Shown: positions 1 through 64,000 of the stretch, one piece after another
Position numbering within the stretch: position 1 is the stretch's first letter
Layout of the letters: each line of letters starts with the position of its first letter
Source of the DNA: Actinomycetota bacterium
GTDB lineage: Bacteria; Actinomycetota; Actinomycetes; Actinomycetales; Dermatophilaceae
Direction of reading: 5' to 3'
DNA length: 64,000 bases
Assembly (NCBI GenBank): GCA_040006795.1
Contig: JBDTWH010000166.1
Coordinates: 27,780-91,779, forward strand
Translations under genes and position numbers: made by a program
Notes under the pieces: model-generated
What the model saw: the letters and a program-made list of their open reading frames with translations, nothing else
What the model was told of the DNA's origin: nothing
Databases searched by the model: none

Positions 1-650
1 TCGTGAAGATAGCTGATGATGTCGTTCTTGTCCGCTGGGGAGATGTTCAGGTCGTTGAACACTGGCATCGACTGAGGTCCGGTCTGCATCGCCTCGTAGA
101 TGTGCTTGCCGGTGACGTTGCGCAGGCTCGGCGCGTACTTGCCGTGGCTGAGCGCACCGCCGGAGCCGGCGAAGTTGTGGCACAACGCGCAGTTGACCTT
201 GAACAGCTCATTTCCGTGGGCGATGTTGCCGTCACCACGGGTGAACTGGCTATCGGGAATGGCAGGGCCGGCGCCGAGCGTGGCCACATACGCGGCCATG
301 TTGGCGATCTCCTGGTTGGTGAACCTCACCTGCCTGCCGCTGGGGGCCTGGGGGACGGCAGACCCGGCGAGCGGCATACGGCCGGTGCCAACCTGGAAGT
401 CGACAGCGGCGGCCCCGACGCCGACCAGGCTGGGGCCGATCTTGCCCCCCTGACCTGAGATGCCGTGGCAGGTGGCGCAGTTGGCCAGGAAGAGCTTTCT
501 GCCGGAGGTCACGTCGTCTGCCGAGGCAACGGCAGCCTGTGCGGTCCGGGGCGCCAGGAGGGAGTAGAGCCCACCGGTGATGACGAGCCCCAGCAGGAGC
601 AGGACGACGATCGCAGCCGGATGACGACGATGGGAGCCCAGTGCCTTCAC
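1..650 (-). CDS. qcrC: Cytochrome bc1 complex di-haem cytochrome c subunit (QcrC); 3' end cut by window edge
   Basis: Absent from the ORF track because it runs off the window. Reverse translation from GTG at 650 reads VKALGSHRRHPAAIVVLLLLGL...LFLANCATCHG...LFKVNCALCHN. That is an N-terminal hydrophobic anchor plus two CxxCH haem-c motifs. A purine-rich RBS lies upstream. It sits directly downstream of ctaE, as in the mycobacterial ctaE-qcrCAB layout. Confidence 0.85.
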   Translation of the reverse strand, partial: MKALGSHRRHPAAIVVLLLLGLVITGGLYSLLAPRTAQAAVASADDVTSGRKLFLANCATCHGISGQGGKIGPSLVGVGAAAVDFQVGTGRMPLAGSAVPQAPSGRQVRFTNQEIANMAAYVATLGAGPAIPDSQFTRGDGNIAHGNELFKVNCALCHNFAGSGGALSHGKYAPSLRNVTGKHIYEAMQTGPQSMPVFNDLNISPADKNDIISYLH

Positions 651-696
651 GGGATGATCCTCTCTTCGGTGCGAGAGCCTCGGCAGAGGAGGTCCA

Positions 697-1371
697 TCAC
701 TTTAGTAGGTAGATCGTTGAGAACAGGGCGATCCACACGACGTCGACGAAGTGCCAGTAGTACGACGTCACGATCGCCCCGGACGCCTGCGCATGGGTGT
801 ATCGACGCGTCGTGAACGTCCGCCCGACGATCAGCAGGAGCGCGATCAGCCCACCCGTGACGTGCAGTGCGTGGAAGCCGGTGGTGAGGTAGAAGACCGA
901 GCCGTACGCGTCCGAGGAGATCGTCACCCCGTCGCGGACCAGGCGTGAGTACTCGAGCACCTGACCTGAGATGAAGATCGCGCCGAAGACGTAGGTCAGG
1001 ACGTACCACTCGCGCATGCCCCACGCCTTGAGCTGCAGCAGGGATCCGGTGCGGGCCGGCTGGCCGCGTTCGGCCTTGAAGACGCCCAGCTGGCACCAGA
1101 CGGACGAGATGACGAGCATCAGCGTGTTGAGAGCCGCGAAAGGAACGTTGAGATCGACGGTCTTCTCCGCCCACAGGCCCGGTGAGACCGATCGGATCGT
1201 GAAGTACATGGCAAACAGGCCGGCGAAGAACATCAGCTCGCTGGCCAGCCACACGATCGTCCCCACAGCGACCATGTTGGGTCGTGTCACCGGGCCATGA
1301 CCCGCGATGGGGCCTGACGAAGGCTTTGGGGTGCCTGACTCAACTGCGGATGCGGTCGCCACGAGCGCCAA
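697..1371 (-). CDS. ctaE: Cytochrome c oxidase (aa3) subunit III
   Basis: 224-aa ORF with [43 protein letters not shown] and [10 protein letters not shown], typical of actinobacterial CtaE. Multi-TM protein. Synteny with qcrC and trpD. Confidence 0.9.
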
Positions 1372-1457
1372 TATTGCCCTATTCGGCTTCGCAATGCACT
1401 AGCAACGCGGGCACGGGCCTCCTGCTTCGTGAAATGGGCACCGGTAACATCTTCGTC

Positions 1458-1925
1458 ATGACCGACTCGCAGGCATCTCCGACGGCTTCTCACACCGACC
1501 AGGTCCCCTCAGGAGCCCCATATCAGCTGTCTGTGCTGCTCTACAGTGACGACATCGCAACCCGAGACGCAGTACGCGTCGCGGTCGGTCGCCGGCCCGC
1601 TCGCGATGTGGAGGTCAGCACCTGGCTCGAGTGCGCGACGGCGCCAGCGGTCATCGAAGCCGTGGAGACCGGGCAGTACGACCTGCTGGTCCTGGACGGA
1701 GAGGCCGGGCAGACCGGCGGCCTCGGACTGTGCCGACAGCTCAAGAACGAGATCTTCAGCTGTCCGCCGGTGCTGGTACTGACCGGACGACCGCAGGATG
1801 GCTGGCTCGCCGCGTGGTCCCAGGCAGATCTGGCCGTTCCGCACCCCCTTGATCCCATCGCGGTGGCGGGCGCGGTCGCCGAGCTCGGTCGCAGGGTCGG
1901 TGCCTCGGCCCTCGGCCCCGCCTAG
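1458..1925 (+). CDS. Stand-alone receiver (REC)-like domain protein
   Basis: Shortened from ORF 1284..1925 to the ATG at 1458 (MTDSQ...). The pattern VLLYSDD...YDLLVLDGEAGQTGGLGLCRQL...PPVLVLTGR resembles a CheY-like receiver fold with no output domain. Start codon uncertain. Confidence 0.55.
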   Translation: MTDSQASPTASHTDQVPSGAPYQLSVLLYSDDIATRDAVRVAVGRRPARDVEVSTWLECATAPAVIEAVETGQYDLLVLDGEAGQTGGLGLCRQLKNEIFSCPPVLVLTGRPQDGWLAAWSQADLAVPHPLDPIAVAGAVAELGRRVGASALGPA

Positions 1926-1928
1926 CCG

Positions 1929-2993
1929 GTGGTGGTTTCCATGGCGACCGGCGACTCGATGACCTGGCCGACCATTTTCACGGCGTTGCTCGGTGGGCAG
2001 GACCTGGGCACCACAGAGTCCGCGTGGGCGATGGACCAGATCATGAGCGGGGAGGCCAGCCCGGTGCAGGTTGCCGGGTTTCTCATGGCACTGCGCGCCA
2101 AAGGCGAGACAGTCGACGAGATGCGCGGGCTGGCCGACATGATGTTGAGCCACGCCAGCAGGATCACGGTTGAGGGCACGACGCTGGACATCGTCGGGAC
2201 GGGCGGAGATCGCGCGCACACTGTCAATATCTCGACGATGGCAGCTCTGGTGGCGGCCGCCAGCGGGGTGCGGGTTGTCAAGCACGGTAACCGTGCAGCG
2301 TCCTCGTCATCCGGCTCCGCTGATGTCCTCGAGGCCTTGGGGATCAACCTGTCGCTGAGCCCTTCGCAGGTTGCGGAGGTTGTCGACAGGGCTGGCATCA
2401 CCTTCTGTTTTGCCCAGCAGTTCCACCCTTCGATGCGTCACGCGGCCGTGGCACGCCGTGATCTCGGTATCGGTACCGTATTCAACTTCCTGGGCCCGCT
2501 CACCAACCCCGCACAGCCGACGTTTGCCGCCGTGGGGGTCGCGGACGCACGGATGGCGCCGCTGATGGCGGGGGTTTTCGCCGGACGAGGCAAGGATGCC
2601 GTGGTCTTCCGTGGCGACGACGGCCTGGACGAGCTCACCATCTCCACGACATCAACACTCTGGTGGGTGCGCGGCGGTGAGGTCCGCGAGTACAGCCTTG
2701 ACCCGGCATGGGTCGGGCTGGAGCGCCACCCGCTCGAGACGCTGCGGGGAGGGGACGCCGCCCACAACGCCCAGGTCGTCCGGGATGTGTTCGCCGGTGC
2801 CCTGGGACCTGTCCGCGACGCGGTCGTGCTCAACGCAGGGGTAGCCCTGGCGCTCACCGTGCCCGACGTGGGCGAGAGCCAGGCTGACTTCATCGCCGCG
2901 CTGCAGTCCGGGATGGATCGGGCCGCAGCGGTGGTCGATGACGGGAGCGCCACCCTTCTGCTGCAGCGATGGGTCGATGCGACACGAGGGTGA
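1929..2993 (+). CDS. trpD: Anthranilate phosphoribosyltransferase
   Basis: 354-aa ORF with GTGGDRAHTVNISTMAALVAAASGVRVVKHGNRAASSSSGSADVLEALG and GPLTNPA, the hallmark TrpD motifs. Neighbours ctaE as in M. tuberculosis. Confidence 0.93.
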   Translation: MVVSMATGDSMTWPTIFTALLGGQDLGTTESAWAMDQIMSGEASPVQVAGFLMALRAKGETVDEMRGLADMMLSHASRITVEGTTLDIVGTGGDRAHTVNISTMAALVAAASGVRVVKHGNRAASSSSGSADVLEALGINLSLSPSQVAEVVDRAGITFCFAQQFHPSMRHAAVARRDLGIGTVFNFLGPLTNPAQPTFAAVGVADARMAPLMAGVFAGRGKDAVVFRGDDGLDELTISTTSTLWWVRGGEVREYSLDPAWVGLERHPLETLRGGDAAHNAQVVRDVFAGALGPVRDAVVLNAGVALALTVPDVGESQADFIAALQSGMDRAAAVVDDGSATLLLQRWVDATRG

Positions 2994-3109
2994 CCTGCAG
3001 TCTGGGCGCAGGACTCTGCGGCCGGGCGCCCAGGCAACGTTCGAGGTCCATCAGTGGGGCCCGGGTCATCCATCCTGCTGGGCTCAGCAGTACTCCTACC
3101 CGATAGGGC

Positions 3110-3394
3110 TCAGGCGCCGTCCAGTCCGAGGCTGAAAGCAGCTTCCAGGTCGTGCTTGGAGTAGGTCCTGAACGCGATGTGGGTCTGGGTGCCCTGGACA
3201 CCGCTGACCTTGTTGAGCTGGTCGGCGATGACATCCGCCAGCTCCTCGTGGTGGCGGACCCGCACGATGGCGATGAGGTCGACATCGCCGGTAACGGAGT
3301 AGACCTCGCTGACGCCGTTGAGGTCGGCGATGGCGGCGGCGACCTCGGGAATGCGGTCGACCTCGGCGTTGATCAAGACGATGGCGGAAATCAC
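3110..3394 (-). CDS. Small Lrp/AsnC-type ligand-binding (RAM) domain protein without an HTH
   Basis: 94 aa, MISAIVLINAEVDRIPEVAAAIADLNGVSEVYSVTGDVDLIAIVRV. This is the beta-alpha-beta-beta-alpha-beta RAM/AsnC_trans_reg pattern. Its GTG start overlaps the stop of the upstream gene (GTGA at 3391-3394). Confidence 0.75.
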   Translation of the reverse strand: MISAIVLINAEVDRIPEVAAAIADLNGVSEVYSVTGDVDLIAIVRVRHHEELADVIADQLNKVSGVQGTQTHIAFRTYSKHDLEAAFSLGLDGA

Positions 3395-5214
3395 GGTTCC
3401 ACCCTAGCCCGCCCGCTCATGGGAGATCTCACTGTCCGTGGCAGGGGGCCGGGAACCGCCAGGCCATCACCGGGCCGACGATGGCGGAGCCCCGGGTCGT
3501 TCGGCTCATCGAAGCTCACGACGTCGCGGTAGGCGGTGGGGTCAGGTTCCAGGCTGTCCCTGGCTGCGCCGGCCCCGTACACAGGGCAGGTCCATTCACC
3601 CTCCATGGAGACGATACGGACGCCGGGCGAGTCCAGCCACCGAAGGATCTTCTCGGTCTCCTCGGCTGAGGCAGAGGAAGCAGGCCCTGGGGAGGAGATC
3701 ACCATCTCGGCGCTGAGTGCCAGCGCCTCGATGTATGGCCGGGGGTCGCCGCCCCGGGGAGTCACTGTGGTGCCGGCGAGCCGTCCGAAACGGACGCAGA
3801 TGATCTCCCAGCCGCAGTGGGGTGTGGGTCGGGCAGCCACGATCTCGGCACTGTTGGCCAGTGGCGCGATGCGCTGGGCGCGCGCGGCTGCCCGTACGAG
3901 ATGCGTCAGCCGGTCACGGACCGCTCCGGCGTCCTCGTAACGTTCTTGGCCGGACAGGCTGCTCATCCGTTGCCGTAGCGCTCCGATGACCTCGCGCGAG
4001 TCGCCCGCGATCATCTCGACCGCGCGCTGGACCACGACGGCATATTCCTGGATGCTCTGCTCGCCCCTGCACGGCGCGCCGCAGCGCCCCATCTCGGCGA
4101 GCACACAGTCGGCATGTCGACCACTGGCCGACATGCGCTTGGTGCATTGGCGCAGCGGGACCACCTCATGAATGGCGGCGATCGCGGACTCGGCTCCCAG
4201 GTGCGAGCCGAAGGGTCCGAAGTAATGGGCTCCGTCGGCCTTCACGTCGCGAACGATGCTCAGTCGCGGGAAGGACTCGATGGTGAGCTTTACCCAGGGT
4301 GCCCGCTCGGGGTTCAGAGAGCGCCGGTTGTACCGAGGTTTGTGCTGAGCTATGAGACGAAGCTCGCGAACCTGCGCCTCCAGAGTGGTGTCGCAGACGA
4401 CCGGCGTCACGCTGGTCGCGATCCCGACCATCTCGGCCATCCGGGTGCGCTGTTCGGACGCTGTGAAGTATGTGCGCACCCGCCGTTGGATGTCCTGTGA
4501 CGTACCGACGTAGAGCACACGCCCCTGGCCGTCCTTGAACAGGTAGACGCCCGGCGCCGAGGGCAGACCCTCCGCGAGATGCCGTTTGCGGCGCTGAGCC
4601 GAAGTGACCCGTGAGGAGAACGTGCTGAGCTCTTCAAGAGTGAGGACCCCGAGGCTGCCAACCCGGGCGAGCAGCCCATGCAGGACGTCGACGGTGGCGC
4701 GGGCATCGTGCAGCGCACGGTGGTCCGGGGTTGTCGCGGCCCCGAAGAGCCGTGCCAGGGTGCCGAGCTTGCGGTTTGGTGCCTCGTCCTTGCTAATCAG
4801 CTGCCTGGCCAGGTGGGCCGTGTCAACCACGCGAAACGCCGGCCAGCTGTGACCGGTCACCGTGGCCGCGGCCTTGAGGAAGGAGATGTCAAAGGGCGCG
4901 TTGTGGGCGACCAGCACGCTGTGCCGGGCGAACTCGAGAAACGCCGGCAGCACGCTGCCGATGCGTGGTGAGTCGGCCACCATCTGGTCGGTGATCCCGG
5001 TCAGAACTGAGATGAACGCAGGGATCGGCTCAGCAGGGTTGACCAGGGTCTGGAACTCACCAAGCACCTCGCCGCCCCGGATCTTGACGGCTCCGACCTC
5101 GGTGATGTGGGCACCGCTCGGACTGCCTCCAGTCGTCTCGAGGTCGACGACCACGAAGGTGACGTCAGCCAGGGGGCTGCCCAGCTCGTCGAGTGTGCCT
5201 TGCACGCCTTGCAT
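3391..5214 (-). CDS. DEDDh 3'-5' exonuclease (DnaQ-like) fused to a GIY-YIG/UvrC-like nuclease domain (Rv2191-like)
   Basis: 607 aa. The N-terminus has FVVVDLETTGG and HNAPFDISFL (Exo I/II motifs). The middle has PGVYLFKDGQGRVLYVGTS...YNRR (GIY-YIG). The C-terminal part is UvrC-like. Confidence 0.85.
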   Translation of the reverse strand: MQGVQGTLDELGSPLADVTFVVVDLETTGGSPSGAHITEVGAVKIRGGEVLGEFQTLVNPAEPIPAFISVLTGITDQMVADSPRIGSVLPAFLEFARHSVLVAHNAPFDISFLKAAATVTGHSWPAFRVVDTAHLARQLISKDEAPNRKLGTLARLFGAATTPDHRALHDARATVDVLHGLLARVGSLGVLTLEELSTFSSRVTSAQRRKRHLAEGLPSAPGVYLFKDGQGRVLYVGTSQDIQRRVRTYFTASEQRTRMAEMVGIATSVTPVVCDTTLEAQVRELRLIAQHKPRYNRRSLNPERAPWVKLTIESFPRLSIVRDVKADGAHYFGPFGSHLGAESAIAAIHEVVPLRQCTKRMSASGRHADCVLAEMGRCGAPCRGEQSIQEYAVVVQRAVEMIAGDSREVIGALRQRMSSLSGQERYEDAGAVRDRLTHLVRAAARAQRIAPLANSAEIVAARPTPHCGWEIICVRFGRLAGTTVTPRGGDPRPYIEALALSAEMVISSPGPASSASAEETEKILRWLDSPGVRIVSMEGEWTCPVYGAGAARDSLEPDPTAYRDVVSFDEPNDPGLRHRRPGDGLAVPGPLPRTVRSPMSGRARVEP

Positions 5215-5221
5215 GGTGACG

Positions 5222-5243
5222 ACGTTAGGGGCAGCGGCTGACA
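5222..5243 (-). promoter_or_regulatory. RecA-independent (PafBC-type, RecA-NDp-like) DNA-damage promoter motif for the DnaQ/GIY-YIG gene
   Basis: The minus strand reads cTGTCAGCC-GCTGCCCC-TAACGT. This fits tTGTCRgtg-N8-TAnnnT. The -10 element ends 7 nt before the ATG at 5214, which implies a leaderless or near-leaderless mRNA. Confidence 0.5.
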
Positions 5244-5307
5244 GGGCTCGACAGGCGCGCTGCCAGCATGGCTCTGGCGAAGGGAGCCGCGTTGTACGTC
5301 GGCGCGC

Positions 5308-5329
5308 TGTCGGACCCTCGGCCTAGCCT
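5308..5329 (+). promoter_or_regulatory. Second RecA-NDp-like motif, divergent, facing the Cys-rich small ORF
   Basis: The plus strand reads cTGTCGGAC-CCTCGGCC-TAGCCT, with the same spacing as the consensus. It lies about 95 nt upstream of the ATG at 5426. Confidence 0.45.
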
Positions 5330-5425
5330 TTCTCCTACGGCTTTCCGACACGGTCAGCCGGTTGGGTCCAACGAGCTCAGCGGGCCAGCTGCTGGGTGGG
5401 ACCGAGATGTGTGCGGAGGCCAGTG

Positions 5426-5725
5426 ATGATCGTTGACTGCATGACATGTCCGGTGCGCGGCCGGCGATGTGACGACTGCGCGGTGACAGCGCTGATCGGA
5501 TCCCGCCCGCTCGAGTATCTCGCTTCGCCCGACCTTTGCTTGTCCGGCGAGCTCAGGTCGACCACGGAGCTCGCGGTGACCCCCGAGCTGCAGCTGGATG
5601 CTGCCGAGCACCGCGCGGTGTCCATATTCGTGGGCGCCGGGCTGGTCAATGCCCGGGCCGCGACAAGGTTGCGCGCGAGCCGGGAGAGCAGGCAGCCCTG
5701 GGCGAGCACACGCGCCGTCGGTTGA
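5426..5725 (+). CDS. Small Cys-rich hypothetical protein (CxxC-N6-CxxC, zinc-ribbon-like)
   Basis: ORF 5396..5725 trimmed to the ATG at 5426 because GGAGG lies 6 nt upstream. The N-terminus is MIVDCMTCPVRGRRCDDCAV. No recognisable family. Confidence 0.45.
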   Translation: MIVDCMTCPVRGRRCDDCAVTALIGSRPLEYLASPDLCLSGELRSTTELAVTPELQLDAAEHRAVSIFVGAGLVNARAATRLRASRESRQPWASTRAVG

Positions 5726-5776
5726 GCATCGCACCGATGGTGCTCCTGGAACCCTGAGGCAATCTACGATGGCGCA

Positions 5777-7135
5777 ATGACCAGAGTCGGGCGCATGACC
5801 GCGATCGCGTTGTGCGCGGGGTTGGCGGTCGGCATCGTCGGGCAGCTGAGAGGCGATCTGGACCTGCCGGGCACCGTTCGGAGCCTGCGGCAGACCAGTG
5901 ACGGGGGCGCCGGCACGAACCAGGCTGCGTCCTCAGTGCCGAAGGTGGACGAGCAGAATGCTCGTCTGGCAGCGCTTCAGGTCCTGTTGTCCGCCCGGGC
6001 AAAGGCTGTGAAGACGAACAGCAAGAGTGCCTGGATGGCCACGGTGGACTCCCATGAGTCGAAGTTCCGTGTGCGTCAGGTGGTGGCTTTCGACAACCTC
6101 GTCAAGCTTCCGCTGGACCAGTTCTCCTACGGCACCGCACACCTCGCCCCGGCGCTCGATGCGACCCGCGCGAGGGCGGCAGGGAACAAAGCGTGGGCCG
6201 CCACGGTCACCGGGACGTACTCGCTGGCTGGATTTGACCGGGCGCCCCAGTCCTTTGACGCGACGTACACCCTGGTGCAGCGTGCCGCCGGTTGGCGCAT
6301 CGTCGATGACTCTGACGGAGCTACACCCCTGCAGATGTGGGACCTGCCGGGGCTGAGGGTCATCCGAGGCAAGTCCGACATCGTGATAGGTAACGCCCCC
6401 GCGGCTCGAATGCGCGAGTACAGCGCCCTTGGGGACTCAGCCGTTCGCCGGGTCGGTGGTGTGTGGGGCACGGACTGGAACGCTCGTGTGGTCATGGTGA
6501 CGCCGGCCTCGAACCAGGAGTTCGCCCGCCTGCTGCTGCGTTCTGCCGATAAGGGGCTCGACCAGGTTGCCGCGATCACCCAGGGTGTGATCGAGCCAGG
6601 CAAGAGGGCTCAGGGGGACCGGGTCATCATCAATCCCAAGGCTTTCACCTTGCTGCAACCGCTCGGACGTCAGGTGGTCGTCACCCATGAGGTGACACAT
6701 CTCGCGGCCCGATCGTCCACCACAAGCCCGGCCCCCGTCTGGCTGACAGAGGGAATGGCCGACTATGTCGGGTACTCCGGTCTGGGGCTCCCTCGGTCGG
6801 AAGTGGCAAGTGAGCTGCTCACCCTCGTTCGTGCGCGCAAGGGCCCGACTGCGCTGCCCACCGAGGCTGACTTCGACCCGTCGAAGACGAAGATCGCAAC
6901 GGCATACTCCGGGTCGTGGCTGGCAGTGTGTCGCCTGGTCGACCTGTATGGCCAGGCGAAGGTCGTCGCCTTCTATCGCTTCGTCGGATCGGCCAGGGCA
7001 CCCGGCGGTGAAGACCAGGGTGACCCTGAGACAGTCGCCGCGTCGGCATTCCCTCGCAGCTTCGGGGTGAGCGAAGAGCGGTTTGTCGGGGGATGGAAGG
7101 ACTATCTGTCGGCACTGGCCCAGGTCCGAGGATGA
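5777..7135 (+). CDS. Secreted or membrane-anchored hypothetical protein with an HExxH metallopeptidase-like motif
   Basis: 452 aa. N-terminal hydrophobic segment MTAIALCAGLAVGIVG. The C-terminal half has VVVTHEVTHLAA followed by WLTEGMADYVG, i.e. HExxH plus a downstream Glu, MA-clan-like. Confidence 0.6.
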   Translation: MTRVGRMTAIALCAGLAVGIVGQLRGDLDLPGTVRSLRQTSDGGAGTNQAASSVPKVDEQNARLAALQVLLSARAKAVKTNSKSAWMATVDSHESKFRVRQVVAFDNLVKLPLDQFSYGTAHLAPALDATRARAAGNKAWAATVTGTYSLAGFDRAPQSFDATYTLVQRAAGWRIVDDSDGATPLQMWDLPGLRVIRGKSDIVIGNAPAARMREYSALGDSAVRRVGGVWGTDWNARVVMVTPASNQEFARLLLRSADKGLDQVAAITQGVIEPGKRAQGDRVIINPKAFTLLQPLGRQVVVTHEVTHLAARSSTTSPAPVWLTEGMADYVGYSGLGLPRSEVASELLTLVRARKGPTALPTEADFDPSKTKIATAYSGSWLAVCRLVDLYGQAKVVAFYRFVGSARAPGGEDQGDPETVAASAFPRSFGVSEERFVGGWKDYLSALAQVRG

Positions 7136-7168
7136 GCCGGCTGCTGCCCGGGTCCTGAGCACCGCTCC

Positions 7169-7210
7169 TTCACCCTGTGGCATCCCGGCTTCACCCTGTG
7201 GCATCCCGGC
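7169..7210. repeat. Perfect 21-bp tandem duplication (ttcaccctgtggcatcccggc x2), intergenic
   Basis: Read directly: copies at 7169-7189 and 7190-7210, just downstream of the HExxH gene stop. Confidence 0.95.
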
Positions 7211-7310
7211 CCCGCGGTCCAGCAGAGCGCCGATCCCGCTTCGGACTGCTGACGAGGTCCCCTGCACACGCCCGACGTGAGGAGCGGAACCTCAAGGTAG
7301 CCTTCGCCCC

Positions 7311-7769
7311 ATGGCTGATCGCACTGAGTCCAACATCGTCATCGCCGCCGCGCCCGGGGCGATACTCGATGTCATCGCCGACTTCGATCGCTATCCCGAG
7401 TGGGCCGGCGAGGTGAAGAAAGTCGCAGTGATCTCGGAGGATGGCGACGGATGGGCCGACCAGGTCGAGTTCACGCTTTCAGCTGGTGCCATCAAGGACA
7501 CCTATATCCTGGAGTACGACTGGGACGTGTCCGAGGACGGCACCGGGGTGGTCTCATGGCACCTGGTGAGCGGCATGGTGCTCAAGGCGATGAATGGCTC
7601 TTACACCCTCGAGGACACCACCGAGCCAGATACCGGCGTCCGAACTGCCGTCAGCTATCGTCTCTCGGTCGACGTCAAGATCCCGATGCTCGGGATACTC
7701 AAGCGCAAGGCCGAGAAGGTCATCATCGAGACCGCGCTGAATGAGCTGAAGAAACGCGTCGAGGTTTGA
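7311..7769 (+). CDS. SRPBCC (cyclase/dehydrase, START-like) family protein
   Basis: 152 aa. ESNIVIAAAPGAILDVIADFDRYPEWAGEVK is the typical SRPBCC N-terminus. Conserved partner of the downstream ArsA-like ATPase. Confidence 0.8.
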   Translation: MADRTESNIVIAAAPGAILDVIADFDRYPEWAGEVKKVAVISEDGDGWADQVEFTLSAGAIKDTYILEYDWDVSEDGTGVVSWHLVSGMVLKAMNGSYTLEDTTEPDTGVRTAVSYRLSVDVKIPMLGILKRKAEKVIIETALNELKKRVEV

Positions 7770-7788
7770 GCCCGCGTCCGGGTATCTC

Positions 7789-9072
7789 GTGAGAGTCGTA
7801 CTCTTCACCGGCAAGGGGGGCGTCGGCAAGACGACGACAGCTGCAGCCACCGCCGTGCAGGCGGCCCGAGCTGGCATCAAGACCCTGGTCATGTCGACCG
7901 ACGCGGCGCACTCACTGGGCGACGCTCTGGACGTTGTCCTGATGACGTCCGCGGACGATCCCGACCCCGTGGTCGAGATCGAGCCGGGTCTGTCCGCCCT
8001 GCAGCTCAGTGCCTCGCACAGTGTCCGACGTTCCTGGCGTGAGGTGCAGGACTACCTCCTGACCGTGTTCAAGGCGCTGGGTATCGACCCCGTGGTCGCC
8101 GACGAGCTCACTGCTCTGCCCGGCGCCGACGAGCTGGTCGCCCTTCTTGAGCTGCGCAGGCAGGTTGAGTCCGGTGCGTGGGACCTTGTCATCGTGGACT
8201 GTGCGCCGACCGCAGAGACGTTGCGGATGCTGGCCTTGCCCGAGGCCCTTGCCTGGCACCTCAAGAAGCTCATGCCGGCTCAGCGAGGACTTCTGCGAGC
8301 GCTTCGTCCTGCCGCCGCGTCAGCTACCGGGATTCCGCTGCCGGGGGCACCTGTGCTGGACACCCTGCGTCGTTGGCATGAGTCCCTGCTTGAGATCCAG
8401 TCCATCCTTGCGTCCGAGACGACCTCCGTGCGATTGGTGCTGACCCCGGAGCGTGTGGTTATCGCCGAGTCACGTCGGACGCTGACCTCGCTGCGGCTCT
8501 ACGGTCTGACGGTGGACCAGGTCGTGGTCAATCGCGTATTCCCCGACGCGGCGAATCGTGATGTCGCGGGCTCCGGCACGGACTCCCGAGGCTCAGGTCG
8601 GGAATCGAACCACACCGCCTGGCTGGCTGGCTGGAACGAGGCTCAGCAGCGGCGACTGGCCGAGGTTCGTCACTCATTCGACCCGCTGCCGATCGTCATC
8701 GCCCCCTATCTCTCTCACGAGCCTGTTGGCCCCGATGCGCTTGCCGGGCTCGCCCGGGTGTGCACGGGAGCGATCGGTGACGTCCTGACAACAGCGCCCG
8801 CTGAGGGCATGACGGTCCAGCCGGAGGGTCGGGGCTATCTCCTCACGTTGCCCCTGCCATTGGTCACCGCTGCCCAGGTGAACCTCAAACGGCGTGACGA
8901 CGAGCTGCTCGTGGCGGTGGCCGACCATCGACGGGTGCTGTCTTTGCCCAGCATCTTGCGGCGCTGTGTTGTGACCGGCGCGGTGGTGCGCAACGCGACC
9001 CTGCGGGTGCGATTCGTTCCCGACGAGAAGTTGTGGCCCGTAGACGACCGAGAGAGTGTGGCCCAGGAATGA
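7789..9072 (+). CDS. ArsA/GET3-family anion-transporting ATPase-like protein
   Basis: 427 aa. Deviant Walker A at FTGKGGVGKTTTAAATA, then STDAAHSLGD and VDCAPTAETLRML. Confidence 0.85.
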   Translation: MRVVLFTGKGGVGKTTTAAATAVQAARAGIKTLVMSTDAAHSLGDALDVVLMTSADDPDPVVEIEPGLSALQLSASHSVRRSWREVQDYLLTVFKALGIDPVVADELTALPGADELVALLELRRQVESGAWDLVIVDCAPTAETLRMLALPEALAWHLKKLMPAQRGLLRALRPAAASATGIPLPGAPVLDTLRRWHESLLEIQSILASETTSVRLVLTPERVVIAESRRTLTSLRLYGLTVDQVVVNRVFPDAANRDVAGSGTDSRGSGRESNHTAWLAGWNEAQQRRLAEVRHSFDPLPIVIAPYLSHEPVGPDALAGLARVCTGAIGDVLTTAPAEGMTVQPEGRGYLLTLPLPLVTAAQVNLKRRDDELLVAVADHRRVLSLPSILRRCVVTGAVVRNATLRVRFVPDEKLWPVDDRESVAQE

Positions 9073-9677
9073 CTCAAGAATCCCCGTCGCCGATCGGCAC
9101 CGTCGCCCAGGAGGCAGCGCGGCTGATCGAGGATATGGCCGCCATGGCTCGGAGCCAGAGCCCTGATCAGACCAGCCGGTATGCCGGTGAGCCGGCTGAG
9201 GAGCCTGTCCGGCCGAAGGCACAACACGGTCCGGCTCAGGGGCAGCATCGCGACGAGAGGGATCGCGAGGGACAGCCGGGCGAGGCCCGACATCGCGGGG
9301 AGCAGCATCGCGGGGAGCAGCATCGCGAAGGGCCCGATCCCCAGGCGTTTGGTCCAGGTGCCACGGACCAGCCAGGCGAAGGCGCCTGTAGTCACTGTGG
9401 TGCCGAACCGGGCGACAGCCGCGGCGATGACGTCCGCTCGACCTGCACGCTCTGCCCGGTGTGCCGGGGAATCGATCTGTTGCGTTCGGTCCGGCCCGAG
9501 ACCATCGATCTGCTGGCGGATCTGGCCATGTCTGTGGCCGGTGGTCTAAGGGACTTTGCCCTGCGCTCACGGGGCCCCGAGGCGGGGTCCTCAGCCACCT
9601 CGGGTGCCGGAGGGTCCCCCGATCCTGACCGGGCGCCGGTCCAGGACATTCCGGTGGATGACGAGAGCGAAGGATGA
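9069..9677 (+). CDS. Hypothetical protein, DUF5304-like by recollection, with a C-terminal Cys cluster
   Basis: ORF 9033..9677 trimmed to the ATG at 9069, which overlaps the ArsA stop (ATGA). Contains CSHCG...CTLCPVCRG and an HRGEQ repeat. It occupies the slot just upstream of glk. Confidence 0.55.
   Translation: MTQESPSPIGTVAQEAARLIEDMAAMARSQSPDQTSRYAGEPAEEPVRPKAQHGPAQGQHRDERDREGQPGEARHRGEQHRGEQHREGPDPQAFGPGATDQPGEGACSHCGAEPGDSRGDDVRSTCTLCPVCRGIDLLRSVRPETIDLLADLAMSVAGGLRDFALRSRGPEAGSSATSGAGGSPDPDRAPVQDIPVDDESEG
9291..9327 (+). repeat. In-frame 15-bp tandem repeat (catcgcggggagcag x2 plus a partial copy) encoding HRGEQ-HRGEQ-HREG
   Basis: Read directly from the sequence, inside CDS 9069..9677. 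Confidence 0.9.
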
Positions 9678-9848
9678 CGTTGTGAGCCTGACTCCCGAGC
9701 TGTCCGCAGACCACAGGATCGACCTGGCTCTGCCGGTCATTCGACGCCGGCTGACCAGTCGCGGTTGCCGGCCTGAGCGCCGGACTTCCCTCGCCACTGC
9801 CGGCCGTGATGCCGGTTTGCCCGGAGCCTGCGACCTCGCCGTGCTGGT

Positions 9849-10838
9849 GTGCGCATGAGACCCCGACTCGCTATCGGGATCGACATCGGCGGCACGAAGG
9901 TCGCCGGCGGTGTTGTCGACGTCGATGGCTCGGTCATCCACCGCGCACGACGAGACACGCCTCACCGTTCCAAGAGCCCATCGGTCGTTGAGGGGACGAT
10001 CGTCGAGGTGGTGGCCGAGCTGATGCAGCTTGCCGGCCCTGGCGCTGTCGTCGCTGTCGGTATCGGTGCTGCCGGCTTTGTTGCCGCGGACCGGGCGACC
10101 GTCGTCTTCGCACCGCATCTGTCGTGGCGTCACGAGCCACTCCGAGAAGCCCTGCAGAAGCGGGTGGCTGTGCCGATCTACGTCGACAACGACGCCAACG
10201 CGGCCGTATGGGCCGAATGGAAGTTCGGGGCCGCGCAGGGCCAGACCCACGTCATGATGATCACGCTGGGAACCGGCATTGGTGGCGGCATCCTGATAAA
10301 CGGCAAGGTGCAACGTGGTCGATTTGGCATCGCCGGCGAGTTTGGGCACATGCAGGTCCTGCCCGGGGGCCACCGATGCGAGTGCGGCAACCGCGGATGC
10401 TGGGAGCAGTACGCCAGCGGCAACGCCCTGGTGCGAGAAGCTCACTCGCTCTTCTCCGCGAACTCTCCCATGGCCAACGATCTGCTCGACAGTGTTGAAG
10501 GCGTCGTGGACAACCTCACCGGGCCGCTGATCACCCAGGCCGCGCGCGACGGGGACCCGACGGCGCGCGAGCTCATCGCCGAGATCGGCAACTGGCTCGG
10601 CGTCGGTATCGCGAACCTGGCAGCGGCCTTGGACCCCGGCATGTTCGTCATCGGCGGCGGGGTGAGTGCTGCCGGTGAGCTCCTGGTGGGCCCTGCACGC
10701 GAGACGTTCAAGCGGCAGCTGCCCGGACGGGGATACCGGCCAGAAGCTCAGATCGTGGTCGCCCGGCTGGGCAACGAGGCAGGCCTGATCGGGGCGGCAG
10801 ACCTTGCTCGCCATACGGCCGTGGAACCGGTCGACTGA
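9849..10838 (+). CDS. glk: ROK-family glucokinase
   Basis: 329 aa. IGIDIGGTKVAGGVVD (ATP-binding), GIAGEFGHM, and the ROK zinc motif CECGNRGCWEQYASG. The start is GTG at 9849 or ATG at 9855. Confidence 0.9.
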   Translation: MRMRPRLAIGIDIGGTKVAGGVVDVDGSVIHRARRDTPHRSKSPSVVEGTIVEVVAELMQLAGPGAVVAVGIGAAGFVAADRATVVFAPHLSWRHEPLREALQKRVAVPIYVDNDANAAVWAEWKFGAAQGQTHVMMITLGTGIGGGILINGKVQRGRFGIAGEFGHMQVLPGGHRCECGNRGCWEQYASGNALVREAHSLFSANSPMANDLLDSVEGVVDNLTGPLITQAARDGDPTARELIAEIGNWLGVGIANLAAALDPGMFVIGGGVSAAGELLVGPARETFKRQLPGRGYRPEAQIVVARLGNEAGLIGAADLARHTAVEPVD

Positions 10839-10950
10839 CCGGGCCGTAGTGATGCGGTCGAGCTGACGGAAGCTCTCTCAGGCCAGGTCCCGATGTCGAG
10901 GCAGCGGGCCTGCGGCGGCGAGTCGCTTCCCGTCACTGCCGCTGCACGTC

Positions 10951-11616
10951 TCAGAGTCGTGCGCCGTCGTCGTCATCGTCCCGGTGGCCCGGCATTCTCG
11001 AGACCAGCATCGCGAAGCCGCCCACCGACATGGCGATGGCTGCGAGGATCCAGTAGCTGCTTGCCTCGCGGTCGAAGAACACGAGGTACAGCAACAGCAG
11101 GGGCCCGCCCGTCATGCCGGCGATGATGGCCCAGAACTGCAGGTCGCCGGCCGGCAGGGGCGTCACCGGTGGAGGCTCGAAATGCTCCTCCGGCTCGTCG
11201 TCCACCTCATGTGCTCGCCAGACCTGCGCAGCTGGGTCCACCTGTGCATCGCCAGAGGGATCGCCAGAGGGATCGACGGACGCATCGCCAGAGGGATCGA
11301 CGGACGCATCGACGGACGCATCGACCCGCTTCGGCGGCCACGGGGGCGGGTTGATGCCCCAGTGGCCTGATCCGCCGGACCGAGACTCACCTACGGGCTC
11401 GTCACCGGGCGCAAGGGTGGTCTGGCCGTCCGGCCCGTCGGCAACCTTGTCGGCTGAGTCGACCTCGGCGGTGGCGTCCTCGCCCGCAGGCTCGTCCGCC
11501 TCGCGGGTTGTCTGCACCTCTTGTGCCACATCATCGTTCAGGTGAGCCACGATGTCGGCGAAGATCGCGTCATCATCGAAGCTGTCGGGTGATCGCCGAC
11601 GGTCTGCATCGTTCAC
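10951..11616 (-). CDS. Hypothetical acidic protein with a C-terminal double-TM anchor and a mosaic tetrapeptide repeat
   Basis: 221 aa. The N-terminal half is Asp/Glu-rich, with repeats ASVD/PSGD. The C-terminus has FWAIIAGMTGGPLLLLYLVFF and WILAAIAMSVGGFAMLV. ATGA overlap with the upstream hydrolase gene. Confidence 0.55.
   Translation of the reverse strand: MNDADRRRSPDSFDDDAIFADIVAHLNDDVAQEVQTTREADEPAGEDATAEVDSADKVADGPDGQTTLAPGDEPVGESRSGGSGHWGINPPPWPPKRVDASVDASVDPSGDASVDPSGDPSGDAQVDPAAQVWRAHEVDDEPEEHFEPPPVTPLPAGDLQFWAIIAGMTGGPLLLLYLVFFDREASSYWILAAIAMSVGGFAMLVSRMPGHRDDDDDGARL
11248..11319 (-). repeat. Mosaic of two 12-bp units arranged A-A-B-A-B-B, in frame
   Basis: On the plus strand A is atcgccagaggg and B is atcgacggacgc. 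All six copies are perfect. On the coding strand they encode (ASVD)2-PSGD-ASVD-(PSGD)2. Confidence 0.95.
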
Positions 11617-12362
11617 GTCGAAGCGATGCGATCGATGAACTTGGCGGACTCGTCAAAGATGCGCGGGGCGTCATTGTCAATGGTGGCAACGTGGTACGAG
11701 TCCTCGAGCAGGATCTGGGTGACGTCACGGCTCGAGATTCGGGACAGGATCAACGCCGAGCTTGACGCCGGGACGACGTGGTCCTCCTTCGAGCGCAGGA
11801 GCAGCACCGGCTGGGTGACCTCCGGCAGGTCCCGGATGACCGCCTTCCACGCGTTCAGCTGGGAGTGAGATGCCTTGAGCGGGGTGCGGGTGTATGCGAG
11901 CTCTGTGACTCCCGGTTTCTTGACGTCATTGCCGATGGCTTCCACCGACCCCATGAGGTGCTTCAGGACGGGGAGCAGGCGGGTTCGCGGGTCGTCGAAC
12001 TTGACTGCGGGGTTGACCAGGACCAGGCCGCTGATCCGCGGGCCGTGTTCCTGGGCCAGCTGCAGTGACAAGGCGCCACCCATCGACAGCCCTGCGACGA
12101 TGACACGCTCGCACCTCTGGTGCAGATCGCGGAATGCCCTGTCGACGCAGCCATACCAGTCTTGCCAGGTGGTGGCGTTCATCTCCTGCCAGGTGGTGCC
12201 ATGGCCGGGCAGCAGGGGCACCCGCACCGTGTAGCCCCGGTCCGCGAGGTACTCGCCCCACGGACGCATACTCTGCGGCGTGCCGGTGAAACCGTGGCAT
12301 AACAGCACCCCAACCTCGGATCCGTCATGATTGAACGGTTCGGCCCCGGTGAGAACGGCCAC
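11613..12362 (-). CDS. Alpha/beta hydrolase (carboxylesterase / monoacylglycerol-lipase-like)
   Basis: 249 aa. HGFTG oxyanion region, GLSMGG nucleophile elbow, and a late D/H pair (KEDHVV, DSYHV). Confidence 0.85.
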   Translation of the reverse strand: MAVLTGAEPFNHDGSEVGVLLCHGFTGTPQSMRPWGEYLADRGYTVRVPLLPGHGTTWQEMNATTWQDWYGCVDRAFRDLHQRCERVIVAGLSMGGALSLQLAQEHGPRISGLVLVNPAVKFDDPRTRLLPVLKHLMGSVEAIGNDVKKPGVTELAYTRTPLKASHSQLNAWKAVIRDLPEVTQPVLLLRSKEDHVVPASSSALILSRISSRDVTQILLEDSYHVATIDNDAPRIFDESAKFIDRIAST

Positions 12363-12501
12363 GGGTTCACCCCTGAGTTTTCGAAGAGACAGCGATCATC
12401 GTTACAGGGAATCCTCGCACGACCCTGGACCCGCGCATAGTGTCGTAAGATTCACGCGTCGTCAATGGGTCTGGTTTCTCAGCTGAAGGAGAGGTTCTGA
12501 G

Positions 12502-13479
12502 TTGTTCTACTGGGTGCTCAAGACCCTCATCCTCGGTCCCATCCTGAGGTTGCTGTTCCGTCCGTGGGTCGAGGGCGAGGAGAATATCCCCACCGAGGGA
12601 GCCGCGATCTTCGCCAGCAACCACCTGTCGTTCTCCGACTCGATCTTCCTGCCACTCGTGGTGTCGCGGCGGGTCACTTTCCTGGCCAAGTCCGACTACT
12701 TCAACGGTCGTGGTCTCAAGGGCCGAGCGACAGCGGCTTTCTTCAAGGGTGCCGGCCAGCTGTCAGTGGACCGCTCCGGTGGACGGGCCGGACAGGCGGC
12801 AGTGAACAGCGGTCTGAAGGTTCTGCGAAGGGGCGACCTCCTCGGCATCTATCCCGAGGGCACCCGTTCACCAGACGGCCGGCTCTACCGTGGACGCACC
12901 GGCGTGGCCAGGATGTCGCTCCAGGCGCGCTGCCCCGTGTTGCCGGTGGCCATGATCGGAACCGACAAGGCTCAGCCGAGCGGCAAGCGAGTCCCCAAGA
13001 TCATGCGCATCGGCGTGCGCATCGGCAAGCCGCTGGACTTCTCCCGCTATGAAGGCATGGAGGATGACCGGTTCGTCCTGCGCTCAGTCACCGACGAGAT
13101 CATGTACGAGCTGATGCTTCTGTCTCGTCAGGAGTATGTCGACATGTACGCCACCTCTATGAAGGACCGCCTGCTTGCCGCAGCCAGGGCCAAGGCCAGG
13201 GAGCTGCAGCATGAGGCCGCAGACACGATCGAGAAGATCGACAAGCGCAAGGGTGATGCAGGAGCGCATGCCAACGAGGCTCCCGGGAAAGATCCCGGAT
13301 CGGTCGCCGACGATGTGCCTGCCGACGATGTGGTCGGGGACGATGTGGTCGCGGACGCCTTGGATCCCGATGCCGTGGCCCCGGACGGCGTGGCTCCGGA
13401 GACCGTCCCAGAACAGGTGACCCCCGACGATGCAAGCCGTCCGGCGACACCGCAGGGCGACGAGCGCGCGGCCAGCTAG
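12502..13479 (+). CDS. plsC: 1-acyl-sn-glycerol-3-phosphate acyltransferase family protein with a low-complexity acidic C-terminal tail
   Basis: TTG start. Hx4D motif at NHLSFSD, then YPEGTRSPDG. The C-terminal ~90 aa are Asp/Pro/Val-rich. Confidence 0.85.
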   Translation: MFYWVLKTLILGPILRLLFRPWVEGEENIPTEGAAIFASNHLSFSDSIFLPLVVSRRVTFLAKSDYFNGRGLKGRATAAFFKGAGQLSVDRSGGRAGQAAVNSGLKVLRRGDLLGIYPEGTRSPDGRLYRGRTGVARMSLQARCPVLPVAMIGTDKAQPSGKRVPKIMRIGVRIGKPLDFSRYEGMEDDRFVLRSVTDEIMYELMLLSRQEYVDMYATSMKDRLLAAARAKARELQHEAADTIEKIDKRKGDAGAHANEAPGKDPGSVADDVPADDVVGDDVVADALDPDAVAPDGVAPETVPEQVTPDDASRPATPQGDERAAS

Positions 13480-13571
13480 AAAATATGGGGTTGGGGCGGC
13501 CGGGCGACACCTCGGTGCGACCCGCGCGTGGCCCGCTGACGTCTGGGTGCATACCTGCCGGGGTGCACGTG

Positions 13572-14771
13572 CTATCCAGCCGTCGTGGGGGCGAGCAGCT
13601 CCTGGGCGATGCGAGCTCCGATGGGCAGACAGGCGGTTGCCGCGGGAGACGGGGCGTTCAGGACGTGGAGCACATCGCCTGAACGCCGGAACAGGAAGTC
13701 ATCCACGAGGCTGCCATCGTTTGTCACAGCCTGTGCTCGCACTCCCGACATCGACGCACGCAGATCGTCCGCCTTGAGCTCAGGGAGCATCTCCCTTGCC
13801 TCCCGGAGCATTGAGCGTCCGAACAACGACCGGCTGACCTCATGAGCCCCGACGCGGCCGTACCGGCGAGCCAGATGCCAGGTCCCGCCGTAGCCGAGGG
13901 TCTCGGCCAGGTCCCGGGCGGAGAAGGCACGCCAGGAGTAACCCTCACGGGCCAGCGCCGGCACGGCGTTGGGCCCTACATGGACCACGTCGTCCAGGCC
14001 TCGGGTTAGGTGGACCCCGAGGAACGGCAGCTCAGGGTCGGGGACCGGGTACACGAGTCCGCGAACCAGGTGGGCCCGTGCGGGCACCAGCTCGCTGTAC
14101 TCACCACGGAACGGCAGGATTCTCACCCCCGGTTCGATCCCGCAGGCACGAGCCAGGCGGTCGGAGTGGAGCCCGGCGCACACCGCGACGCGGTGGGCAA
14201 CGATGACGTCCTTGTCGGTCTGGACCCGCACCTCACCGCATGTGGTCGTCACAGACAGCACAGGTTCGCCAAATCGGATCGTCCCACCGCGGCTGAGCAT
14301 CTCGTCCGCGAGGGCGCCCGCGACCTTCCGGTAGTCCACCCTGCCGGTGGACTCCACTATGAGGGCTCCGAGCACCCGAAGGGCCGGCTCCCTCTCAGCG
14401 ACCTCGTCGAGGTCGGCACGTCGCACGGGGACCGAGTTCTGGTGTCCCCGTGCCAGGAGGTTGTCCAGCTTGACGAGGTCGTGTTCCCGGGTGGCCACCA
14501 CGAGCTTTCCCGACACGTCGAACGGAATAGCGTGCTCGGTGCAGTAGGACTGCAGATCTCGCGCGCCCTGCAGAACCAGTCGAGCCTTGAGGGATCCGGG
14601 GGTGTAGTAGAGCCCCGAGTGGATGACCCCCGAGTTGTGGCCCGTCTGGTGGTGCGCCACGTCGTGCTCCTTCTCGACGAGGACGGTGGTGCGACCCGGG
14701 TCGAGCTCCTGCAGTGCCTTGGCGACGGCCAGGCCCACGATGCCGCCTCCGACGACGACGTTGGGGAGCAT
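13572..14771 (-). CDS. lhgO: FAD-dependent L-2-hydroxyglutarate oxidase/dehydrogenase-like oxidoreductase
   Basis: ORF 13572..14846 trimmed to MLPNVVVGGGIVGLAVAKAL (GxGxxG). HQTGHNSGVIHSGLYYTPGSLKA is typical of LhgO. Confidence 0.78.
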   Translation of the reverse strand: MLPNVVVGGGIVGLAVAKALQELDPGRTTVLVEKEHDVAHHQTGHNSGVIHSGLYYTPGSLKARLVLQGARDLQSYCTEHAIPFDVSGKLVVATREHDLVKLDNLLARGHQNSVPVRRADLDEVAEREPALRVLGALIVESTGRVDYRKVAGALADEMLSRGGTIRFGEPVLSVTTTCGEVRVQTDKDVIVAHRVAVCAGLHSDRLARACGIEPGVRILPFRGEYSELVPARAHLVRGLVYPVPDPELPFLGVHLTRGLDDVVHVGPNAVPALAREGYSWRAFSARDLAETLGYGGTWHLARRYGRVGAHEVSRSLFGRSMLREAREMLPELKADDLRASMSGVRAQAVTNDGSLVDDFLFRRSGDVLHVLNAPSPAATACLPIGARIAQELLAPTTAG

Positions 14772-14920
14772 CACAGGGGGTCCCGACGGCAGCGGGCACC
14801 GGGGATGACGGAGGTACCTGCGTTGGCAGGTGCGTCTGTTCTGCACGATCTAGGCACCCGATGACTCTACCGATCGGCCGAACCCGGCAGCGAACCCCGT
14901 GGGCGGACTCCGCCCTGCGC

Positions 14921-16144
14921 TCAGGTGCCGGCTGTCTTCGAGTCCCGGCGCGTCTCCGGCATCAGCAGAGTCGTGACGAATGCGAGCCCGGAGACGGCCG
15001 CCGTCGCCAGGAACGCCACTTCGAAGGAAGCCGCGTCCGTGAGGGCTCCGGCGACGAGCGGGCCGAGGAAGGCGCCCGCGTCTGAGGCCATCTGGAAGGC
15101 AGCGACCGGCGTCCCCCCTCGTCCGCCTATGACGTCTCCCACGACGGCGGCCGAGGATACTCCGAGCAGGGCCGAGCCGGCGCCGTACAGAGCCATTCCG
15201 GCGAGGAAGAGGGGCGCGCCACCCGCGACTGCCATCGTCACCCCTGCCACCAGCGACAAGGCTGCCCCGACGCGAAGGTACGGGCGACGTCCACGGGTGT
15301 CGACCAGCCGGCCCGTCGGCATGAGGACAAGCCCCTGCACCACCGCTGACAGGACCAGCCCGGCGCCTGTCCAGGTGGGGCCGAGACGCAGGCCTTCAAC
15401 GACAAACAAGGGGATAAGGGATGAGCGGACCCCGAAGATCGCCCATCCGACGGCGAAGTTGTTGACAACCGCAGCCCGGTAGGCCGGACTGCGCAGCGCC
15501 GTTCCCAGCGGGGTGGGGGCATGGTCGGCGGTGCCCGCGAGAACCTCGTGCTCGCGTAGCGCCGTGCGCGCGAGGAACACCGTTGCCACACTCCCGGCGG
15601 CGAGCAGGGTGATTGCGTAGACGAAGAAGGGAGCGCGCAGCGACCAGGCGGTGAGCGGTCCGCCGAAGGCAGGACCGGCGATCGCTCCCAGCAGGAACCC
15701 CGTCTGGTAGGTGCCTGCGGCCCGGCCGCGCTGGTCGGGGGCGACCACGCGCAGCAGAAGGGCGAACGACGAGACCGTGAACATTGCCGAGCCGAGGCCG
15801 CCGATGCCGCGCAGCACGATGAGCTGGGAGTAGTTGCCGGAGAACCCGGCGAGCAGGCTGGACACCCCGACGATGCCGATCCCGCTGGCCAGCACCAGTC
15901 GCTCACCGAAGCGGTTGACCAGGCGGCCGGCAACCGGCGCGGAGGCGAAGCGCACCAGGGCGAACACCGAGATGACCGCGCCTGCGGCGAAGTTGGTGAC
16001 GCCGAAGTCCTTGGCGAACAGCGGGATGGCCGGGGCCACGATCCCGAAGCCGAGGGCGACCGAGAAGGCAACTGCGGTCAGGACCGCCACCTCAGGTGGC
16101 AGGGATCCGAAGGGATTTCGTGGGGCGCGCATACGAGTCCTCAT
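14921..16144 (-). CDS. MFS transporter
   Basis: ORF 14921..16264 trimmed to MRTRMRAP. About 12 hydrophobic segments. The GRLVNRFGERL loop is the MFS signature between TM2 and TM3. Confidence 0.8.
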   Translation of the reverse strand: MRTRMRAPRNPFGSLPPEVAVLTAVAFSVALGFGIVAPAIPLFAKDFGVTNFAAGAVISVFALVRFASAPVAGRLVNRFGERLVLASGIGIVGVSSLLAGFSGNYSQLIVLRGIGGLGSAMFTVSSFALLLRVVAPDQRGRAAGTYQTGFLLGAIAGPAFGGPLTAWSLRAPFFVYAITLLAAGSVATVFLARTALREHEVLAGTADHAPTPLGTALRSPAYRAAVVNNFAVGWAIFGVRSSLIPLFVVEGLRLGPTWTGAGLVLSAVVQGLVLMPTGRLVDTRGRRPYLRVGAALSLVAGVTMAVAGGAPLFLAGMALYGAGSALLGVSSAAVVGDVIGGRGGTPVAAFQMASDAGAFLGPLVAGALTDAASFEVAFLATAAVSGLAFVTTLLMPETRRDSKTAGT

Positions 16145-16321
16145 CCTGCCACCTGCGGGGTCGTCTGCCTCAAGCTCATCCTTTCGACACCTGACGATCC
16201 GGAACTCGTCATGCCATGAGGAGCTGAATGTCGGCAGTTCCACCAAGCAACTGCTAGATTTCACCTAGCATCTGATGGTTGAGCCCCCGCGGGGGCCGAT
16301 GAGGGAGTTCTGGTGAGCTGA

Positions 16322-16807
16322 ATGACCCACGACCAGCTATATGACGCCTTTGGCGCCTACGTGCGCAGCCAGCGAGAGCTTGCCCAGCTGACTCTGCGCC
16401 AGGCGGCCGAGCTGGCCAGCATCTCCAACCCTTACCTGAGCCAGATCGAGCATGGACTGGCGCTGCCCTCGATCGCAGTGCTCAGCGCCCTCGCCGAGGC
16501 GCTGAGCGTCTCTGCCGAGACGATGCTGCTCCGCGCGGCCGGCATAGCGCCCCTCGGCTCGCAGGGACCTTCAAACCAGACCGAGGACTCCATTCGCCAG
16601 GACGCCCGGCTCGACTTCAGCCAGAAGCGCGCGCTGCTTGCGGTGCTGGCGTCCTTCGTAGGCTCGTCGCCAGAACCGGTGTCCGGTGACTCGACAGAGT
16701 CGTCTGACCCTGTGCGGCTCGTGGCGCACAACGGCACACCAAAACGTACGTCAGCCCGGCCGGCAGTCGCCGCTCGAGCCGCCAGTCACCGACGAAAAGG
16801 GGTATGA
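16322..16807 (+). CDS. XRE-family helix-turn-helix transcriptional regulator
   Basis: 161 aa. LTLRQAAELASISNPYLSQIEHG is a classic Cro/C1 HTH. Divergent from the MFS gene. Its stop overlaps the next start (ATGA). Confidence 0.75.
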   Translation: MTHDQLYDAFGAYVRSQRELAQLTLRQAAELASISNPYLSQIEHGLALPSIAVLSALAEALSVSAETMLLRAAGIAPLGSQGPSNQTEDSIRQDARLDFSQKRALLAVLASFVGSSPEPVSGDSTESSDPVRLVAHNGTPKRTSARPAVAARAASHRRKGV

Positions 16808-17718
16808 CGATGTCTGATCTGCGATTTGACGGACGGGTAGCCATCATCACCGGAGCTGGTGGCGGGCTTGGGCGAAGTCACGCGCTCGAGCTCGCTCGCA
16901 GGGGAGCCAGCGTCCTGGTGAACGATCTCGGGGGCGCGGTCGATGGCAGCGGCGCCTCTGAGAGTGCTGCAGACCGGGTCGTCCAGGAGATCGCCGCCCT
17001 TGGCGGGATCGCGGCGGCCAACCATGACAGCGTGGCCACATCGGAGGGGGGACGGGCGATCGTGCAGGCTGCGATCGATGCGTTCGGCCGTGTCGACATC
17101 GTTGTCAACAACGCGGGCATCCTGCGTGACAAGGCCTTCCACAACATGGACGACGCCATGATTCAGTCAGTGATTGACGTCCACCTCAAAGGGGCTTTCA
17201 ACGTCAGCCAGCCGGCTTATCGTCTGATGCGTGAACAGGGGTACGGCCGTATCGTCAACACCACCTCGGCCTCGGGCCTCTTCGGCAACTTCGGTCAGGC
17301 CAACTATGGCGCGGCCAAGGCCGCCCTGGCCGGCCTGACCCGGGTACTCGCACTGGAAGGCGCCAGCCACGGCATCAAGGTCAACGCCATTGCGCCGCTC
17401 GCGGCAACCAGGATGACGCAGGACATCCTGGGGGAGCTCGCGGCAAAGGTCTCGCCCAGCTCCGTGAGCCCTCTGGTCGCCTACCTCGCCCATGAGGAGT
17501 GCGCGGTCAGCGGAAACGTCTACTCCGTGGCTGGCGGTCGGATCGCCAGGATATTCGTGGCGGAGACGCAGGGAGTCGTGCTCGGCGAGAACACTTCCGA
17601 GGAGATTCGCTCCAGCATGTCACTCATCGACGTGGTGGATGTTGAGCACGCTCACCTGCCGTCCTCGCTCGAGGACGCGACGACGATCATCGCGAAGGCG
17701 CTTTCAGAGGCTTCCTGA
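16804..17718 (+). CDS. Short-chain dehydrogenase/reductase (HSD17B4 N-terminal-like)
   Basis: 304 aa. ITGAGGGLG cofactor motif, NNAG, and the catalytic YGAAK. Confidence 0.85.
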   Translation: MTMSDLRFDGRVAIITGAGGGLGRSHALELARRGASVLVNDLGGAVDGSGASESAADRVVQEIAALGGIAAANHDSVATSEGGRAIVQAAIDAFGRVDIVVNNAGILRDKAFHNMDDAMIQSVIDVHLKGAFNVSQPAYRLMREQGYGRIVNTTSASGLFGNFGQANYGAAKAALAGLTRVLALEGASHGIKVNAIAPLAATRMTQDILGELAAKVSPSSVSPLVAYLAHEECAVSGNVYSVAGGRIARIFVAETQGVVLGENTSEEIRSSMSLIDVVDVEHAHLPSSLEDATTIIAKALSEAS

Positions 17719-17731
17719 GGGAACCCGAACG

Positions 17732-17771
17732 CCGGCTGGTCGGGCGACGTGCAGTCGTCCCGGCCAGCCGG
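17732..17771. terminator. GC-rich hairpin between convergent genes (candidate bidirectional terminator)
   Basis: CCGGCTGGTCGGGCGAC-gtgca-GTCGTCCCGGCCAGCCGG. About a 16-bp stem with one wobble and one bulge. No U-tract. It sits between the SDR stop (17718) and the ABC permease stop (17787). Confidence 0.45.
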
Positions 17772-17786
17772 TAAGCCGTTGCGGCG

Positions 17787-18647
17787 TCAGGCGTTCCGAC
17801 GACGCAGAAACACTGCGGCCACTGCGAGCAAAGCGGCGACCCAGGCGAGCAGGACCCCGTAGCCCTGCCATGGGCTGAGCACGGCGCCGACGACATCCGG
17901 GGATCCCGCACCGGTCTGCGCGGCCATCAGGATCGTGGACCCCGCCGTTCCCGGCAAGAACGGACCCATCAGCTGCAACGGCCTCCACGGGATCTGGAAG
18001 AGGGTGGGGACCACCAGAAGGAGGCCCAGCACCGTGGCCAGAGCGCCGGCGGAGTGGCGAAGGAGCGCGCCGATCGCGAAAGCCAGCAGGGCGATCGCGG
18101 CCAGGTAGAGCGGGACACCGGCCAGGATGCGCCACGTCTGGCCGTCACCGAAGTCGGGGGCCAGGCCCTTGGAGCGCAGGAACAGCTCCATGACGCCGAC
18201 CGAGATGCCCACGGCGACCGTTGAGACCAGCAGTATCGCGGCTGTCAGGACGACGCCTTTGGCCCACAGCGCCGGGAGGCGACGCGGGACAGCAGCAAGG
18301 GTTGAGCGGATCATCCCGGTGGAGTACTCGCCAGTGATGACCAGCGTGCCGAGCACTGCCACGGCGAGCTGGGCGATGCCTGCGGCAATGGAGAACGCGA
18401 TCACGCTGGTATCGGGCCCTGGTGTGCCGTGCCCGCCGTTCCCGGAGGTGATCATGATGCAGAACAAGGTCACGATCCCGACGATGGCGACGACCATGGA
18501 TGCGAGTGTCCAGATCGTCGACCTCAAGGTGCGGAACTTGATCCACTCGGACCTCACGACCCGCGGGAAGGTGACCCGAAGGTTGTCGGCGGGCGGGCTG
18601 CCCGGAGGGGAGGTCGCCGTGGGAGAGGTCAGGGTGCTCGTGCTCAT
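17787..18647 (-). CDS. ABC-2-type transporter permease
   Basis: 286 aa, about 6 TM segments, ATGA-coupled to the upstream ATPase gene. Confidence 0.72.
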   Translation of the reverse strand: MSTSTLTSPTATSPPGSPPADNLRVTFPRVVRSEWIKFRTLRSTIWTLASMVVAIVGIVTLFCIMITSGNGGHGTPGPDTSVIAFSIAAGIAQLAVAVLGTLVITGEYSTGMIRSTLAAVPRRLPALWAKGVVLTAAILLVSTVAVGISVGVMELFLRSKGLAPDFGDGQTWRILAGVPLYLAAIALLAFAIGALLRHSAGALATVLGLLLVVPTLFQIPWRPLQLMGPFLPGTAGSTILMAAQTGAGSPDVVGAVLSPWQGYGVLLAWVAALLAVAAVFLRRRNA

Positions 18648-19648
18648 CGGATCGAGCCTTCCGGGAGGGACTGCGGGACATCCGTGCCGATGGGGTCCCC
18701 GGATGGTGCGCCGTCTGAGCCCCGGTGGTCGGGACGAAGGCCCGTGCTGGTCGAGTGGTACTCGACGGACTCCTGGGTCAAAGACATGTAGGCGTCCTCG
18801 AGCGATCCGGTCATCGGCGTCAGCTCGTGGAGCACAACCCGAGCCGCGGCGGCTGCCTCGCCGATCGCCTGGGCCGTGCTGCCGGAGACCTCAAGCCACT
18901 GCGGGGTGGTCGACGTGATGGTGATGCCGGGTCCGGAGAGGAGCTCCACGAGCCGGGACGCCTGGGGGCTGCACACCCGCACGGTCGTGCCGGCCGCCCG
19001 CGCGACGATATCGGCCACAGGTGCGTCCGCCAGCACCTTTCCGCGGCCGACCACGATGATGTGGTCGGCGGTGAGGGCCATCTCGCTCATCAGGTGCGAG
19101 GACAGGAACACGGTCCGCCCCTGACCAGCGTAGAAGCGCACCAGGTTGCGAACCCAGACCACGCCCTCGGGGTCGAGCCCGTTGACCGGCTCGTCCAGGA
19201 TCAGCGTGTGCGGGTCGCCGAGCAGCGCAGAGGCGATGCCCAGGCGCTGGCCCATGCCGAGCGAGAAGCCGCCGACCCGCTTCTTGGCAACGGTCTCGAG
19301 CCCGGTCATCTCGATGACCTCACGCACCCTGGTCTTGCCGATGCCATGCGTTGCTGCCATCGCGAGCAGATGGTTGTACGCACTTCGACCCGTGTGCACG
19401 GCCTTCGCGTCGAGCAGCGAGCCGACCTCCTGCATCGGGGCACGGTGCTGGTCGTATCGACGGCCGTTGACGGTGACCGTGCCGCGGCTCGGGTGGTCCA
19501 GCCCGACGATCAACCGCATCGTCGTGGACTTGCCGGCGCCGTTCGGGCCGAGGAATCCGGTGACTTTTCCAGGATGCACGGTGAACGTGACATCGTCGAC
19601 GGCTACCTTCTTGCCGTAGCGCATGGTCAGGCCATTGGCCTCGATCAT
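18644..19648 (-). CDS. ABC transporter ATP-binding protein
   Basis: ORF trimmed to MIEANGLTMRYG. Walker A GPNGAGKST, signature-like FSLGMGQRL, Walker B LILDEP. Confidence 0.9.
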   Translation of the reverse strand: MIEANGLTMRYGKKVAVDDVTFTVHPGKVTGFLGPNGAGKSTTMRLIVGLDHPSRGTVTVNGRRYDQHRAPMQEVGSLLDAKAVHTGRSAYNHLLAMAATHGIGKTRVREVIEMTGLETVAKKRVGGFSLGMGQRLGIASALLGDPHTLILDEPVNGLDPEGVVWVRNLVRFYAGQGRTVFLSSHLMSEMALTADHIIVVGRGKVLADAPVADIVARAAGTTVRVCSPQASRLVELLSGPGITITSTTPQWLEVSGSTAQAIGEAAAAARVVLHELTPMTGSLEDAYMSLTQESVEYHSTSTGLRPDHRGSDGAPSGDPIGTDVPQSLPEGSIR

Positions 19649-19699
19649 CGGTGGGTTCCTTCGCGTAGGAATGGGATCTTCCACCCAGAGGCTAGAGGG

Positions 19700-21217
19700 T
19701 CAGCCAGCGGGCTGCTGTTGCCACCCCTTGCTGCGTTCGACCGCCTTGAGCCACTGCTGGTATGCCGGGTCGGCGGCCTCACGCGCGCCGCGGCCCGGTT
19801 CGAAGCGACGTTCCAGAGCCCAGGTCGAGGCGATCTCCTCCTGGCTGGACCACACCCCGGTGCCCAGCCCGGCCAGGAATGCCGCCCCCATACCTGTGGT
19901 GCCCGCGATCCTGGGACGTTCGACCGGCACGCCGAGCTGGTCCGCCTGCATCTGCATGAGGAGGGGGTTCTCGCTGGCACCACCGTCCACGCGCAGCACG
20001 GGGATGGGTGTCTCGATGGTGTCGAACACGTCGCGCACCTCGAAGGCGATCGCCTCCAGGGTTGCCCGGACCAGGTGTGCACGGGTGGTTCCGCGGGTGA
20101 TGCCGTGGATCGAGCCCCGGGCCTGCGGATCCCAGTGCGGGGCACCAAGACCGGTCAGCGCCGGCACGAAGACGACTCCCTGGGAGTCCCTGACCGTGTC
20201 CGCGATGGCGGCAGTCTCGGCCGCCGACCCGATGATCTGCAGGCCGTCACGCAGCCATTGGACGGCGGCCCCGGTCACGAAGATCGCACCCTCCAGCGCA
20301 TAGGTCAGGGAGCCGTCGGGACCTTGCCAGGCGACGGTCGACAACAGGCCGGCATCGCTGCGCTGCAACGTCTTCCCGGTGTTCACCAGGATGAAGGAGC
20401 CGGTGCCGTACGTGCACTTGGCCTCGCCGACGCCGAAGCAGGCCTGCCCGAACAGAGCCGCCTGCTGGTCGCCGGCCATTCCCGAGATGGGGGCGTCAAT
20501 GCCCAGGAAGGCTGCAGGGTCCGTGCGGGCGAACTCGCCCCAGTTCGGCACGATCTCGGGCAGGGCGCCCGGGGGAATTCCCAGCAGGTCGCAGAGCTCG
20601 GCCGACCATCCACCCCGCCGCACGTCATACAGCAGGGTCCTGGAGGCGTTCGAGGCATCGGTGACATGTGCGGTGCCGCTGGTCATCCGGGCGACCAGGT
20701 AGGAGTCCACGGTGCCAACCGCCACCTGGCCTGACTCGACGCCGGCCCAGGCCCGGGGGTCGTTCTCGCGCAACCAGGCCAGCTTGGTCCCGGTGAAGTA
20801 GGGGTCCAGCCGCAGGCCGGTCAGCTCCGTGACCCGGGCGCCGTGACCTGCCGACTCCAGCCGCTCACAGATCGCCGAGGTTCGCCGATCCTGCCAGACG
20901 ATCGCCCGCCGGGGTGCCGCGAGGGTATGCCGGTCCCACAGGACCGCGGTCTCGCGCTGGTTCGTGATTCCGACGGCTCGAACCACGGCGTCAGGGGCTG
21001 CGTCAAGTGCCACCCGGGCCGCCGTCTGCGTCGCCTGCCAGATCTCCTCGGGGGCGTGCTCGACCCACCCGGGCTGGGGGAAGTGCTGGGCGAACTCGGC
21101 ATACCCACGGGCAATCACCTCGGCCTCGGCGGTAACCAGCAGCACGGTGACCCCGGTGGTGCCGGCATCGACGGACAGCACCGCGTCGACCCGTCCGACA
21201 GGTGTCTGCCGGCTCAT
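19700..21217 (-). CDS. glpK: Glycerol kinase
   Basis: 505 aa. GITNQRET, WQDRRT, DPYFTGTKLAW, GDQQAALFGQ, KCTYGTGSF. These are FGGY/GlpK hallmarks. Confidence 0.92.
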   Translation of the reverse strand: MSRQTPVGRVDAVLSVDAGTTGVTVLLVTAEAEVIARGYAEFAQHFPQPGWVEHAPEEIWQATQTAARVALDAAPDAVVRAVGITNQRETAVLWDRHTLAAPRRAIVWQDRRTSAICERLESAGHGARVTELTGLRLDPYFTGTKLAWLRENDPRAWAGVESGQVAVGTVDSYLVARMTSGTAHVTDASNASRTLLYDVRRGGWSAELCDLLGIPPGALPEIVPNWGEFARTDPAAFLGIDAPISGMAGDQQAALFGQACFGVGEAKCTYGTGSFILVNTGKTLQRSDAGLLSTVAWQGPDGSLTYALEGAIFVTGAAVQWLRDGLQIIGSAAETAAIADTVRDSQGVVFVPALTGLGAPHWDPQARGSIHGITRGTTRAHLVRATLEAIAFEVRDVFDTIETPIPVLRVDGGASENPLLMQMQADQLGVPVERPRIAGTTGMGAAFLAGLGTGVWSSQEEIASTWALERRFEPGRGAREAADPAYQQWLKAVERSKGWQQQPAG

Positions 21218-22038
21218 CCGACGGCCTCACGCAAGGCCTGGAGCACCCGGCTGTCGATGCCGTCCGGGGTCATCCGCATCTCGAAGTTGGCCTCACCCGC
21301 CCAGTCCTCCAGCGCCTCGTGCAGATCGGGCTGGCTCCTGCCGAGGGTGACCAGACACTGGCGTACCTCATCGGCCAGGGCGCCCTGCAGGGGTAGCACC
21401 GTCTGGGCAGAGCCGAAGTGGAGATCGTGCAGATCCAGCAGCCGGGCCAGCTCGTCTGCCGCGCCGGGGTGGTCATCGACGCGAAGGTCGGCCAGGATGC
21501 CGCATTGGTCGTACCCGGCGCCGGGGGCCACGGCATACAAGGCAGCGGACTGACGCCCGCGCTTGTCCCCACCCGCGTGGTCACCGGCCAACAGCGCACG
21601 TACCAGTCTGGGGGCCATGGGCAGGAGGCGGTTGTCCAGCCAGGCTCTCTGCATCTCCTGGACGACCCGCTCACCCACCAGGATGTTCCCCTGGATGGCA
21701 TACCCGCTGTTCTCGTCGCCGCCGTGCACACCACCGGCCCAGTCCATGCAGCCGCGCCCGGTGAAGGTGCTCTGGTCCCGGGCAGCAACCACGCCGAGCT
21801 GACGGTCCTCGCGTCCTTCATCCGACGAGGTGAGTCTGGCGATCGTGTCCGCGGCGCTAGCGCCCGCTGCCAGCATGTCCAGGCCATCGGTGGCGTACGA
21901 CACCTTGGCCATGGCTTGCGTGGCGACTGCGCCGACACCGAGCTGGGCAGCCGGGACCACGGAGCCAACGGCGATGAACTTGCTGGCCACCGCCACGCCA
22001 AAGGCATCACCAATACGGGCCACAATCGAGAACGTCAT
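21214..22038 (-). CDS. DUF1028-like (Ntn-hydrolase fold) protein
   Basis: ORF 21214..22473 trimmed to MTFSIVARIGDAFGVAVASKF. The Met-Thr-Phe-Ser N-terminus typical of this family is recalled from memory. The upstream 5' extension is antisense to pfk and low-complexity. Its stop overlaps the glpK start (ATGA). Confidence 0.72.
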   Translation of the reverse strand: MTFSIVARIGDAFGVAVASKFIAVGSVVPAAQLGVGAVATQAMAKVSYATDGLDMLAAGASAADTIARLTSSDEGREDRQLGVVAARDQSTFTGRGCMDWAGGVHGGDENSGYAIQGNILVGERVVQEMQRAWLDNRLLPMAPRLVRALLAGDHAGGDKRGRQSAALYAVAPGAGYDQCGILADLRVDDHPGAADELARLLDLHDLHFGSAQTVLPLQGALADEVRQCLVTLGRSQPDLHEALEDWAGEANFEMRMTPDGIDSRVLQALREAVG

Positions 22039-22090
22039 GCCAGCGACCCTAGCGACGGAGGGCCGCCAAATCGACGGTAGATTGGGTTGC

Positions 22091-23116
22091 ATGCGCATCG
22101 GAATGTTGACAGGCGGCGGAGATTGTCCGGGACTGAACGCGGTCATCCGGGCGGCGGTGATCAGGGGAGTCCAGGCGTACGGCCATGAGTTCGTTGGCTT
22201 CCGCGACGGCTGGAAAGGCCCGCTGGAGGGTCTGACCCGTCCGCTGGGCGTCGCGGACGTCGAGGGGATCCTGGCACGTGGCGGCACCATCCTGGGTTCC
22301 TCACGGACCAACCCGTACAAGGTTGACGGTGGGCTGGACCGGATCAGGACGAACATCCAGGATGCCGGGATCGACGCGCTGATCGCGATCGGCGGCGAGG
22401 ACACCCTCGGGGTGGCCAAGAAGCTCACCGACGACGGGCTCGGTGTCGTCGGGGTTCCCAAGACCATTGACAACGACCTCTCGGCGACCGACTACACCTT
22501 CGGGTTCGACACCGCGGTGATGATCGCCACCGAGGCGATCGACCGGGTCCGCACGACCGCCGAGTCGCACCATCGCGGCCTCGTCGTTGAGGTGATGGGC
22601 CGGCACGCCGGCTGGATCGCCCTGCATGCCGGGATGGCCGGGGGAGCCAACGTGATCCTGGTGCCCGAGCGCGAGTTCGACATCGAGGAGGTCGCCGCGC
22701 AGGTTCGCGCCTGCTTCGACCGGGGTGTGGCTCCGATGGTGGTCACCTCCGAGGGCGCGCTGCCGATCGGCGGAGCCGAGTCCCTCAAGACCGGTGAGCT
22801 GGATGCCTTCGGGCACATCCGCCTCGGCGGGATCGCAGACTGGCTGGCCGACGAGATCGAGAAGCGCACCGGCATCGAGACCCGCTCCGTGATTTTGGGA
22901 CACCTGCAACGTGGTGGCACGCCCACCGCCTTCGACCGCGTACTGTCCACCCGGTTCGGGCTGCATGCCGCTGACGCCGTGAACGACAAGGACTTCGGCA
23001 AGATGGTCGCGCTGCACGGCACCGACATCGTGCGGGTTCCCCTGGCTGAGGCGGTCGGGACGCTCAAGACGGTGCCACCGCAGCGGCTGACCGAGGCCGA
23101 GGTCTTCTTCGGCTGA
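22091..23116 (+). CDS. pfkA: 6-phosphofructokinase (actinobacterial ATP/PPi-PFK clade)
   Basis: ORF 21830..23116 trimmed to MRIGMLTGGGDCPGLNAVIR. Also IGGEDTLG and PKTIDNDL. Confidence 0.9.
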   Translation: MRIGMLTGGGDCPGLNAVIRAAVIRGVQAYGHEFVGFRDGWKGPLEGLTRPLGVADVEGILARGGTILGSSRTNPYKVDGGLDRIRTNIQDAGIDALIAIGGEDTLGVAKKLTDDGLGVVGVPKTIDNDLSATDYTFGFDTAVMIATEAIDRVRTTAESHHRGLVVEVMGRHAGWIALHAGMAGGANVILVPEREFDIEEVAAQVRACFDRGVAPMVVTSEGALPIGGAESLKTGELDAFGHIRLGGIADWLADEIEKRTGIETRSVILGHLQRGGTPTAFDRVLSTRFGLHAADAVNDKDFGKMVALHGTDIVRVPLAEAVGTLKTVPPQRLTEAEVFFG

Positions 23117-23198
23117 CAGCGACCCGGCCGACCTGGTCGGGAGCCCGAACCGTGGGCTCAAACCGGGGTCTGGGTACTGAACAACTAGGCTTGCAGCC

Positions 23199-24560
23199 GT
23201 GAGCAACCCCGCCAGTATCGACGCAACCCCTGACGTCATCGCCGGTCTCGACGCCTGGCGCGACCTGCCCGCTGCTCAGCAGCCCTCGTGGCCCGACGCT
23301 CAGGCGCTCGCGAGCGCCGTGAAGACGCTCGCGAGCTATCCGCCGCTGGTATTCGCCGGTGAGTGCGACGTGCTCAAGGCCCGGCTGGGCGATGCAGCGG
23401 TCGGCAAGGCGTTCGTCCTGCAGGGAGGGGACTGCGCCGAGACGTTCGCCTCGGCCACCGCCGACAACATCCGCGACAGGATCAAGACGATCCTGCAGAT
23501 GGCGGCCGTCCTGACCTATGGCGCGTCCATGCCTGTGATCAAGGTCGGCCGTATTGCAGGCCAGTTCGCCAAGCCGCGCAGCAGCAACGACGAGACCCGG
23601 GACGGCAAGACGCTGCCCACCTACCGCGGGGACATGGTCAACGACTCCCCGTTCACCCGCGAGGCCCGCACTCCCGATCCGGACCGTCTCGTACGGGCCT
23701 ACAACGCGAGCTCGGCGACACTCAACCTCGTCCGTGCGTTCACCACCGGCGGGTTCGCCGATCTGCGGCACGTCCACGACTGGAACCGCGGGTTCGTCGC
23801 GAACTCGGCCAACTCCCGATACGAACGCATCGCGGGGAACATCGACAAGGCGATGAAGTTCATGGCCGCCTGCGGTGCCGACTTCGACGCACTTCGCACG
23901 GTGGAGTTCTTCGCCAGCCACGAGGCGCTGCTGCTCGACTACGAGCGTCCCCTGACCCGCATCGACTCACGTACCGGCCTTCCGTATGACGTCTCCAGCC
24001 ATTTCGTCTGGGTGGGGGAGCGCACCCGCGACCTCGGCGGAGCGCACGTCGACTTCCTTTCACGAATTCGCAACCCGATCGGCGTCAAGGTGAGCGCCAG
24101 CGCTGACCCGGACTACCTGCTGCGTCTCATCGACAAGCTCGACCCTGAACGCGAGCCCGGACGGCTGACCTTCATCACCCGGATGGGTTCGGACACGGTT
24201 CGGGAGGCGCTGCCCCCGATCGTCGAGAAGGTGACCGCCTCGCAGGCGGTGGTGACCTGGATCTGTGACCCTATGCACGGCAACACCTTCGAAGCACCGT
24301 CCGGCTACAAGACCCGCCGTTTCGATGACATCGTCGATGAGGTCCGCGGCTTCTTCGAGGTTCACCGGGCGCTGGGCACCATCCCCGGGGGCATCCACAT
24401 CGAGCTCACCGGCAACGACGTCACGGAGTGTCTGGGCGGGGCAGGGGAGATTGTGGACGCTGATCTGCAGATGCGCTACGAGACCCTGTGTGACCCGCGC
24501 CTGAACCACCAGCAGAGTCTCGAGCTGGCGTTCCTGGTGTCCGAGATGCTCTCGTCATGA
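23199..24560 (+). CDS. aroG: Class II 3-deoxy-7-phosphoheptulonate (DAHP) synthase
   Basis: 453 aa. WRDLPAAQQPSWPD, GQFAKPRSS, IHIELTG. The length and motifs match class II (AroA-II) enzymes such as M. tuberculosis AroG. Confidence 0.92.
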   Translation: MSNPASIDATPDVIAGLDAWRDLPAAQQPSWPDAQALASAVKTLASYPPLVFAGECDVLKARLGDAAVGKAFVLQGGDCAETFASATADNIRDRIKTILQMAAVLTYGASMPVIKVGRIAGQFAKPRSSNDETRDGKTLPTYRGDMVNDSPFTREARTPDPDRLVRAYNASSATLNLVRAFTTGGFADLRHVHDWNRGFVANSANSRYERIAGNIDKAMKFMAACGADFDALRTVEFFASHEALLLDYERPLTRIDSRTGLPYDVSSHFVWVGERTRDLGGAHVDFLSRIRNPIGVKVSASADPDYLLRLIDKLDPEREPGRLTFITRMGSDTVREALPPIVEKVTASQAVVTWICDPMHGNTFEAPSGYKTRRFDDIVDEVRGFFEVHRALGTIPGGIHIELTGNDVTECLGGAGEIVDADLQMRYETLCDPRLNHQQSLELAFLVSEMLSS

Positions 24561-25615
24561 CCGACCGCGTCGTGGATCTGCGCTCCGACACGATCACCAA
24601 ACCGGTGATAGCGATGCGAATGGCGATGGCCTCCGCCGAGGTCGGCGACGACGTGTATGGCGAGGACCCGACTGTCCTGGCGCTGGAGGATCGGGTCGCG
24701 GACCTGCTCGGTCACCAGTCGGGTCTGTTCACGCCGTCCGGCTCGATGGCCAACCAGCTCGGAATCAGGCTGCATGTCGGCCCTGGCCAGGAGCTGATCG
24801 CCGACGAGCTGGCCCATGTGCTGCGCGCCGAGATGGGTGCCGCGGCCGTCTTCTCAGGCATCTCGTCCCGATCCTGGGCGGCGCCGAGGGGCCTGCTCGA
24901 CCCGGCTGCGCCCTTACGGCTCATGCAGCCCAACGCAGGGACCTACCAGGTGTCCACCGCGGCGATCGTGGTCGAGAACACCCACAACTTCGGTGGAGGC
25001 ACGGTTCAGCCCCTCGATGCGATCCGCGCCCTGCGCGAGGCCACGCAGCCGTTGGGTATCGCCATGCATCTGGACGGGGCCCGACTCTGGAACGCCCACG
25101 TCGCCACGGGCATCGACCTCGCGGACTACGGCCAGCAGTTCGACACCGTCTCGGTCTGCCTGAGCAAGGGCTTGGGCGCGCCGGTGGGCTCGGTCCTGGC
25201 CGGATCTCGGGAGCAGATCGCGGAGGCTCGTGTATGGCGTAAGCGCTACGGCGGCGGGATGCGCCAGGCCGGGATCCTTGCCGCTGCCGGGTTGTGGGCG
25301 CTGGATCACCACATCCGGCGGCTGGCTGATGACCATGCCCGAGCCCGGACGTTCTCCGAGGCGGTCGCGAGCAGGTTCCCCGGCGTGATCGACCCGGCAC
25401 ACATCCAGACCAACATCGTCATCGCCGATGTTGGCCAGGCGGGTTGGGCTGCAGCTGATTTCGTGACCCTTGCTGAGCAACGCGGTCTGCGGATCCATGC
25501 CGTGAACGAACGCGCCGTTCGCCTGGTCTGGCACCTCGACGTCGATGACGCAGATACCAGCTTTGCCGCCGAGATTGTCAACATGATGTGCGCGCAGGCA
25601 GGGCCGGGATCGTGA
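24557..25615 (+). CDS. ltaE: Low-specificity L-threonine aldolase (PLP-dependent)
   Basis: 352 aa. DLRSDTITKP, GDDVYGEDPTV, and the PLP lysine context SVCLSKGLGAP. ATGA-coupled to aroG. Confidence 0.85.
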   Translation: MTDRVVDLRSDTITKPVIAMRMAMASAEVGDDVYGEDPTVLALEDRVADLLGHQSGLFTPSGSMANQLGIRLHVGPGQELIADELAHVLRAEMGAAAVFSGISSRSWAAPRGLLDPAAPLRLMQPNAGTYQVSTAAIVVENTHNFGGGTVQPLDAIRALREATQPLGIAMHLDGARLWNAHVATGIDLADYGQQFDTVSVCLSKGLGAPVGSVLAGSREQIAEARVWRKRYGGGMRQAGILAAAGLWALDHHIRRLADDHARARTFSEAVASRFPGVIDPAHIQTNIVIADVGQAGWAAADFVTLAEQRGLRIHAVNERAVRLVWHLDVDDADTSFAAEIVNMMCAQAGPGS

Positions 25616-25777
25616 GGATCGGGGCTTGACGAGCCGCCTCCGCTGCCACGGCGCGACGTCAGACTAGGCCAGGCGGCCAGTCACCTGAGCCTGCCCGCCA
25701 CCCCACCGGTGGTCGCCGGCTCAGAGATGTTCGCGAGCGTCTCCCTCGCACTGCCCGAGGGCAGGCGACTGGGCTCG

Positions 25778-25951
25778 CTAGGACTGGCGTCGTGCCTTGT
25801 CGCGGTTGAAGCGGTAGGCGTGCTGGCCGAAGAGGACGGTGCCGAGAAGCGGCCAGAAGTACAACGCCAGACTCGGCTCGAACAGGTGCCAGACCAGGCC
25901 AAAGACGGCTCCGGTCACCAGCCCGATGAGGGCCCACAGCACGACCTTCAT
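25778..25951 (-). CDS. Possible small two-TM membrane protein (57 aa)
   Basis: ORF 25778..26047 trimmed to MKVVLWALIGLVTGAVFGLVWHLFEPSLALYFWPLLGTVLF.... Hydrophobic with a basic tail. No family recognised. The RBS is weak. Confidence 0.4.
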   Translation of the reverse strand: MKVVLWALIGLVTGAVFGLVWHLFEPSLALYFWPLLGTVLFGQHAYRFNRDKARRQS

Positions 25952-25984
25952 GTTCCCCCGATCTCCATGCTCATCTCCAGGGTA

Positions 25985-26019
25985 ACGTCCGTGGCCAGTC
26001 GGTGACTGGCCACGGACGC
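25985..26019. repeat. Long inverted repeat (15 of 16 bp in each arm, 3-nt loop)
   Basis: acgtccgtggccagtc-ggt-gactggccacggacgc. The right arm runs into the first copy of the adjacent 17-bp tandem repeat. Confidence 0.9.
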
Positions 26020-26078
26020 TGTGAGTACACGGACGCTGTGAGTACACGGACGCTGTGAGTACACGGACGCTGTGAGTA
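26011..26078. repeat. Four perfect tandem copies of a 17-bp unit (cacggacgctgtgagta), intergenic
   Basis: Read directly: copies at 26011-26027, 26028-26044, 26045-26061 and 26062-26078. They lie between the malic enzyme stop (26113) and the small ORF start (25951). Confidence 0.97.
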
Positions 26079-26112
26079 TCTGTGAAGCTCAGGGCCCGCA
26101 GATCGCGGGACC

Positions 26113-27558
26113 TCAGATCGTGGCTGTCTTTACCGGCCCGGACGCTACGCCCAGACCGGCCGAGGCTGCGGCCATCTGCACGGCCCTGGCCACCGCCGGG
26201 ACAACCCGCGCATCGAAGATCGAGGGGACGATGAAGTCGGACGACGCGCCGTCCTCGGCCACGATGTCTGCGATCGCCCTGGCAGCCGCAACCTTCATCG
26301 ACATGTCCACGGAGCGAGCGCGGCTGTCAAGCAGCCCGCGGAAGAGACCCGGAAATACCAGCACATTGTTGATCTGGTTTGCGTAGTCACTACGGCCGGT
26401 TGCCACCACCGCGACGTTGTCCGGCATCTCCTCAGGCATGATCTCCGGAACGGGGTTGGCCATGGCAAACACGATGGCATCCTTGGCCATGGTGGCCACC
26501 CACTCGGGTTTCACCAGGCCGGGACCGCTGACGCCGACGAAGACGTCAGCGCCCACCAACGCCTCTTCCAGCCCGCCCCGACGTTCCTGCGGGTTGGAGG
26601 TCTCGGCGATGGATCGCTTCTGCTCGTTGAGGTCGGTCCGGTCTCGGTGGACGATGCCCTTGCTGTCCACCCCGATAAAGTTGCCGACCCCTGCGTGCTG
26701 CCACAGCTTGATGCAGGCCACTCCGGCGGCGCCCATGCCGAGAAAGACGACGTTGAGGTCCTCAAGTCGCTTGCCGACCACTTCGCATGCTCCGTACAGC
26801 GCTGCCAGGGAAACGATCGCGGTGCCATGCTGATCGTCGTGGAAAACCGGGATGTCCAGCTCTTCCTGAAGTCGTCGCTCGACCTCGAAACAGACCGGCG
26901 CCGCCACATCCTCAAGGTTGATGCCACCAAATCCGGGCGCGATGGCCTTGCCCACCGCGACGAGCTCCTCGACGCCGGACGTGCGCACGCAGATGGGGTA
27001 CGCATCCACGCCTGCGAGCTGCTTGAACAGCATCGCTTTGCCTTCCATCACGGGCATGGCGGCCTCGGGACCGAGATCACCGAGGCCGAGTATCGCTGTG
27101 CCGTCGGTCAGCACGGCCACCGAGTTCGACTTGATGGTGTAGTCCCACACCAGTTCGGAGTCCTCAGCGATCGCAGTGCAGACCCGGCCCACGCCCGGGG
27201 TGTAAGCCATCGAAAGGTCATCACGGGTCAGCACCGGGAACTTCGCGGTCACCTCGATCTTGCCGCCGCGGTGGCGGTCGAACACCCGGTCGCTCACTGA
27301 CAGGAGCTCCACGCCGGGGACCGACTTGGCTGCTTCCACGACCTCCAGGCCGTGCGACTCCCCGCGAGTCTGGACCTGGATCTGCCGGACGATGAAGTCG
27401 TCCTGATGCTCGACGATGTCAATGGTGTCCAGGAGCGCGCCTGCGGCGCCAAGTGCCGAGGTCAGTTTCCCCAGTGTGCCGGGAACGCGCTGAAGTGACA
27501 CGCGCAGAGTAAGCGTGTTTCCGGCGGACGGACGGATCATCACCATTTCTTGCACCAT
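26113..27558 (-). CDS. NAD(P)-dependent malic enzyme with an N-terminal ACT-like domain
   Basis: 481 aa. ACT-like N-terminus (LRVSLQRVPGTLGKLTSALGAAGALLDTIDIV), AYTPGVGRVC, Rossmann motif FLGMGAAGVAC. Confidence 0.9.
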   Translation of the reverse strand: MVQEMVMIRPSAGNTLTLRVSLQRVPGTLGKLTSALGAAGALLDTIDIVEHQDDFIVRQIQVQTRGESHGLEVVEAAKSVPGVELLSVSDRVFDRHRGGKIEVTAKFPVLTRDDLSMAYTPGVGRVCTAIAEDSELVWDYTIKSNSVAVLTDGTAILGLGDLGPEAAMPVMEGKAMLFKQLAGVDAYPICVRTSGVEELVAVGKAIAPGFGGINLEDVAAPVCFEVERRLQEELDIPVFHDDQHGTAIVSLAALYGACEVVGKRLEDLNVVFLGMGAAGVACIKLWQHAGVGNFIGVDSKGIVHRDRTDLNEQKRSIAETSNPQERRGGLEEALVGADVFVGVSGPGLVKPEWVATMAKDAIVFAMANPVPEIMPEEMPDNVAVVATGRSDYANQINNVLVFPGLFRGLLDSRARSVDMSMKVAAARAIADIVAEDGASSDFIVPSIFDARVVPAVARAVQMAAASAGLGVASGPVKTATI

Positions 27559-27718
27559 TTTCAGGTCGGTGGGTCGTTTTGTGCGGCCCGGGTATCACCG
27601 GCCGAACGGACACAAGGCTGAGCCAAGGTCGTTTGCCGGTTCGGCTTACTGTAGCCACGCACGAGAAGGGCCGATCGGCCGGGATTCCCCCCGGTGGTGA
27701 ACCAGACCGGGACTGGGT

Positions 27719-28114
27719 ATGTTGCCGGGTATGAAGCCTTACGCCCTCGTGGCCGGAGCCGTTGCAACCATCCTGCTCGGCGCCTGCTCTTCATCGACGA
27801 GTCCCGGAGCGGCCTCGTCAGCACCGCCGGCCAGTGTCAGCGCCGCAGCGGGGTTGAACGCGATCGGGGGGATCGTTATCAGGGGTTTCGCCTACTCAGG
27901 GACAATGACGGTCAAGCCTGGTCAGAAGGTCACGGTCACCAACCAGGACACCGTGGCGCACACGCTGACCGACAAGCAGACACATCTGTTCGATACCGGC
28001 AACATCGCTGGTGGCGGGGAGAGAGGAACCTTCACCGCGCCCACCAAGCCAGGGAGCTATCCGCTCGCATGCACTTATCACCCGGCGATGAAGGGCACCC
28101 TCGTCGTCAAGTAG
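27719..28114 (+). CDS. Cupredoxin (plastocyanin/amicyanin-like) lipoprotein
   Basis: 131 aa. Lipobox ILLGAC. Copper ligand pattern H...CTYHPAMKG (C-x2-H-x4-M). Confidence 0.8.
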   Translation: MLPGMKPYALVAGAVATILLGACSSSTSPGAASSAPPASVSAAAGLNAIGGIVIRGFAYSGTMTVKPGQKVTVTNQDTVAHTLTDKQTHLFDTGNIAGGGERGTFTAPTKPGSYPLACTYHPAMKGTLVVK

Positions 28115-28143
28115 GTCGTTCAGGGCAATAGCCACGCCGTTCC

Positions 28144-29070
28144 TCACACCTCGTGATGAAGCACCTCTGCCGGCAGGTTCAGCGCTGCGCTCCCATCCGC
28201 CTTGCGACCGAGGAGCTCCACGGTATACATCGCGCCAAGGACCATCGCACCGCCCAGGAACATCCGCCCGGTCAGCGACTCGCCTCCCAGCCCCACGGCG
28301 AACCCCGCTGCGAAGACGGGCTCGAGGGTCATCACGATGGCGGCGCGGGTGGCTGACAGATGGGACTGAGCCCACGTCTGTGCCCAGATGGCCACGGCAC
28401 CCGCCATCAGAGCCATGTAGAGCACCGACAGCCAGACGCCTGGGTCGGGGGGCAGCTCGACTCCCCCGGGCGCCGCGACCACCAGTGAGACCAGGGCAAT
28501 GACCACCAGCTGGACCACGGACAGGCCGGCGGCGCTGGCGGCGCAGGAGTACCGCCCCAGGCCGACGATGTGCACAGCGTAGAACAGGGCCGCGATCAGG
28601 GTCACCGTCTCCCCGAACCCGAACCCGAAGCCGTTCAGGGACAACGTCGCGAGCCCAGCAGTCGCCAGGAGCACCGCGAACCAGGTCGACCGGGGGATGC
28701 GCTCGCGCAACAGGACGGCGGTCAGGACAGGGGTCAGCACGACGTAGAGGCCGGTGATGAAGCCGGAGCGGGTGGCCTCGGTGTGCGCAAGGCCGACGGT
28801 CTGCATCAGCTGGGCGAGCGCGTACGCGATCCCCAGGCCGATCCCGACCTTGATCTCACGCTTGGACAGGGCCATCAGTGGTCGCCAGAACACAACCATC
28901 ACCGCCCCTGCGGCGATGGTGAAGCGGACCGCCAGGAAGTCAGCCGGGGAGATCTGCACGACCACGTTGCGGATCAGAAAGAACGTCGAACCCCAGATCG
29001 CGGTGAGGCCGACCAGCAGCAGTGTGGCCACATGGCGTGAGCGGGGCGTGGCCATCGGTGCCGCAGTCAA
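28144..29070 (-). CDS. DMT-superfamily (EamA) transporter
   Basis: 308 aa, about 10 TM segments in two EamA-like halves. It starts 12 nt after the upstream kinase gene ends. Confidence 0.82.
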   Translation of the reverse strand: MTAAPMATPRSRHVATLLLVGLTAIWGSTFFLIRNVVVQISPADFLAVRFTIAAGAVMVVFWRPLMALSKREIKVGIGLGIAYALAQLMQTVGLAHTEATRSGFITGLYVVLTPVLTAVLLRERIPRSTWFAVLLATAGLATLSLNGFGFGFGETVTLIAALFYAVHIVGLGRYSCAASAAGLSVVQLVVIALVSLVVAAPGGVELPPDPGVWLSVLYMALMAGAVAIWAQTWAQSHLSATRAAIVMTLEPVFAAGFAVGLGGESLTGRMFLGGAMVLGAMYTVELLGRKADGSAALNLPAEVLHHEV

Positions 29071-29082
29071 CGCAGGCTGACC

Positions 29083-30969
29083 TCAGACCACGGTCAGCGT
29101 GATGGTCGAGCCCTGGGGTGCTTTCGTTCCGCCGTCGACCGACTGGAGCCGGACCGTTCCGAAGAATCCGCCCAAGGTCCGCTCGATCTTCACCGTGAAG
29201 CCCAGATGTTCGAGCATCGACCGTGCAGTTCTTTCCTGCCGGCCGATGACATCGGGAACCTGCACGAGATCGGGGCCCTTGGAGACGACCACGGTTACCA
29301 GGTCCCCCTCGAAGAGGGTGCCGGTCGATGGGGACTGGCTGACCACGGCTCCCTTGGGCACGGTGTCGCTCCAAGCCTGTTTCTTCGAGTCGACCTTGAG
29401 CTTGGCCTTGGTTATCGCGGCCACTGCCTGGTCGGCCGGCTGGCCGGTCCAGTCCGCGAGCTGGATCGGCTGACGGCCCTGGCTGATGACGAGACCGACT
29501 TCCGCGGCGCGCTTCACCAACGTGTCTGCGGCCGGTGACGTCGAGATGACCTGGCCCTGGGGGATGGTCTCGTTGAATGCCTTGCTGACCGTGCCGACAG
29601 TGAGCTTCGCTTCGACCACCCTTTGCTCTGCGTCGACCTGGGTCCGTCCGGCCAGCCGTGGCACGGCATGTCGTTCCGGCCCTTGAGAGACTGTCAGGGT
29701 GACCGTGGATCCGCGACGGATCTGTCGCCCGGCAGGTGGGTCAGCGAGCACGACCACCCCAGCCCTGATGGTCTCGTCGAACGCTTTGACCACGTTGGAC
29801 TTCAGGTGGGCGCTGGTGAGGACCTTCTGCGCGACTGGTGTGGTCGAGTCCACGACCGTGGGCACGGTGGTGCTGGCGCCGGGGCCCACGGTGAAGAAGA
29901 GCAGGGCCGACGCTGCGGCAACCACGAACAGGGCGATCAACGCCACGAGCCACTTGCGCCCCCGCCATGCTCTGAGGCCCGGCAGCTCATGGCGGCGAGC
30001 AGAACGGCTCAGCTGGCCACCGAGGGACCTGCCTCCGGGGGCAACAGCAGTGCCGGGAAGCATGACGGTCGGGTCCGAGGCCGCCCCGGGCGCCATGGGC
30101 CGCCGGTCGAGCTCGTCCGGCGAGAGCGCCCGCCGTGCCTGGCGCATCTCAGCCAGCAGCTCGTTGGCATCCCGGGGGCGCCTGTCAGGGTCGCGGGCGC
30201 TGGCGCTCGCGACAAGATGATCGAGCTCGGCAGGCACCGTGTCGAGACGGCTCGAGGGAAGGGGCACCTCGCTGTGCACGTGCTGGTAGGCCACATGGAT
30301 CGGTGACTCGCCGACAAAGGCCTTGGACCCGGTGAGCATCTCGAAAAGCACCAAACCAGCGGCATAGACATCACTGCGGGCATCGGTGAACCCCCGTTCG
30401 ACCTGCTCGGGGGAAAGATATGCCACGGTTCCGAGAAGGAGACCTGTCTGATCGGTCGAGGTGGTTGACACAATCGCCCGGGCCAGCCCGAAGTCGGCGA
30501 CCTTGACCGTGCCGTCATTGCGCAGGATGACGTTCTCGGGCTTGACGTCGCGGTGGATCAGGCCTGCGCTGTGTGCTGCGCCCAGCGCCTGCAGCACGGG
30601 ATCCATGATATCCAGGGCCGCACGCGGGGTCAGCGGGCCCTCGGAGTGCATGACCTGCCGCAGCGTCAGGCCGTTGACCAGCTCCATGGCGAGGAACACC
30701 TGGCCGTCGTCCTCGCCCTGGTCGTAGACGGCCACGACATGGGGGTGGCTCAGCTTGGCTGCGGAGCGGGCCTCACGGCGGAACTTCTCAACAAAGACGT
30801 CGTCCTTGGCCAGGTCAGCGCGCATGACCTTGAGTGCGACCTGGCGATCCAGCCGCTGGTCCAGGGCGACGTAGACGGTCGCCATCCCGCCGTCAGCCAG
30901 GTGCGAGAGCACGCGGTAGCGCCCGTCGAGGACACGACCTATGAGGGAGAAGGTAACAGGGGAGGACAC
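29083..30969 (-). CDS. Transmembrane Ser/Thr protein kinase with four extracellular PASTA domains
   Basis: 628 aa. VALKVM, HRDVKPENV, DFGLA and SPEQ kinase motifs. One TM segment (WLVALIALFVVAAASALLFF). Four ~65-aa PASTA-like repeats. Confidence 0.92.
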   Translation of the reverse strand: MSSPVTFSLIGRVLDGRYRVLSHLADGGMATVYVALDQRLDRQVALKVMRADLAKDDVFVEKFRREARSAAKLSHPHVVAVYDQGEDDGQVFLAMELVNGLTLRQVMHSEGPLTPRAALDIMDPVLQALGAAHSAGLIHRDVKPENVILRNDGTVKVADFGLARAIVSTTSTDQTGLLLGTVAYLSPEQVERGFTDARSDVYAAGLVLFEMLTGSKAFVGESPIHVAYQHVHSEVPLPSSRLDTVPAELDHLVASASARDPDRRPRDANELLAEMRQARRALSPDELDRRPMAPGAASDPTVMLPGTAVAPGGRSLGGQLSRSARRHELPGLRAWRGRKWLVALIALFVVAAASALLFFTVGPGASTTVPTVVDSTTPVAQKVLTSAHLKSNVVKAFDETIRAGVVVLADPPAGRQIRRGSTVTLTVSQGPERHAVPRLAGRTQVDAEQRVVEAKLTVGTVSKAFNETIPQGQVISTSPAADTLVKRAAEVGLVISQGRQPIQLADWTGQPADQAVAAITKAKLKVDSKKQAWSDTVPKGAVVSQSPSTGTLFEGDLVTVVVSKGPDLVQVPDVIGRQERTARSMLEHLGFTVKIERTLGGFFGTVRLQSVDGGTKAPQGSTITLTVV

Positions 30970-31104
30970 GTGTTGAGTCTACGGAACTCTTGGCAGAATC
31001 TCCGCAGGCGTGCTGGAGGGGGGCCGAGGTCAGCTGCGAGGCGCGCTCGAATGCCGGTCTGGGTCGTGGTTTCCCCGCCGTCCAGAGCGTGACAGTCTTG
31101 AGCT

Positions 31105-31497
31105 GTGGCCAATGACAGCAACCCGGATGAACCAGCCGATGACGACCTCGAGGAGCTCGTGGGGGAGTGGCTCACCGTCCCCGATATCGGTGAACGGATG
31201 GGTCTTCGGCTCAGCGACGTTCGTCAGATGATCGAGGACCGGCAGGTTCTCGCGGTGCGGATCGGCCCCCGCAAGGTGGTCTCAGTGCCGTCCAAGTTCT
31301 TCAATGAAGAGGGGCCGCTCCCTGAGCTCCCAGGCACATTTACCGTCCTGCGAGACAGCCGGATGACCGATGCCCAGATTCTGAGATGGCTGTTCACCCC
31401 CGATGACAGCCTGCCGGTTCAGGGCGCTCCCATGGACGCGCTGCTGGCCGGTTTCAAGACAGAGGTGCGCCGCCGCGCCATGGAAGCGGCCTACTGA
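31105..31497 (+). CDS. Rv2175c-like DNA-binding protein
   Basis: 130 aa. WLTVPDIGERMGLRLSDVRQMIEDRQVLAVRIG is a winged-helix-like segment. It is divergent from the kinase, as Rv2175c is from pknL in M. tuberculosis. Confidence 0.78.
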   Translation: MANDSNPDEPADDDLEELVGEWLTVPDIGERMGLRLSDVRQMIEDRQVLAVRIGPRKVVSVPSKFFNEEGPLPELPGTFTVLRDSRMTDAQILRWLFTPDDSLPVQGAPMDALLAGFKTEVRRRAMEAAY

Positions 31498-31543
31498 CGT
31501 TGAACGCAACTCTGGGTGAGATGAGTCTGAGCTTGGGGCCGAC

Positions 31544-31864
31544 GTGAAGCATGCCTCGTATGCCGTGATGCTGGCGCTCGTGCTGGCCGGCACCCTCCCT
31601 CTGCACAGGTGCTACCGCCTTGGCGTCCTTCGCCAGCCGTTGCGCCTGCTCCTGGCGATCGTTCCCGCAGCCGTGCTCTTTCTGGCCTGGGACCTTGCGG
31701 CCGCGGCGGCCGGGCAGTGGCATTTCGACCCCGCCCAGACGTTCGCTGCCCGGTTGTGGGGTCTGCCCCTTGAGGAGTACGCGTTCTTCCTGGTCATCCC
31801 GCTTGCCGGCATCCTGACCTTTGAAGCGGTGACCGAAGTGAGCTCTCGGCGCGGCGCTTCATGA
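31544..31864 (+). CDS. crtYc: Lycopene cyclase domain protein, heterodimeric cyclase subunit
   Basis: 106 aa, 3 TM, PLEEYAFFLVIP motif (the PxE(E/D) motif of CrtYc/Yd-type cyclases). GTG start. Confidence 0.75.
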   Translation: MKHASYAVMLALVLAGTLPLHRCYRLGVLRQPLRLLLAIVPAAVLFLAWDLAAAAAGQWHFDPAQTFAARLWGLPLEEYAFFLVIPLAGILTFEAVTEVSSRRGAS

Positions 31865-31868
31865 CAGC

Positions 31869-32222
31869 TTGCGCATGATGCCCTACACCGCGGCGGCCCC
31901 TGTCGCCGTGCTTGCAGCGATCCTGGTTGACCTCTTCATCCTGCGCACCGCCCTGGTGCGCAGGATGACCTGGTGGACGGCATACGGCATCGTCCTGGTA
32001 TTTCAGCTGATCACCAACGGCTGGCTCACCGGGCGGGGCATCGTCCGGTACAGCGGTGACGCGATCCTGGGCTCGGGGCAGATCATGTTCCTCGGCGACG
32101 GGCGCCTTGCCTATGCGCCCGTCGAGGACCTGGCCTTCGGCTTTGCGCTGGTGCTCATCAGCTGCGCCGCATGGGTGTGGGCCGGCGCACGGATCCGATC
32201 GGCTCACGTCCGGAAGGCGTAG
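31869..32222 (+). CDS. crtYd: Lycopene cyclase domain protein, second subunit
   Basis: 117 aa, 3 TM, APVEDLAFGFALV motif. The start may be TTG 31869 or ATG 31875/31878. Confidence 0.75.
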   Translation: MRMMPYTAAAPVAVLAAILVDLFILRTALVRRMTWWTAYGIVLVFQLITNGWLTGRGIVRYSGDAILGSGQIMFLGDGRLAYAPVEDLAFGFALVLISCAAWVWAGARIRSAHVRKA

Positions 32223-33145
32223 CGGGCAAGGCTGGCGTTCGCGGTGCGGGTCGCCACATGTCCGACAGCGGCCAGTCGTTGCCATGGAGGCACGATCAGA
32301 CGGCGTTCGAACACGTTGAAGTCATTGGCGATCACGCGATGGAGGATCCGCCGGTACAGCGTGAACGCCAGCTCCAGACACGGCCGGCTGCGCCGGTCGA
32401 CCATCCTGAGCCCCGGTTTGGCTACGGCGTAGAGGCTGAGCGCCCGGCGCACCTCGAAGGCGACGAGGGAGCGTACCTCTCTCGAGGGCACCCCAGTCTG
32501 GACAGCCCGGGCGAGCAGGGCCTCGCTGACCCCGAATCGCGCCAGATCGGACAGCGGGAGATAGACCCGGCCCCGGTGGTGGTCCTCAACGATGTCGCGG
32601 ATGAAGTTGGTCAGCTGGAAGGCCTCCCCGAGGGCCGCCGCACGGCCCAGTGCCTCAGGTCCCGCCGCGCCCAGCAGTGGCGCCATCAGCTCCCCGATGA
32701 CCGCGGCGCTGCCGCGCATGTACCCGCGGAGGTCTTCCCAGGTGGCATAGCGCGAGATCGTCAGATCCATCGCCATCGAGTCGAGGAACTCCTGCAAGAG
32801 ATCGGGTTCGAGCCCGGTGGCCCGCATCGAGTGCCAGGTCGCGGTCAGGACGGGCTGGCCGGGACCAGGTCGGGACGCGGCTCGCACGGCGGCCATCGCC
32901 CGGCCGCGCCAGGCGAGGAAGGCCGCCGGGTCCGGACCGGCGGCTGCGTCCACCATCTCGTCGGCCACCCGTGCGAAGGCGTAGAGGGCCCACACGTCGC
33001 GGCGTCTCTCACGCGGGAGCAGCTGGGTGGCCAGATAGAACGTTCGACCGTGAGTCGCGTGAACTCGCCGGCAGTGCTCATAGGCGGCCGCCAGATCCGG
33101 CGCCTCACCGGTCGCCGCGTGGAGCCCGAGCGTGACGTCGCTCAA
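32204..33145 (-). CDS. crtB: Phytoene synthase
   Basis: 313 aa. YEHCRRVHATHGRTFYLATQLLP, with Asp-rich motifs ARVADEMVD and NFIRDIVED. Confidence 0.9.
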   Translation of the reverse strand: MSDVTLGLHAATGEAPDLAAAYEHCRRVHATHGRTFYLATQLLPRERRRDVWALYAFARVADEMVDAAAGPDPAAFLAWRGRAMAAVRAASRPGPGQPVLTATWHSMRATGLEPDLLQEFLDSMAMDLTISRYATWEDLRGYMRGSAAVIGELMAPLLGAAGPEALGRAAALGEAFQLTNFIRDIVEDHHRGRVYLPLSDLARFGVSEALLARAVQTGVPSREVRSLVAFEVRRALSLYAVAKPGLRMVDRRSRPCLELAFTLYRRILHRVIANDFNVFERRLIVPPWQRLAAVGHVATRTANASLARYAFRT

Positions 33146-34716
33146 CGCCAGGCCAAGGAGCGATAGTTCGGGTCGCGGCCGGTGAGACGTTCGGCGGCGA
33201 GACGTCCGCTGATCAGCACCATGGGCACGCCAACCCCTGGAGTGGTGCTCGAACCGGCGAAAGCCACGTTGTCCCCGAGCCTGTTGGCAGAGCGGAACGG
33301 CCCGGTCTGGCTGAAGGTGTGGGCAGCCGAGAACGGGGTGCCGCCGCCGAGCCCGCGAGCGGCCCAGTCCGCTGGGGTGATCAGCACCTCGGCGTCGATG
33401 GCATCGCCAAATCCGTGAAACCCTGCCCTCTGCACGGCGTTGAGCATGTGCTCACGGTACGAACCGCGCAGCGCTGCCCAGTTGAGCGGCCGCTCATGGT
33501 CGAGGTTTGGCACGGGAAAGAGCACGTATGCCGCGCTGCGGCCGGCGGGTGCCAGCCCCGGGTCGGTGACCGACGGCAACGAGACCATGAAGGAAGGGTC
33601 GCGCATGAGCCGCCCGGCGTCGAGGTCCTCGAAGACCGTGGACCAGGCACGGCCGAAGCTCATCGTGTGGTGTGCCGCATCGGGCCAGGTGGATTTCACC
33701 CCGGCGGCAAGGACGACGCACGAGGGCGAGTACCGGGTCCTGGCGGGGTGGCCGGTCGGTGAGCGGCCAGACCCCATCTCACGCGGCGTCCGGTGGAGGA
33801 CGTCAAGGGCAGCCGGCCGGTCGAGGGCCATGACCACGGCGTCCGGAGCCCAGGTGCGCCCATCGGGACTCTGCAGCTCGATGACCCGTCTGCCGATCCA
33901 GGTCGTCGTCACGACCGGGGTGTCGTAGACGAACTCGACGCCGGCTTTGCGTGCCGCAGCCTCCATCGCCGTGGGCAGGGCGCTCATCCCGCCAACGGGA
34001 TACGACAGGCCCTCGACCAGGTCCATGTAGGAGATCACCGCATAGATCGCCAGCGCTCGCTCCGGTGAGACACCGGCATACAGGGACTGGAAGCTGAAGA
34101 TCCGCTGCAGCCGCTCGTCGTGGAAGTAGCGGGCGACGGTGGGGGCGAGTCGTGAGAAGCCGCGCAGGGCAACGAGCCTGGCCAGTGAGGACCCGAACAG
34201 GTCGAGCGGGGAGTCAAAGTTGCGGTCGATGAAGTCGCGCATCTGCAGGCGGTAGAGGCGGGACACGAAGTCGACGTATCGCCGGTATCCGCCTGCGTCG
34301 GCGTCGCCCCAGGATCCGCTGAAGGCCCGGATGCGTTCTGTCATGGCGTTCACGTCGCTGGTGACCATCAGGGCAGAGCCGTCGGCGAACTGCGCCCGGT
34401 AGGCCGGATCGAGCGGGCGCAGGGTGACCCAGTCGGACAGGGACTCGCCGAGAGCCGCGAAACAGTCTGCAAGAAGGTCCGGCATGGTCAGCACTGTCGG
34501 GCCGGTGTCGAGGTGGTAGGTGCCTCCTCCCGGGGCCGGCACGGACACCCCGGCCGCACTCCCGCCCGGAGTGCCGGTGGCCTCCAGGACCGTTACCCGG
34601 CGGCCGGCTCCCGCCAGGTGCATGGCTGCGGACAGACCCGCGAGGCCGGCGCCGACCACCACCACATGTTCAGGGGTGGGGTCGCGACCCGAGGTCGTGG
34701 GGGCGGGCCCCTTCAC
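33142..34716 (-). CDS. crtI: Phytoene desaturase
   Basis: 524 aa. FAD fold VVVVGAGLAGLSAAMHLAGAGRRVTVLE and the C-terminal GSSTTPGVGVPMVLISG motif. ATGA overlaps on both sides. Confidence 0.9.
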   Translation of the reverse strand: MKGPAPTTSGRDPTPEHVVVVGAGLAGLSAAMHLAGAGRRVTVLEATGTPGGSAAGVSVPAPGGGTYHLDTGPTVLTMPDLLADCFAALGESLSDWVTLRPLDPAYRAQFADGSALMVTSDVNAMTERIRAFSGSWGDADAGGYRRYVDFVSRLYRLQMRDFIDRNFDSPLDLFGSSLARLVALRGFSRLAPTVARYFHDERLQRIFSFQSLYAGVSPERALAIYAVISYMDLVEGLSYPVGGMSALPTAMEAAARKAGVEFVYDTPVVTTTWIGRRVIELQSPDGRTWAPDAVVMALDRPAALDVLHRTPREMGSGRSPTGHPARTRYSPSCVVLAAGVKSTWPDAAHHTMSFGRAWSTVFEDLDAGRLMRDPSFMVSLPSVTDPGLAPAGRSAAYVLFPVPNLDHERPLNWAALRGSYREHMLNAVQRAGFHGFGDAIDAEVLITPADWAARGLGGGTPFSAAHTFSQTGPFRSANRLGDNVAFAGSSTTPGVGVPMVLISGRLAAERLTGRDPNYRSLAWR

Positions 34717-35798
34717 GCGGAGCGGGCCGTCGAGACGTCGATGAGTGCGTCCAACGCCTCCACTCCCTGGTCGGTCAGGCCTGTGGTTGCGTGAAGGGCC
34801 GTGCGGGCCGAAGCGCTCAGGTCAAGAATCATCTGCTCGACGCGTTCACGGGCACCGCTCGCGGTGATCGCCTCACGCAGCTCGTCCACGCCGGCATCGC
34901 CCAGGTCCGGCGAACCCAGCAGCTTGTCGAAGAGTGATGCGCCATAAGGGGCAACCTGGTCCAATGCCAGCGCGACCAGGACGGTGCGCTTGCCCTCACG
35001 CAGGTCGTCGCCGGCTGGTTTGCCGGTCTGTGCAGGGTCTCCGAAGACACCCAGCAGGTCATCGCGCAGCTGAAAGGCCTCACCGAGGTCGAGTCCGTAG
35101 GCCGAGAGCGCGTCACAGTCGGACGCGCCGACGTCGGCCGCTGCGGCCCCGATCAGCAGGGGGTGTTCGATGGTGTACTTGGCGCTCTTGTATCGAATCA
35201 CGGTCTGGGCGCGCGCAACTCGCGCGGCGGTGCTCAGATCCTCCCAACCGCGGGCGGACTCGAGGACGTCGAGGAACTGCCCGCCCATCAGCTGAGTGCG
35301 CATCCGGTCGAAGATCGGACGGGCGCGCGTGATCGCGGCCGCGGGCAGCCCCGACGTTGCAAAGAGCTCATCGCTCCAGATCAGGCAGAGGTCACCGCCC
35401 AGGATGGCGCCGGCAATGCCGAAACGTTCACCGCTGCCTGCCCAACCGGCCGCGGCATGCTCATCGGCCAGGCGCCGGTGTGCCGCTGGCATCCCACGGC
35501 GGGTGTCGCTGTCGTCCATGACGTCGTCATGAAGCAGGGCCGCGGCCTGGAAGAACTCCATGGCGGACGCGGCGCGGATGACGGACTCGTCGTCCGGCCC
35601 GCCGCCAGCGCGATAGCCCCAGTAGAGGAAGGCCGCCCGGAGCCGCTTTCCACCCTTGAGCAATGCGCCGACCGCCGCCACCAGGGGTGTGAGCTCGTCG
35701 CCGATCTCGGACAGAACCCGGGCCTGGGCCGAGATCTCGGCGTCGACTACGGCCTGCACGCGTGCAGGCAGGTCACTGGTGGTCAGTGGATTCGACAA
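34713..35798 (-). CDS. crtE: Polyprenyl (geranylgeranyl) diphosphate synthase
   Basis: ORF 34713..36161 trimmed to the TTG at 35798 because GGGAGG lies 6 nt upstream; the longer form would overlap metF. FARM LLHDDVMDDSDTRRG and SARM FQLRDDLLG. Positional equivalent of mycobacterial idsA2. Confidence 0.82.
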   Translation of the reverse strand: MSNPLTTSDLPARVQAVVDAEISAQARVLSEIGDELTPLVAAVGALLKGGKRLRAAFLYWGYRAGGGPDDESVIRAASAMEFFQAAALLHDDVMDDSDTRRGMPAAHRRLADEHAAAGWAGSGERFGIAGAILGGDLCLIWSDELFATSGLPAAAITRARPIFDRMRTQLMGGQFLDVLESARGWEDLSTAARVARAQTVIRYKSAKYTIEHPLLIGAAAADVGASDCDALSAYGLDLGEAFQLRDDLLGVFGDPAQTGKPAGDDLREGKRTVLVALALDQVAPYGASLFDKLLGSPDLGDAGVDELREAITASGARERVEQMILDLSASARTALHATTGLTDQGVEALDALIDVSTARSA

Positions 35799-35863
35799 TC
35801 GGTCCCTCCCGGATGCTGATCTGACTGACCCTACGTGCCGCACGGTCGCATACTCTGGCCGGT

Positions 35864-36808
35864 ATGGCGCACGGAACCTCATCAACGATGCCGCAGGCTG
35901 CGCATCTGACCCGCTCGATTCCACGGATGCTCGAGCAGGAGGGAACGTCCTACAGCTTCGAGTTCTTCCCGCCCAAGGACGACGCGGGTGAGCAGACGCT
36001 GTGGGAGGCGATCCGTCACCTGGAGCGTATCCGTCCGACGTTCGTCTCGGTGACCTATGGGGCGGGCGGTTCGACCCGTGAACGCACGGTGCGGGTGACG
36101 GGGCGGATCGCACGCGAGACCACGCTGACGCCGATGGCTCATCTGACCTGTGTCGGGTCATCGGTGGCCGAGCTGCGGCAGGTTGTGGGGGAGTACGCCG
36201 GTGCAGGGATCCGCAACGTGCTGGCTCTGCGTGGTGACCCGCCCGGTGGCCCCGGAACTGCCTGGACCCCCCACCCCGAGGGCTTCAGCCACGCGGATGA
36301 GCTCGTCGAGCTGATTCGTTCGCTGGGCAGCTTCACCGTCGGGGTCGCCGCATTTCCCGACAAGCACCCTGAGTCCGAAGACCTCGACCAGGACGCGGAC
36401 GTGCTCGTGCGCAAGGCCGACGCGGGGGCGGAGTTCGCTGTCACCCAGTTCGTCTTCGACGCCGACAGCTACGTGCGGCTTCGTGACCGGGTGGTCGCCC
36501 GCGGGCGCGACCTGCCGATCATCCCCGGGCTGATGCCGGTGACGAGCTTCTCCCAGGTACGCCGGATGGCCACGATGTCCGGGACGCCACTTCCGGCTTC
36601 TGTGGTCTCCCGGCTCGAGGCCGTCTCAGATGACCCGGACGCGATCCGCGAGGTGGGCGTGGAGATAGCCACCGAGCTGGCCCAGCGGTTGTTGGCGGAA
36701 GGAGCCCCCGGCCTGCACTTCTACACGATGAACCGCTCGCCGGCCACGCTCAGGGTCTATGCCAACCTCGGCGTCCAGACGACGGTCAGGTTGCCGGCCG
36801 GCCACTGA
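35864..36808 (+). CDS. metF: Methylenetetrahydrofolate reductase
   Basis: 314 aa. SFEFFPPK, VSVTYGAGGSTR, ALRGDPP. The start could also be 35888 or 35927. Confidence 0.9.
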   Translation: MAHGTSSTMPQAAHLTRSIPRMLEQEGTSYSFEFFPPKDDAGEQTLWEAIRHLERIRPTFVSVTYGAGGSTRERTVRVTGRIARETTLTPMAHLTCVGSSVAELRQVVGEYAGAGIRNVLALRGDPPGGPGTAWTPHPEGFSHADELVELIRSLGSFTVGVAAFPDKHPESEDLDQDADVLVRKADAGAEFAVTQFVFDADSYVRLRDRVVARGRDLPIIPGLMPVTSFSQVRRMATMSGTPLPASVVSRLEAVSDDPDAIREVGVEIATELAQRLLAEGAPGLHFYTMNRSPATLRVYANLGVQTTVRLPAGH

Positions 36809-36840
36809 AGTGGACCCGGAGTGGGCGACAGGCAGGTGGC

Positions 36841-37203
36841 TCAGTAGCGACTGGCGATGATGTGGCGCACGTCGGCTGTCTGTGATGCATTCACGGAGAC
36901 AGTCAGCTTGCCTGCGAACCGGCCCGCGACCGATGGTCCGTCGTTGAGCCAGTCGCCCGGTGTGGGGGCACGATGCCCCACCCGTCTCTGCTCTTCCAGC
37001 AGCTGTCGAGCCTGGCTGCGCGACCCGGAGAACATGTCTTCCATCGCGGCGAACGCCACAGCAGCCGACCCTTTGCTGACCCCGTGGAGGCGAATCCATC
37101 CCCGCTGCTCCGCTGCCTTCAGTGCCCGGCCGATCGCAAGAAGCAGGGCCACTGCGACGAGGGTCGCCAGCGCGATCTCGACCCCCGTTCGCTGCGTGAT
37201 CAT
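36841..37203 (-). CDS. Hypothetical N-terminally anchored small protein
   Basis: 120 aa, one TM (VEIALATLVAVALLLAI). No motif recognised. Confidence 0.4.
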   Translation of the reverse strand: MITQRTGVEIALATLVAVALLLAIGRALKAAEQRGWIRLHGVSKGSAAVAFAAMEDMFSGSRSQARQLLEEQRRVGHRAPTPGDWLNDGPSVAGRFAGKLTVSVNASQTADVRHIIASRY

Positions 37204-37244
37204 CGTCCCATCCTAGGCATCATGAGGCGCAGCCAGGGCGCCGC

Positions 37245-37280
37245 CAGATGACCCATCCAAAAAGACAGATGACCCATCCA
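37245..37280. repeat. Direct repeat cagatgacccatcca x2 with 21-bp period, intergenic
   Basis: Copies at 37245-37259 and 37266-37280. Confidence 0.9.
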
Positions 37281-37304
37281 GAAGACCTGTCGTCGGCTGG
37301 TGCG

Positions 37305-37339
37305 TCGGTCAGGCGATCTCGTGCCTCGGTCAGGCGATC
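37305..37339. repeat. Direct repeat tcggtcaggcgatc x2 with 21-bp period, spanning the stop codon of the YbaK-like gene
   Basis: Copies at 37305-37318 and 37326-37339. The second copy contains the TGA (37330-37332, minus strand). The first is a duplicated pseudo-3'-end. Confidence 0.9.
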
Positions 37340-37839
37340 GCGGCCGGGCGGCCTCCGGTGAGCCTCAGCAGCTCGTTGTAGGACGTTGGGAAGACCGCGT
37401 GGGGGTGGCCCGCCGCGGCCCATATCTGGTCATAGCCACTCAGGGAGATGTCGACGACGGTCTCGATGGGATGGCTGAGAGCTATCGGCGCCACACCTCC
37501 GATCGTGAAGCCCGTGTGTTCTCTGACGAAGTCGGCATCGGCGAGGGAGATTGCCCGCAGCTCCAGCAGGTCTGCGAGTCTGAGGGTGTCGACCCGGTGT
37601 GCTCCTGAGGCGAGGACCAGCAGAGGCCGGATCATCTCGTCGCCGCGATCGGCCGCAAAGACCAGGGAGTTGGCGATCTGGGCGATCTCGATCCCCAGCG
37701 CGTCTGCAGCCTGCCTCGCGGTTCTTGCGGCGTCATCCAAAACGGTGATCTGTCCGCGGGTGCCGAAGGACGCGAGCGCAGCGGCCACCCGACGCACGCA
37801 GGGATCGTCGGTTACGTCCTCGCGGCTCAGACCGGTCAT
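37330..37839 (-). CDS. YbaK/EbsC-type aminoacyl-tRNA editing (deacylase) domain protein
   Basis: 169 aa. TARQAADALGIEIAQIANSLVF and GGVAPI are typical of the YbaK/ProX family. Confidence 0.78.
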   Translation of the reverse strand: MTGLSREDVTDDPCVRRVAAALASFGTRGQITVLDDAARTARQAADALGIEIAQIANSLVFAADRGDEMIRPLLVLASGAHRVDTLRLADLLELRAISLADADFVREHTGFTIGGVAPIALSHPIETVVDISLSGYDQIWAAAGHPHAVFPTSYNELLRLTGGRPAAIA

Positions 37840-37953
37840 CTGGCGAACGGTAGCCAGCCCGGGGTCCTTCGGGGAAGAGCACTGGGCGGGATGCTCGGAG
37901 GAGTACCCACGACATCGTCGCAGGAGTCCTCAACAGGTCGGGGGTTGACGGGC

Positions 37954-37975
37954 TGTCGGAGTCGCGGTGTACCTT
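37954..37975 (+). promoter_or_regulatory. RecA-NDp-like (PafBC-type) promoter motif upstream of the polymerase operon
   Basis: cTGTCGGAG-TCGCGGTG-TACCTT fits tTGTCRgtg-N8-TAnnnT. Confidence 0.5.
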
Positions 37976-37983
37976 TGGATTAG

Positions 37984-37999
37984 TCGAACATATGTTCTA
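37984..37999 (+). promoter_or_regulatory. LexA (SOS/Cheo) box
   Basis: TCGAACATATGTTCTA against the actinobacterial TCGAAC-N4-GTTCGA: 11 of 12 defined positions match. It lies in the 17-nt spacer of a possible TTGGAT(37975)-N17-TAGATT(38003) promoter, about 115 nt upstream of the ATG at 38115. Confidence 0.75.
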
Positions 38000-38114
38000 G
38001 ATTTTTCGTTCGACCGGTACGTCTGGTTCTGCGGCGGGCGCCTCGACCCCGTCCGTCGCAGGCCGGACGCACCCTCTGAACCCAACCTCCGCACACGTCC
38101 GAAGGAGCCCGACC

Positions 38115-38444
38115 ATGGTGCGTCGTTATGAGGAGTCCATCGAGGTCCGGGCAGGTGCCGGCGTTCAGGACCCGCCGCCTTCTGCCTTCCTGTGGCGCGG
38201 TCGGCTCTACATCGTCCGCGACGTGATCGGGCACTGGCGAGAGCGCAAGGCATGGTGGCGCGAGGCCCTCGACCCCGATGAAGAGACTGCGGCCCGTGGG
38301 CTGGACTGCCTTGAGCACGAGGTATGGCGGGTGGAAGCCAGCGCCGGCCGACTGGCCAACACCGGGGTGTACGACCTGGGGATGAACGCCCTGGGGATGG
38401 ACGGGCTTGCGCCCAGCTGGCGACTCCTGCGCGTGGCGGACTAG
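38115..38444 (+). CDS. Small Trp/Arg-rich protein, DUF6504-like by recollection
   Basis: 109 aa. AAGGAG RBS 7 nt upstream. FLWRGRLYIVRDVIGHWRERKAWWRE core. First gene behind the LexA box. Confidence 0.65.
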   Translation: MVRRYEESIEVRAGAGVQDPPPSAFLWRGRLYIVRDVIGHWRERKAWWREALDPDEETAARGLDCLEHEVWRVEASAGRLANTGVYDLGMNALGMDGLAPSWRLLRVAD

Positions 38445-38455
38445 GTGGTGTGGCT

Positions 38456-38899
38456 ATGACAACTCGTACTGCAACCGTGCCACGGGCACCCCTGGCCAGC
38501 ACTGCACTGGATCTGCTCGACCGATCCCGGGCCAGCCTGCTGTCGGCCTGCCACGCTGACACCGTCGCTGAGCGCTACATAGAGGCTCACCTCGCCGCGT
38601 TGCGGGCTGCAGCCGCGTTGCTGGCTGCGCGCAGCAGGCCAAGCCGGAGTGCACGGCTGCGCAGCGTGTGGGAGGTGCTGCCGCAGATGGCTCCCGAGCT
38701 GACCGAGTGGGCGGTGTTCTTCGCAGCCTCGGCCAGGCGTCGGGCGGCGTTCGAGCGAGGTTCGGCCGGGCCGGGTGCACGCGAGGCCGATGACCTTCTA
38801 CGGCAGTCCGAGACCTTCTTCGAGCTGATTCAGGGGGCACTCGGCCTGCCCATGAGCCGGCCGTTGCCCGAGTTCATGGCGGTGACCAGGTCGGCATGA
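38456..38899 (+). CDS. HEPN-like helical protein (SAV_6107-family-like by recollection) with an Rx4H motif
   Basis: ORF 38324..38899 trimmed to the ATG at 38456 (MTTRTATV...). Ala/Leu-rich and helical. RYIEAH at codons 40-45. Its stop overlaps the polymerase start (ATGA 38896-38899). Confidence 0.6.
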   Translation: MTTRTATVPRAPLASTALDLLDRSRASLLSACHADTVAERYIEAHLAALRAAAALLAARSRPSRSARLRSVWEVLPQMAPELTEWAVFFAASARRRAAFERGSAGPGAREADDLLRQSETFFELIQGALGLPMSRPLPEFMAVTRSA

Positions 38900-41800
38900 G
38901 TGATGCCTTCGCCCACCTGCACGTCGCGTCCGGTTTCTCGTTGCGTTACGGCGCATCGACCCCGGCGGCGTTGGTGGAACGTGCTTCGGCACTGGGCCAG
39001 CCCGCGCTGGCTCTGACGGACCGTGACGGGCTTTATGGCGCGGTGCGTTTCGTGCAGGCTTGCGACGAGGCCGGCATCGCTCCGGTACTGGGGGTGGACC
39101 TGGCTGTGGAGCGCGGGGTGGACCTGGCTGTGGATTACGTGGGGGACAGACAGGCCAGCTCTCCTGCAGGTCGAGGTATCCGGGCGGGCCGGGCCAGTCC
39201 CGCCCGGGGCGGTGCCGAGGTCGATCCCCGGCATCCCCGGGTCACGGTGCTGGCGCGAGGGCAGAGTGCGGGGGTCGACCCCGGGGTCGGCTGGGGCAGG
39301 TTGTGTCGCCTGGTGACCCAGACCCACCTCAGGGGCGAACGCGGAGCTCCGGTCAGCAGTCCAGAGCTCATCGCCGAGCATGCCACCGACCCCCGGAGCG
39401 GAGCACTGGCTCTGGTGGTCCTGCTCGGGCCGGCCTCTGATGTGGGCCAGGCCTTGCTGGCGCGCCGTCCCGGCCGGGCGCGCATGCTGTTGCGCCAGTG
39501 GGTCAACCTGATGCCCCGCGGCGGAGTGGTTATCGAGGTGGTGTGTCACGGCGGGCCGGAGGGCACCCCGGCCAGCCTCGGACATGCCGCCCGGCTGCTT
39601 GGCCTGGCCACTGAGGTCGGGTTGCCGACGGTGCTCACCGCGGCGGTCCGTCATGCCGATCCTGGCGGTGCCGTGACCGTTGACGTTCTTGATGCTGCCC
39701 GACGCCTCGTGCCACTGGACACGCGCCATCTCGACCGGGTCACCACTGCTGGTCATCTCAGCTCATCGGCCCAGATGTATACCGTGGCCTGCGACGTCGC
39801 CCGGGCCGCCGGCGGCGGGATCAGCGGCGGCAGCAGCGGTGAACGTGACAGGGCTCGCCAGCTGATGGCCGACACGGTGGCCCTGGCACAGGCCTGCACG
39901 CTGGATCTGAGCACCGACATCGGCATCGGCTCGGTGCACCTGCCCGAGCCCTCGGCACTCGGGATTGCCGCGGGTGAGAGCCCCCAGGAGATTTTGGCTG
40001 CTCGTTGTCGGGGGGCCATTGCCACGAGATACGGGGGAGCGGGGGACTGCGAGCTGTCAGCGGTGGCATCACGGCTCGATGACGAGCTTCGCGTCATTGC
40101 CCAGCTTGGCTATCCGACCTACTTCATGACGGTGGCGGCAGTGTGCGACCTGATCCGCGATCTCGGGGTGCGGGTGGCAGCAAGAGGTTCCGGTGCCGGC
40201 AGCCTGGTCAACTACCTGCTGGGCATCAGCGGGGTGGAGCCTTTGCGTTATGGCCTGCTCATGGAGCGGTTCTGCTCACCGCTACGCGCCCAGCTTCCCG
40301 ATATCGACATCGACGTGGAGTCAGCGCGGCGGACCGAGATCTACCAGCATGTCCTGGAGCGCTTTGGCGGGGACAGGGTCACCTGTGTATCGATGATGGA
40401 CACCTACCGGGCGCGCCACGCGATCAGGGACGTGGGCGCCGCCCTGGGGCTGCCGCCGGGTGAGATCGACGTCATCGCCAAGGCGTTTCCGCACATTCGG
40501 GCCCGCGATGTCCGTGGCGCCCTTGCCGAGCTGCCCGAGCTGCGCGCCAGCGGCCTGACTGCTCCTCGCCTGCGTGTTCTCTTCGACCTCGTGGAACGAC
40601 TCGACGGTCTGCCCCGGCACATCGCCGTGCACCCCTGCGGGGTGATCCTGTCCAACAAGGAGCTGCTCGACCGCACCCCGGTCGAGGCCAGCTGGCTGGG
40701 GTTCCCGATGAGCCAGTTCGACAAGGACGACGTCGAGACCCTGGGCCTGCTCAAGCTCGACATCCTCGGCATCCGCATGCAGTCCGCGATGGCGCACGCT
40801 GTCGATGAGGTGGCCCGGGTCGACGGCGTCAGCATCGACCTCGACGACCGGGCTCAGGTCACTCTCGATGATGACCGGGCATTTCGCCTGATCCGGTCCA
40901 CGCACACGCTGGGGTGCTTCCAGATCGAGAGCCCTGGTCAGCGTGAGCTGATCGGCAAGTTCGGGCCGGAGACCTTCGAGGACCTGATCATCGACATCTC
41001 GTTGTTTCGTCCCGGCCCGGTCAAGTCCGACATGATCAGCCCGTTCCTGCTGGCCCGCAATCATTGGCGTTCGCCGGAGTACCTCCACCCCACCCTTGAA
41101 CCAGCGCTGAAGGAGACCCAGGGCGTCGTGGTCTTCCACGAACAGGTGCTCAAGATCGTTGCCGAGACCACCGGTGTCACCCTGGCTCAGGCAGATGAGG
41201 TCCGCAGGGCACTGGGATCCCCTCAGGCTCAGCTGGACATCGAGGCCTGGTGGCGACCTGCAGCGGCGGCCCGGGGCTATGAGCCGGCAGCGGTCGACCG
41301 GATCTGGGAGGTTCTCAAGGCGTTCGCTTCCTTCGGTTTCTGCAAGGCTCACGCGGCAGCCTTCGCGTTGCCCACCTACCAGTCGGCGTGGCTCAAGGCG
41401 CATCACCCGGCGGCCTTCTTGTCCGGTGTGCTCACCCACGACCCGGGCATGTACCCCAAACGGCTGATCCTGGACGACGCACGCAACCTGGGCATCACCA
41501 TCCTGGGGCTGGACGTCAACGCCTCGGGTGCGAGCTACCGGGTGGAACGGGTCTCTCAGTTGGCCCTTGGTGACTGCGACAGTGACGTGCCTGACGGGGG
41601 TCAGACTGATGGTGGCGTGGCTGACGGTGGCGTGCCTGATGGTGGTCTGGCTGATGGTGGCGTGCCTGACAGTGGTCTGGCTGACCGTGTCCCTGTCAGG
41701 CGATCGCTGGTCGCCGACCTTCCCGACGGGCGGGCTTATGGCATCCGGCTGTCTCTGGCCGACGTCAAGGGCATCAGCGAAGCCGAGGTTCAGCGCATTC

Positions 41801-43056
41801 TGGCCGGCCAGCCGTACATCACACTTGCCGACTTCTGGCATCGCGCCCAGGTCAGTCGCCCAGTGGTCGAACGGCTGGTCATGGCCGGGGGGTTCGACTC
41901 GGTCTACGGGCTCAGTGGTCTCTGCGTGGCCTCAGGTGGCAGCGGTACGACCGGGCGGCGAGGCAGGGTGACCCGGCGTGACCTCTTGCTGCATGTGGCC
42001 GAGCTCGACCGGTGGTCTGGTTCGGTGCGCCGATCCGGTCGCAGGGCGGCAGCTCGTGCGCCCAGGTCCGTGGCTGCCAGTGCTGCCGCGGCTACTCGCG
42101 GGGCGACACTGGCGCGAGAGACACGGACGCGCGCAACACCGGCCGGCCCAGCCGCCCCCGAGACGGGAGACGTGCGGCTTCTGGCAGCAGCCCAGTCCCG
42201 AGGCGGGTTGCCCGTCATACCGGCTCGGGAGCAGCCCACCCAGCTCACCCTCGACCTGGGGGACGCCCCCGAGCTCACCACGGCCACCGGCCTGCCCGAG
42301 ATGACGGGGCCAGAGCGGGTTCGGGCCGAGCTGGAGATTCTCGGGCTGGATGCCAGTGCTCACATCGTCGATTTCTACGCCCCGATGTTGCAGGCGCTCG
42401 GAGTGACCCGATCTGGTCAGCTCCTCGGACATCGAAGTCGCTCCGAGCTGTGGGTCGCCGGGGTCAAGGTCGCCACCCAGACACCGCCGGTCCGCTCGGG
42501 TCGACGCGTGGTGTTCCTCACTCTCGACGACTCCACAGGCCCGGTCGACGCAACCTTCTTCGAGGACGTCCAAGGTCCCTATGCAGCGACAGTTTTCCAT
42601 TCCTGGATGCTTCTGGTCCGCGGGATCCTGCGACGGACCGGCTCCAGGGGGGTCTCCCTGCGCGCAACCGGGGCGTGGGAGCTGTCCGGGCTGTGGGATG
42701 CCTGGAGTCAGGGTGGTCTCGAGGCTGTGCACGCGGCGCTGTCCGAAGCCGATGGTCATGGTGTCGATGAGTCTGGTGTCGATGAGTCTGGTGTCGATGA
42801 GTCTGGTGTCGATGAGTCTGGTGTCGATGAGTCTGGTGCTGACCCGGGCAGCTCTGCTGGTGGGATGGACGGCCCCCGCACCCGGATGCTGGTGCATGCC
42901 TCAGGGTTCAGACAGTCGCCCTATGCGGACGTCAAACCTGCCGGCGGCGATGTCAGGGACTCCCACAGCCTGCCCGGGGAAGGCCGCGCAGTTCCCTCTG
43001 AAGGCGCCCCGCCGCGCAAGCTGTGGCACGCCAGCCCCGGAAGCTCAGGGCGCTAA
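38896..43056 (+). CDS. dnaE2: DnaE-family DNA polymerase III alpha-like, DnaE2/ImuC-type, with large low-complexity insertions
   Basis: 1386 aa. N-terminus FAHLHVASGFSLRYGAS...LALTDRDGLYG (PHP-like, DnaE2-style GAS). Palm motifs LPDIDIDVE and LLKLDILGIRMQS. VVFHEQV and FCKAHAAAFA. OB-fold-like C-terminal region, then an acidic (GVDES)5 tail. The DnaE2 assignment rests on the N-terminal pattern plus the LexA box, not on phylogeny. Confidence 0.85.
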   Translation: MSDAFAHLHVASGFSLRYGASTPAALVERASALGQPALALTDRDGLYGAVRFVQACDEAGIAPVLGVDLAVERGVDLAVDYVGDRQASSPAGRGIRAGRASPARGGAEVDPRHPRVTVLARGQSAGVDPGVGWGRLCRLVTQTHLRGERGAPVSSPELIAEHATDPRSGALALVVLLGPASDVGQALLARRPGRARMLLRQWVNLMPRGGVVIEVVCHGGPEGTPASLGHAARLLGLATEVGLPTVLTAAVRHADPGGAVTVDVLDAARRLVPLDTRHLDRVTTAGHLSSSAQMYTVACDVARAAGGGISGGSSGERDRARQLMADTVALAQACTLDLSTDIGIGSVHLPEPSALGIAAGESPQEILAARCRGAIATRYGGAGDCELSAVASRLDDELRVIAQLGYPTYFMTVAAVCDLIRDLGVRVAARGSGAGSLVNYLLGISGVEPLRYGLLMERFCSPLRAQLPDIDIDVESARRTEIYQHVLERFGGDRVTCVSMMDTYRARHAIRDVGAALGLPPGEIDVIAKAFPHIRARDVRGALAELPELRASGLTAPRLRVLFDLVERLDGLPRHIAVHPCGVILSNKELLDRTPVEASWLGFPMSQFDKDDVETLGLLKLDILGIRMQSAMAHAVDEVARVDGVSIDLDDRAQVTLDDDRAFRLIRSTHTLGCFQIESPGQRELIGKFGPETFEDLIIDISLFRPGPVKSDMISPFLLARNHWRSPEYLHPTLEPALKETQGVVVFHEQVLKIVAETTGVTLAQADEVRRALGSPQAQLDIEAWWRPAAAARGYEPAAVDRIWEVLKAFASFGFCKAHAAAFALPTYQSAWLKAHHPAAFLSGVLTHDPGMYPKRLILDDARNLGITILGLDVNASGASYRVERVSQLALGDCDSDVPDGGQTDGGVADGGVPDGGLADGGVPDSGLADRVPVRRSLVADLPDGRAYGIRLSLADVKGISEAEVQRILAGQPYITLADFWHRAQVSRPVVERLVMAGGFDSVYGLSGLCVASGGSGTTGRRGRVTRRDLLLHVAELDRWSGSVRRSGRRAAARAPRSVAASAAAATRGATLARETRTRATPAGPAAPETGDVRLLAAAQSRGGLPVIPAREQPTQLTLDLGDAPELTTATGLPEMTGPERVRAELEILGLDASAHIVDFYAPMLQALGVTRSGQLLGHRSRSELWVAGVKVATQTPPVRSGRRVVFLTLDDSTGPVDATFFEDVQGPYAATVFHSWMLLVRGILRRTGSRGVSLRATGAWELSGLWDAWSQGGLEAVHAALSEADGHGVDESGVDESGVDESGVDESGVDESGADPGSSAGGMDGPRTRMLVHASGFRQSPYADVKPAGGDVRDSHSLPGEGRAVPSEGAPPRKLWHASPGSSGR
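39091..39134 (+). repeat. In-frame 24-bp-period duplication (ggggtggacctggctgtgga x2) in the polymerase PHP region
   Basis: Copies at 39091-39110 and 39115-39134. Encodes GVDLAVER-GVDLAVDY. Confidence 0.92.
41593..41682 (+). repeat. Six imperfect in-frame 15-bp repeats (DGGQT-DGGVA-DGGVP-DGGLA-DGGVP-DSGLA) inserted in the polymerase
   Basis: Read directly. The units differ by 1-4 nt. Confidence 0.9.
42760..42834 (+). repeat. Five perfect in-frame 15-bp repeats (ggtgtcgatgagtct) encoding (GVDES)5 near the polymerase C-terminus
   Basis: Read directly. All five copies are identical, and a sixth degenerate copy follows. Confidence 0.97.
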
Positions 43057-43140
43057 GGTGGAGATGACCCGAGCATCACCGCAGTCGCCCCGTCTGGCCT
43101 GTTACCCGGCGGCGACCACCAGCACAAGAGGAGCCTTGTC

Positions 43141-43917
43141 GTGGCTGATGAAGGGCGACGTAGTGGGCGCAGCGACGTCGAGACCTCCGTGCGTACCTCT
43201 GCTGTGTGGGAGTCCGTGCGGGCCGTGGTGGTCGACCGCGAGCAACAGCTCGGTCGCCGGCTGCGCGTCGTCGATCTTGGTGGTGGCACAGGCGGTCTGG
43301 CAGTTCCACTGGCTCAGCTCGGTCATCACGTCACGGTCATCGACCCCAGCCTGGACGCGTTGGCCTCGCTGCACCGCCGGGCTGGCGACTCCGGGGTCGC
43401 CGGGCTCATCGTTGCCGTGCAGGGCGATGCCGCAAACCTGCTTGAAGTCCACCCCGACGCTGACGCCGACCTCGTGTGCTGTCATGGCGCGCTGGAGTTC
43501 GTCGACGACCCGGCAGCGACCCTGCGATCCATCGCCGGGGTGCTCGCAGACGGCGGATACGTCAGTCTCGTGGTCGCCACCCGCATCGCCGCCGTGCTGG
43601 CCCGTGCGCTTGCCGGCCAGTTCGCCCAGGCGCAGTGCGCGCTCACCAGTGATGACGGTCGATGGGGTCCGGCCGATCCGCTACCGCGGCGCTTCGATGC
43701 GGGCGGCATCACTGCCCTGGTCGAGGGCGCAGGGCTGGGCGTCCAGGACATTCATGGCGTTCGCATCTTCAGTGATCTCGTACCTGCCGCCTATGTCGAC
43801 TTCGATGCCGACCGGGCCGCACTGCTCAAGCTCGAGCAGGCTGCTTCTCGTCATCCCGAGTACGCCTTCCTCGGGCACATCGGTGCAGCTCTGCATGTGC
43901 TGGCCCGCCGTAGCTAA
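43141..43917 (+). CDS. Class I SAM-dependent methyltransferase
   Basis: 258 aa. Motif I VVDLGGGTGGLAVPLA, then HHVTVIDPS. The start codon is uncertain (GTG 43141 or downstream). Confidence 0.78.
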   Translation: MADEGRRSGRSDVETSVRTSAVWESVRAVVVDREQQLGRRLRVVDLGGGTGGLAVPLAQLGHHVTVIDPSLDALASLHRRAGDSGVAGLIVAVQGDAANLLEVHPDADADLVCCHGALEFVDDPAATLRSIAGVLADGGYVSLVVATRIAAVLARALAGQFAQAQCALTSDDGRWGPADPLPRRFDAGGITALVEGAGLGVQDIHGVRIFSDLVPAAYVDFDADRAALLKLEQAASRHPEYAFLGHIGAALHVLARRS

Positions 43918-44001
43918 CCCGCCGCAGGACCGGCTTTTTGACAACCGGGCGGTGCGCACCCGTGTCACCTCGCCGCATGACTATCGCCAGGACTCCCGGC
44001 G

Positions 44002-45261
44002 ATGAGCCGGCGCCAGTTCGTCGTTCCCGAACGCCAGGGCGATCAAGCTCCTGACGACGAAGGCTGCTCGATCCTGCACGTGGATATGGACGCGTTCTAC
44101 GCGCTGGCGTCCCTGCTGAGCCGGCCCGAGCTAAAAGGCACGCCAGTCATCATCGCTGGTGGCGGCAATCGAGGGGTCGTCCTGTCGGCGACCTACGAGG
44201 CGCGCGCTTTCGGTGTGCACGCAGCGATGCCGACCGCGCGGGCCCGACGGTTGTGTCCACAGGCCACTGTCGTGGCTCCTGACCATGCCCGCTACGAACG
44301 AATCTCCCGAGCCGTCATGGCGGTGTTCGCCAGCGTGACGCCGTTCGTCGAGCCGCTGTCCCTGGACGAGGCGTTCCTGGATGTGTCCGGCGCCCGCCGC
44401 CGGCTGGGCTCGCCACGTCAGATTGCCCAGGGGATCCGCGACACGATCGCTGACGAGCAGGGCATCACCTGCTCGGTCGGGGTCGCTACCACCAAGTTCA
44501 TCGCGAAGCTCGCGTCGGGCTTGGCCAAACCCGACGGCCTGCTCGTGGTTCCCGAGACCGAGGTGGTCGGATTCCTTCACCAGCTGCCGGTCGGCGCCCT
44601 GTGGGGTGTCGGGGAGCGCACGGAGGAGGTTCTGCAGCGTCTGGGGCTGCAGACCGTGGCCGACATCGCCCACACGCCGGTGGACACCTTGCGCAGAGCC
44701 CTTGGCGACAACGCCGGACCTGCCCTGCACGCGCTGGCCTGGGGACGCGACTCACGCTCAGTGATGCCCATTCGTCGCGAACGCAGCATCGGTGCTGACG
44801 AGACGTTCCCCTACGACGTGGACGACCCGGCCTACATCCACCGTGAGCTGCTCAAGCTCAGCGACCGCACCGCGGCCCGGGTGCGTGCAGCGGGGATGAT
44901 GGGACGAACGATCTCGATCAAGGTGCGCTTCTCGGACTTCACCACGATCACGCGATCCAAGACCCTGCGCGACCCCACCGACGTCAGCCGCGATATCTAC
45001 GCGACGGCTCGCGCACTGTTCGACGCGTTGGGTCTGCAGAGAGCCCGCCTGCGCCTGGTCGGCGTTCGGATGGAAGGCCTGCTGGAATCCGATCAGGCAC
45101 CGGTACAGGGGCTGCTCGATGAGCCGGAGCACGGCTGGCGTGACGCCGATCGCGCGGTGGATCGGGCCAGTGCGCGGTTCGGTGCCGGTGCGGTTCGACC
45201 TGGCAGTCTGGTGGAAGGTGAGCGGTTGGCTACCGCTCCGAAGCGCGGCGACATATCCTGA
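44002..45261 (+). CDS. dinB: DNA polymerase IV (Y-family)
   Basis: 419 aa. ILHVDMDAFYA, SLDEAFLDVSG, LPVGALWGVGERT. Confidence 0.92.
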   Translation: MSRRQFVVPERQGDQAPDDEGCSILHVDMDAFYALASLLSRPELKGTPVIIAGGGNRGVVLSATYEARAFGVHAAMPTARARRLCPQATVVAPDHARYERISRAVMAVFASVTPFVEPLSLDEAFLDVSGARRRLGSPRQIAQGIRDTIADEQGITCSVGVATTKFIAKLASGLAKPDGLLVVPETEVVGFLHQLPVGALWGVGERTEEVLQRLGLQTVADIAHTPVDTLRRALGDNAGPALHALAWGRDSRSVMPIRRERSIGADETFPYDVDDPAYIHRELLKLSDRTAARVRAAGMMGRTISIKVRFSDFTTITRSKTLRDPTDVSRDIYATARALFDALGLQRARLRLVGVRMEGLLESDQAPVQGLLDEPEHGWRDADRAVDRASARFGAGAVRPGSLVEGERLATAPKRGDIS

Positions 45262-45375
45262 ACAGGGTGTCGGTGACAAGCCTTTTTTGAGTACTACACA
45301 GCGCCGGTTCGGGTAACGAATCGGCACAGTGGGACGTTGTTGTCATACAGTGGAGCCGCCCACGGGAGGTCGAAG

Positions 45376-45807
45376 GTGCCGCTTTCAGATCATGAGCAAC
45401 ATCTGCTTGAGCAGATGGAACAAGCGTTGTATGCCGAGGATCCGAAGTTTGCCTCGCAGATGCAAGGCTCTGCTGCGCGTGCCCGCCTGCGGAAGGTCCT
45501 CGCTATCGGGGCCGGGGGCGTTATCGCCGGACTTGGGCTGGTTGTGCTGGGTGTGGTCACTGAGTCCATCTGGTGGGGTGCCATCGGCTTCGCGCTGATG
45601 GTCGGCGGGGTGGCCTACGCGATCAGCCCGCCAAAGGTCCCCAAGGCGCAGCTGGGCGCGGTCCTCGAGGACGGGTCCGTGCGTCCGCGTGAGCCGGCAC
45701 GTCGCCTCGGCAAGCTGAGCAAGAGCAAGAAGTCCAACGCCAACAAGCAGACGTTCATCCGACGCATGGAAGAGCGTTGGGACCGTCGGCGCGACGGCGG
45801 GCAGTAG
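45376..45807 (+). CDS. DUF3040-like membrane protein
   Basis: ORF 45337..45807 trimmed to the GTG at 45376 because GGGAGG lies 6 nt upstream. PLSDHEQHLLEQMEQALYAEDPKF followed by two TM segments. The equivalent gene sits near mraZ in other actinobacteria. Confidence 0.72.
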   Translation: MPLSDHEQHLLEQMEQALYAEDPKFASQMQGSAARARLRKVLAIGAGGVIAGLGLVVLGVVTESIWWGAIGFALMVGGVAYAISPPKVPKAQLGAVLEDGSVRPREPARRLGKLSKSKKSNANKQTFIRRMEERWDRRRDGGQ

Positions 45808-45812
45808 CCAAG

Positions 45813-45849
45813 TCTGGGCACCAAGGACGTGCTTCTGGGCACCAAGGAC
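45813..45849. repeat. Direct repeat tctgggcaccaaggac x2 with 21-bp period
   Basis: Copies at 45813-45828 and 45834-45849. Confidence 0.92.
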
Positions 45850-45899
45850 ATGGGGCTGGAGCCGGCACAAGGCTGGAGCTCGCACAAGCAAAACGACCT

Positions 45900-45974
45900 C
45901 TACGACGTGACGGACGTCCACAACTTGGCCCGTCTACGACTTGACGGACGTCCACAACTTGACACGGACGTCCA
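45900..45974. repeat. 28-nt direct repeat x2 (34-bp period) plus a third partial copy, each carrying the palindrome GGACGTCC
   Basis: ctacgac(g/t)tgacggacgtccacaacttg at 45900-45927 and 45934-45961, and acggacgtcca at 45964-45974. GGACGTCC occurs at 45912, 45946 and 45966. Confidence 0.92.
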
Positions 45975-45985
45975 TGACTCGGCGA

Positions 45986-46023
45986 CGGGTGTTGATGCGG
46001 TCAGCGGGTGTTGATGCGGTCAG
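45986..46023. repeat. Perfect 19-bp tandem duplication (cgggtgttgatgcggtcag x2) spanning the stop of the DUF456-like gene
   Basis: Copies at 45986-46004 and 46005-46023. The second contains the minus-strand TGA at 46020-46022. Confidence 0.95.
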
Positions 46024-46502
46024 GCCGTCGCCGCTACAGCGATCAGCCAGGTGCTGGCAATCGCGAGACCCGTCAACAGCTCAATTCCCATGCTCAGACC
46101 GATGGCTCTGAGAGCGTGCCTGGTCGACGACCAGGCTGTGGCGTGGGTGCTCCCCTTGACGCGTTCGGCCAGATAGATCCCGAGAGGGAAGCCCAGGAAC
46201 GCACCAACGACCGGGATCAGGAAGAAGCCCGCCACAGCCAGAGCTACGCCTGCCGCTGTGCTGGACCTGGTGACACCGGAAGCTGCCATGCGCCGACCGG
46301 GCAGGAGATAACGCAGGACCAAACCTGCCAGCGCCAGGGACGTGGCGATGCCCAGGACCACCCATCCCGCCGACGTCTGCGCTTGCGAAGCCCAGATGAG
46401 CACGGCCGCCCAGACCAGCAGGAGTCCGGGCAAGACAGGCACGATGATGCCGATGAACCCGACGAGCATGATCAGACCTGCGAGAACGGTTACTCCGTCC
46501 AT
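46020..46502 (-). CDS. DUF456-like integral membrane protein
   Basis: 160 aa, 4 TM. VLAGLIMLVGFIGIIVPVLPGLLLVW is a typical N-terminus (family name from memory). Confidence 0.7.
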   Translation of the reverse strand: MDGVTVLAGLIMLVGFIGIIVPVLPGLLLVWAAVLIWASQAQTSAGWVVLGIATSLALAGLVLRYLLPGRRMAASGVTRSSTAAGVALAVAGFFLIPVVGAFLGFPLGIYLAERVKGSTHATAWSSTRHALRAIGLSMGIELLTGLAIASTWLIAVAATA

Positions 46503-46550
46503 CCAGGGGGACCAGACGACCGTCGAGTTCCAGGTTTGAGCTTGCCGGAC

Positions 46551-46784
46551 CTAGCTTGCGTCCGCGTCGGCGCCGACCGGGGACGGCATCAGTCGATCGG
46601 TCTCGTCCTGGATGTTGGTGGACAGCCCCTGCAGCTTGGGCAGGTGCTCGCGCCCGTGGTGTGCGCAGAAAAGCAGCTCGCCACCAGAGCTGAGGCGGGC
46701 GCGCACATAGGCTCGGGCGCCACAGCGGTCGCAGCGGTCAGCCACGGTCAGAGTCGGTGCCAGTGCAGTTGTCACGTCTACCAT
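46551..46784 (-). CDS. Small conserved zinc-ribbon-like protein (CxxC...CxHH)
   Basis: 77 aa. DRCDRCGARAYVRARLSSGGELLFCAHHGREH. I recall it as a conserved actinobacterial small protein near type II topoisomerase genes. Confidence 0.6.
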   Translation of the reverse strand: MVDVTTALAPTLTVADRCDRCGARAYVRARLSSGGELLFCAHHGREHLPKLQGLSTNIQDETDRLMPSPVGADADAS

Positions 46785-47063
46785 CCATTCCGTTGTAGTG
46801 GGTGCCGTTGGCGGTCCTACCTGGTGTCGCGATCTCGTCCGTATCCCTGCTGGTCCTGATTCTGTTGCCGATACGTCTTAGACGCTTGCCGAGTGGTTTG
46901 CGTTGTGGGCTAACCCATTCGCCGGTTGTAACAGTCAAACACGAAGATTGCTTCCCGAAGTCCATTCTGCCCAGATCTGACGAAGAATCTTGCCGTGTTT
47001 CTCTCTCCGCGCAATCCCCTGCGGGCCCGAATGCCGTGCTCCCCCGCGTGGCTGTGGCGTGCC

Positions 47064-47085
47064 TGTCGGGGCGGGGAGATAGCCT
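47064..47085 (+). promoter_or_regulatory. RecA-NDp-like promoter motif upstream of the ParE-like gene
   Basis: cTGTCGGGG-CGGGGAGA-TAGCCT. The -10 hexamer is the same as at 5324. It ends 50 nt before the ATG at 47136. Confidence 0.45.
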
Positions 47086-47135
47086 GCCAGAGAGTCTCAG
47101 ACCGGCCTCAGCCGGCGCTCAGCTGCACCGAGAGG

Positions 47136-49349
47136 ATGTCCGTGGCCATCGCCACCCGAACAAGAAGAACCGCAACGACGTCTGGCGCCGCCTCAGGCTC
47201 TGGCAGACAGAGCGCCGGGTCGCCCAACGCTGACTCGAGCGGCGCTGACTCACCGACATACATGGCTCGGCACCTGCAGGTCCTGGAAGGTCTCGAGGCG
47301 GTTCGCAAGCGTCCGGCGATGTATATCGGGTCGACGGACGCGCGTGGGCTGATGCACTGCGTGTGGGAGATCATCGACAACTCGGTTGACGAGGCTCTGG
47401 CGGGGGTCTGCGATCACATCGACGTGGCGTTGATGGCCGATGGGTCGGTCGAGGTCCGTGACAACGGGCGGGGCATTCCCGTGGACATGGAGCCACGCAC
47501 CGGACTGTCTGGTGTCGAGGTGGTTTTCACCAAGCTGCACGCCGGTGGCAAGTTCGGTGGCGGCTCTTACACCGCCTCCGGTGGCCTGCACGGCGTGGGC
47601 GCCTCGGTGGTCAACGCGCTGTCCGCCCGGCTGGATGTCGAGGTCGACCGCGGGATGAGGACCCACGCGATGAGCTTTCGCCGGGGTGAGCCCGGCGTCT
47701 TCACCGACGTCTTGGGCGACAAGACACCGCATGCCGGTTTCACGGCGTACGTGGACAACAGCGAGCTGAGGATCGTCGGCAAGGTGGGCCGCGGAAAGAC
47801 CGGCAGCAGAGTTCGCTACTGGCCAGATGACCAGATCTTCCTGGCAGACGCCGCATTCAGCTATGACGAGCTAGCCTCACGGGCCCGCCAGACGTCCTAC
47901 CTCATCCCGGGTCTGACACTCGTTATCCGTGACGAGCGTGGTGTGCCCGGCACGCCGGGCGAAGACGGACCCTTTGAGGAGACCTTCCTGCATGAGGGAG
48001 GCATCAGCGAGTTCGCCGAGTTCCTGGCTATCGACCCGCCCCTGACCGACGTGTGGCGTCTGCAGGGTTCGGGAACATTCCATGAGAACGTGCCGGTGCT
48101 CGACGACCGCGGCCGGATGACGCCCACCGACCTCGAGCGCGAGTGCCATGTTGACGTTGCACTGAGGTGGGGTACCGGCTACGAGACCAGGACCCTGTCA
48201 TTCGTCAACATCATCGCCACTCACAAGGGTGGCACCCATATGGCAGGCTTCGAGCAGGCGATGCTCAGGGTCCTCCGCAAGCAGCTGGAGGTCAACGCCC
48301 GCCGGCTCAAGGTCGGGTCGGACAAGGTCGAGAAGGAGGACGTGTTGGCCGGCCTCACGGCGGTGGTCACGGTCCGACTCGCAGAGCCCCAGTTCGAGGG
48401 GCAGACCAAGGAGGTGCTGGGGACCTCGGCGGTACGCGCCATCGTGGCCAAGGTCATAGACAAAGAGCTCACCGCCATGCTGACCGCTACCAGGCGGGGT
48501 GGGAAGGCCCAGGCCTCGATGCTTCTGGAAAAAGTAGTTGCCGAGATGAAGTCGCGGATCAGCGCACGGCAGCACAAGGAGACCCAACGGCGCAAGAACG
48601 CGCTGGAGACCTCCTCCCTGCCGGCCAAGCTGGCCGACTGCCGAAGCGGCGATATCGAGCGGACGGAGCTCTTCATCGTCGAGGGTGACAGCGCCCTCGG
48701 AACCGCAAAGCTGGCCAGGTCCTCGGACCACCAGGCGCTCCTGCCGATTCGGGGCAAGATCCTGAACGTCCAGAAGGCGTCGCTGGCCGACATGCTCAAG
48801 AACGCGGAGTGTGCGGCGATCCTTCAGGTCATCGGCGCCGGCTCGGGCCGCTCGTTCGACCTGAGTGCCGCGCGGTACGGGAAAGTCATCATCATGACTG
48901 ACGCGGACGTCGACGGAGCGCACATCCGCACCCTGCTCCTGACGCTGTTCTTTCGTTACATGCGGCCCCTGGTCGAGGCGGGACGGGTCTTTGCCGCGGT
49001 CCCCCCTTTGCATCGCATCGAGGTGATCAACCCTGGCAGCAGGAAGAACGACCTCCTTTACACCTACAGCGAGCCCGAGATGCGTCGGGTGTTGTCCACG
49101 CTGGAGAAGAAGGGCCGCAAGGTCAAACAGCCGCTCCAGCGGTATAAGGGCCTGGGCGAGATGGATGCCGACCAGCTGGCCGAGACGACGATGGATCCTC
49201 GCCATCGGATGCTGCGTCGGGTGACCCTCAAGGACGCCGAGAACGCAGAGGTTGTGTTCGACCTGCTGATGGGTCACGATGTCGCGCCGCGCAAGGACTT
49301 CATTATCGAGTCCGCGGCAGCGCTGGACCGCCAGCGCATCGACGCCTGA
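47136..49349 (+). CDS. parE: Type IIA topoisomerase subunit B (ParE / topoisomerase IV-like)
   Basis: ORF 46995..49349 trimmed to ATG 47136 (GTG 47142 is also possible). LEGLEAVRKRPAMYIGS, GHKL ATPase motifs, Toprim EGDSA and MTDADVDGAHI. Confidence 0.88.
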   Translation: MSVAIATRTRRTATTSGAASGSGRQSAGSPNADSSGADSPTYMARHLQVLEGLEAVRKRPAMYIGSTDARGLMHCVWEIIDNSVDEALAGVCDHIDVALMADGSVEVRDNGRGIPVDMEPRTGLSGVEVVFTKLHAGGKFGGGSYTASGGLHGVGASVVNALSARLDVEVDRGMRTHAMSFRRGEPGVFTDVLGDKTPHAGFTAYVDNSELRIVGKVGRGKTGSRVRYWPDDQIFLADAAFSYDELASRARQTSYLIPGLTLVIRDERGVPGTPGEDGPFEETFLHEGGISEFAEFLAIDPPLTDVWRLQGSGTFHENVPVLDDRGRMTPTDLERECHVDVALRWGTGYETRTLSFVNIIATHKGGTHMAGFEQAMLRVLRKQLEVNARRLKVGSDKVEKEDVLAGLTAVVTVRLAEPQFEGQTKEVLGTSAVRAIVAKVIDKELTAMLTATRRGGKAQASMLLEKVVAEMKSRISARQHKETQRRKNALETSSLPAKLADCRSGDIERTELFIVEGDSALGTAKLARSSDHQALLPIRGKILNVQKASLADMLKNAECAAILQVIGAGSGRSFDLSAARYGKVIIMTDADVDGAHIRTLLLTLFFRYMRPLVEAGRVFAAVPPLHRIEVINPGSRKNDLLYTYSEPEMRRVLSTLEKKGRKVKQPLQRYKGLGEMDADQLAETTMDPRHRMLRRVTLKDAENAEVVFDLLMGHDVAPRKDFIIESAAALDRQRIDA

Positions 49350-49402
49350 AAATCGCTGGGTGGGCCTTTGGCCTCGGAGGTCTGGGAATATGAGGGACGG
49401 GG

Positions 49403-50149
49403 GTGGACACTTCTCCCATGTGCTTCACCAGTGATCAGCACCCGCCCGAGCCACCCAAGACCAGCGAGGTGGGCGACCACGGACCACTCGTGCTGACAGC
49501 AGGCGATGGCAACCGCTTTTCGGCCTTCGAGGCGGTGCCGGTGACCCCTCGCGGCGCGAGCCTCGTGCTGCTCCCGGACATCCGGGGGATGCACGCCTTC
49601 TATACCGACCTTGCCCTGTGTTTCGCCAGTGCCGGGATCGACACCGTTGCCCTGGATCCCTACGGGCGAAGTGCGGGGCTCTCCGGGCGTGATGACGACT
49701 TCGAGTACATTCCCCACGCCAGGAAGCTGACCCCCGCGGAAGTACTGGCCGACGCCCAGGCGGCGGCAGCGCGTCTGCGCGAGCGAAGCGACGATCCTGT
49801 ATTCACCCTGGGCTTCTGCATGTTTGGCGGTCATTCCTGGCGGTTGGCCGCTACCGACCTGCACCCGGCCGGCTCGATCGGATTCTACGGCCGCCCGTCC
49901 ACGGTCGAGGATGTCGTTGGTGACCTTGCGTCTCCGCTGCTGATCCTCGCGGCCGGTGCTGACAAGGCCACTTCCGGTGCGGAGAATGCGGAGTTCGTCC
50001 GCTCTCTGAAGGAGGCTGGCAAGGTGCACGACTACGTTGTTTACGAGGGGGCGCCACATTCGTTCTTCGACCGTGGCTTCGAGCAGTGGCAGGCCGAGTG
50101 CGCGGACTCCTGGGTGCAGATTCTCGGTTTCATCGACCGAAATCGCTGA
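49403..50149 (+). CDS. Dienelactone hydrolase family protein
   Basis: 248 aa. LVLLPDIRGMH, a GFCMFGG nucleophile-like elbow (Cys type), and a C-terminal YEGAPHSF. Confidence 0.78.
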   Translation: MDTSPMCFTSDQHPPEPPKTSEVGDHGPLVLTAGDGNRFSAFEAVPVTPRGASLVLLPDIRGMHAFYTDLALCFASAGIDTVALDPYGRSAGLSGRDDDFEYIPHARKLTPAEVLADAQAAAARLRERSDDPVFTLGFCMFGGHSWRLAATDLHPAGSIGFYGRPSTVEDVVGDLASPLLILAAGADKATSGAENAEFVRSLKEAGKVHDYVVYEGAPHSFFDRGFEQWQAECADSWVQILGFIDRNR

Positions 50150-50157
50150 CTACCCCA

Positions 50158-51171
50158 TCAACCGAGATCGCTGACCAATGACCATTGCCAGACTGGCACG
50201 GGGTCCTTGCCGCAGGACGCTGCCAGGTCCTCCCCACGTCGACTACGCACAGCCTCAACATCCCAGTGGCGACCATCGACGTGGCTTACCCGACACTGCC
50301 AGGCGTCCTCCCGATCTGCTCGCCGGCTTGCGGTCGTCGAGAGCGCCAGCAGGCTGGCTTCCTGGATCTGCTGTCGCACCATGGACTCCGCTGCCTGTCC
50401 CGCCGCGGGCAGGTGGCTGCGTCCCCGGTCGTTCACCTCTCCCAGGAGCGCGGTCGGAAGCTCCCCGACCGCCGCGGCATCGATCACGGCGACGGCTGAG
50501 GCACCGCTGAGCCGGCCGAAGGTCTGGCCGGCTGGCAGCAGCACCCCGGTCGGGGCGAACCGGTGGCCCCCGGTGTGCGAACATTCCCACACCTGGCCGG
50601 AACGTTGCGATGCGGCTTGAAAGGCGACCTCTCGACCACGTGCCGAGCAGCAGACGTCCCGTTTGGAGTTTGTGCAGATGAGCAGGACAGGCCCGGCCGA
50701 GCGCGCCGCCCCGGGCAGGGCGCCCTGGACGGCATCGATGTCACCCCTGGCAAGAGCCTGCATCTCCGGCTGGCCCAGTCGGGTCAGGCCGGCCGGGTCA
50801 TTCACATCAGCCTCGAGCAGCCAGGGGCGAGACGCCAGCCCGCCGGCCAGATAGACCCTCCGTGTGTCGACCCTCTGCGCGTCGACCTTCCGGGCGCTGT
50901 GCTCGTGGAGGTCCGCATGACTGCCCGGGCGCCGGATCAGGATCAAGCGACCCCCGGCGTCCTTGCATCTCCGGTCGAGGCTCTGGCCAAGGCGGGGATC
51001 GAGGTGGGACTGTACTGCGGCCTGGGCACCCCAGGGACCGTTCTGCTCGAGCGCAACCCAGAACGTGGCGGTGGGGGCGGTGCCGAGTGCCGATACGCCG
51101 GCGATGTCCCAGATCACCGAACAGGCATCTGGTCTGCTGCGGCGAGGGCGCTCGACCGCAGCGTCGCTCAC
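50158..51171 (-). CDS. Sucrase/ferredoxin-like (thioredoxin-like [2Fe-2S]) family protein
   Basis: ORF 50158..51411 trimmed to the GTG at 51171, which overlaps the parC stop (GTGA). LICTNSKRDVCCSARG...CSHTGGHRFAP. Confidence 0.72.
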   Translation of the reverse strand: MSDAAVERPRRSRPDACSVIWDIAGVSALGTAPTATFWVALEQNGPWGAQAAVQSHLDPRLGQSLDRRCKDAGGRLILIRRPGSHADLHEHSARKVDAQRVDTRRVYLAGGLASRPWLLEADVNDPAGLTRLGQPEMQALARGDIDAVQGALPGAARSAGPVLLICTNSKRDVCCSARGREVAFQAASQRSGQVWECSHTGGHRFAPTGVLLPAGQTFGRLSGASAVAVIDAAAVGELPTALLGEVNDRGRSHLPAAGQAAESMVRQQIQEASLLALSTTASRRADREDAWQCRVSHVDGRHWDVEAVRSRRGEDLAASCGKDPVPVWQWSLVSDLG

Positions 51172-53723
51172 TCCTTGCCCGCCGGGAACTCGGGCGTTGT
51201 CTCCAGGTCCAGTGACAGCACCAGATCGTCGGTCGTTGCGTCCGGAAGAGCTGGTGCGGGTAGGTCCGTGGGCTCGGGTATCGGTCCTGCGATGGCACCG
51301 ATCGCTGCGGCAGCCGGAAGGCCGGAGCCGTCGCGCTTCCCGGTGGCATCGGGCAGGTCCAGCGCAACCCCGTTGGCAGCAGCCGCCCTCGCGGGACTTC
51401 CGCCGGCCCACCCGAGGATCAGCGTGTCCTCTCCACGCAGGAAACGATGGCAGCGGACGCCACCGGTGGCACGACCCTTGGCCGGGTACTCGGCATACGG
51501 GGTGACCTTCAGTGATCCGGGCTCCGTGCCCGGCAGGGCGCTGGAGGACCCGCTGGAGGTGACCACGACGTTGGTTGTCGACGGATCGAGCGCCGTGAAG
51601 AACATGGCGCGTGCGCCGGCCGCGAGGTTGATGCCGGCCATCCCTCCCGCGCTCCGACCTTGAGGGCGCACAGAGGATGCCGGGAACCGCAGCAGCTGAG
51701 CGTCCGAGGTGATGAACACGAGGTCCTCATCACCGGTCCGTAGCTCGACCGCACCCACCACCTGGTCGCCGGGTCGCAGACTGATGATGTCCCAGTCATC
51801 CTTGTTGCCGGGGTAGTCGGTGGTCACTCGTTTGACCACGCCCTGGGCCGTTCCCAGCGCTAGTCCGGCGGAGTCCTGCGACAGCGACGTCAGGACCACC
51901 GGCTGCTCATCCTTGGGCAGATCGACGAAGGCTGCCAGCGGTGCGCCGCCAGACAGCGACGGGGTGCCGTTGGTCGGCGGCAGGATGGGCAGGTCCAGCG
52001 CGGCGAGCCGGATCATCCGCCCCCGCGACGTGACGAGAGCGACGTTGCCCCTGATGGTGGTCTGGACTGCGGCCGTCACAACGTCGTGCTTGTGCCGGGC
52101 GCCCTGCGTGGGTAAGGCCTCCACATTGGTGGTGCGTGCCATCAGGCCTGTGGAGGACAGCAGAACCCAGCAGGGGTCGTCTGTCAGCTCGAGGGGCGTC
52201 GCGGCAGTGACCGGGCTCCCGGCGGACTCCAGCAGCACCGTGCGACGCGGCGTCCCATGTGCTTTGGCGACTTCGGCGAGCTCATTCGACACCGTCTTCT
52301 GGAGCAGCTTCTCGTCGCCGAGGATCGCACGCAACGCCTCGATCTGACGTTCCAGCTCGGCCTTCTCGCTTTCGAGCTCGACCTTGGAGAACTTCGTCAG
52401 CCGGCGCAGCTGAAGGTCGAGGATGTACGTGGCCTGCGGGTCCGAGAGGTCGAAGACGTCCATGAGCCGGGCCTTGGCGATCGCCGCGTCATCGGAGGCC
52501 CGGATGACCTGGATGACCTCGTCGATATCCAGGATCGCGATGAGCAGGCCCTCGACGAGGTGCAGCCGCTCCTCGCGTTTGCGCAGGCGGTAGGTGCTGC
52601 GCCGGCGCACCACGTCGAGGCGGAAGTCGACGTAGACCCTCAGCAGGTCCTTCAGACCGAGCGTGCGCGGCTGGCCGTCGACGAGCGCAACGTTGTTGAT
52701 CCCGAAGTTCTCCTCCATCGGCGTCATCTTGAAGAGCTGTTCCAGCACCGCCTGGGGGTGAAAACCGCCCTTGATCTCGATGACCAGCTGTAAGCCGTGC
52801 TTGCGGTCGGTCAGGTCCTTGACGTCGCTGATGCCCTGAAGCTTCTTGGACTGGACGAGATCCTTGATCTTCTCGATGACCTTCTCGGGTCCGACCAGGT
52901 AGGGCAGCTCCGTGACGACGATGCCCAGCTTTCGCGGGGTCACGTGCTCGATCCGCGTCGTCGCCCGGGTGCGAAAAGACCCACGCCCGCCAAGGTACGC
53001 GTCGCGGATCCCCTCCAGCCCGACGATCTTCCCTCCGCACGGGAGGTCGGGGCCCGGGACGAACTTCATCAGGTCATCCAGCGAGCACTGCGGGTTGGCC
53101 ATCAGGTGACGAGCCGCGCCGATGATCTCCACGAGGTTGTGTGGAGCCATGTTCGTGGCCATGCCGACCGCGATACCGCTGGCACCGTTCACGAGCAGGT
53201 TGGGGAAGGCAGCGGGCATCACGCCCGGCTGCATGAGCTGGTCGTCGTAGTTGGGAACGAAGTCAACGGTCTCCTCGTCGAGACTGTCAGTCATCAGCAT
53301 CGCGGCTGCAGCGAGCCGGGCCTCTGTGTAGCGGGCAGCGGCGGGCCCGTCATCCAGCGAGCCGAAGTTTCCGTGACCGTCCACCAGCGGCATGCGCATC
53401 GTGAAGGGCTGGGACATGCGCACCAGCGCGTCATAGATGGAGCCGTCACCGTGGGGGTGGTACTTGCCCATGACCTCGCCGACCACCCGGCTGCTCTTCA
53501 CGTGTCCACGCTCTGGGCGGAGCCCGAGCTCGTTCATGCCGAACAGGATCCGTCGTTGCACCGGCTTGAGCCCATCGCGGGCGTCGGGCAGGGCACGAGA
53601 GTAGATCACCGAGTAGGCGTACTCCAGGAAAGCCCCCTGCATCTCCTCCTCGACGTCGATGTCGACGATCCGCTCGGTGAAGTCTGCCTCCGGCGGTGGG
53701 GTGGATGACGTTCGGCGGGCCAT
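51168..53723 (-). CDS. parC: Type IIA topoisomerase subunit A (ParC / topoisomerase IV-like)
   Basis: 851 aa. [13 protein letters not shown] and the catalytic Tyr context AARYTEARL. No QRRGGKG GyrA-box is visible in the C-terminal domain, which favours ParC over GyrA. Confidence 0.9.
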
Positions 53724-53839
53724 GCTCGGGGGGTCTCCTTGGGTCAGTGCTGCGGATCAGGTACGGGGCATCCGCGATCTATAACAGTATCTTCGCCCTT
53801 GGCCGCACCGGGTCTGCGCCCGACTCGCCGGTGCCCCGG

Positions 53840-55531
53840 TCAGACGAGGTCGCCCATGAGCGGGTCGGCAAGGGCGAGTACCGCCTCACGCGCGTCCTGC
53901 GGCGAACGGGCAGCGCGTGCGGCTGCTGCCATGGCCGTGCACGTGCGCAGGTCATGTATCCGCAGTGCCGCCCGAACGGCGGGCACCCGGGTGGGAGCCA
54001 TCGACAGACTGCTGACCCCCAGCCCGGTGAGGACCAGCGCGAGCAGTGGGTCGGCAGCGGCTTCGCCACAGACGCCAATGTGCTTTCCGGTATCGCGGCC
54101 GCCATCGCAGGTTGCGGCGATGAGGTCCAGCACGGCAGGCTGCCATGGGTCCAGCAGGGTGGCCAGCTCGCCCTGGGTCCGGTCGGCGGCCAGCGTGTAC
54201 TGGGCGAGGTCGTTGGTGCCGATGCTGGCGAAGTTGACCTCGGCGAGGATGTGACGCGAACGCAGGGCCGCGGCGGGGACCTCGATCATCACCCCGACCA
54301 CTGGTAGACCATGCTCAAGCACCCGTCGGGCAAACCACGCGGCCTCCTCGGCCGTGGCCACCATCGGTGCCATCACGCGTACGTCAGCGCCGGTGGAGCC
54401 GGCAGCCGTGCCCAGTGCGGTGAGCTGGGTGTTCAGCAGCTCTGGTCGCTCAGCCGAGAGCCGCAGACCGCGTCTGCCCAGCGCCGGGTTGTCCTCCGGA
54501 CCGAGGTCGGCGAACGCCAGGGGCTTGTCGGCTCCGGCATCGAGGGTCCGCACGACCACGCGCCGTGATCCGAAGGCCTCGAACACCCGGGTATAGACAG
54601 CGACCTGCTCTTCCAGCGACGGCGCAGTCTGGCGATCGAGGAAGAGGAACTCGGTCCGGAACAGGCCCACGCCTTCGACGTCGAGCGGGCCTGCGCGCTC
54701 TGCATCCTCGGCAGTGCCGATGTTGGCCAGCAGGGCGACCGGGTGGCCGTCGCTGGTCGCGCCAGGACCGGAGGCGGCCCCCAGGGCGTTGGCCCTGCGC
54801 TCGCTTCGCCGGACCAGGTCGGCCTGGGTGGCGGGATCCGGGTCGACGAACACCTCACCGGTGGAACCGTCGACGGCGAGCAGAGTGCCCACAGCGATGG
54901 CGACCGCACGGGGTAGCTGCACGACCGCGGGAATGCCCATCTGCGCCGCCAGTATCGCGGTATGGCTGGTGGGGCCTCCCGACTCGGTGACGATGGCCAG
55001 CACCATGTCCCGTTGCAGACTGGCAGTCTCCGCCGGGGCAAGGTCCTGGGCCACGATGACGCACGGTTCGGTGAGCCGCGGGACAACCGGGTCCTGCACC
55101 CCGAGCAGCCTGGCCACGGCGCGATCCCGCACATCGCGCAGATCCGTCACGCGTTCGGCGAGGTAGCCCCCGGCGGCGCTGAACATGTCGCAGTACTCCT
55201 CGACCGCCGCATCCACTGCCGTGGCGGGGCCGCTTCCACCGCTCAGGTGCTTGTCCGCCACGGTAGCCAGACCGGGGTCACGCGCCATCATCGCGGTGGC
55301 GGCCAGGATCTGCTGCGCCGTTGGGTCGGCGCTGCCGGCGAGGTCATCCAGAGTCCCGGCAACCGACTCGAGGACGCTGCGGATCAGCTGGCCGGCAGCG
55401 ACGGGATCCGTCGTTGCAGGCTCATGCTCGGGTGGCCGGACGGGTGGTCGGACCTGCACCACCGGTCCGACGGCGATGCCGGGGGAGACCCCGATCCCGT
55501 GACGAGTCTCGATCGCCGACATCGAGCTCAC
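53840..55531 (-). CDS. ptsI: Phosphoenolpyruvate-protein phosphotransferase (PTS Enzyme I)
   Basis: 563 aa. Active-site His context GGPTSHTAILA, and the C-terminal PEP-utilising domain IGTNDLAQYT. Confidence 0.92.
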   Translation of the reverse strand: MSSMSAIETRHGIGVSPGIAVGPVVQVRPPVRPPEHEPATTDPVAAGQLIRSVLESVAGTLDDLAGSADPTAQQILAATAMMARDPGLATVADKHLSGGSGPATAVDAAVEEYCDMFSAAGGYLAERVTDLRDVRDRAVARLLGVQDPVVPRLTEPCVIVAQDLAPAETASLQRDMVLAIVTESGGPTSHTAILAAQMGIPAVVQLPRAVAIAVGTLLAVDGSTGEVFVDPDPATQADLVRRSERRANALGAASGPGATSDGHPVALLANIGTAEDAERAGPLDVEGVGLFRTEFLFLDRQTAPSLEEQVAVYTRVFEAFGSRRVVVRTLDAGADKPLAFADLGPEDNPALGRRGLRLSAERPELLNTQLTALGTAAGSTGADVRVMAPMVATAEEAAWFARRVLEHGLPVVGVMIEVPAAALRSRHILAEVNFASIGTNDLAQYTLAADRTQGELATLLDPWQPAVLDLIAATCDGGRDTGKHIGVCGEAAADPLLALVLTGLGVSSLSMAPTRVPAVRAALRIHDLRTCTAMAAAARAARSPQDAREAVLALADPLMGDLV

Positions 55532-55806
55532 TCCTGCGCGTCGAGGTCGCGAGAGAGCAGGGCGACCAGCTCGTCCAGGGCTGCCTCCGCACCGTCACCA
55601 TCTGCTGTCAGCAGAACCTCCTCGCCGTGCTTGGCACCCAGGGCCATGACACCGAGGATGCTGCGGGCATCCACCGGTTCCTCGCCCGCCTTGCTGATCT
55701 GGATGGGAAGTCCCGTCGCGGTCGCCGCCTGGACGAACATCGCGGCGGGTCGGGCATGCAGGCCCACCGCTGAGGCGATGGTGACGGTGCGCTCTGACTG
55801 TGACAT
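55528..55806 (-). CDS. ptsH: Phosphocarrier protein HPr
   Basis: This is the C-terminal 92 aa of the listed ORF 55528..57036, starting at the ATG at 55806 with a GAAGGA RBS. MSQSERTVTIASAVGLHARPAA carries the His-15 motif. ATGA overlap with ptsI. Confidence 0.9.
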   Translation of the reverse strand: MSQSERTVTIASAVGLHARPAAMFVQAATATGLPIQISKAGEEPVDARSILGVMALGAKHGEEVLLTADGDGAEAALDELVALLSRDLDAQE

Positions 55807-55886
55807 GAGGATTCCTTCGTCGTGAGTCGGCCTAGCAGGTTTGACGGGTTGTCTGGCAGAGGCCAGGGTCAGTTGCCCGAGCCTAG

Positions 55887-57449
55887 TCAGGACACGACCA
55901 GCTCGGCGAGTCCACCGGCGTCGAGCTCGGTCTTGACCGGACCGGGGCCGGAGGCCTTCAGCGCGATAACCGCCGCTGCGGTGATCACCGTGCCGATCGC
56001 AATGGCCAGCACGTAGAGCAGGGGGTTGCCGATCAGTGGCGTCACCCAGATGCCACCATGCGGTGCCCGAAGGGTGCTCCCGAAGAGCATCACCAGGCCA
56101 CCGGTGATACCGGATCCGAGCATGCACGAGGGGATGACTCGCAGCGGGTCGGCAGCGGCGAACGGGATGGCGCCTTCGGTGATGAAGGAGGCGCCCAGCA
56201 GCCAGGCGGCCTGCCCGTTCTCCCGTTCGGCCTCGCTGAACAGCCGCCGTCGGATGGTCGTTGCCAGGGCCAGGCCCAACGGTGGCGTCATGCCGGCTGC
56301 CATCACCGCGGCCATGATCTGGAGGTTTGTGCCTGTGGTCGCAACAGCAGCCGCGGCCAGACCGGTCGTGGCAAACGTGTACGCGACCTTGTTGACGGGT
56401 CCACCCATGTCGAAGGCCATCATCAGGCCGAGAATGACGCCCAGCAGGATGAGGTTCGAACCGGTAAGGCCGTTGAGCCACGAGGCCAGACCATCGGACA
56501 GCGCCTTGAGCGGCCGGCCAAGGACCACAATGATGAGAGCGCCGGTGATGAAGACCGACGTCAGCGGGATGACGACGACCGGCATGACGCCGCGGATACC
56601 CTTGGGAACTTTCCAGCGGCTGATCCACAGGGCGACGAAACCGCCGACGAAGCCCGTGACGATGCCGCCGAGGAAGCCGGCCCCGATCGTCGCGGCGATG
56701 AAGCCGCCGACGATGCCCGGGGCCAGGCCGGGGCGGTCCGCGATCGCAAAGGCGATGAACCCCGACAGGATCGGCACCAGGAAGCTGAAGGAGGCCGCTC
56801 CGACGAGGAACAGGAGTGCCGCCCAGTGCATCCCGTCGGCAGGGTTGAAGTCGGTGACGATGTTGACGATGTGCGTGGGATTCGGATCGGGCGGCCCGGT
56901 CAGAGAGTACAGCTTGGTGACGACGATCGCGCCGTCCTTGCCGCCAGCAAGCTGAGCCACCATGAAGCCGAGCGCGATGAGGATGCCGCCGGCTGCGACG
57001 AACGGGATCATGTAGCTCACGCCGGTCATCAGCCACTGGCGGATGCGATTTCCCACAGAGGCCTGCTGGTCGACTTTCGTGGTGAGGCCGCCAGAGGCTG
57101 GTGCGGGCGAACCGGCATGTGCCGCAGCGGGATTCGCTGCGCGCTCCTCCGCGGCGGCGACGGCCTGCGCGATGAGTCCGGGACCATCCGAGATGGCCTT
57201 CTTGACGTCCGCCTCGACGAGTGGCTTGCCGGCGAACCGGGCTCGCTCCCGGACCGGGACGCCCACGGCGAAGATCACGGCGTCGGCGGCGGCGATGGTC
57301 TCGGGGCTCAGGGGATCGAAGCCGGCGGACCCCTGGGTCTCGACCTCAATCGTGTGGCCGGCTGCCCGGGCGGCCTGTTCGAGTCCCTCGGCTGCCATGT
57401 ACGTGTGGGCGATGCCGGTGGGGCAGGATGTCACGCCGACGAACTTCAT
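55887..57449 (-). CDS. fruA: PTS fructose-family transporter subunit IIBC
   Basis: 520 aa. IIB Cys motif VTSCPTGIAHTYMAAE, followed by about 10 TM segments of the IIC(Fru) type. Confidence 0.9.
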   Translation of the reverse strand: MKFVGVTSCPTGIAHTYMAAEGLEQAARAAGHTIEVETQGSAGFDPLSPETIAAADAVIFAVGVPVRERARFAGKPLVEADVKKAISDGPGLIAQAVAAAEERAANPAAAHAGSPAPASGGLTTKVDQQASVGNRIRQWLMTGVSYMIPFVAAGGILIALGFMVAQLAGGKDGAIVVTKLYSLTGPPDPNPTHIVNIVTDFNPADGMHWAALLFLVGAASFSFLVPILSGFIAFAIADRPGLAPGIVGGFIAATIGAGFLGGIVTGFVGGFVALWISRWKVPKGIRGVMPVVVIPLTSVFITGALIIVVLGRPLKALSDGLASWLNGLTGSNLILLGVILGLMMAFDMGGPVNKVAYTFATTGLAAAAVATTGTNLQIMAAVMAAGMTPPLGLALATTIRRRLFSEAERENGQAAWLLGASFITEGAIPFAAADPLRVIPSCMLGSGITGGLVMLFGSTLRAPHGGIWVTPLIGNPLLYVLAIAIGTVITAAAVIALKASGPGPVKTELDAGGLAELVVS

Positions 57450-57895
57450 GGGTTCACAACCTCTCGGGTCACGACGTCGACCACGGTGGTCGCGTCAGGT
57501 GCGTTCATCAGGGACTCACGGAACTCGGCCCGCATGAGGCGGCGGGCCAGCGCGGCGAGGATCTTGAGGTGGTCATCGCCGCCGCCTTCGGGGGCTGCGA
57601 TCAGGAAGATGAGCGTGGCGGGGCCATCCTCGGCGCCCCAGTCGATACCTTTTGGCGCACGGCCGAAGGCCAGCGTCGGTTCGGTGACATGGGCGCTGCG
57701 CGCGTGGGGTATGCCGATGCCGCCCGGGAGCCCGGTGGGCATCTGCTCCTCGCGCTTGCGGACGTCGTCGAGGAAGCCGTCCAGGTCGGTGACCCTTCCC
57801 TCGTCGGCCAGGGCCTGGGCGAGGACGCGGGTGGCCGCGTGGCGGTCGGGTGAGTCGAGGTTCAGGACCACGAGGTTCTCGGTAATGAGTGACAT
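57446..57895 (-). CDS. PTS fructose/mannitol-family subunit IIA
   Basis: 149 aa. GIGIPHARS active-site His motif. ATGA overlap with IIBC. Confidence 0.88.
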   Translation of the reverse strand: MSLITENLVVLNLDSPDRHAATRVLAQALADEGRVTDLDGFLDDVRKREEQMPTGLPGGIGIPHARSAHVTEPTLAFGRAPKGIDWGAEDGPATLIFLIAAPEGGGDDHLKILAALARRLMRAEFRESLMNAPDATTVVDVVTREVVNP

Positions 57896-57920
57896 GGGAT
57901 TCCTTATGGGTGAGGGGAGG

Positions 57921-58871
57921 TCAGTTCTTCAGGTCGAGCGCCAGATCGGGTTCAGTCGTGAGTGAGACAGGTATTCCGGCCACATCGGCAGGGGTCGGCA
58001 TGCGGCTGCCCGGGAGGCTGACCGCGGCAGCACCCCAGGTGACCCCGGTGCAGAGTGCCTCCACTGCGGTGGACCCGCTGCCCGTCGCAAAGAGATACCC
58101 CGCAAGAAGGGCGTCACCAGCACCGACGGTCGACAGCGGCGATGAGACGGGTGCTACCGCGTGGGCGACCACTGAGGGCGATACCAGCAGGGCTCCGTGG
58201 CCGCCAAGGCTGACCACCACCGTGCCCACGTCATGGGCGACGAGGTCGCTGCCTGCGTGGAGTACGTCGCCCAGAGTGTTCAGCGACCGGCCGACGAGCT
58301 CCTCGAGCTCCTCGAGGTTGGGCTTGATCAGGTCTGGTCCAGCCGCGACCGCGAGTCGCAGCGGCGGCCCCGACGCATCGATCGCGACATTCACGCCGGC
58401 GACCCGGGCGCGACGCACCAGGCCGGCATACAGGTCGTCATCGACTCCTGGCGGGAGGCTGCCTGAAGCCACGAGCCAGCTGGGCCGCTCCGCCATGGTG
58501 TCGGCTGCGCCGGCAAGGAGGGCCTCGAGCTCGGAGCTGGTCAGCAGCGGGCCTGGCTCATTGATCTTGGTGGTGGTCCCGTCGGGCTCCACGAGGGCGA
58601 CGTTGGCGCGGGTCGAGCCGCCGATCGGAACGATGGCGATCGGGATGCCCGCCTCCTCGAGGAGCTCGGCCAGCAGATGTCCCTGTGGGCCGCCCGCGGG
58701 CAGGACGGCCAGCGTGCGCGCCTTGTGGGCGGTCAGCGCCCGGGAGATGTTCACGCCTTTGCCACCCGGATCGATCCGGCTACTGGTGGCGCGGTGCACC
58801 TCGCCGCGCTGAAGGTCTGTGATGGACACCGTGCGGTCGACGCTCGGGTTCGGGGTCAGGGTGACGATCAT
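57921..58871 (-). CDS. fruK: 1-phosphofructokinase (PfkB family)
   Basis: ORF 57921..59165 trimmed to MIVTLTPNPSVDRT. GGKGVN and TVGAGDALLAG motifs. ATGA overlap with fruR. Confidence 0.9.
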   Translation of the reverse strand: MIVTLTPNPSVDRTVSITDLQRGEVHRATSSRIDPGGKGVNISRALTAHKARTLAVLPAGGPQGHLLAELLEEAGIPIAIVPIGGSTRANVALVEPDGTTTKINEPGPLLTSSELEALLAGAADTMAERPSWLVASGSLPPGVDDDLYAGLVRRARVAGVNVAIDASGPPLRLAVAAGPDLIKPNLEELEELVGRSLNTLGDVLHAGSDLVAHDVGTVVVSLGGHGALLVSPSVVAHAVAPVSSPLSTVGAGDALLAGYLFATGSGSTAVEALCTGVTWGAAAVSLPGSRMPTPADVAGIPVSLTTEPDLALDLKN

Positions 58872-59629
58872 GCGAGCACCACCTCGGGCCCGAGTGCCTC
58901 GATCTCCGCGGCGGTCTCTGGGTCCAGCCCGTCGTCGGTGATGATCGCTGCGATGTCGGACAGGTCGGCAAAGCGCGAGAAGTGGTCGACGCCGATCTTC
59001 GTGTGATCCGCCAGCACGACGCTGCGGCGAGCGGCGGTGATCATGGCGCGCTTGGCTGCGGCCTCGGACTGGTCCGGGGTGGTCAGGCCACGCTCTGGTG
59101 ACAGGCCGTTGGTGCCGATGAAGGCGACATCGACGAATACGTCTTGGAGGGCGTGCGTGAGCCACGTGCCCACGGCGGCCAGGGTTCGGCCTCGTACGCG
59201 GCCACCGAGCAGGTAGAGGGAGAGGTTCGGATGCTGGGCGACCACCGTGGCGACCGTCAGGGAGTTGGTGACGATCGTCAGCTCGTGGTCGCGGGGGAGC
59301 AGCTCAGCCAGCCTCATGGTGGTGGTGCCGGCATCGATGAGGACGGTGCCCTCTTCGGGCAGGTGTGATGTGGCGGCCTTGGCGATGCGCTCCTTCTCGG
59401 CGACGAAGCGCTCGGCGCGGGTCTCGATGCCGGGCTCGAAGCCCAGGCGTTCAACCGGAATTGCGCCGCCGTGGACCCGGCGCAGGACGCCGTACCGCTC
59501 GAGGATCGTCAGATCCCGGCGAACCGTCTCCGGGGTGACATCGAGCGCTTCGGCAAGAGCGTTGACCTCGACCCTTCCCGCGGCACGGGCACCGTCCAGG
59601 ATGTGCTGCTGACGTTCCTCTGCATACAT
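58868..59629 (-). CDS. fruR: DeoR-family transcriptional repressor of the fructose operon
   Basis: 253 aa. N-terminal HTH RQQHILDGARAAGRVEVNALAEALDVTPETVRRDLTILE and a C-terminal sugar-phosphate-binding domain. Confidence 0.88.
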   Translation of the reverse strand: MYAEERQQHILDGARAAGRVEVNALAEALDVTPETVRRDLTILERYGVLRRVHGGAIPVERLGFEPGIETRAERFVAEKERIAKAATSHLPEEGTVLIDAGTTTMRLAELLPRDHELTIVTNSLTVATVVAQHPNLSLYLLGGRVRGRTLAAVGTWLTHALQDVFVDVAFIGTNGLSPERGLTTPDQSEAAAKRAMITAARRSVVLADHTKIGVDHFSRFADLSDIAAIITDDGLDPETAAEIEALGPEVVLA

Positions 59630-59662
59630 CTGGTCTCCCGCGTGAGATCGGTTATTGAGATA

Positions 59663-59691
59663 TTTATAGTCCTCGCGGGCGACGATGTAAA
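59663..59691 (-). promoter_or_regulatory. Near-consensus sigma-70-type promoter for the fru-pts operon, inside an AT-rich island
   Basis: The minus strand reads TTTACA-N17-TATAAA. The -10 ends about 33 nt before the fruR ATG. The surrounding 59650-59725 is conspicuously AT-rich for this genome. Confidence 0.5.
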
Positions 59692-59748
59692 GAGATTCAG
59701 AGAAAAAACAACAGAAACAGATGTCCGGATGAGTCCGACCCTGACCGT

Positions 59749-60366
59749 TCAGTCGAGTGTATGGCGTCCGAAGCGGCCATAGTGCGCCACCTGGTCGAGT
59801 CCGCGGAGGCCACGACTGAGGCTCGCACTGCGCGGATGCGGCATCGGATAGCCCATCGAGACGACGCCGACCAGGTTGCGGTCATGAGGGATGTCGAAGG
59901 CCTCGAGCACGTCTTGATGCGCCTCGGGAGGTGTGCCGAAGAAGCAGGCGCCCAAACCCTGGTCGACGGCGGTCAGCAAGATCAGCAGTGCGGCCATCCC
60001 CGTGTCGATGTCCCAGTAGGGAACCGGCCAGCGTGCCTCGTCCATGTCCTCCCAGCCCTTGTCCGGCTCGGCGTAGCGGCGCAGGTAGGTGCCGGGATCG
60101 GACAGGCAGATGATCAGCGCGGGGGCGCTCCTGATACCCGTGAGCCACTCGTCCGGCTCATCGTCGGGGTCTGTGGTGGCCGACCAGTAGACCTCTCGTT
60201 CCTCAGGCCTGGTGAGCACGACGAAGTCCCACCCCTGGCTGAACCCTGCGCTCGGGGCCCGGATCGCATTGCGCAGTGCGGTGTTGAGGACCTCATCCGG
60301 CACCGGACGGTCGGGGTCATAGCGCCGAACCATGTGGCGCCGGCGAATGACGTCTGAGAACTCCAC
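59749..60366 (-). CDS. Nitroreductase family protein
   Basis: 205 aa. RRRHMVRRYDPDRPVP, APSAGFSQGW, and GACFFG near the C-terminus. Confidence 0.82.
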   Translation of the reverse strand: MEFSDVIRRRHMVRRYDPDRPVPDEVLNTALRNAIRAPSAGFSQGWDFVVLTRPEEREVYWSATTDPDDEPDEWLTGIRSAPALIICLSDPGTYLRRYAEPDKGWEDMDEARWPVPYWDIDTGMAALLILLTAVDQGLGACFFGTPPEAHQDVLEAFDIPHDRNLVGVVSMGYPMPHPRSASLSRGLRGLDQVAHYGRFGRHTLD

Positions 60367-60416
60367 GGCATCACTGTTTCATGAGCAGGCGGTCAGGCAG
60401 GGGCAGTGCACAGAGG

Positions 60417-62186
60417 TCAGTCCTTGAGCCCGGGGAAGTCGGACTCCCAGAACTCCAGACTGCTCGCCCTGCCTGAGGCGCTGTCGCCGGCCCCGGCTCC
60501 GTGCACCTCTTGCTCCCGGCCCCGCAGCTCGACCCGGCGAATCTTGCCCGAGATGGTCTTGGGCAGCTCCGCGAACTCGATACGACGAACCCGTTTGTAG
60601 GCAGCCAGGTTCGTGCGTGCATAGGCCAGGATCGACTCGGCGGTCTCCGCGGTCGGTGTGTAGCCAGGCGCCAGAACGACATAGGCCTTCGGCACGGAAA
60701 GGCGGGTCGGGTCAGGCGAGGGGACTACCGCGGCTTCGGCGACGCCGGGGTGTTCGATCAGCACCGACTCCAGCTCGAACGGGCTGATCCGGTAGTCCGA
60801 GGCCTTGAACACGTCATCGGCCCGTCCCACGTAGGTGATGTAGCCGAGCGCATCGCGGGAGGCCACGTCCCCGGTGTGATAGGCGCCGTCGCGCATCGAC
60901 TCGGCAGTCTTCTCCGGGTCCCCGTGGTAGCCGGCCATCAGCCCCACCGGGCGGCCCCCGGTCCCGGTCAGGCGCAGGCAGAGCTCGCCCTCGGCGCCGT
61001 CACCGGTCCGTTCCTCGCCGGTTGCCGCGTCCAGCAGGATCACGTCATACCCGGGCAGGATTCGTCCCATCGAGCCGGGCACGACCTCCTGGCCGGGACT
61101 GTTGCCGACCTGCGCGGTGGTCTCGGTCTGGCCGAACCCATCCCTGATCACGATCCCCAGCCCATCCTGGACCTGCTGGATCACCTCGGGGTTGAGCGGT
61201 TCCCCGGCCCCGACCATCTCGCGAAGGACCAGTCGGTCACGCAAAGGTGCCAGGTCCTGCTGGATCAACATGCGGTAGACGGTCGGCGGGGCGCAGAACG
61301 TGGTGACCGACTCCTGCACCATGGTCTCCAGCAGGGCCGCGGCGTCGAAGCGTGGCTGGTTCACGACCAGGATCGTGGCCTCGGCATTCCAGGGAGCAAA
61401 GAACGACGACCAGGCGTGCTTGGCCCACCCCGGCGAGGAGATGTTGAGGTGGACGTCCCCGGGCTGCAGGCCAATCCAGTACATCGTGGACAGATGCCCG
61501 ACCGGATAAGACAGATGCGTGTGCTTTACCAGCTTGGGCTGGGCGGTGGTGCCAGAGGTGAAGTAGAGCAGCAGGGCATCGTCGCCTCCAGCCGCCTCCG
61601 AGGGTACGAACGGGCTTGCCGGCGAGTGCGTGGCTGCGGAATGTGACTCGCTGTACATCGTCCAGCCCGGGACGGCGTCGCCGATGGCGATGCGCGTGTA
61701 GCTCCCGTCCACGTCGTCGAACTTGCCCGCGTCGCCCGACGCGGCGACGACATGGCCGACCCCACCACGCGTGATCCGGTCGTCCAGGTCGGCAGAGGTC
61801 AGCAACGTCGTCGCCGGGATCACCACGACGCCGAGCTTGATGCAGGCGAGCAGGGTTTCCCACAGCTCCACCTGGTTTCCCAGCATGAGCAGAAGCCGGT
61901 CACCCTTGACCGCCCCGATGGATGAGAGCCAGGACGCCACCTGCGAGGAACGGGCGGACATCTCCGCATACGTCACCGAATGGCCGGTCCCGTCGGCCTC
62001 GACGATCTTGAGAGCGGCGCGCGGTCCGGTCACGGCGTCTGCTGCCACCTGGTCGAACCAGTCCAGGGCCCAGTTGAAGTCTGCGGACCGTGGGGGGTCG
62101 TAGCCGGCCACCGCACGGGCGTAGTCCGTCCGCGTCGAAAGCAGGAAGTCACGGGCACTACGGAACCTCGTGTATGCGTCAGCCAT
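60417..62186 (-). CDS. AMP-forming acyl-CoA synthetase (medium-chain / acetoacetyl-CoA-synthetase-like)
   Basis: 589 aa. YFTSGTTAQPKLV (A3), GYHGDPEKT, YHTGD, and the A10 motif ELPKTISGKIRR with the catalytic/acetylatable Lys. Confidence 0.9.
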   Translation of the reverse strand: MADAYTRFRSARDFLLSTRTDYARAVAGYDPPRSADFNWALDWFDQVAADAVTGPRAALKIVEADGTGHSVTYAEMSARSSQVASWLSSIGAVKGDRLLLMLGNQVELWETLLACIKLGVVVIPATTLLTSADLDDRITRGGVGHVVAASGDAGKFDDVDGSYTRIAIGDAVPGWTMYSESHSAATHSPASPFVPSEAAGGDDALLLYFTSGTTAQPKLVKHTHLSYPVGHLSTMYWIGLQPGDVHLNISSPGWAKHAWSSFFAPWNAEATILVVNQPRFDAAALLETMVQESVTTFCAPPTVYRMLIQQDLAPLRDRLVLREMVGAGEPLNPEVIQQVQDGLGIVIRDGFGQTETTAQVGNSPGQEVVPGSMGRILPGYDVILLDAATGEERTGDGAEGELCLRLTGTGGRPVGLMAGYHGDPEKTAESMRDGAYHTGDVASRDALGYITYVGRADDVFKASDYRISPFELESVLIEHPGVAEAAVVPSPDPTRLSVPKAYVVLAPGYTPTAETAESILAYARTNLAAYKRVRRIEFAELPKTISGKIRRVELRGREQEVHGAGAGDSASGRASSLEFWESDFPGLKD

Positions 62187-62269
62187 GGCATGACCTTAGT
62201 CACATATCGTGAACTCTGCTGTTCGGCACCGTTTGGGCCGGAACCGCCCGGATCTGACATTCTGAAGAC

Positions 62270-64000
62270 ATGACAGACACGGGCGTTCGCCCTGATGCCT
62301 ACCCAACGTGGTGGGAAGCCGACGTCGTCCTCCGGGACGGCGGCGTGGCCCATGTGCGTCCGATCGTGCCGAACGACGCCGACCGGGTCCGCCGCTTCCA
62401 CGCGGGACAGTCGGCCGAGTCCATCTACCTGCGCTTCTTCGCTCCCCTGAAGACCCTGAGCGACAAAGATGTAACCCGGTTCACGCAGGTCGACTATGAC
62501 TGGCGTGTGGCCCTGGTGGCCACGGTGGGCGGGGAGATCATCGGAATCGCACGCTTCGACAGGCTCGACCAGACGACCGCCGAGGTCGCTTTCCACATCT
62601 CCGACGCCCATCAGGGCAGGGGGGTGGGGTCGGTGTTGCTCGAGCATCTGGCCGCGATCGGCCAGGAGCGCGGGGTGACCAAGTTCGTGGCCGACGTGCT
62701 GCCACAGAATCGCAAGATGATCCAGGTCTTCACCGAGGCCGGGTATGAGGTCAACTACCACTTCGATGACGGCGTGATAGCCGTCGCTTTCACGATCGAG
62801 CCGACCGAGCAGTCCCAGGCGGTCCGGATGGCCCGTGAGCACCGTGCTGAAGCCCTGAGCGTGCGTTCGGCGCTCTTCCCCGAGTCGATCGCCGTGATCG
62901 GTGCCAGCCGCCGGGTCGACTCGATCGGCCATCAGCTGTTGACCAACATTCGCGCCGGTGGTTACCGGGGCAGGGTTCATGCCGTCAACATCCAGGCGCG
63001 TCACGTACAGGGGCTGGAGGCGCACTCCCGGGTCAGCGAGATCCCTGACCACATTGACCTCGCTGTCGTCGCGGTCCCGGCGGACTCCGTGCAGCTGGTG
63101 GTTCAGGACTGTGCCACGGCAGGTGTCAAGACCCTGCTCGTGGTCTCCGCGGGTTTCGCCGAGTCCGGACCGGCAGGGGAGAAGCGTCAGCATGAGCTGT
63201 TGCGGATGGCGCGCAGCAGTGGCATGCGGGTCATCGGTCCCAACTCTTTCGGCGTGATCAACTCCGACCCCGACGTCCGGCTGAACGCCACGCTGGCGCC
63301 TGAGCTGCCACCTGCCGGGACCCTGGGGCTGGTTGCCCAGAGCGGAGCACTGGGTATCGCGGTCCTGGCCCTGGCTGCCCGGCGCAACCTCGGTATCTCG
63401 GTCTTCGCCTCGGCCGGGAACCGTGTCGACGTCTCCGGCAACGACTTCATGCAGTACTGGATCGATGATGACGACACCCACGCTGTGGGCCTGTACCTGG
63501 AGTCGGTGGGCAACCCGCGCAAGTTCTCGAGGATCGCGAGGCAGCTCGCCCTGCGAAAGCCCGTGATCGTGGTCAAGTCGGGGATCAGCTCGTATGGCGT
63601 TCCGCCTGGTCACCGGGTGCGTCCCAGCAAGGTGCCGCCGGCCGCTTTCGACGCGATGCTGCGGCAGGCCGGGGTGATCCGCGTGGAGAACGTCCACCAG
63701 CTCTTCGACGTGGCACAGCTCGTCGTCCACCAGCCACTGCCACAAGGCGCCCGGGTCGCCATCGTGGGCAACTCGGATGCGCTCGGTGCCCTCACCGCCC
63801 AGGCGTGCGTCAGCTGGGGGCTCGAGGTCACCCATGGTCCGGTCTCGTTGCCGGCAGAGGCCAACGCCTCGGATTTCTCCAAGGTTCTCGACGCGGCCTT
63901 TGCAGATGATCGCGTCGACAGTGTCCTGACCTGCTTCATCCCCCCCTTGGTCACCAGCGGCGAGGCCGTCGCCCGTGCGGTGGTCGAGTCTGCCGGCAAG
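62270..64000 (+). CDS. pat: Pat-type protein lysine acetyltransferase: N-terminal GNAT fused to an NDP-forming acyl-CoA-synthetase-like domain (3' end beyond window)
   Basis: Absent from the ORF track because there is no stop in the window. From ATG 62270: MTDTGVRPDAYPTWWEADVVLRDGGVAHVRPI...HQGRGVGSVLLEHL (GNAT motif A). Then FPESIAVIGASRR...VVSAGFAE...RVIGPNSFG (CoA-binding / succinyl-CoA-synthetase-like). Confidence 0.85.
   Translation, partial: MTDTGVRPDAYPTWWEADVVLRDGGVAHVRPIVPNDADRVRRFHAGQSAESIYLRFFAPLKTLSDKDVTRFTQVDYDWRVALVATVGGEIIGIARFDRLDQTTAEVAFHISDAHQGRGVGSVLLEHLAAIGQERGVTKFVADVLPQNRKMIQVFTEAGYEVNYHFDDGVIAVAFTIEPTEQSQAVRMAREHRAEALSVRSALFPESIAVIGASRRVDSIGHQLLTNIRAGGYRGRVHAVNIQARHVQGLEAHSRVSEIPDHIDLAVVAVPADSVQLVVQDCATAGVKTLLVVSAGFAESGPAGEKRQHELLRMARSSGMRVIGPNSFGVINSDPDVRLNATLAPELPPAGTLGLVAQSGALGIAVLALAARRNLGISVFASAGNRVDVSGNDFMQYWIDDDDTHAVGLYLESVGNPRKFSRIARQLALRKPVIVVKSGISSYGVPPGHRVRPSKVPPAAFDAMLRQAGVIRVENVHQLFDVAQLVVHQPLPQGARVAIVGNSDALGALTAQACVSWGLEVTHGPVSLPAEANASDFSKVLDAAFADDRVDSVLTCFIPPLVTSGEAVARAVVESAGK

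Follow-up and report, generated by a model that had tools for sequence, protein, structure and literature searches.

What is most likely a single composite promoter with one -10 element lies upstream of a five-gene operon in the window, i.e. the whole stretch of 64,000 nucleotides that was analyzed. The promoter is probably controlled by DNA damage through two circuits, with activation by PafBC and repression by LexA. The motifs were observed directly, as were their arrangement and conservation and the genes that follow.

Elements of the control region and the operon behind it

The control region (37945-38003) reads ttgacgggcTGTCGGagtcgcggtgTACCTTtggattagTCGAACATATGTTCTAgatt and is intergenic, ahead of a polymerase operon whose first gene encodes a DUF6504 protein. 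It lies on the plus strand, as do all the features described below, and every string quoted for it in an initial annotation was found in its place. The hexamer TGTCGG (37954-37959), at -28 to -23, matches the consensus of the PafBC-type -26 element exactly, and after a further 10 nt it is followed by the -10 hexamer TACCTT (37970-37975), which has the form TAnnnT. To our knowledge, no promoter of an ECF or other alternative sigma factor pairs TGTCGG with TAnnnT. The complete element, TGTCGG-AGTCGCGGTG-TACCTT (37954-37975), is an exact fit to the 22-nt motif tGTCgg(N10)tA(N3)T, which was derived from M. smegmatis ChIP-seq and has its 5' part at -28 to -23 (PMC8635444). It stands 140 nt upstream of the ImuB-C/DnaE2B/DinB operon and is thus oriented towards damage-response genes. 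A GG dinucleotide (37966-37967) occupies -16/-15 between the two hexamers.

The pattern TGTCR-N11-TANNNT occurred four times in the 64-kb window, compared with 0.31 expected. Two of the three further PafBC-type motifs were correctly oriented upstream of DNA-metabolism genes, namely those for an RNase_T+GIY-YIG nuclease and a GyrB/ParE-like protein, and behind the remaining one lies a small Cys-rich ORF that is uncharacterised. When about 40 ORFs of the 64-kb window were scanned with Pfam, no pafBC was found (no HTH-WYL gene was among the ORFs scanned), and lexA was not found there either. PafBC has been reported from almost every actinobacterial species (PMC8635444).

The LexA (SOS) box TCGAACATATGTTCTA (37984-37999) starts 8 nt after the -10 hexamer and agrees with TCGAAC-N4-GTTCGA at 11 of the 12 defined positions. 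It is the sole site with no more than one mismatch in the window, where 0.14 would be expected; at least one such site was also reached in 13 of 100 shuffles, so that the box alone is not significant. The combination of the PafBC-type motif with a LexA box was present once in the window and in none of the 100 shuffles against which it was tested. From the distance to the -10 hexamer (6-8 nt), transcription is predicted to start at the A/G at 37982-37983, and the operator would then span about +2 to +18. Mapped transcripts of M. tuberculosis Rv3395c (imuA'), Rv1378c and Rv2100 begin within the SOS boxes of these genes (PMC3381160), and the layout found here would therefore be the typical geometry of a LexA-repressed actinobacterial promoter. 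An extra half-site, GTTCGAC (38008-38014), follows the box after 8-10 nt and is kept in the clade of the window and in two other loci (L021 and L028).

A further conserved element, which the initial annotation did not discuss, is the -35-like hexamer TTGACG (37945-37950). It lies at about -37 to -32, ends 3 nt before TGTCGG and is separated from the -10 hexamer by a 19-nt spacer. A combined sigma-70 promoter and terminator scan of 37800-38150, in which only spacers of 16-18 nt were allowed, called nothing.

The 5'-UTR contains a hairpin (38028-38062) with a GC-rich stem of 13 bp and the loop CCUCGACCC, for which a consensus structure was obtained from 16 sequences. The z-score of the 5'-UTR fold was -3.0. 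An Rfam search of 37700-38300 at E<=1 gave no match, the hairpin included. The Shine-Dalgarno sequence GAAGGAG (38101-38107) stands 7 nt before the ATG and is conserved in the alignment.

The first gene of the operon (38115-38444) encodes the DUF6504 protein, a standalone ImuB-C of 109 aa (Pfam PF20114, E 5.5e-21). It is followed by a gene for a HEPN_SAV_6107 family protein (38456-38899, from a presumed start codon; Pfam PF18726, E 8e-30), whose synteny is kept, and by the gene for a DnaE2-type, DnaE2B-like C-family polymerase of 1386 aa (38896-43056; group according to PMC12926913), the start of which overlaps the stop of the HEPN gene. The last two genes encode a class I SAM-dependent methyltransferase (43141-43917), syntenic in related loci, and DNA polymerase IV (DinB/PolY; 44002-45261), which matched NCBIfam NF003015 with 387 bits, over the cut-off. 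This five-gene order was kept in every related locus that was long enough, including those of Streptacidiphilus.

When the DnaE protein was compared with M. tuberculosis DnaE1 (5LEW), it scored 326 bits, below its score against E. coli Pol III alpha. Its best NCBIfam model was 'error-prone DNA polymerase', with a score below the cut-off. By these scores, it is a DnaE2-type paralogue and not the replicative DnaE1. The DUF6504 protein shared 39% identity with ImuB-C of Tessaracoccus lapidicaptus (VEP41449, E 2e-15) and the DinB protein 54% identity with its PolY (VEP41451, E 1e-137). The catalytic motifs DMDAFY and SLDEAFLD are present, and the PolY appears to be active. In a survey of bacterial polymerases, the DnaE2B group is described as being without ImuA and ImuB and, in Actinobacteria, as occurring with an active PolY, a standalone ImuB-C and RecA (PMC12926913, 2026). 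The operon can be assigned to the DnaE2B-PolY-ImuB-C type of predicted mutasome, and the view that an error-prone-polymerase operon lies behind the control region agrees with the genes found there, which specify a DnaE2B, an active-looking DinB/PolY and an ImuB-C. An AlphaFold2 model of the DUF6504 protein, built on an alignment of 24 sequences, had a pLDDT of 42 and was too poor to use. A profile search with DUF6504 against PDB sequences gave only a meaningless match (E 0.14), and in the literature no paper was found that names the domain.

Conservation of the composite promoter

An alignment of DUF6504 homologues led to 80 genomic loci comprising 1.6 Mb, in which motifs were counted on both strands. 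Most belonged to Dermatophilaceae/Intrasporangiaceae (Terrabacter, Intrasporangium, Humibacillus, Pedococcus and Phycicoccus), and five were from Streptacidiphilus. Of the 60 PafBC-type matches in the entire 1.6 Mb, 58 fell within 450 nt ahead of the DUF6504 gene, and so did 73 of the 79 LexA boxes with no more than one mismatch. About 70 genomes carry the pair at this spacing ahead of the orthologous gene, with flanking sequences that could not be aligned. In the orthologous loci, a gap of exactly 10 nt separates TGTCGG from TAnnnT. The LexA box followed the -10 hexamer after 7-9 nt with few exceptions (5-6 nt in three) and was mostly a perfect TCGAAC-N4-GTTCGA (12/12).

Information content was determined for 46 representatives with flanks less than 60% identical, anchored on the -10 hexamer. 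Peaks were found only at cTTGAC, at TGTCGG, at GG together with TAnnnT (the -10 being the anchor of the alignment) and at TCGAACA-NN-TGTTCGA, while the flank and spacer columns held about 0-0.3 bit. The GTC triplet, which is read by PafB, was nearly invariant among the 46 representatives, with G at -27 in 45, T at -26 in 44 and C at -25 in all 46. The two positions of the GG dinucleotide were kept in 46/46 and 43/46. The -35-like element was retained as cTTGAC(A/G) at -38 to -32 with 0.9-1.4 bit, giving TTGACR-N19-TAnnnT. The PafBC-type motif and the LexA box proposed in the initial annotation are thus both conserved across genera, at a fixed distance from each other.

Metagenome contigs were also scanned without regard to genes for TGTCGG-N10-TANNNT-N5-11-TCGAAC-N4-GTTC, which gave at least 121 sites in at least 120 stretches. 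Among the 121 sites listed, 70 immediately preceded genes homologous to those of this cassette (ImuB-C/DUF6504, HEPN or DnaE); the GC content of the listed cassettes varied widely, and the identity of their ImuB-C to the window protein went down to about 30%. Seven of the listed sites preceded DUF222/HNH proteins of the 13E12-repeat type, 18 preceded small LysM membrane proteins of the Rv2719c/ChiZ type and 15 preceded other genes; the remaining 11 had too little downstream DNA to be classified. Some matches will be due to chance in such a large collection, but chance does not account for the way the sites cluster at one cassette and at classical SOS genes of Actinobacteria. In 53 of the 70 listed cassette promoters, TTGAC preceded TGTCGG by 3-5 nt, compared with 0/7, 5/18 and 0/15 of the other stacked promoters listed, and none of the three further PafBC-type sites in the window has it. 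The TTGAC(A/G) hexamer is thus peculiar to the cassette promoters.

In Streptacidiphilus, a -10 of the form TTACTCT precedes the same cassette, and a perfect LexA box follows this -10 after 8 nt. A separate and perfectly conserved TTGTCAGTGG-N8-GAGCAT is located 59-94 nt upstream, and this motif, TGTCAG-N6-GG-N2-GAGCAT, shares the GG dinucleotide. Since Streptacidiphilus appears to keep both inputs with another spacing, the comparison points to selection for dual input and not for one particular layout.

Proposed mode of control and alternative readings

By analogy with mycobacteria, PafBC activated by single-stranded DNA would recruit or adapt the sigma-A holoenzyme (RNAP-SigA) via the -26 element. 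As long as LexA is intact, its position over the presumed start site and the initial 16-18 bases of the transcript would prevent the open complex from forming or the polymerase from escaping the promoter. The mutagenic polymerases would then be fully expressed only after cleavage of LexA (by RecA with single-stranded DNA), and PafBC would either boost this expression or be required for it. At its over-long 19-nt spacing, TTGACG might allow weak initiation without PafBC from the same -10 hexamer after removal of LexA. We infer which proteins bind, and their inputs may be combined by AND-like or OR-like logic. M. tuberculosis ruvC, going by the title of the 2010 report of Dawson et al., is said to be induced independently of RecA despite an appropriately placed SOS box, which makes a LexA veto over PafBC-driven initiation uncertain.

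PafBC promoters are said to have no -35 consensus, with PafC keeping sigma region 4 off the DNA (PMC8635444), yet a conserved TTGACR is present at this site, and the promoter may therefore not need PafBC. Alternatively, it could be an SOS promoter controlled by LexA only, on which sigma-A uses TTGACG-N19-TACCTT and TGTCGG is kept for some other cause, such as spacer geometry or an unrelated factor. The fixed 19-nt distance of TTGACR would fit this reading, and so would the Streptacidiphilus locus L064, whose TTGACG-N19-TACTCT lacks a TGTC in its spacer and is accompanied by a LexA box. In S. venezuelae, LexA also targets the dnaE2-dinP operon (PMC9380542). However, GTC at -27 to -25 is near invariant while the neighbouring spacer columns vary, and spacer bases are not normally conserved. 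The six bases and the N10 register fit the PafBC motif exactly, a 19-nt spacer is suboptimal for holoenzymes of the sigma-70 type, and the stack of -26 element, -10 hexamer and LexA box also occurs without TTGAC upstream of distant cassettes and of other SOS genes. Control by LexA alone is therefore unlikely.

The cassette specificity of TTGAC could also mean that a different activator, e.g. a homodimeric WYL regulator, binds an imperfect inverted repeat GACA-N3-TGTC (TTGACR-N3-TGTCGG) from -37 to -25. GACA and TGTC do form an inverted repeat in taxa with TTGACA, and an imperfect palindrome of 19 bp between -35 and -10 is bound by SiwR, a regulator of the WYL type (PMC10693628). We consider such an activator quite improbable, because about half of the taxa, the window included, have a TTGACG that breaks the repeat, only four of the nine observed types of central triplet are complementary, which is the level of chance, and many distant cassette promoters have TGTCGG-N10-TAnnnT without TTGAC. 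The PafBC motif, moreover, is described as non-palindromic. An extended palindrome GACAG-G-CTGTC with a covarying centre was considered and rejected, since complementarity is missing from about half of the central triplets and the repeat is interrupted by TTGACG in the clade of the window. SiwR itself was rejected as a direct regulator, as it controls metalloenzymes of the DinB superfamily and not polymerases (PMC10693628).

The initial annotation had proposed two separate promoters here, a PafBC promoter with TGTCGG/TACCTT and a LexA-controlled one with TTGGAT-N17-TAGATT (37975-38003). The second string is present, and a TAnnnT similar to TAGATT follows the box in the window and in a few of its closest relatives (loci L001, L002, L003 and L013). 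It agrees with the promoter consensus at only 7 of 12 positions, though, and was not called by the sigma-70 scan with its 16-18 nt spacers. TTGGAT varies even in the closest relatives (TAGGAT, TCAGAT, TCGGAT), as does the second hexamer; in most of the family no TAnnnT follows GTTCGA, and the matching columns hold about 0 bit. A second promoter is thus unsupported and very improbable, and one -10 hexamer with two upstream elements fits the data better. That the motifs are adjacent by chance and have no regulatory role could be argued from the LexA box alone, given its recurrence in shuffled sequence; with the composite in none of the 100 shuffles and with its fixed spacing across genera and metagenomes, this reading is effectively refuted.

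Joint control by PafBC and LexA from one -10 hexamer remains the preferred reading. It could be extended, much more tentatively, to a distinct, conserved class of three-element promoters dedicated to actinobacterial DnaE2B-PolY-ImuB-C cassettes, in which a -35-like TTGACR 19 nt from the -10 hexamer is combined with the -26 element of PafBC and with a LexA operator that spans the start. In such a class, the -10 hexamer would be used weakly by sigma-A alone, by way of the misplaced -35 element, and strongly with PafBC, by way of the -26 element, and LexA would be the common veto. If this is true, the promoter would act as a two-key switch that permits mutagenic synthesis only when both sensors are triggered, and it would depart from the rule that no -35 element occurs in PafBC promoters.

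Comparison with known damage-response systems

Several members of the PafBC regulon carry both a RecA-NDp and an SOS box according to reviews (PMC8223512). The closest of the known cases differ from the promoter described here in one respect or another. For M. tuberculosis ruvC and Rv2719c, PMC3381160 reports a RecA-NDp/PafBC motif together with at least one LexA operator per damage-inducible gene, with LexA binding in vivo. Those are other genes in another lineage, their induction is mostly attributed there to RecA-NDp, and in the accounts of them given by citing papers no -35-like element is described. In mycobacterial recA, both circuits also act on one gene, and mutating either site removes one input (PMC8682763). 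Its promoters P1 (PafBC) and P2 (LexA) are separately mutable, whereas here the -10 hexamer is shared and the LexA box covers the predicted start; the recA layout is closer to that of the Streptacidiphilus orthologues than to the stack in the window.

The mycobacterial imuA'-imuB/dnaE2 genes also encode an error-prone DnaE2 machinery, which the SOS and PafBC circuits control jointly (PMC8682763). For imuA' of M. tuberculosis, 166 nt separate the LexA site from the PafBC-linked start upstream of it, and the mycobacterial cassette is ImuA'-ImuB-DnaE2A, while the operon studied here has ImuB-C, DnaE2B and PolY with neither imuA nor imuB. The earlier claim that both damage circuits converge on the operon is very probably right, but its novelty was overstated, as the mycobacterial mutasome is a published precedent (PMC8682763). 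The canonical PafBC hybrid promoter shares with this site the motif tGTCgg(N10)tA(N3)T, with GTC at an equal distance from the -10 hexamer; it differs in having no -35 element, where the site has TTGACR at -37 to -32, and in lacking the appended LexA box.

The S. venezuelae dnaE2-dinP operon resembles the present one in having a DnaE2B-type polymerase, a Y-family gene downstream and LexA boxes upstream, and it is strongly induced by mitomycin C (PMC9380542). The M. smegmatis PafBC binding motif is, however, reported as not conserved in S. venezuelae (PMC9380542), whereas the -26 element is present here. Streptomyces DinB2 has also been classed as an inactive PolY (PMC12926913), while the PolY of the window looks active from its motifs. 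The mutasome of Tessaracoccus lapidicaptus (DnaE2B-PolY-ImuB-C-RecA) has a homologous ImuB-C, a homologous PolY and a DnaE2B-like polymerase in one operon, to which the operon in the window adds the HEPN_SAV_6107 protein and the methyltransferase. The word 'LexA' does not occur in the main text of PMC12926913, and regulation of the cassette appears to be untreated there.

Dual control by SOS and PafBC is already established in mycobacteria, and the gain here is incremental. What is new is the lineage (Dermatophilaceae and related families), the DnaE2B-PolY-ImuB-C target, the breadth of conservation and the extra -35-like element. If the proposed control is correct, the two-circuit response of mycobacteria would also govern a mutasome without ImuA and ImuB in Actinobacteria from soil and wastewater, and the DnaE2B-PolY-ImuB-C cassette would gain a concrete regulatory handle. 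The fixed geometry of this promoter offers a compact natural template for asking whether a sigma-adapted PafBC complex can be vetoed by LexA and whether a -35 element can exist beside a -26 element.

Conserved elements around the cassette promoter

The GG at -16/-15 of the main promoter (37966-37967, +) was near-invariant, being found in 46 of 46 and 43 of 46 orthologous promoters, and it was also present in the Streptacidiphilus motif described below. The published PafBC consensus lacks this GG, which is kept in the cassette promoters. Downstream of the promoter, an extra half-site GTTCGAC (38008-38014, +) was located 8-10 nt past the LexA box and was kept in the clade of the window and in the comparison loci L021 and L028. 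Together with GTCGAAC (37983-37989) it forms a 7-nt inverted repeat.

The 5' UTR contained a conserved hairpin (38028-38062, +) with a GC-rich 13-bp stem and an invariant 9-nt loop, CCUCGACCC. Substitutions in the stem were mainly from G-C to G-U pairs, and the loop-like string CTCGACCCC was retained in four other comparison loci (L049, L052, L066 and L068) despite differing flanks. No Rfam family matched the hairpin when positions 37700-38300 were searched at E<=1.

PafBC-type motifs elsewhere in the window

On the minus strand, the 3' end of the motif TGTCAG-N10-TAACGT (5222-5243) lay 8 nt upstream of the ATG of a gene for a 607-aa RNase_T exonuclease + GIY-YIG protein (3391-5214, -), and a second TGTCGA was found 10 nt upstream of the motif. 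Judging from this spacing, a transcript of the gene starting from the motif would be essentially leaderless. The protein appears to be of the DnaQ/UvrC-like Rv2191 type, whose gene is damage-inducible in mycobacteria. The divergent partner of this motif, TGTCGG-N10-TAGCCT (5308-5329, +), carries GG at -16/-15. The next plus-strand ORF is small and Cys-rich (5396/5426-5725, +; MIVDCMTCPVRGRRCDDCAV...), and no Pfam match was found for the 452-aa protein that follows it.

Another PafBC-type motif, TGTCGG-N10-TAGCCT (47064-47085, +), was found upstream of a GyrB/ParE-like gene (46995-49349, +), with a GyrA/ParC-like gene close by (51168-53723, -). An extra parE is among the LexA targets of S. venezuelae (PMC9380542), and TopoN is a listed member of the M. 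smegmatis PafBC regulon (PMC8223512).

Stacked and tandem arrangements in other loci

The close succession of -26 element, -10 element and LexA box was also detected in metagenome loci before genes of two other classes. At least 18 sites preceded small LysM membrane proteins (e.g. L107, L116, L125, L183 and L187), mostly on contigs of about 50% GC, and at least 7 preceded DUF222-HNH proteins (e.g. L086, L091, L138, L148 and L194). Both gene classes are included among the LexA targets of M. tuberculosis (PMC3381160). In a clade of close relatives (L015, L016, L018, L019 and L020), TGTCG(G/C)-N10-TACATT was retained and the right half of the LexA box was degenerate, with GTCC instead of GTTC; these promoters may be less tightly repressed by LexA.

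In five Streptacidiphilus loci (L064, L072, L074, L075 and L077), the conserved string TTGTCAGTGG-N8-GAGCAT was found at about -137 to -99 from the DUF6504 start. It fits the classical RecA-NDp string, apart from the -10 element, whose first T is replaced by G. Since the LexA box lies 59-94 nt downstream of it, the arrangement is tandem, not stacked. For S. venezuelae, by contrast, the PafBC binding motif of M. smegmatis was reported to lack conservation (PMC9380542).

Gene content of the cassette

The unusual length of DnaE2B (1386 aa) is partly due to low-complexity insertions of the DGGxxDGG and (VDESG)n types, encoded by in-frame tandem repeats at 41578-41689 (15/30/45 nt) and 42750-42838 (15 nt x 5.9). 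Genes for HEPN_SAV_6107 (38456-38899) and a SAM-dependent methyltransferase (43141-43917) were conserved cassette members not only in the Dermatophilaceae loci but also in Streptacidiphilus. In a survey of HEPN proteins, the catalytic motif of the HEPN_SAV_6107 family is given as not conserved. The cassette of the window carries both genes, whereas both are apparently absent from the Tessaracoccus reference system (PMC12926913), since ImuB-C, DnaE2B and PolY have consecutive accessions there.

Follow-up and report, generated by a model that had tools for sequence, protein, structure and literature searches.

What kind of mutasome is encoded by a LexA-box-led cassette in which a DnaE-family polymerase follows two small genes and no full-length imuA' or imuB lies beside it? 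DnaE2 damage-induced mutagenesis drives mycobacterial drug resistance, and the canonical mutasome of Mycobacterium, Pseudomonas, and Caulobacter consists of ImuA (ImuA'), ImuB, and DnaE2 (ImuC). The locus considered here lies in a 64,000-nt window, that is, the whole stretch of actinomycetotal DNA that was analyzed. A sequence-only reading of this window had recognized the cassette and proposed that it may be an undescribed accessory module for SOS mutagenesis. The features on which the present analysis relies are listed in Table 1.

Table 1. Features of the SOS-box operon, in window coordinates
Feature	Position	Strand	Basis or remark
LexA (SOS) box TCGAACATATGTTCTA	37984..37999	.	115 nt 5' of the first gene's ATG
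DUF6504 protein, 109 aa (free-standing ImuB-C)	38115..38444	+	Pfam PF20114
HEPN_SAV_6107 protein, 147 aa	38456..38899	+	Pfam PF18726, AF2 fold
DnaE2B-group C-family polymerase, 1386 aa	38896..43056	+	Pfam domains, N-terminal identity, NJ tree
Class I SAM-dependent methyltransferase, distantly CmoM-like	43141..43917	+	Pfam Methyltransf_11/25
DinB-type Y-family polymerase (PolY-core)	44002..45261	+	NCBIfam Pol IV NF003015

The five genes between 37984 and 45261 are co-directional and closely packed behind the SOS box. The DUF6504 frame stops with TAG at 38444, leaving an 11-nt gap before the ATG of the HEPN gene at 38456, and the HEPN stop and the polymerase ATG share an ATGA at 38896-38899; the gaps in the polymerase, methyltransferase, and DinB part measure 84 nt. 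No terminator-like sites were found in 37700-45500. The box differs at one position from TCGAAC-N4-GTTCGA, the promoter-region operator of the actinobacterial LexA regulon, and is the sole site with at most one mismatch within the 64 kb. Of 76 related loci, 61 have a site of this quality no more than 300 bp 5' of the cassette, compared with 0.4% of 3355 background windows, and a near-perfect box precedes ∼80% of the actinobacterial loci in the census described below. Spacing, overlap, and box are all as the sequence-only reading had reported them, as are the methyltransferase and DinB genes downstream. Its view that the small upstream proteins belong with the cassette also holds. The arrangement is no product of chance, since its gene order recurs in 34 of the 58 fully covered related loci. 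A precedent for such control is the dnaE2-dinP locus of Streptomyces venezuelae, an experimentally verified LexA target that is induced ∼30-fold (PMC9380542). With a probability of roughly 0.8, the region is read here as one LexA-repressed operon for a translesion mutasome that lacks ImuA and ImuB and is of the DnaE2B-PolY-ImuB-C-RecA type.

Assignment of the polymerase is central to this reading. The 1386-aa protein contains the PHP, DNA_pol3_alpha, finger, HHH_6, and OB domains of Pfam together with two low-complexity repeat inserts, and the palm aspartate motifs are intact (PDIDID at aa 468 and KLDILG at aa 620), as had been noted from the translation. Its scores on the two relevant NCBIfam equivalogs are nearly equal, 610 bits on the error-prone model and 590 bits on the DnaE model, and both lie far under the respective cut-offs of 939 and 1002. 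The near-equality of these scores, as well as the absence of any other dnaE in the 64-kb window, is what could favor a replicative DnaE1, or a sole dnaE, in a cassette with a housekeeping rather than a mutagenic role. In DnaE1 the N-terminal motif of the PHP domain has the pattern HLHxH..S.LDG. The corresponding motif of this polymerase, HLHVASGFSLRYG, leaves that pattern after H-L-H, and the intact PHP proofreading site expected of a replicative enzyme is not found. Over the N-terminal ∼415 aa, identity reaches 59% with the DnaE2B of Janibacter (APH01279) and 40-46% with those of Tessaracoccus, Streptomyces, and Arthrobacter, compared with 25-29% for DnaE2A and DnaE2X. The reference sequences for DnaE2A, DnaE2B, and DnaE2X are fragments of ∼400 aa, and in a neighbor-joining tree built on these fragments the polymerase falls with actinobacterial DnaE2B. 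A DnaE1 identity was rejected on the sub-cut-off score, the tree placement, and the PHP motif; the LexA box upstream also speaks against a housekeeping cassette, as does the reported near-confinement of DnaE2 to species that have a DnaE1 as well (PMC12926913), and such a role is scarcely credible. By these comparisons the protein is a member of the DnaE2B group with intact polymerase active-site motifs, in agreement with the earlier impression that it resembles DnaE2 rather than replicative DnaE1. The PDB holds no structure of a DnaE2 or an ImuB.

The 109-aa protein, which had been taken for a partner different from ImuB, belongs to the DUF6504 family (PF20114, E 5.5e-21) and is 48% identical to the ImuB-C of Janibacter indicus (APH01277, E 2e-25; PMC12926913). 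PF20114 also matches the other ImuB-C proteins of that study and, at its C-terminus, a full-length ImuB. Judged by these matches, the protein is the free-standing form of the ImuB C-terminal domain, a family defined in 2013 (PMC3765255), encoded here beside the polymerase. Published AlphaFold models place ImuB-C on the DnaE2 PHP domain (PMC12926913), and the DUF6504 protein is accordingly a predicted partner of the PHP domain of this DnaE2B. An AF2 model of the protein alone, built with 38 close homologs, reached a pLDDT of 48, too low for fold comparison, and indicates only a mostly beta protein; a sequence search of the PDB with the same query returned nothing meaningful.

The downstream DinB had been left outside the module. 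It scores 387 bits on the Pol IV model NF003015 (cut-off 367), carries the catalytic motifs DMDAFY (aa 28) and SLDEAF (aa 120), and is 74.5% identical to the Janibacter PolY APH01281. Its C-terminus contains a RecA-N-terminus-like motif, GWRDADRAVDRASARFGAGAVRPGS, and the stretch GWRDADRAVDRASARFGAGAVRP, near-identical to the motif published for Janibacter PolY, resembles the N-terminus of RecA (RecA-NT). From these features it is classed as a catalytically intact Y-family polymerase and as a subunit of the published system. That system, the DnaE2B-PolY-ImuB-C-RecA module of Actinobacteria, was described from genome analysis and AlphaFold models (PMC12926913, NAR 2026) with precursors in 2013 and 2019 (PMC3765255, PMC6511836), so that the suggestion of an undescribed module does not stand. 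The examples given are Janibacter indicus, Kineococcus radiotolerans, Ornithinimicrobium pratense, and Tessaracoccus lapidicaptus (PMC12926913). Stand-alone ImuB-C, DnaE2B, and an active PolY with RecA-NT motif are common to these and to the present locus, which comes from the same phylum, and the Janibacter proteins are orthologous to those of the window (the 59% for DnaE2B referring to its N-terminal region). In the published module RecA is encoded elsewhere, and the 64-kb window here contains no RecA-like ORF.

Compared with the canonical mutasome, the locus shares a predicted SOS induction, a DnaE2-type polymerase whose PHP domain ImuB-C is predicted to hold, and a Y-family module bearing a RecA-NT motif. 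It differs in that the window encodes no ImuA, that ImuB-C is carried on a protein distinct from the Y-family part, that the Y-family polymerase is intact whereas ImuB is dead, and that the C-family polymerase is DnaE2B instead of DnaE2A. Within the 64-kb window no second Y-family or C-family ORF and no ImuA-like or RecA-like ORF was detected, and the cassette has no full-length imuA' or imuB beside it, as the sequence-only reading had maintained.

As published, the module comprises four proteins and includes neither HEPN_SAV_6107 nor the methyltransferase, both of which are interleaved with its genes here. The accessions of the Janibacter module skip APH01278 and APH01280, the places taken by the HEPN and methyltransferase genes in this operon; the Kineococcus accessions ABS04677/79/81 show the same gaps, and Ornithinimicrobium has one gap, QFG68258, between ImuB-C and DnaE2B. 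Judging by these gaps, HEPN and methyltransferase genes are probably interleaved in three of the published examples as well. The methyltransferase reaches 90 bits on the NCBIfam CmoM model, far under its cut-off of 366, and its PADLOC match to mad2 spans the generic methyltransferase domain only. It is present in 33 of the 58 complete loci, follows DnaE2B or HEPN and precedes DinB in many loci, and always lies 5' of DinB where DinB exists.

The literature suggests how the encoded proteins could act. DNA damage would stimulate LexA cleavage through RecA and derepress the operon. In the published AlphaFold models, ImuB-C would then dock on the PHP domain of DnaE2B, and PolY would contact DnaE2B and use its RecA-NT motif to bind one RecA protomer, which may stand in for ImuA; the assembled complex would carry out error-prone lesion bypass. 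These subunit contacts are predictions made by others, modeled without HEPN or methyltransferase.

The 147-aa protein is a component that the published module leaves out. It matches HEPN_SAV_6107 (PF18726, E 8e-30), a family of 911 clusters at 50% identity that is classified as HEPN-M (SAV_6107) (PMC3710099). Its AF2 model (pLDDT 91.8) shows a four-helix HEPN fold, and the top PDB structure matches are the HEPN proteins 1wol, 1ufb, and 3o10 (probability 1.0, TM 0.56-0.68); a sequence search of the PDB with the HEPN profile gave nothing meaningful. The earlier description of a HEPN-type helical protein is therefore confirmed in its fold but not in its motif. Helix 2 opens with RYIEAH, but the canonical Rx4-6H belongs at the end of helix 3 or in the helix 3-4 loop; RYIEAH was rejected as a canonical HEPN RNase motif because it sits in the wrong helix. 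Helix 3 of the model comprises residues 80-100 and, as mapped by helix order, contains R96 (88% conserved) with no histidine after it.

A catalytic function could still be built on a non-canonical site. The protein would then be induced by the SOS response as an RNase or toxin-like effector, or as another stand-alone damage-response regulator, that uses R40/H45 with R96 and has no more than the promoter in common with the polymerases. The HEPN fold itself is consistent with such a role, R40 and H45 of the R40-x4-H45 motif in helix 2 are 97% and 86% conserved and are placed by helix topology at the bundle end that also holds the canonical site (R96), alternative-histidine HEPN active sites have been discussed (PMC3710099), and the gene retains its LexA box when it stands alone. 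Against it, the family is listed as motif-less, with no histidine at the canonical position, and glutamine replaces H45 in 9% of clusters. HEPN RNases and HEPN-MNT pairs (PMC3710099) share the four-helix fold, but the MNT systems are mobile and multi-copy with an adjacent minimal nucleotidyltransferase (MNT) partner; HEPN_SAV_6107 is a single-copy chromosomal SOS-box gene in conserved synteny that adjoins DNA polymerases, its neighbors being DUF6504, DnaE2, the methyltransferase, and DinB, with no antitoxin or MNT partner among them. A plasmid search found no HEPN_SAV_6107, and the PADLOC defense-system models matched neither this protein nor DUF6504. An effector of this kind is improbable.

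The distribution of the gene bears on its link to the polymerases. The census took in 80 actinobacterial loci, and 58 related loci were fully covered. All 34 complete loci that contain DnaE2 have the HEPN gene placed between ImuB-C and DnaE2B; its stop overlaps the DnaE2 start in 10 of 47 loci and the two are at most 35 nt apart in 33 of 47. Where DnaE2 is missing, DinB follows directly in six loci and methyltransferase-DinB in five, and 11 of the 58 complete loci have HEPN without any polymerase gene; the HEPN gene is thus not confined to DnaE2 loci.

Two interpretations of this pattern compete with a regulatory role. The first, itself a tentative one, makes HEPN_SAV_6107 an additional integral part of the mutasome, a subunit or assembly factor that binds DnaE2B, RecA-NT PolY, or both. 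For example, HEPN might gate clamp or RecA access, in a part comparable to that of ImuA or UmuD' in other mutasomes. The constant position between ImuB-C and DnaE2B, the overlapping or abutting start, and the frequent succession by DinB would all fit an integral subunit, as would the many surface polar residues conserved to at least 85% (R40, H45, R50, E84, R96, R109, D112, D113, and R116) and one database protein that fuses HEPN to a PHP domain, possibly through a frameshift. However, the published AlphaFold complexes are confident without HEPN, distant members of the family adjoin ligA or unrelated genes, and ImuB-C/DnaE2B pairs without HEPN exist in Tessaracoccus, Arthrobacter, and Nonomuraea. 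Because of these pairs and the 11 polymerase-free loci, HEPN is not an obligate mutasome subunit.

The second interpretation is inherited synteny without functional coupling, in which HEPN and the methyltransferase are ordinary, conserved neighbors in a metF-ybaK...DUF3040-parE region and a mobile ImuB-C/DnaE2B pair entered this region by insertion. Loci with HEPN alone do keep the flanks metF, DUF3040, DUF456, and parE, and DUF6504 occurs on a plasmid (one of two matches in the plasmid search, the other being actually a chromosome), whereas HEPN does not. Yet ImuB-C and DnaE2B are not adjacent but have HEPN between them, the stop/start overlaps are conserved, and the LexA box stands 5' of whichever gene is first; mere synteny is unlikely.

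HEPN_SAV_6107 is, in any case, a second and more widely distributed SOS-box gene within the operon. Since the gene order and the stop/start overlap are conserved and the canonical HEPN motif is absent, its most likely role is that of a helical, non-catalytic adaptor or regulator working with translesion polymerases, and not that of an RNase. The alternative raised in the sequence-only reading, a regulator carried along by the mutasome operon, may hold for the HEPN protein. A bolder proposal, advanced with considerable reserve, is that it is a previously unrecognized LexA-controlled protein that occurs throughout Actinomycetota and serves the ImuA-less DnaE2B mutasome and RecA-NT DinB enzymes as a fifth component or gatekeeper, and that has been kept as a stand-alone SOS gene after polymerase loss.

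The locus adds little to the published ImuB-C/DnaE2B/PolY module, which is known from computational work of 2019-2026, although the four-protein description omits two conserved members of the operon. The undescribed part is the small HEPN-fold SOS-box protein, a candidate for an unrecognized SOS gene linked to translesion polymerases and as such a testable lead. If it regulates or assembles polymerases, actinobacterial SOS mutagenesis would have a new control point, and a family of ∼900 sequence clusters its first assigned function; if not, it is likely still a new addition to the core of the actinobacterial LexA regulon. String matching in the LexA ChIP and RNA-seq supplements for S. venezuelae found no 'HEPN', 'SAV_6107', or 'metF'. 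Among the long database proteins annotated as HEPN there are no DUF6504-HEPN fusions; their extensions contain no Pfam domain and, with the exception of the HEPN-PHP protein, look like mis-called starts.

The modular build of the mutasome is visible in its ImuA-less variants. The lexA-imuB-C-polY locus of Geobacter sulfurreducens and other PolY-ImuB-C modules (PMC6511836, PMC3765255) resemble the present operon in the stand-alone ImuB-C 5' of a Y-family polymerase that is active, and in SOS control, which is predicted for the present operon, but they lack both DnaE2 and the HEPN gene, and lexA itself is often part of them. Two census loci, L052 and L073, with the order DUF6504-HEPN-methyltransferase-DinB, represent the actinobacterial analog of these modules, with HEPN added.

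The cassette comprises five co-directional ORFs preceded by a LexA box and a divergent gene. The DUF6504 and HEPN_SAV_6107 ORFs are 11 nt apart, the HEPN and polymerase ORFs share an ATGA overlap, and 84 nt separate both the polymerase from the methyltransferase (MTase) gene, which has a good ribosome-binding site (AGAGGAG), and the MTase from the DinB gene. No terminator-like sites were found between 37700 and 45500. In a scan of the 64 kb, TCGAACATATGTTCTA is the sole site within one mismatch of the LexA operator (actinobacterial consensus TCGAAC-N4-GTTCGA). The spacing of the ORFs and the single near-consensus box thus confirm every detail of the sequence-only reading, which had described three tightly packed genes behind a LexA box. 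An alternative upstream ATG would extend the HEPN product to 191 aa with a 121-nt overlap with DUF6504; the 147-aa form is more likely because homologue alignments begin at its ATG, and the long N-terminal extensions of several database homologues seem to stem from the same kind of start mis-call.

Features of the cassette and its upstream neighbour
Feature	Position	Strand	Remark
YbaK-type deacylase gene	37330-37839	-	divergent, upstream of cassette
LexA box TCGAACATATGTTCTA	37984-37999		115 nt 5' of first ATG
DUF6504 ORF, 109 aa	38115-38444	+	first ORF
HEPN_SAV_6107 ORF, 147 aa	38456-38899	+	second ORF
Alternative HEPN ORF, 191 aa	38324-38899		ATG at 38324
Polymerase ORF, 1386 aa	38896-43056	+	third ORF
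Tandem array, ~6 copies	41578-41689		in HHH_6 / beta-binding region
Tandem array, 5.9 near-perfect copies	42750-42838		close to polymerase C-terminus
SAM methyltransferase ORF, 258 aa	43141-43917	+	fourth ORF
DinB ORF, 419 aa	44002-45261	+	fifth ORF

The five genes probably (about 0.8) form one operon under LexA repression that serves a DnaE2B-PolY-ImuB-C(-RecA) translesion complex of the architecture proposed in published models. The ImuB-C domain was defined in 2013 by Aravind and colleagues, who also recorded it as a free-standing protein encoded alongside DinB or DnaE2 in operons (PMC3765255). ImuA-less variants, consisting of a Y-family polymerase with a RecA-N-terminus-like motif plus stand-alone ImuB-C and/or DnaE2, were described by Timinskas and Venclovas (2019) (PMC6511836). 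A 2026 survey recognised three DnaE2 groups (A, B, and X), found DnaE2B in genomes without imuA or imuB, and named two Actinobacteria-only modules, DnaE2B-ImuB-C and DnaE2B-PolY-ImuB-C-RecA (PMC12926913). Its AlphaFold models show ImuB-C as a beta-barrel docked on the DnaE2 PHP domain, and the subunit contacts here would follow these predictions by other authors. RecA-stimulated LexA cleavage would derepress the operon, as suggested by the operator and by experimental data on LexA control of dnaE2-dinP in Streptomyces venezuelae (PMC9380542).

The identity of each subunit was assessed with Pfam, NCBIfam, and the reference ImuB-C, DnaE2B, and PolY sequences from the supplementary table of PMC12926913. 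The 109-aa protein matches Pfam DUF6504 (E 5.5e-21) and is 48% identical (E 2e-25) to ImuB-C APH01277 from the DnaE2B-PolY-ImuB-C-RecA module of Janibacter indicus, with E 1e-13 to 1e-22 against ImuB-C of Ornithinimicrobium, Kineococcus, Tessaracoccus, and Nocardioides. Pfam DUF6504 also matches other ImuB-C proteins of the survey and is the top, sub-threshold match in full-length 334-aa ImuB (residues 268-320); by these alignments, DUF6504 is ImuB-C. A monomer structure model of the window protein failed to give a usable fold. The earlier view that ImuB is missing is thereby revised: ImuB is split into an active DinB and a free ImuB-C, with RecA predicted in place of ImuA. Within the 64-kb window, imuA, imuB, a separate dnaE1, and recA were all absent.

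The 1386-aa polymerase carries PHP, Pol III alpha, finger, HHH_6, and OB domains. Its three catalytic aspartates are retained, in PDIDID (aa 468) and KLDILG (aa 620). Its best NCBIfam model is 'error-prone DNA polymerase' (610 bits, cut-off 939), barely ahead of DnaE (590 bits, cut-off 1002). At the PHP N-terminus, HLHVASGFSLRYG stands where proofreading DnaE1 has the pattern HLHxH..S.LDG. This departure agrees with the degenerate PHP sites of DnaE2 (PMC12926913). The reference DnaE2 sequences are 400-aa fragments only; against them, the N-terminal region shares 59% identity with Janibacter DnaE2B APH01279 and 40-46% with the DnaE2B of other actinobacteria, compared with just 25-29% for DnaE2A or DnaE2X, and a neighbour-joining tree places it among actinobacterial DnaE2B sequences. 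Two tandem arrays built from 15-nt units also run in frame within the polymerase gene, the first encoding DGG(V/L)(A/P)D-like repeats and the second VDESG; they partly account for the size difference from the 1250-aa Janibacter protein and could be length-variable. The DinB protein, an IMS/IMS_C Y-family polymerase above the NCBIfam Pol IV cut-off, keeps DMDAFY and SLDEAF and shares 74.5% identity with Janibacter PolY APH01281, a similarity that extends to the C-terminal motif GWRDADRAVDRASARFGAG.VRP. Pfam assigns the product of the fourth ORF to the class I SAM methyltransferases; its best named relative, the tRNA methyltransferase CmoM, is distant and far below threshold (NCBIfam).

The proposal of an undescribed accessory module is therefore set aside: with orthologous proteins in Janibacter, the cassette belongs to a known, computationally described module (PMC12926913). 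In contrast with the published description, the window cassette contains HEPN_SAV_6107 and the methyltransferase, and the omission of these two conserved operon genes is what is new here. The survey's own accessions skip one number at each step from ImuB-C to DnaE2B to PolY in Janibacter (APH01277/79/81) and Kineococcus (ABS04681/79/77), and between ImuB-C and DnaE2B in Ornithinimicrobium (QFG68257/59); the skipped positions are those of HEPN_SAV_6107 and the methyltransferase in the window. Neither 'HEPN' nor 'DUF6504' occurs in PMC12926913 or its supplements, and in the literature searched 'SAV_6107' appears only in the 2013 HEPN survey, as an actinobacterial family without the Rx4-6H motif and with no genomic context given. 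Genes pvnz_37140-37135 of the Streptomyces venezuelae plasmid pSVJI1 may be another ImuB-C/DnaE2B pair (PMC9380542).

The 147-aa protein matches Pfam HEPN_SAV_6107 (E 8e-30), and its AlphaFold2 model (pLDDT 91.8; helices 15-32, 37-59, 71-78, 80-100, and 108-128) has the HEPN proteins 1wol, 1ufb, and sacsin 3o10 as top PDB matches (probability 1.0, TM 0.56-0.68). The RYIEAH motif noted earlier is well conserved as R40-x4-H45 (97% and 86%, with Gln replacing H45 in 9% of clusters) but sits at the start of helix 2; at the canonical Rx4-6H position, the end of helix 3, R96 is present in 88% of clusters and the histidine is absent. R50, W72, E84, W85, R109, D112, D113, R116, and F121 are conserved at 85-99%. 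The up-down topology would bring R40, H45, R96, R109, and D112-R116 together at one end of the helical bundle, as expected of a surface that binds protein or nucleic acid, or else of a non-canonical active site. Binding is the preferred reading, in view of the Gln substitutions and the absence of toxin-like genomic behaviour: no MNT partner at the loci examined, no copy among 72,556 plasmids, and no PADLOC match. An independent SOS effector or RNase is an unlikely role.

At 50% identity, HEPN_SAV_6107 falls into 911 clusters, whose members are all small proteins, and searching a single genome from each species gave >510 relatives. The best 80 loci, all from Actinomycetota or mislabelled MAGs, are those most closely related to the query and lack phylogenetic independence. 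Among the 58 loci with full flanks, the architectures are DUF6504-HEPN-DnaE2-MTase-DinB (26), DUF6504-HEPN-DnaE2-DinB (8), HEPN-DinB (6), HEPN-MTase-DinB (3), DUF6504-HEPN-MTase-DinB (2), HEPN-MTase (2), and HEPN alone (11); the MTase is kept in 33, some without DnaE2. HEPN lies between ImuB-C and DnaE2 in every DnaE2-containing locus, and its stop overlaps the DnaE2 start in 10/47 loci and lies within 35 nt in 33/47. A function as adaptor or regulator of the polymerases is a tentative possibility. ImuB-C/DnaE2B pairs also exist without HEPN (Tessaracoccus, with contiguous accessions, Arthrobacter type, and Nonomuraea). In Nonomuraea gerenzanensis (L087, 6467-10917), DUF6504 is followed directly by DnaE2, and the surrounding 14 kb has no LexA box with ≤1 mismatch; its 11.85-Mb record, in PLSDB as a plasmid, is evidently a mislabelled chromosome. 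One 289-aa metagenomic protein, P0292, joins HEPN_SAV_6107, cut short at position 83 of the 98-position profile, to a PHP domain; this is either a genuine HEPN-DnaE2 fusion or the product of a frameshift or assembly error where the stop and start overlap.

A LexA box (≤1 mismatch) lies within 300 bp 5' of the first cassette gene in 61/76 loci, 39 of them perfect, against a background of 0.4% of 3355 windows. It persists where HEPN stands alone, at a non-syntenic HEPN locus adjoining greA and hemY, at a HEPN-PolY-DUF3040 locus, and in a distant lineage (L090, GCA_051645425.1, 6001-8630), where a perfect box precedes HEPN by 220 nt and ligA (NAD-dependent DNA ligase) and gatCAB follow 50 nt 3' with no polymerase. 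With the HEPN-less pairs and the absence from plasmids, these boxes indicate that HEPN_SAV_6107 is itself a chromosomal SOS-box gene, usually 5' of a translesion polymerase gene, neither needing the other. Apparently it is a widespread and so far unrecognised member of the LexA regulon, linked with such genes. HEPN-alone loci read metF, HEPN, DUF3040, DUF456, parE (gyrB-like), flanks shared with the window (35864-49349). In Flexivirga, Leekyejoonella, and Branchiibius (Dermacoccaceae-type; L021, L023, L026, L040), only HEPN occupies the position of the five-gene cassette, with a perfect SOS box ~50 nt upstream, a pattern suggesting that the polymerase genes were either lost from, or inserted at, one fixed site.
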